12,196 bases of DNA from a bacterium (GTDB lineage Bacteria; Zhuqueibacterota; Zhuqueibacteria; Oceanimicrobiales; Oceanimicrobiaceae): positions 1 through 12,196 of the forward strand of contig JBHHXT010000146.1 of the NCBI GenBank assembly GCA_046757165.1, written 5' to 3'. Of this stretch, positions 1-12,196 are shown one piece after another. Position numbers and translations under genes: made by a program. How positions within the stretch are numbered: position 1 is the first letter of the stretch; each line of letters opens with the position of its first letter. The notes under the pieces are model-generated. The model was not told the origin of the DNA and searched no databases. It saw nothing but the letters and a program-made list of their open reading frames with translations.

Positions 1-60
1 CCCTCCGTGGAGGGGACAGGTTCAGACTCGTCCAGAGTCTGAACCAGGGGTGGGTCCACC
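1..60. repeat. REP-like palindromic elements (CCCTCC-GT-GGAGGG hairpin plus perfect 11-bp inverted repeat GGTTCAGACTC/GAGTCTGAACC)
   Basis: ccctcc(1-6)/ggaggg(9-14). ggttcagactc(19-29), 5-nt loop, gagtctgaacc(35-45). Followed by aggggtgggt. The element may extend past the window start. Confidence 0.6.
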
Positions 61-100
61 TGGCCTGGCGTTTTAGCCAGCTTATGAAACCATCTTCGTT

Positions 101-134
101 GATCCCAAAACACAGTCTGAGACTGTGTTGGATC
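101..134. repeat. Stem-loop / inverted repeat upstream of the C25 gene
   Basis: gatcc(101-105)...aacacagtc(109-117), tga loop, gactgtgtt(121-129)ggatc(130-134): 14 bp with a 3-nt bulge. Confidence 0.5.
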
Positions 135-243
135 CTGTTCGTCGTCGATACGCCTACTGATGCGAGCAAACGATTCCTGGAACGGCGACCTCCCCAACCG
201 CATAAAAAGTTGGAAATCATCTCAAAATTTCGTTTATTATTCC

Positions 244-3200
244 ATGATGCACACCAAACGACGCTTCTTGCTGGTTTGTTTTTTCTCTCTCCTGTCCCTC
301 CGGGCGGCGGCGAAAGAAGGCGATCCTTCTATTTTCGTCGTTGAGGAACGCAGTGCGGACCGTATCGTGTTTGCGCTGCGGCCGTTTGAGATCGACGTGA
401 GACGACTGAAAACGGAGGGGGGGGCATACGATGAAATCAATGTTCCTCAATATGGCGTGAGCACAGAGCCTGGCCTGCCCATGCTGCCAGAATCCGCCGT
501 CCTGGTGGTCTTGCCGCAGGGCGTGTCTGTGACGGCCTCTGTCCTGACCCGCGAGTTTGAAGATATTCCGGATGTGAACGTGCTCCCGGCGCCTGTGTTC
601 GCAGATGATGGTCCGGCCCCTGACGCTCCTGCCCTGTATCTTGAAAATGAGCGGGTCTACGCCTCCCGTGCTTTCTGGCCGACCCATCTGGTGGAGGTTG
701 GGGAAACAGGGGTGTTGCGTGGCCAGCGGGTGGCGAGGATCATCATCCGGCCCGTACAGTACAACCCGGGGCTGCAAACGCTGCGGGTTTTCAGGAAACT
801 CCGGGTTCTGGTGCGGTTTAGCCGGCCGGTGCTTTCTAAGCCAGCCAGCCAGCCCGGCGCCCGGCGTGATTTCTTCGCTGCGCTCAACCGCTCGGCCTTC
901 ATCACGGATCCACCTTTCGACCGCACCGGATTTAAGCAGCCTGCGGGCAGACGGCTTTTACAGGATGATGACTGGTACAACCCGCAGTTCGATTACACGA
1001 AGTTAGCCGTTGAGGAGGATGGGCTGGTTGCGGTGACCTATGACGAGCTGGCGCAAGCCGGCGTGGCCGTCGACATGCTGGAGTTGAGCACGCTCAAACT
1101 TCTCAACAAGGGCCAACAAATCCCGCTGTGGATCGAAGGTCCGGCAGCAAGTCGCTTTGGGCCTGAGCACACGGTGTACTTCTACGGCCGGCGCAACAGC
1201 AGCACGGCAGCGTATTTTGATTTCTATAGCGACACGAACATCTACTGGCTGACTTCCGGCGGCGAGGCCGGCATGCGATACAAGTTGCAGGAGCAGCAGA
1301 GCGGCGCGGCAGCCGTTTCTGATTTTTATTGGCAAAGGTTGCACCTGGAGCAGGACAACCTCATGCACCGCTCAAACGGCTCCAGCGTCATCGACCAGGA
1401 CGAAGGGTGGATCTGGCGCACCTTTTTTGAAGACGAGCGCGGGACGTTCGATTTCGACCTGGATGCCATTTACGAGCCGGCGGCGACCTGCACGTTGAGA
1501 GTCAGACTCAATGGCACGACGCGCGACCCGGTCGACCCGGACCACCATGTGCGGGTCACGCTGAACGGGACGGTTGTGGCGGAGGCATTTTTCGACGACC
1601 GTGAAGCGTATCTCCTGAATCAAGAACTTTCGACCAGCTTGCTGCTGCCGGGCCGCAACCGGCTGGAGATTCATCTGCTGCCCGGCAGCGGGGCGACGGT
1701 CAATCAAATCTATCTGGACTGGTTCGAGCTGATTTATGCGCGCAGACATGTGGCCACGCCGCAAGGCCTGGCGTTCGAACAGCCGGGCACCGCCGGCCTG
1801 CCAACGGCGGTCAACCTGCGAAACTTTCGTGAGGCGGAGGTCGTTGTCTTCCAGCCTGACCGGGCAAAAATGTGGCAGCCCCAGGCCGAGCGGCGTTCCT
1901 TTCTCAGTGTGGAATCCGCCGGGTTTGATGATGGCAAGTTTGTTCGCTTCCAGATCGATTTCGTGCCCTACTTATTCAACTCGAGGGGACATCATCTGGC
2001 GGTGCTCGATGCGCAAACCGGCGCGCCCGAGTTTCATCGTTTCGACACCAACCTCTCCTCCCAGGAGGCTGAGGCCATGGCGGAGTTCATCAACAGCCTG
2101 CCGGCGGGAACTCGTGTTATGGCCGGCATTGTGGATGAGGGGACCGCCAGCATGACCGAAAGCGCTTACCAGGCGCTCGAAAGTCTGGGCAGTGGGCTGG
2201 CGCGGGAGGTTGCCTGGCGCGACTCCTGGGCCCTGATTGGGCAGAAAGGGGCTGCCAGCGGCTCTGTGCCGGAAGCGTTGTCGCGACGACTGAGTGGGCC
2301 GGTGACGGTTCGGGATACGCTGCGGGATGAGGCTGCCTGGCGATACAGTGTGACGTTTCAGGATACCTCGCTGGCACCGGCGTTCTATTTTGCCGCCGGC
2401 AAATCTCAGGCGAAGAAGGTGGTGGCGATTACACCAGACCAGAGCAGCATTCTCCGCGACCCGAACCAGGGCGCAGACTATCTGATCATCAGCCACCGCA
2501 ATTTTCTTCCGGCAGCGCAAAGACTGGCCGACTACCGCCGGCAGCACGACGGCTTTCGCTGCCAGGCCGTGGATGTCCAGGACGTGTATGATGAGTTCAA
2601 CTTTGGCATCGAGCATCCGCGTGCCATCAAGGCGTTCGTCGAGTTCACCAGCTCAAACTGGCAGGTTCCCGGGCCAACGTTTTTGTTGCTTTTCGGAGAT
2701 GCAACCTGGGACCCGAAGCAGCTTCTTCCGGAAGCGAGCAAGCGGAACTTTGTGACCTCATACGGCATCCTGGTGTCGGATAATTGGTATGCGGCTCTGG
2801 ATGGCCCGGATGACCTTCTGCCCGACCTCTTTGTGGGACGAATTCCGGTTGAAACCCCGGAGCAGGCCGAGCTGGTGGTTGACAAGATCATCTTCTATGA
2901 ATCACAACCATTCGCGCCCTGGAGCAAGGAATTTCTCTTTCTGAATGGCGGCATCACGAGCGCAGAGCAACGTATTTTCTTGTCGCAGGCGGACACGCTG
3001 ATTGCGAATTACCTGGATTGGCCCTCGTTTCAGGGCAAGGCGTTCAGTTTTAATAAAACCGGCAATGAGGGCATCACGCAAGCTTTGCGCCGCAAGGTGG
3101 GAGACCGAATTGCCGAGGGCACGATATGGGTGAATTTTCTCGGGCACGCTGGCAGCGCCATCTGGGACATCGACATCGGCAATCCGGACGAATGGCAGAA

Positions 3201-6015
3201 CACCATTTTCCCGTTCATGACCGGCATGTCGTGTCATTCTGCGCGCTTCGCCAATCCGTTCGCCAACAGCTTGAGCGAGATCTATTTTATTCATCCCAAC
3301 GGCGCCGCGGCCTATTGGGGCTCCAGTGGCTTCGGGTATATCACGCAGGATTTCTTTCTCCTGCACGGTTTGTACAAAGCCGTGGCCCGTGACACGGTTC
3401 GGCGCGTGGGCGCCGCGACCACCGCGGCGAAAATCCATTTGTGGCAGGTGCTCGGCGACCAGATACGCAGCCGGTACGTCATCGACCAGTACACCCTGGT
3501 CGGGGACCCGGCGTTACGGCTCAACTTGCCCGACCAGCCGGAGCTGGCGGTACAGGCCGGGGAGATCACGTTTGATTCGGACTTTCTGTTGATTGCGGAT
3601 TCCACCACCACGCTGGCTGCAAAGATTCGGAACTATGGCCTGGTGCCTCAGGATAGCATCGACGTGCGGTTTTCCTTTTCAGGCGCCGGGCTGGCTTCGA
3701 CGCGCATCGATGAGGTTCGGGTGGCGCCGTTCGGCACCACCGACTCGCTTTTTGTGGCCTGGGATATTCCCGGCCAGCCGGGCTCCTACACCGTGGAAGT
3801 GCACCTGGACCCGCAGAACGAGATTTTCGAGCAGGATGAAAGCAACAACTCAGCAGCCGCCGGGATCGCGGTGTTTACTTCAGATTTGACTCTCATCAAA
3901 CCGTCTGACTTTGCCGTCATCAAGAGCTCGCAGCCAATGCTGGTCACCACCAACTCGCGGGCGCTCGATGGGGATCTGGGTTACTTTTTTGAGGTGGATA
4001 CATCGGCGAGCTTTGACAGCCCGGTGGTGGAGCAATCGCCGCGGGTTGAGCCGGGCAAGCTGGTAACGGCCTGGCAAACAGCGCTGCCCGCTGTCGGTGT
4101 CTACTTCTGGCGCGTCCGCACCTTTGACGGAGAGAACTTTGGCCCGTGGGCCAGCTCATCCTTTCTCTACGATTCCTCCTTCTCCTTTGAATGGCAGCAG
4201 GGTCATGCCAGCCAGTTCGAGAAAAATGACAGGGATGACCAGCTTGGCCCGGCAGCAGGCCACGAGATCGCTCTGAGGAGAAATCTGATCGTCTATGAGG
4301 CCGAATCGGGTGGTTTTTCCGACGGCAACTTCGCCTTCCTGCGCCGCAATGGTGAGTTTTTCGGGCCAAACCGAAGAGGCCACAACGTGGCGGTTTTTGA
4401 TGAAACCGACGGCGCGTTTTTGACCGCTGAAGTCTTTGATACCTTCGTCGATGCAGGAAATGCAGAGGCCCTGGCCCAACTCATCGATGACTTGCCTGAT
4501 GGCAGGATCGTAGTTGTTGCCATTCGCGATGAAGGAACAGTTTCCATGACCGAGTCTGCTTATCTGGCGCTCGAAGGTCTCGGCAGTGGCCTGACCCGGC
4601 AGGTGGGATTTCGCAACTCGTGGGCGCTCATCGGACACAAAGGCGCTGCAATCGGCTCGGCGAAGGAGGCGGTGCACTCGGTCGGTGAAGGCCCGGTGGC
4701 TGTGGTGGATTCTGTTTACCGGTTTGCCAGGGCAGGCCGCATGGTTTCCACCCAAATCGGACCCGTGGGCGACTGGGGCTCTGCACGGTTTGACTACACC
4801 GCTTCCGGCCAAAATGAGCAGATCGAATTTCGTGTTCTCGGACGGCGGCGGAACAGCGCGGCCAGCGACACATTGCTGAGCGCCGCCATCGGGGCTGCAC
4901 AAGTCGATCTTTCCGGTGTCGATGCCAGGCAATACCCCAGAATCCAGCTCGAAGCGCGCTTCATCTCCGAAGATGGCCTCACGACCCCCAGGCTGAGGTC
5001 GTGGGCGGTCGATTTCACCCCGCCGCCGGACCTGGTCGCCGGCGCAGAATCGTTCGAAACCGGGCGTGACACCGTGCAGGCCGGTGTTGACATCGACCTG
5101 ACGCTTTCCGTAGGCAACTTTGGCCTGACAGACAGCGACAGTTTTTCGGTTCGCATCGTGGCCGACCGGGAGCGGGCGAACAAAGAAGTGGTTGCGGCGT
5201 TCCGGACCGAGGGGATTGCCGTGGACAACCTGGCCACCTACACCGCCCTGCTGCAGACACAGGACTTGCTGGGAAAGGTGAGGGTGCGGGCGCAAATCGA
5301 TGCTGACGATGAAATCGCCGAAATCAACGAGAACAACAACAGTGTCTCGACCGAAGTCTGGGTCGTGCGAGACACCCTCAGCCCGGATATTCGCGTGACC
5401 TTCGATGGCCGCGAGGTGGTCGCCGATGAATTTGTTGGCGCCAACCCGGAAATTGTGGTGGAGATTCGCGACCAGGGCGCCCTGACCCTCACCGACACCG
5501 GGCGCGTGTCGATTTTCCTGGATGAACGGAAGGTGAAGTATGGCTCCGGGTCAGGCGAGGCGCAGTTTCTCCCGCAGCAGAGCCAGGCGGATCCGGCGCT
5601 CAAAGCGCTGGCGCTCTTTCACCCAAGCCTGTCGCACGGTCCGCATCAAATCGAAGTCGTTGCCAAAGATGCTTCGAACAACCTGCAGTATTTTCGCACC
5701 GAATTCGCGGTCAGCGAGCGCTTTGTGCTGGCGAATGTGATGAATTTTCCGAACCCGTTCCGCCGCTCGACTAGCTTCACCTATCTTTTGACACAGGAGG
5801 CCGACCGGGTTCAGATCAAGATCTACACGGTCTCCGGCCGCTTGATCCTGGTCTTGGACGCCGTGCCCGGAGAAGTGGGGTACAATCAAGTGCCGTGGGA
5901 CGGCCGCGACCGGGACGGTGATTCTTTGGCCAATGGCGTCTATCTTTATAAGGTCATCGCCACCAGAGGGGGGGAACAGTCAGAGGCGGTGGAGAAGCTT
6001 GTCGTGATGCGATGA
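244..6015 (+). CDS. Large secreted C25-family cysteine peptidase (gingipain/PorU-like) with C25 propeptide, two ILEI/PANDER domains, CARDB-like Ig domains and FlgD-Ig/T9SS-like C-terminal domain
   Basis: ORF is open from 160, but the ATGs at 244/247 give a classic signal peptide (MHTKRRFLLVCFFSLLSLRAAA|KEG). Propeptide motifs EPGLPMLP and IRPVQYNP. PorU-like KLAVEEDG...YSDTNIYWLT. C25 core ADYLIISH, VDVQDVYDEFNFG, FLLLFGD, SDNWY...DLFVGRIPV, NFLGHAG (His codon 3145-3147), GMSCHS (Cys codon 3232-3234), YTLVGDPAL. CARDB-like DPQNEIFEQDESNN and DADDEIAEINENNN. C-terminus NFPNPF...IKIYTVSGRLI...WDGRDRDGDSLANGVYLYKV...KLVVMR. Confidence 0.9.
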   Translation: MMHTKRRFLLVCFFSLLSLRAAAKEGDPSIFVVEERSADRIVFALRPFEIDVRRLKTEGGAYDEINVPQYGVSTEPGLPMLPESAVLVVLPQGVSVTASVLTREFEDIPDVNVLPAPVFADDGPAPDAPALYLENERVYASRAFWPTHLVEVGETGVLRGQRVARIIIRPVQYNPGLQTLRVFRKLRVLVRFSRPVLSKPASQPGARRDFFAALNRSAFITDPPFDRTGFKQPAGRRLLQDDDWYNPQFDYTKLAVEEDGLVAVTYDELAQAGVAVDMLELSTLKLLNKGQQIPLWIEGPAASRFGPEHTVYFYGRRNSSTAAYFDFYSDTNIYWLTSGGEAGMRYKLQEQQSGAAAVSDFYWQRLHLEQDNLMHRSNGSSVIDQDEGWIWRTFFEDERGTFDFDLDAIYEPAATCTLRVRLNGTTRDPVDPDHHVRVTLNGTVVAEAFFDDREAYLLNQELSTSLLLPGRNRLEIHLLPGSGATVNQIYLDWFELIYARRHVATPQGLAFEQPGTAGLPTAVNLRNFREAEVVVFQPDRAKMWQPQAERRSFLSVESAGFDDGKFVRFQIDFVPYLFNSRGHHLAVLDAQTGAPEFHRFDTNLSSQEAEAMAEFINSLPAGTRVMAGIVDEGTASMTESAYQALESLGSGLAREVAWRDSWALIGQKGAASGSVPEALSRRLSGPVTVRDTLRDEAAWRYSVTFQDTSLAPAFYFAAGKSQAKKVVAITPDQSSILRDPNQGADYLIISHRNFLPAAQRLADYRRQHDGFRCQAVDVQDVYDEFNFGIEHPRAIKAFVEFTSSNWQVPGPTFLLLFGDATWDPKQLLPEASKRNFVTSYGILVSDNWYAALDGPDDLLPDLFVGRIPVETPEQAELVVDKIIFYESQPFAPWSKEFLFLNGGITSAEQRIFLSQADTLIANYLDWPSFQGKAFSFNKTGNEGITQALRRKVGDRIAEGTIWVNFLGHAGSAIWDIDIGNPDEWQNTIFPFMTGMSCHSARFANPFANSLSEIYFIHPNGAAAYWGSSGFGYITQDFFLLHGLYKAVARDTVRRVGAATTAAKIHLWQVLGDQIRSRYVIDQYTLVGDPALRLNLPDQPELAVQAGEITFDSDFLLIADSTTTLAAKIRNYGLVPQDSIDVRFSFSGAGLASTRIDEVRVAPFGTTDSLFVAWDIPGQPGSYTVEVHLDPQNEIFEQDESNNSAAAGIAVFTSDLTLIKPSDFAVIKSSQPMLVTTNSRALDGDLGYFFEVDTSASFDSPVVEQSPRVEPGKLVTAWQTALPAVGVYFWRVRTFDGENFGPWASSSFLYDSSFSFEWQQGHASQFEKNDRDDQLGPAAGHEIALRRNLIVYEAESGGFSDGNFAFLRRNGEFFGPNRRGHNVAVFDETDGAFLTAEVFDTFVDAGNAEALAQLIDDLPDGRIVVVAIRDEGTVSMTESAYLALEGLGSGLTRQVGFRNSWALIGHKGAAIGSAKEAVHSVGEGPVAVVDSVYRFARAGRMVSTQIGPVGDWGSARFDYTASGQNEQIEFRVLGRRRNSAASDTLLSAAIGAAQVDLSGVDARQYPRIQLEARFISEDGLTTPRLRSWAVDFTPPPDLVAGAESFETGRDTVQAGVDIDLTLSVGNFGLTDSDSFSVRIVADRERANKEVVAAFRTEGIAVDNLATYTALLQTQDLLGKVRVRAQIDADDEIAEINENNNSVSTEVWVVRDTLSPDIRVTFDGREVVADEFVGANPEIVVEIRDQGALTLTDTGRVSIFLDERKVKYGSGSGEAQFLPQQSQADPALKALALFHPSLSHGPHQIEVVAKDASNNLQYFRTEFAVSERFVLANVMNFPNPFRRSTSFTYLLTQEADRVQIKIYTVSGRLILVLDAVPGEVGYNQVPWDGRDRDGDSLANGVYLYKVIATRGGEQSEAVEKLVVMR
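1903..2310 (+). other. ILEI/PANDER (FAM3/GG-type) domain, copy 1, within the C25 protein
   Basis: SVESAGFDDG...RGHHLAVLD...FDT...AMAEFINSLPAGTRVMAGIVDEG...ALESLGS...WRDSWALIGQKG. Boundaries approximate. Confidence 0.75.
4291..4710 (+). other. ILEI/PANDER domain, copy 2, within the C25 protein
   Basis: EAESGGFSDG...RGHNVAVFD...FDT...ALAQLIDDLPDGRIVVVAIRDEG...ALEGLGS...FRNSWALIGHKG. Clearly paralogous to copy 1. Boundaries approximate. Confidence 0.75.
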
Positions 6016-6023
6016 AGTCGTGG

Positions 6024-6047
6024 GGCAGTGGCCTTTGCCGTTTTTCC
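6024..6047 (+). terminator. Possible weak intrinsic terminator after the C25 gene
   Basis: ggcag/ttgcc 5-bp stem (one G-U) followed by gtttttcc. The stem is short. Confidence 0.25.
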
Positions 6048-6075
6048 TTGACATTTTTCAAATTATCCTTATTTT
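6048..6075 (+). promoter_or_regulatory. Sigma70-type promoter for the macro-ylxR-ylxQ-cyclo-ligase operon
   Basis: Perfect TTGACA (6048-6053), 16-nt AT-rich spacer, TATTTT (6070-6075). SD-like GGGAGGG lies just upstream of ATG 6115. Confidence 0.6.
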
Positions 6076-6114
6076 CAAAGGGAAGCCAGACACGCACCAC
6101 TGCGGGAGGGATCG

Positions 6115-6627
6115 ATGGACGTTGAGTTTGTAGTTGGCAATTTGACCGATTTTGAGGTGGAGGCGATTGTAAATCCTGCCAACTCGGAGGGCGAAATGGG
6201 GGGCGGCGTCGCGGGGGCCCTCAAGAAGGCCGGCGGTAAGAAGATCGAAGAGGAGGCGATGACCCAGGCGCCTATCGCTATTGGCAAGGCGGTGATGACT
6301 TCAGCCGGAAAGCTGAAGAGTGCGTTCATCATCCATGCGCCAACGATGAAAGTGCCGGCACAGCGCACCTCTGCTGAGAATATCACCCAGGCACTACACG
6401 CTGCGCTGACGACCGCCCGGGAATCTGGCATCAGGTCCCTGGCGATTCCCGGAATGGGGACGGGCACCGGCAAGGTGCCGGTCGAGGAGGCCGCCGAAGC
6501 GATGATTGCCGTTATCCGCAATCATCCTCTGGCCAGGAGCACTCTGGAGAAACTCGTTCTCGTGGACCGCAACGAAGCCATGGTGAGAGCGTGGGAACGG
6601 TGCTGGGTTCAGCCGGAAGAAGAGTAA
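6115..6627 (+). CDS. Macro domain protein (ADP-ribose binding/hydrolase, Appr-1''-p processing family)
   Basis: VVGNLT...EAIVNPAN...MGGGVAGALKKAGG...IGKAVMTSAGKL...IIHAPTM...SLAIPGMGTGTG. Good SD. Confidence 0.92.
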   Translation: MDVEFVVGNLTDFEVEAIVNPANSEGEMGGGVAGALKKAGGKKIEEEAMTQAPIAIGKAVMTSAGKLKSAFIIHAPTMKVPAQRTSAENITQALHAALTTARESGIRSLAIPGMGTGTGKVPVEEAAEAMIAVIRNHPLARSTLEKLVLVDRNEAMVRAWERCWVQPEEE

Positions 6628-6671
6628 AAAGCGAGGGGTCGCTCAAGACTCATCTTGCTCGCCCAACTGCC

Positions 6672-6947
6672 ATGTGTCCACATCAACCCATTCGAACCTG
6701 TATCGCCTGTCGCAAGAAAGCGTTCAAGCATGAGTTGCTTCGGCTCGTCAGGACTGGCACAAATGGAATTGAGATCGACCTTGAATATGACAAACCCGGA
6801 CGCGGCGCGTACCTGTGTTTTGAGCGGAATTGTATTGAACGGGCGATGCATGGCAAGCAGCCCCTCCGGCATTTGCACGTGAACCCGCCGCCAGGATTTC
6901 TACAAACACTCCTCGATATCTCGAATGAAAAAGCTCGACCAGGCTAA
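6672..6947 (+). CDS. ylxR: YlxR/RnpM (DUF448) family RNA-binding protein
   Basis: PIRTCIACRKK...ELLRLVR...D...KPGRGAYLC...CIERA signature. Start taken at ATG 6672 because the ORF-track start at 6591 overlaps the macro gene. Confidence 0.88.
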   Translation: MCPHQPIRTCIACRKKAFKHELLRLVRTGTNGIEIDLEYDKPGRGAYLCFERNCIERAMHGKQPLRHLHVNPPPGFLQTLLDISNEKARPG

Positions 6948-7230
6948 AAAACTGCTGGGATTGGCAAATCGCGCTCGCAAGGTGACGCTTGGGATGTCAG
7001 GGACCTCCAACTCGATCAAAAAGGGCCAGTGCCAGCTGTTGATTCTGACGATGGACATTTCCAGCAACACCCGGGCCAAGATCGCCGCAGCCGCCGAAGA
7101 GCGAAAGGTGCGGATTTTGACCTGTGGCAGCAAAGATGAATTTGGCCAGATTTTCGGACGCGCGGAGGTGGCTATCATCGGTGTTGAAGACGCAGGATTT
7201 GCCCGCGCCCTGCAAGAGATTCTCGGCTAA
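6925..7230 (+). CDS. ylxQ: L7Ae/L30e-family RNA-binding protein, YlxQ-like
   Basis: LLGLANRARKVTLG...IKKG...LLILTMDISSNTRAK...SKDEFGQIFGR...AIIGVEDAGFA. Overlaps ylxR by 23 nt. Confidence 0.85.
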   Translation: MKKLDQAKKLLGLANRARKVTLGMSGTSNSIKKGQCQLLILTMDISSNTRAKIAAAAEERKVRILTCGSKDEFGQIFGRAEVAIIGVEDAGFARALQEILG

Positions 7231-7233
7231 CAC

Positions 7234-7836
7234 GTGAACAGAAACTCCTATCTCAAAGAAGATCTGCGCGCTGAAATCAAGCAGAAGCGCGCCTGTCTAA
7301 CCGGCGAGCAGGTTCGCAGGGACAGCGCGCGTATCATTGCCCGGCTCGAGACGGTGCCCGGGTTTGCGCAGGCCAAAAGTGTGCATTGTTACGTCGCCTG
7401 GCAAAATGAAGTCCGGACGCACGAATTGATTCAGGAGCTGCTGCTGCGCGGCACCAGAGTTGTCGTGCCAGCCGTGGACCTGGCCAACCACACACTGGTT
7501 CATTCTGAAATCTCCAGCTTTTCGGACCTGCGACCGGGTGCATTCGGGATTCTGGAACCTGCCCCTGACGCCAGGCGGCCGGTGAACGTCGGCGACATCG
7601 ACGTGGTGATCGTGCCTGCCATTGCGGTGGATATGAGCGGCCACCGGATCGGCTATGGCGGCGGCTACTATGACACGTTTCTGGCGCACATCGGCGCTCT
7701 CAAGGTCGCCCTCGTTTACCATTTTCAAATCGTGGACAAGATTCCCACCCGCAACGAGGATGAGCGAGTGGACATGATCGTCACCGAAAGGGGCGTGTAT
7801 GAATGTGAGATGGAGGAGGACGGAAGGCAGAGGTGA
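7234..7836 (+). CDS. 5-formyltetrahydrofolate cyclo-ligase (YgfA/Fau family)
   Basis: KEDLRAEI...YVAWQNEVRT...VVVP...GAFGILEP...DVVIVPAIAVD..GHRIGYGGGYYD...D.RVDMIVTE. GTG start 3 nt after the ylxQ stop. Confidence 0.93.
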   Translation: MNRNSYLKEDLRAEIKQKRACLTGEQVRRDSARIIARLETVPGFAQAKSVHCYVAWQNEVRTHELIQELLLRGTRVVVPAVDLANHTLVHSEISSFSDLRPGAFGILEPAPDARRPVNVGDIDVVIVPAIAVDMSGHRIGYGGGYYDTFLAHIGALKVALVYHFQIVDKIPTRNEDERVDMIVTERGVYECEMEEDGRQR

Positions 7837-7847
7837 ATCGGCAAGAT

Positions 7848-8052
7848 GTAACGCGACACTTATGTCGCGATAATCGCTTCAGCTCACTTGGGTGGGGGAA
7901 AACACGCTAAAGTGAACTCCAGAACCGGGGCGGGCCGGTGTTCAAGCTTCAGCTTGCGGGGCGGTTGGGGCACGCGGGTTTAATGTCATCCAAAACCACG
8001 CCTTGTGTGGACATCGCTAAAGCGTGAACACCCCTGATTTTGAACACCTGAT
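7848..8052. repeat. Cluster of REP-like palindromic units (BIME/REPIN-like) in the convergent intergenic spacer
   Basis: GTAA-cgcgaca-ctta-tgtcgcg (7848-7869). GGTGTT-caagc-ttca-gcttg (7937-7956, +) faces the inverted copy GGTGTTCACGCTTTAGCG (8015-8032, -). Degenerate pair: cgcttcagct (7875-7884, +) and GGAGTTCACTTTAGCGTG (7903-7920, -). Direct repeat tgaacacc(cc)tgat at 8025-8038 and 8041-8052. Confidence 0.6.
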
Positions 8053-8120
8053 ATGTTGGTACCCAGGCAAGCCTGCACTCATCCACCCGCACCTCCTTTT
8101 CTGTCCCCCCTCTCATGCTC

Positions 8121-8167
8121 CACGTTTCACGTTGAGTTTCACGTTTCACGTCTCACTTCTCACGTCT
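8121..8167. repeat. Heptamer tandem repeat CACGTYT
   Basis: cacgttt cacgttg agttt cacgttt cacgtct cacttct cacgtct. Confidence 0.75.
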
Positions 8168-8677
8168 ATACACGATGGCATTGAGCACGTTGTCGCGGTT
8201 GTCCAACATCGTGAACGTGACTTTGTTTTTCTCTTCCAGGGTCAGGGTGGAGCGCCATTCCCTGATTTCGCCATTCTGGCTAAATGAGCGCCACTGGTGT
8301 TTCAGCGTATTCCCCGCCAGCTCCGCCAGCCCCTCGTTTATCGTGCCGTCTTCGTCGAATGACCAGAAGACGAGCTGCCCCAGAACCGGCTGCCAGCCAT
8401 AGAGGGTGAAAGCAAACCGTTGTGATTTGCCGTTTCGTTTGACCTGGTTGTTCACTTCCAGGAAACTCTTGTTGAGTGTCCATTTGAAGCTGAGCTCGGA
8501 AACAAAGGGTTCTCCATCTGGCGTGGTGCCGTGGCCGACCCAGGTGCCGATGAAAAGATTGGCGATTTGGGGCAGAGTGCTGCTTTTTCCGGGCTGTGCT
8601 TTTGCCACGGGCATGGCTACAAACATGAGCAGCATGGAGAAAGATGAAATGAACAGGCCGGAGGTCTTATTGAACAT
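8153..8677 (-). CDS. Secreted hypothetical protein, predicted beta-barrel (DUF1579/lipocalin-like)
   Basis: Signal peptide (LFISSFSMLLMFVAMPVAKA|Q). FIGTWVGHG GxW motif. Alternating beta-strand pattern (YGWQPVLGQLVFWSFDEDG). SD GAAAGGAAG before the ATG. Confidence 0.75.
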   Translation of the reverse strand: MFNKTSGLFISSFSMLLMFVAMPVAKAQPGKSSTLPQIANLFIGTWVGHGTTPDGEPFVSELSFKWTLNKSFLEVNNQVKRNGKSQRFAFTLYGWQPVLGQLVFWSFDEDGTINEGLAELAGNTLKHQWRSFSQNGEIREWRSTLTLEEKNKVTFTMLDNRDNVLNAIVYRREK

Positions 8678-8710
8678 AATCTTCCTTTCATGGGTTTGGT
8701 TATGTTCAAT
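8669..8710. promoter_or_regulatory. Perfect 11-bp inverted repeat covering the start codon and enclosing the SD
   Basis: attgaacataa (8669-8679), 20 nt, ttatgttcaat (8700-8710). Confidence 0.5.
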
Positions 8711-8735
8711 TTACAAAAAATGTCAAATATTCCAA
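8708..8735 (-). promoter_or_regulatory. Candidate sigma70-type promoter for the 8677 gene
   Basis: Minus strand TTGGAA (8735-8730), N16, TAAATT (8713-8708). An overlapping TTGACA lies at 8726-8721. AT-rich island. Confidence 0.4.
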
Positions 8736-8915
8736 GTGTTTATCGCACCTCGGAAGGATTCTGCTCATCGCCGCCGGGGCGGGCAGGAAAGACGTTGCTT
8801 GTTGTGCAGGTTTCTCCAGCTTACCCGGGGTAATGATGACGGGGACGTCACCGGATATCGTGTACTTGCTCACAGCGTGTGCAACGACCAGTTATTCGTG
8901 ACAGCCCCCGTCTTC

Positions 8916-8942
8916 AGTCGGTGGCGTTGTTGGGATGTTACA
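8916..8942 (-). promoter_or_regulatory. Candidate ECF-type promoter TGTAAC-N16-CGACT
   Basis: Minus strand TGTAAC (8942-8937), 16 nt, CGACT (8920-8916). Matches the generic ECF AAC/-35 and CG-/-10 architecture, and an ECF gene lies in the same cluster. Confidence 0.4.
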
Positions 8943-8952
8943 AAAACCGGCC

Positions 8953-9303
8953 CTAGCCGCTGATGATGCCGATGACGTGGCCCTCAGGGTCTGCCAGGAG
9001 GGCGAAGGTGACGTACCCGGGGATCTCTGTAATCGGAACGATGGTTTTGCCGCCCAGACTTTCCGCCTTGTCCAGGGCCGCCTGCAGGTCCTCTACCTGG
9101 ACGTAAAAGGTAACGTGTCCGGGATTGCCCTCTTCTGCGGCGCCGATACCACCGCCGATACTCTTATCGCCCGCGGCCTCGACCAGGCCGTAGTTCATGG
9201 GATTGTCGGCGTTGATTTTCCAGTCAAACAGGTTACGGTAGAAGCTTTGCAGATTTGCTCCATTTTTCCCCAGGACTTCGAAATGTACGACAGGTGCTGC
9301 CAT
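8953..9303 (-). CDS. VOC family protein (glyoxalase/bleomycin resistance-like)
   Basis: PVVHFEV...FYRNLFDWK...IGGGIG...VTFYVQVEDLQAALDKAESLGGK...FALLADPEGHVIGI. SD GAAAGGAA. Confidence 0.92.
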   Translation of the reverse strand: MAAPVVHFEVLGKNGANLQSFYRNLFDWKINADNPMNYGLVEAAGDKSIGGGIGAAEEGNPGHVTFYVQVEDLQAALDKAESLGGKTIVPITEIPGYVTFALLADPEGHVIGIISG

Positions 9304-9366
9304 GATATTTCCTTTCTGTTATGTTCGGTGAATTTGTGGTTCGTGAATTGTTTTGGCTAAGAAAAC

Positions 9367-9732
9367 TCAGGTCGTACTGACGACTTTGGCCCTTTTGCCG
9401 AATCTTTGTGTGGCAAAGCCGAGGATCAACCCAACGAGGGTTCCGGGTGCCATAATCTCGATATAGTAGTGCTGACCGCTTTCATCTGGAAAAGCGGCGA
9501 CGATGAAGGCGAGAATCAATCCGACGGCTGCTCCAAAAACAAGTCCTTTGCCGATAGAATAGACTTTGCTTGCGAAGAATCCAATGATCACGCCTGCTAT
9601 GAGTCCTTTCAGTCCTGAGAATGTAATGATACTGAGGATTTGAGGTGCGGCCTCCGGGTAGAAGAGCGCTGAGAGACCATCGAGGACACCAAGAATGCCC
9701 CCTAATATCAGGCCAAGAAGTGGTTTCTGCAT
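9367..9732 (-). CDS. Small integral membrane protein, ~4 TM helices, Gly-rich, unknown function
   Basis: Four hydrophobic segments with GxxxG patterns (LLGLILGGILGVLDG; KGLIAGVIIG; GLVFGAAVGLILA; PGTLVGLILG). SD GGAGG spacing favours ATG 9732 over 9735. Confidence 0.8.
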   Translation of the reverse strand: MQKPLLGLILGGILGVLDGLSALFYPEAAPQILSIITFSGLKGLIAGVIIGFFASKVYSIGKGLVFGAAVGLILAFIVAAFPDESGQHYYIEIMAPGTLVGLILGFATQRFGKRAKVVSTT

Positions 9733-9782
9733 CATTCCCTCCTTTCTGAAGAGTGATTTAGTTGATGGTTACCTACCCTTCT

Positions 9783-9795
9783 ATTAACTGTTAAT
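9783..9795. promoter_or_regulatory. Perfect palindrome ATTAAC-T-GTTAAT (possible operator)
   Basis: Located in the spacer between the kinase stop and the membrane protein start. Confidence 0.3.
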
Positions 9796-9806
9796 GGTGG
9801 CGCTCT

Positions 9807-10886
9807 TTACAGTTGTCTCAAAAAGAAGATAAAAAGCCGCACCAGCACATAGACGAGAATTAGGAAGACAAGAAATTTATTTTGTTTCAGCCTGCGCCAG
9901 ACGGTCTCCAGCAAGTTCTCCTTGTACGCAGAAACCGGAAAGCCGTTCAAGTAGTTTTCGATGTCTGCCGTCAGTTGCGGCACATTGTCGTAGCGGTCGT
10001 TTTTGTCTTCCGCTGTCGCTTTTTGGATGATGGCGGTGAGCTGCCTGGGAAGTTTGTAAGATGTTCTCTTGACCAGCGCTGGCAGGCCCTTTTCTTTTGC
10101 TGCAAAGGTCTGCGACGAAGAGGGTGTTGAGGTTGAGCGAGCAAGTAGGAAACTCAAGATAGCGCCGAGGGCATAAATATCCGTTCGTTCATCTATGGCT
10201 GTGATGTCGCCGCGCTGCTGCTCCGGCGCCATGTAAGGCGGTGTGCCCATGACTGTCCCATGTTGAGTGAGATTCTGGGAGCTGGTGGGGATCGGGAGCA
10301 TCCGCTTCGGCAAGTTTTGGCGCATGATATTTGTGGGCGTGGTCGACGAGTGTAGCTGATGTTCTGCGGAGAGCACTTTCGATAAGCCCCAATCCATGAC
10401 CAGCACTTCGCCAAAATCTCCAACCATGATGTTATCTGGTTTCAAGTCGCGGTGCACGACTTTGTGTGCATGTGCGAAGGCCACCGCCTCGCATGCTTTT
10501 TGGAAGACGCGTAGGACCTCCGGCAGCGATGAGGGTTGCTTGACCTGAACATCAAGTCGCGCGCCTTTTACGAATTTCATGGTGTAGAAGATTCGCCCAT
10601 CTGGCAGTCTCCCCACATCGTGAATCGGGACGATGCCCGGGTGTTCGAGGGCTGCAATGATGTACGCCTCTTGCAACATGCGCTGGGCCAGGTCGTTTTC
10701 GCCCCCGAACTGGTTTAGGATCTTTAGCGCGAGGTTGCGGTGTAGTCTGGTGTCTTCGGCGAGATAAACTGTGCCCATTCCGCCCTGGCCGATTCTTTTG
10801 ATACAGCGGTAAGGTGTTTCTGAAAGGTCCGGCAGGTCGACGACAGCGCGGAGATGACTCAGGACTTTGTCAGGCAGCCATGTCAT
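9807..10886 (-). CDS. Hanks-type Ser/Thr protein kinase with a single C-terminal TM anchor
   Basis: IGQGGMGTVY, ALK, EAYIIAALEHPGIVPIHD, VVHRDLKPDNIM, DWG, GTPPYMAPEQ, DIYALG, DRY. C-terminal KFLVFLILVYVLVRLFIFFLRQL. ATGA overlap with the sigma gene. Confidence 0.95.
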   Translation of the reverse strand: MTWLPDKVLSHLRAVVDLPDLSETPYRCIKRIGQGGMGTVYLAEDTRLHRNLALKILNQFGGENDLAQRMLQEAYIIAALEHPGIVPIHDVGRLPDGRIFYTMKFVKGARLDVQVKQPSSLPEVLRVFQKACEAVAFAHAHKVVHRDLKPDNIMVGDFGEVLVMDWGLSKVLSAEHQLHSSTTPTNIMRQNLPKRMLPIPTSSQNLTQHGTVMGTPPYMAPEQQRGDITAIDERTDIYALGAILSFLLARSTSTPSSSQTFAAKEKGLPALVKRTSYKLPRQLTAIIQKATAEDKNDRYDNVPQLTADIENYLNGFPVSAYKENLLETVWRRLKQNKFLVFLILVYVLVRLFIFFLRQL

Positions 10887-11665
10887 TCAAGCTCTGACTT
10901 CTGCGCCGGCCTGGCCGTTTCGAAGTGCAGGCCCAGGAGTGAGCTTGCTTCGTTCTGGAACTCAGTCTCTGTCATCGTGATTTCACGTAGCTTTTGTAAC
11001 AAGATTCGGCGGAATTCCCGTCTGGCGCGGGCAAGGTTATTGGTCACTTGGGTGACGTGCAGTTTGAACTCCGCAGCGAGCGTCTCGTAGGTCGGTTCGT
11101 CGGTTTCATTCTGCAAGTCATAGCGCTCAAAAATGAGGAAGCAAATCGTTCTGTCCTGGCTGGCAAGGGTGTCTCTGAGCTCTTCAACGGATAAGACAAA
11201 GAGCTGGCGCACCCATTCGTGATAGAAAAAATCCTCGGCCGTCTGGTTCTCTGCCGCCTGTGAAAAAGCCAGTTCAGTTTCCGCGCCTTCGAAGTCCAGT
11301 GACAGGATCTGCCTGTCTCCGCCACGTTTGATGCGGCCGGCTGCCCTCTCGCTATTTGCGATAAATCCATGCAGGCAGGTGCGCAGATAGGTTCGGAACC
11401 GGGCTTTGGTGGGATCGAAGTTCTTGAAATAATCCTTCTCAAGCGCGGTCATGAAAAAGGCCTGTGTCAGATCCTTTGCGTCTTCGTTGCCCTTGCGCCA
11501 TTTGACGCGGATGGTTTTGTAGACCGGCTTCCAATAGGCTCGTACCAGCACTTCGAGCGCCCGGGTTCGCTCTTTCGGGTTATCGCTGCGGGCGGCCTCA
11601 ATTGCGGACCACCTGGTGAGTGGGAATTGACTCGCATTGCCGCCGATTTTGGTGTCTTTATCCAT
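10883..11665 (-). CDS. ECF-type sigma-70 family factor of the kinase-associated type
   Basis: FPLTRWS...ALEVLVRAYWKPVY...DAKDLTQAFF...RFRTYL...KRGG, long linker, region-4 HTH TYETLAAEFKLHVTQVTNNLARARREFR. Start is 11665 (MDKDTKIGG) or 11683. Neither has a clear SD. Confidence 0.88.
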   Translation of the reverse strand: MDKDTKIGGNASQFPLTRWSAIEAARSDNPKERTRALEVLVRAYWKPVYKTIRVKWRKGNEDAKDLTQAFFMTALEKDYFKNFDPTKARFRTYLRTCLHGFIANSERAAGRIKRGGDRQILSLDFEGAETELAFSQAAENQTAEDFFYHEWVRQLFVLSVEELRDTLASQDRTICFLIFERYDLQNETDEPTYETLAAEFKLHVTQVTNNLARARREFRRILLQKLREITMTETEFQNEASSLLGLHFETARPAQKSELE

Positions 11666-11701
11666 GCCGGGTCTGGTCGCCATGCAACGGCGTCTGAGAT
11701 T

Positions 11702-12196
11702 TCAACCGCTTGGAAACGATTTCGGCCTGAACCCTTCATCATTGATGACTTGCATGTTATCCCCGGACGGGGCGAGGACAAACAGCCCTTGTTTGTACGC
11801 AAAGCGGTCAACGCCTTCTTCTATGCTCATGCCAGCTACACCACCATACAAGGTAGGTCGTTTCAGAGTCGGGAAGAAGGCAAAGAAGCGCGGCAGCTTT
11901 TCGAGGATGTTCTCGACATCCCACCGTTTCAGTCTGTGTTTGACTTCAATGACCACGACGCATTCGGGGCCGACTCCGACGACATCGACCTCCATGGTTT
12001 CGCCATTCAACGGGGCGGCCAGACGGGGGTGAATTCGACTGAACTCGATGTGGCGTTGCCGAAAGAGTTGAACGACGGCGGCCAGCACCATCTCTTCGGC
12101 CGTCCTGCCCAACGAATCTGTGATGCCTGAAACTTGCCTGGTGAGATTTTTGACCAGCTTGTCCGTTTCCTGCATCCGTCGGTCGGTTTCTTGCAT
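11702..12196 (-). CDS. DUF3782-like coiled-coil protein with C-terminal PD-(D/E)XK nuclease-like domain (5' end probably outside the window)
   Basis: QETDRRMQETD heptad repeats. LGRTAEEMV...EVDVV...VVVIEVKHRL...DV...L.RF..FFP...LYGGVAG...FAYKQGLFVL...NDEGFRPK. The ORF runs to the window edge. Confidence 0.8.
   Translation of the reverse strand: MQETDRRMQETDKLVKNLTRQVSGITDSLGRTAEEMVLAAVVQLFRQRHIEFSRIHPRLAAPLNGETMEVDVVGVGPECVVVIEVKHRLKRWDVENILEKLPRFFAFFPTLKRPTLYGGVAGMSIEEGVDRFAYKQGLFVLAPSGDNMQVINDEGFRPKSFPSG

Follow-up and report, generated by a model that had tools for sequence, protein, structure and literature searches.

A conserved cassette of an ECF sigma factor, a tail-anchored Ser/Thr kinase, and a four-helix membrane protein with a predicted sigma-dependent promoter

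Introduction

Several groups of ECF sigma factors are encoded beside protein kinases. In ECF43, typified by EcfP/PknT of Vibrio parahaemolyticus and EcfK/PknS of Xanthomonas citri, a Hanks kinase with one membrane helix is encoded at position +1, without an anti-sigma factor, in the accounts of PMC7826278, PMC8999054, and PMC13147305. The locus described here shares that arrangement. The group descriptions in PMC7826278 give ECF59 and ECF217, and also ECF61 and ECF62, a kinase at +1, no anti-sigma factor, and a longer linker between the sigma domains, all of which recur here. According to PMC13147305, PknS becomes phosphorylated in the absence of a stimulus once its periplasmic domain is missing. 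In the literature searched, the sigma factor's direct phosphorylation has been demonstrated for ECF43 members alone.

Membrane proteins can control kinases through membrane helices, as in the case of LiaF and LiaS. A further example is MgrB, described in PMC8534201 as a regulon-encoded membrane inhibitor of PhoQ; the same source states that such accessory proteins mostly repress. Here, we describe a cassette in which a small membrane protein may control a kinase similarly. Our search of mainly open-access literature found no description of it. The evidence is genomic throughout.

Results

Three genes form the conserved unit

The window, meaning the whole stretch of 12,196 nucleotides that was analysed, carries five open reading frames on the minus strand, in the order and over the span given in a preliminary description of this DNA (Table 1). 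The ATGA overlap can be read directly in the sequence, with the kinase gene running over the sigma stop codon. The gene after that for the sigma factor is the kinase, and no anti-sigma gene is adjacent. An Rfam search of the window gave no match, a search for sigma-70-type promoters between positions 7800 and 12196 found none, and the gap between the VOC and barrel genes shows mild folding only (z -2.05).

Table 1. Features of the locus, with positions numbered from the first nucleotide of the window
Feature	Position	Strand	Remarks
ECF-type sigma factor	10883..11665	-	260 aa; member of a distinct clade in a wider F-x-T-x-x-S family of kinase-neighbouring sigma factors
Hanks-type Ser/Thr kinase	9807..10886	-	359 aa; catalytic motifs intact, N-terminal segment conserved, one membrane helix at the C terminus, outside domain absent
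Kinase membrane helix, residues 338-356	9819..9875	-	conserved face L342/Y346/R350
Promoter-like two-part motif	9779..9809	-	TAAAGA 9809-9804 and GTTAATAGAA 9788-9779; begins on the kinase stop codon; predicted sigma target
4-TM Gly-rich membrane protein	9367..9735	-	third core gene; about 121 aa; family without a name; D19, K43, P97, and Q110 invariant
VOC protein, single-domain	8953..9303	-	accessory gene, with transcription likely from the internal promoter; closest solved relative Rv0577
DUF1579/THAP4-like beta-barrel with signal peptide	8153..8677	-	accessory gene

The family of the 4-TM protein proved tightly tied to the sigma/kinase pair, so that the refuting condition set in the preliminary description, namely homologues unlinked to the pair in other genomes, did not arise. 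Among 4-TM loci with at least 400 nt upstream, a kinase tail lies within 950 nt in 66 of 74; where at least 2200 nt are available, the sigma factor is also seen in 29 of 34. Across 301 Acidobacteriota genomes, a close relative of the sigma factor occurs in 30, the 4-TM gene in 30, and both in 29, while 270 have no part; note that the sampled genomes are kin, and that the profiles were built from linked loci. All but one of the 29 also carry the kinase tail (28/29), and in the last the kinase is cut by a contig end. Six of the 29 retain the 4-TM gene even though it has a separate contig, a distant site, or a divergent orientation. Genomes with only the wider sigma family lack it (0/35), as do sister sigma loci (0/23). 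There are exceptions. Three close sigma factors have no nearby kinase, one of them in a genome (G108) with neither partner, and a 74% complete genome (G020) has sigma factor and kinase, with the 4-TM gene not found. Overall, about one in ten of the sampled Acidobacteriota genomes carries the cassette, as do relatives of the genome studied here. We conclude that the conserved unit is three genes, encoding sigma factor, kinase, and 4-TM protein. Of the five-gene unit first proposed, these three are linked far above chance, but the VOC and barrel genes are not fixed members.

The last two genes are swappable accessories. Such genes vary freely among loci, but the 4-TM gene does not. The VOC protein, identified as such previously, scores above the Pfam Glyoxalase cut-off. 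It could, alternatively, be a KbpA-like inhibitor that binds the kinase, and not a detoxifying enzyme. KbpA binds AfsK and blocks AfsK autophosphorylation, as reported in PMC6988585. Furthermore, the closest solved relative of the VOC protein is Rv0577 (E 1e-15), and there is a weak match to the KbpA model NCBIfam NF053614 (25.6 bits, E 9e-6, one domain), far under the cut-off of 250 for that two-domain model. However, a VOC match is found in only 14 of 93 loci, with unrelated small-molecule-binding genes in its place elsewhere, and the protein is single-domain and of a common type. This is the least probable of the readings considered here.

The secreted barrel-like protein is also as first described, with an N-terminal hydrophobic stretch, by hydropathy, and a model resembling DUF1579/THAP4 barrels (TM 0.87). 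The closest relative is the only other genome in which it was found near the cassette. Domains fused to 4-TM proteins elsewhere share its fold class, but belong to different sequence families: profile comparison with two fused barrel subfamilies gave probabilities of 16% and 2%, and it is not a close member of either.

The kinase has lost its outside domain

The kinase matches Pkinase (Pfam, E 4e-33) and has the intact catalytic set of a Hanks-type enzyme (GxGGMG, K55, E73, HRDLKPxN, DWG, and GTP..APE), with DWG standing in place of DFG. No other domain was found by Pfam. One hydrophobic helix, residues 338-356, is followed by three residues only (RQL). The earlier view of a tail-anchored, sensorless kinase is borne out, and the lack of an input domain holds for the whole clade, whose kinases bear neither the extracytoplasmic TPR domain of ECF43 nor another sensor domain. 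Sister kinases mostly have one, and 14 of 18 complete examples retain at least 90 residues past the first helix or the kinase domain. This kinase clade has lost the outside domain. The helix itself has a conserved face: position 342 is Leu in 63 of 66 sequences, Y346 is invariant (66/66), and position 350 is always Arg or Lys (66/66). Tail length is similarly fixed: 57 of 66 sequences have 13 residues past the helix Tyr, and none has more than 14.

The N-terminal segment of the kinase is also conserved among homologues. One could therefore imagine that the kinase is, in part, a membrane-tethered anti-sigma factor, in which this segment holds the sigma factor and catalysis releases it. Consistent with this, one locus (L013) encodes a 72-residue protein comprising only the kinase N-terminal segment and membrane tail, whose gene still overlaps that of the sigma factor, with the motif and then the 4-TM gene behind it. 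However, this mini-protein was seen in a single lineage, where it may reflect decay or an assembly error, and in three relatives the sigma factor and kinase are on different contigs. We consider such a role very unlikely.

The sigma factor retains an acidic core-binding motif

The sigma factor matches Sigma70_r2, above cut-off, and Sigma70_ECF. It also scores above cut-off against TIGR02937 (47.7 bits, residues 36-220), and has sigma2 and sigma4 regions only, as befits a group 4 ECF protein. The ATG at 11665 agrees with homologue N-termini, and another in-frame ATG is at 11683. In a fold search, AlgU, sigmaE, and SigH were the top entries, none reaching E 0.001, and a profile search of solved sequences gave no match. 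A kinase at +1 and a lengthened linker between sigma2 and sigma4 are both present, as in ECF59 and ECF217, and an N-terminal F-x-T-x-x-S motif is typical of ECF59-like sigma factors.

The preliminary description invoked EcfP, activated by PknT phosphorylation, as a precedent. At the residue level this parallel breaks down. The D-A-x-D motif is kept (D62-A-K-D65 here), its third position is Lys, Glu, Gln, Arg, or Ala in 29 of 29 sequences of the clade, and never Ser or Thr, and no Ser or Thr occupies the EcfP phospho-position in any of the 29. Since D62 and D65 are retained and the EcfP-site Ser/Thr is absent, dependence of this sigma factor on phosphorylation is putative, which counts against the explanation favoured below. 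Conserved hydroxyl residues are present elsewhere, at T17, S20, S27, T92, T205, and T208. We think it probable that the kinase phosphorylates the sigma factor at a site other than that in EcfP, with T17 and S20 as candidates.

A promoter-like motif precedes the 4-TM gene

A conserved two-part motif, TAAAGRA...GTTKAATAGAA, absent from the preliminary description, starts on the kinase stop codon. The single copy in the window has a spacer one base over the consensus and scores 20.4, against a maximum of 18.8 in 1860 shuffles. This copy falls short of the usual strength, does not match the exact patterns, and comes third among the 14 sites scoring at least 17 in its own genome, where no regulon could be made out. 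Among held-out 4-TM genes, 20 of 29 have the motif upstream (score at least 10), compared to 6 of 870 shuffles; the other nine score below 10. It accompanies the 4-TM gene through rearrangements and is present in both divergent arrangements. Elsewhere, it lies upstream of VOC, SRPBCC, DinB, DUF1761, and barrel genes. A looser pattern gave no enrichment in four other genomes (7 matches versus 19 in the control). General autoregulation of the sigma gene was considered and set aside: the window has its lone site, and L001 is the sole two-site locus with a site upstream of the sigma factor.

The motif is conserved and tied to the sigma clade; we infer recognition by this sigma factor, and consider it highly probable that the motif is its promoter. 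Because the motif precedes the 4-TM gene, and follows it through rearrangements, the gene is likely, from sequence, to be a target of the sigma factor as well as a partner. Regarding the proposal that the VOC protein is an output, VOC-type genes do sit behind the predicted promoter and have the look of outputs. The VOC gene is an interchangeable accessory.

The 4-TM protein belongs to an unnamed family

The AlphaFold model of the 4-TM protein has four long helices (mean pLDDT 92.9), of which simple hydropathy calls three. Homologues favour the second ATG, at 9732, as the start. The earlier account of a Gly-rich protein with intramembrane Asp, Lys, and Glu residues agrees with this model and with the alignment, where D19 and K43 are invariant (66/66) and position 93 is Glu or Gln in 64 of 66. 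The family has 728 representatives at 50% identity. Pfam gave no family above cut-off, comparison with solved sequences assigned no family or fold, and the ESM Atlas returned only the protein's own unnamed clusters. As to the Tim17/Tim22/NDUFA11 family, the top Foldseek entries have E values of 0.57 or worse (TM about 0.5); Pfam Tim17 is matched by 3 of 66 members (best E 2e-4); and VIA-align, with a best Z of 7.1 overall, gave Z 5.5 at rank 16. Such absent matches do not make the fold new. In a simple covariation score between kinase tail and 4-TM protein, over 66 paired rows, the top pairs fell at variable positions and nothing was usable; the key residues are invariant and so carry no signal. 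In four apparent kinase/4-TM fusions from the databases (P0156, P0247, P0352, and P0373), one or both proteins are incomplete; these were discounted as likely deletions or assembly joins.

A reading close to the proposal of the preliminary description makes the 4-TM protein an activating receptor subunit. By itself, or together with a barrel (fused or free), it would bind the signal and switch on the kinase; the promoter would then give positive feedback. Among longer homologues, 111 of 119 have a fifth hydrophobic stretch and, fused to it, an outside secreted barrel-type domain, and sister kinases keep outside or multi-helix domains of their own. In addition, PMC8534201 describes BceS-type kinases as needing a membrane partner for activation, and UgtL as a regulon-encoded activator. 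However, the fifth stretch ends, by consensus, in A-x-A, resembling a signal peptide, and cleavage may therefore release the fused barrel. A barrel is lacking in most homologues, and, as noted, only the closest relative has that of the window nearby. Thus, the suggested tie between secreted protein and 4-TM protein holds in so far as barrels are often fused to the latter, but the barrel is an interchangeable accessory. We judge an activating receptor distinctly unlikely. The broader idea of a membrane sensor or modulator fares better in one part: the family is tied to the pair, but a predicted sigma-dependent promoter of its own suits a feedback modulator, or a core effector, more readily than a sensor that lies upstream only.

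The latter possibility has the 4-TM protein as core output, protecting the membrane or handling ligands with periplasmic barrels, while the kinase senses the membrane via its own amphipathic and membrane helices. Strict co-retention and the promoter fit this equally well. The 4-TM gene is the first behind the predicted promoter, can move off from the kinase, occurs as tandem or second copies, and can be joined to barrels otherwise seen as separate members of the regulon. Yet the other regulon genes are all dispensable and swappable, whereas 29 of the 30 sigma genomes retain the 4-TM gene. The invariant polar face of the kinase helix also suggests a membrane partner. We regard a core output as conceivable, but doubtful.

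Discussion

Our best explanation, to which we give a probability of roughly 0.4 as a whole, is that the kinase activates the sigma factor, the sigma factor transcribes the 4-TM and accessory genes, and the 4-TM protein restrains the kinase. Activation would likely be by phosphorylation, and transcription from the internal motif. The 4-TM protein would likely bind the kinase helix, and a membrane-active or hydrophobic toxic compound would relieve the restraint. The outputs (VOC, SRPBCC, DUF1579/THAP4 barrels, DinB, DUF1761, and YciI) would act on small toxic molecules, by binding or modifying them. Action of the 4-TM protein on the kinase inside the membrane, with R350 and Y346 set against D19 and E93 in the outer half, has slightly better than even odds. 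If it does act on the kinase, the effect is rather more likely inhibitory than not. Counting against this explanation, 4 of 18 sister kinases have no 4-TM gene although they too are short or soluble. By analogy, the 4-TM protein is best read as a feedback modulator, of the MgrB/LiaF kind, for a Hanks kinase that has no sensor; it would serve as both brake and signal input.

A bolder scheme, which we offer tentatively and think unlikely, is a split receptor kinase. Here, the ancestral receptor kinase would have lost its outside domain, and a new 4-TM family, in many cases joined to an exchangeable ligand-binding barrel or SRPBCC domain, would have taken its place as a separate receptor subunit. 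A charged helix-helix contact to the tail-anchored Hanks kinase would lead to ECF sigma activation outside DAED, and the sigma factor would induce its own receptor.

The clade reduces the kinase to a catalytic domain and one helix, paired with one small membrane protein and a defined motif. This three-gene circuit, with a ready reporter, makes control of a sensorless Ser/Thr kinase in the membrane testable, and also how phosphorylation could activate a sigma factor that keeps its acidic core-binding motif. The cassette is, in addition, a first functional handle on an unnamed 4-TM membrane family.

With respect to known systems, a VOC-fold protein encoded beside a Ser/Thr kinase recalls KbpA-AfsK of Streptomyces and Rv0577. 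Unlike KbpA, the VOC protein of this locus has one domain and is optional, and its match to the KbpA model is far under the cut-off. The proposed role of the 4-TM protein resembles MgrB-PhoQ, UgtL-PhoQ, and BceAB-BceS, where a membrane protein controls a kinase via membrane helices (as described in PMC8534201). That source has MgrB and UgtL transcribed by the system each controls, and the 4-TM gene lies behind a predicted sigma promoter. However, MgrB, UgtL, and BceAB act on histidine kinases of two-component systems, and searches of solved sequences, Foldseek, Pfam, and VIA-align found no sequence or fold link between the 4-TM protein and MgrB, UgtL, BceAB, or LiaF-type modulators.

Kinases of ECF59s1 have six helices, and those of ECF61 five or more, in the descriptions of PMC7826278, near the one plus four helices here. 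The same descriptions place ECF59, ECF217, ECF61, and ECF62 entirely (100%) in Planctomycetes; a small membrane gene is not conserved there, and the promoter motif is different or unconserved. The review PMC8103513 gives ECF59 a Ser in place of DAED, which is not seen in our sigma factor. Similarly, ECF43 sigma factors swap DAED for Ser/Thr residues, whereas D-A-x-D is kept here. ECF43 kinases bear outside TPR domains, but this kinase ends three residues past its helix, and the gene that comes next encodes the 4-TM protein, with a motif of its own.

A five-gene cassette on the minus strand

The window spans one entire contig of its genome. Direct reading confirmed the five minus-strand genes, at the positions assigned to them in the preliminary description. 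These genes and the surrounding features are listed below. Among named records, the closest homologues are Calditrichaceae and KSB1 entries.

Features of the contig and their positions
Feature	Position	Strand	Remarks
Gingipain-type C25 peptidase, 1951 aa	160-6015	+	Two ILEI domains, CARDB, C-terminal FlgD-Ig/sorting domain
Macro domain, YlxR, L7Ae-family and 5-formyltetrahydrofolate cyclo-ligase genes	6115-7836	+	Consecutive
Intergenic repeat, ~130 bp	7900-8033		Inverted arms of 17 nt; REP- or MITE-like
Barrel gene	8153-8677	-	
VOC gene	8953-9303	-	
4-TM gene	9367-9735	-	
Promoter-like motif	9779-9809	-	Two-part
Kinase gene	9807-10886	-	
Sigma gene	10883-11665	-	
PD-(D/E)XK/NERD-like gene	11702-12196	-	Repetitive N-terminus; truncated at contig end

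The sigma factor scores above the threshold of the ECF superfamily model. In a fold comparison with its predicted structure, ECF sigmas ranked top but fell below the significance bar. The kinase has complete catalytic motifs. As previously described, it overlaps the sigma stop codon by ATGA and ends in one membrane helix, here followed by RQL. The 4-TM protein (122 aa) is predicted to form four long helices (pLDDT 92.9), and a Pfam search assigned it no family. Its best Foldseek matches, none significant, were complex I chains Y/AM and a TIM22-complex chain that we take to be Tim17-like. Pfam Tim17 was touched by 3 of 66 family members, without a significant match. The VOC protein is a single glyoxalase domain, with Rv0577 the best solved relative, and the barrel gene encodes a signal peptide and a DUF1579/THAP4-like barrel.

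The genome has only one close-clade sigma and one 4-TM gene. It also encodes dozens of other Hanks kinases, ~25-34% identical to that of the cassette. The PD-(D/E)XK/NERD-like gene ends 36 nt short of the sigma start and has a paralogue on another contig (C256). The ~130-bp repeat has 12 more copies, on 9 other contigs (77-95% identity), and no Rfam match.

Sigma, kinase and 4-TM genes form the core

The 4-TM family gave 210 matches from a single query sequence and has 728 representatives at 50% identity. We gathered 99 loci, one source being the best 80 of 555, and removed six (repeats or the window itself); some near-copies are still included. The 4-TM family is linked to the sigma/kinase pair, a link that the preliminary description proposed to test. 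Where at least 400 nt of upstream sequence was present, a kinase tail lay no more than 950 nt from the 4-TM gene in 66 of 74 loci and was absent there in 8. With at least 2200 nt upstream (n=34), 29 loci had kinase and sigma, three kinase alone, and two neither.

In a reverse test, three profiles were run against 301 genomes of Acidobacteriota, the phylum of locus L005 (record titled Candidatus Acidoferrum). Sigma scores were bimodal (>240 or <180 bits), and the cut was placed in the gap after the scores were seen; a quick tree split the two groups with SH-aLRT 100. The close sigma and the 4-TM gene each occurred in 30 genomes. Both were found in 29 of the 30 close-sigma genomes, 28 of these also having a kinase tail (at least 70 bits), and 270 genomes had none. 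One counted genome (G087) is unpublished. The exceptions were G108, with the sigma only and neither kinase nor 4-TM partner by genome search; G096, with only a weak, partial 4-TM match; and G192, whose kinase is truncated by the contig end. The 4-TM gene lay within ~1.1 kb after the kinase in 23 of the 29 genomes, and was elsewhere or divergent, yet retained, in 6. In 35 genomes the sigma family was represented only by its wider members, and the 4-TM gene was found in none of these. Among 61 relatives, nine had the close sigma, ten the 4-TM gene and eight both. Here, G020 (74% complete) was without the 4-TM gene, that of G018 was at a contig end, and G041 had a weak copy with a stop. Note that the co-occurrence counts carry no p-value, since kin genomes are non-independent and the profiles were built from linked loci. 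We conclude that the cassette core is three genes: sigma, kinase and 4-TM protein.

At three loci (L139, L140, L141), the neighbourhood of a close-clade sigma contains neither kinase nor 4-TM gene nor motif. In G009, G037 and G058 (L115-L117, L121-L123), the sigma does not share a contig with the kinase and 4-TM genes.

A promoter-like motif precedes the 4-TM gene

Gaps between kinase and 4-TM genes share a sequence absent from the preliminary description: TAAAG(G/A)A, a spacer, and GTT(G/T)AATAGAA, mostly beginning on the kinase TAA. A matrix was built from 49 seed sites from 98 genes, with the window copy outside the training set. The window site scored 20.4, against a best of 18.8 among 1860 shuffles. 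For held-out 4-TM genes, 20 of 29 scored at least 10 and nine scored below; only 6 of 870 single-base shuffles reached 10. Insertions downstream of the kinase do not separate the motif from the 4-TM gene, and the two divergent arrangements keep them together as well. Hence, it is not a stop-codon artefact.

Genome-wide, the exact pattern matched 8 times across 5 sigma-bearing genomes and not once in the control, a partly circular comparison as some sites are seeds. It matched once among 5 relatives without the sigma and nowhere in the window's own genome. With a looser pattern, the 9 sigma genomes had 15 matches and the remaining 52 genomes had 16; a still looser one showed no enrichment in four other genomes. 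By matrix score, the window site ranks third of 14 genome sites reaching at least 17. Downstream of other motif copies are DinB, DUF1761, DUF4287/DUF5655, AHSA1 and other SRPBCC proteins, a methyltransferase, a secreted barrel, and a VOC 57% identical to that of the window. In genome G144 the kinase is followed by the motif and then directly by a VOC. Together, the two-part shape, position and distribution suggest that the motif is a promoter read by the cassette sigma.

Diverged 4-TM genes occur as tandem pairs at L001, L002, L005, L084 and L093; where upstream sequence is present, the motif precedes the first gene only. G037 and G058 have a gene for a secreted AHSA1 protein between motif and 4-TM gene. 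Strong motif copies also stand ahead of a conserved ~360-aa gene at L183 (G020) and L174 (G018).

The kinase tail and the 4-TM protein

The earlier view of the kinase as sensorless held across the clade: the tail after the helix tyrosine is 13 residues in 57 of 66 paired rows and 14 at most. Within the helix, L342 is conserved in 63 of 66, and Y346 and R350 (R or K) in all 66. Their i, i+4, i+8 spacing places them on the same helix face. The paired 4-TM proteins all share D19 and K43, and 64 of the 66 have E or Q at position 93. Judged from basic residues, the ends and middle loop of the 4-TM protein are probably inside. Hence, D19 and E93 would lie at the same depth as R350, within the outer half of the bilayer.

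As controls, we used 23 loci where the sigma belongs to the wider family, none with a 4-TM gene. A kinase was present in 19, 18 of them complete. Of these, 14 had at least 90 residues past the first helix or kinase domain, and four were short or soluble. Several are oriented differently from the sigma, which makes their partnership with it uncertain. At locus L013, a 72-aa ORF (4710-4928, +) joins the kinase N-terminal segment in frame to the membrane tail and lacks a catalytic domain. The ORF overlaps the sigma gene and is followed by motif and 4-TM gene; no second such sequence was found.

PknS becomes phosphorylated without any stimulus in variants that lack the periplasmic domain (PMC13147305, in part). 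Hence, a kinase truncated at the membrane would probably depend on a brake from outside. Small membrane proteins induced by the system they control, as in the MgrB pattern, mostly repress (PMC8534201, in part). We therefore favour, at roughly 40%, a 4-TM protein that would act as feedback modulator of the sensorless kinase. The main rival, somewhat less probable, is that the 4-TM protein, encoded behind the motif, is simply the key effector. That it is an activating receptor, as the preliminary description had it, we consider unlikely.

VOC and barrel proteins are accessories

Of 93 loci, 14 have a VOC match, a fragment in one case, and a single locus has a close barrel orthologue. What follows the 4-TM gene varies among VOCs, DUF1579, THAP4-like and other barrels, AHSA1, YciI, DUF1761, DUF4287 and PNPOx genes. 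Hence, VOC and barrel are accessories. A KbpA-like role for the VOC (PMC6988585, in part) is very improbable.

The link between 4-TM proteins and barrels is stronger than other accessory links. Among 4-TM homologues exceeding 240 aa (n=119, from the best 7998 candidates), 111 have a hydrophobic stretch and a C-terminal domain, in two subfamilies (76 and 35); eight of the 119 carry a precomputed THAP4-like label. Unfused genes of these subfamilies are also found downstream of the 4-TM gene. The window barrel matches them weakly in sequence and shares their fold class. Families such as VOC, SRPBCC and barrels are generally known to bind or modify small toxic molecules. The SigG regulon passage of one supplement bears on such families (PMC7826278, in part).

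Sigma phosphorylation and known systems

EcfP, invoked as precedent in the preliminary description, is phosphorylated at the third position of DAED/STTA (PMC8999054, in part). The cassette sigma retains D62-A-K-D65, and the equivalent residue is K, E, Q, R or A, with Ser/Thr in none of 29 rows. Hence, the precedent does not hold at this residue and the ECF43 mechanism is not transferable. Other Ser/Thr are conserved: T17, S20 and position 92 in 29 of 29 rows, S27 in 27, and T205 and T208 in 26. The structure model has low confidence around T17 and S20, ahead of its first helix, and their motif (F-x-T-x-x-S) is common to the wider sigma family. EcfK has several phosphorylation sites besides its main one (PMC13147305, in part). 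Gene coupling and the known kinase-associated groups (PMC7826278, in part) suggest that the cassette sigma may be phosphorylated; that the kinase acts as an anti-sigma is quite improbable.

Established kinase-associated groups are ECF43, 59, 61, 62, 217, 267 and 283 (PMC7826278, in part). The cassette clade differs from ECF43 in two defining features, having neither Ser/Thr in place of DAED in the sigma nor an outside sensor domain in the kinase. In the open-access literature searched, we found no published description of the cassette. We conclude that the cassette, built on three core genes and a defined motif, is a real and conserved variant of ECF signalling under kinase control, and apparently an undescribed one. 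Its layout is similar to that of ECF59/217 (PMC7826278 supplement part 15 and PMC8103513, both in part).
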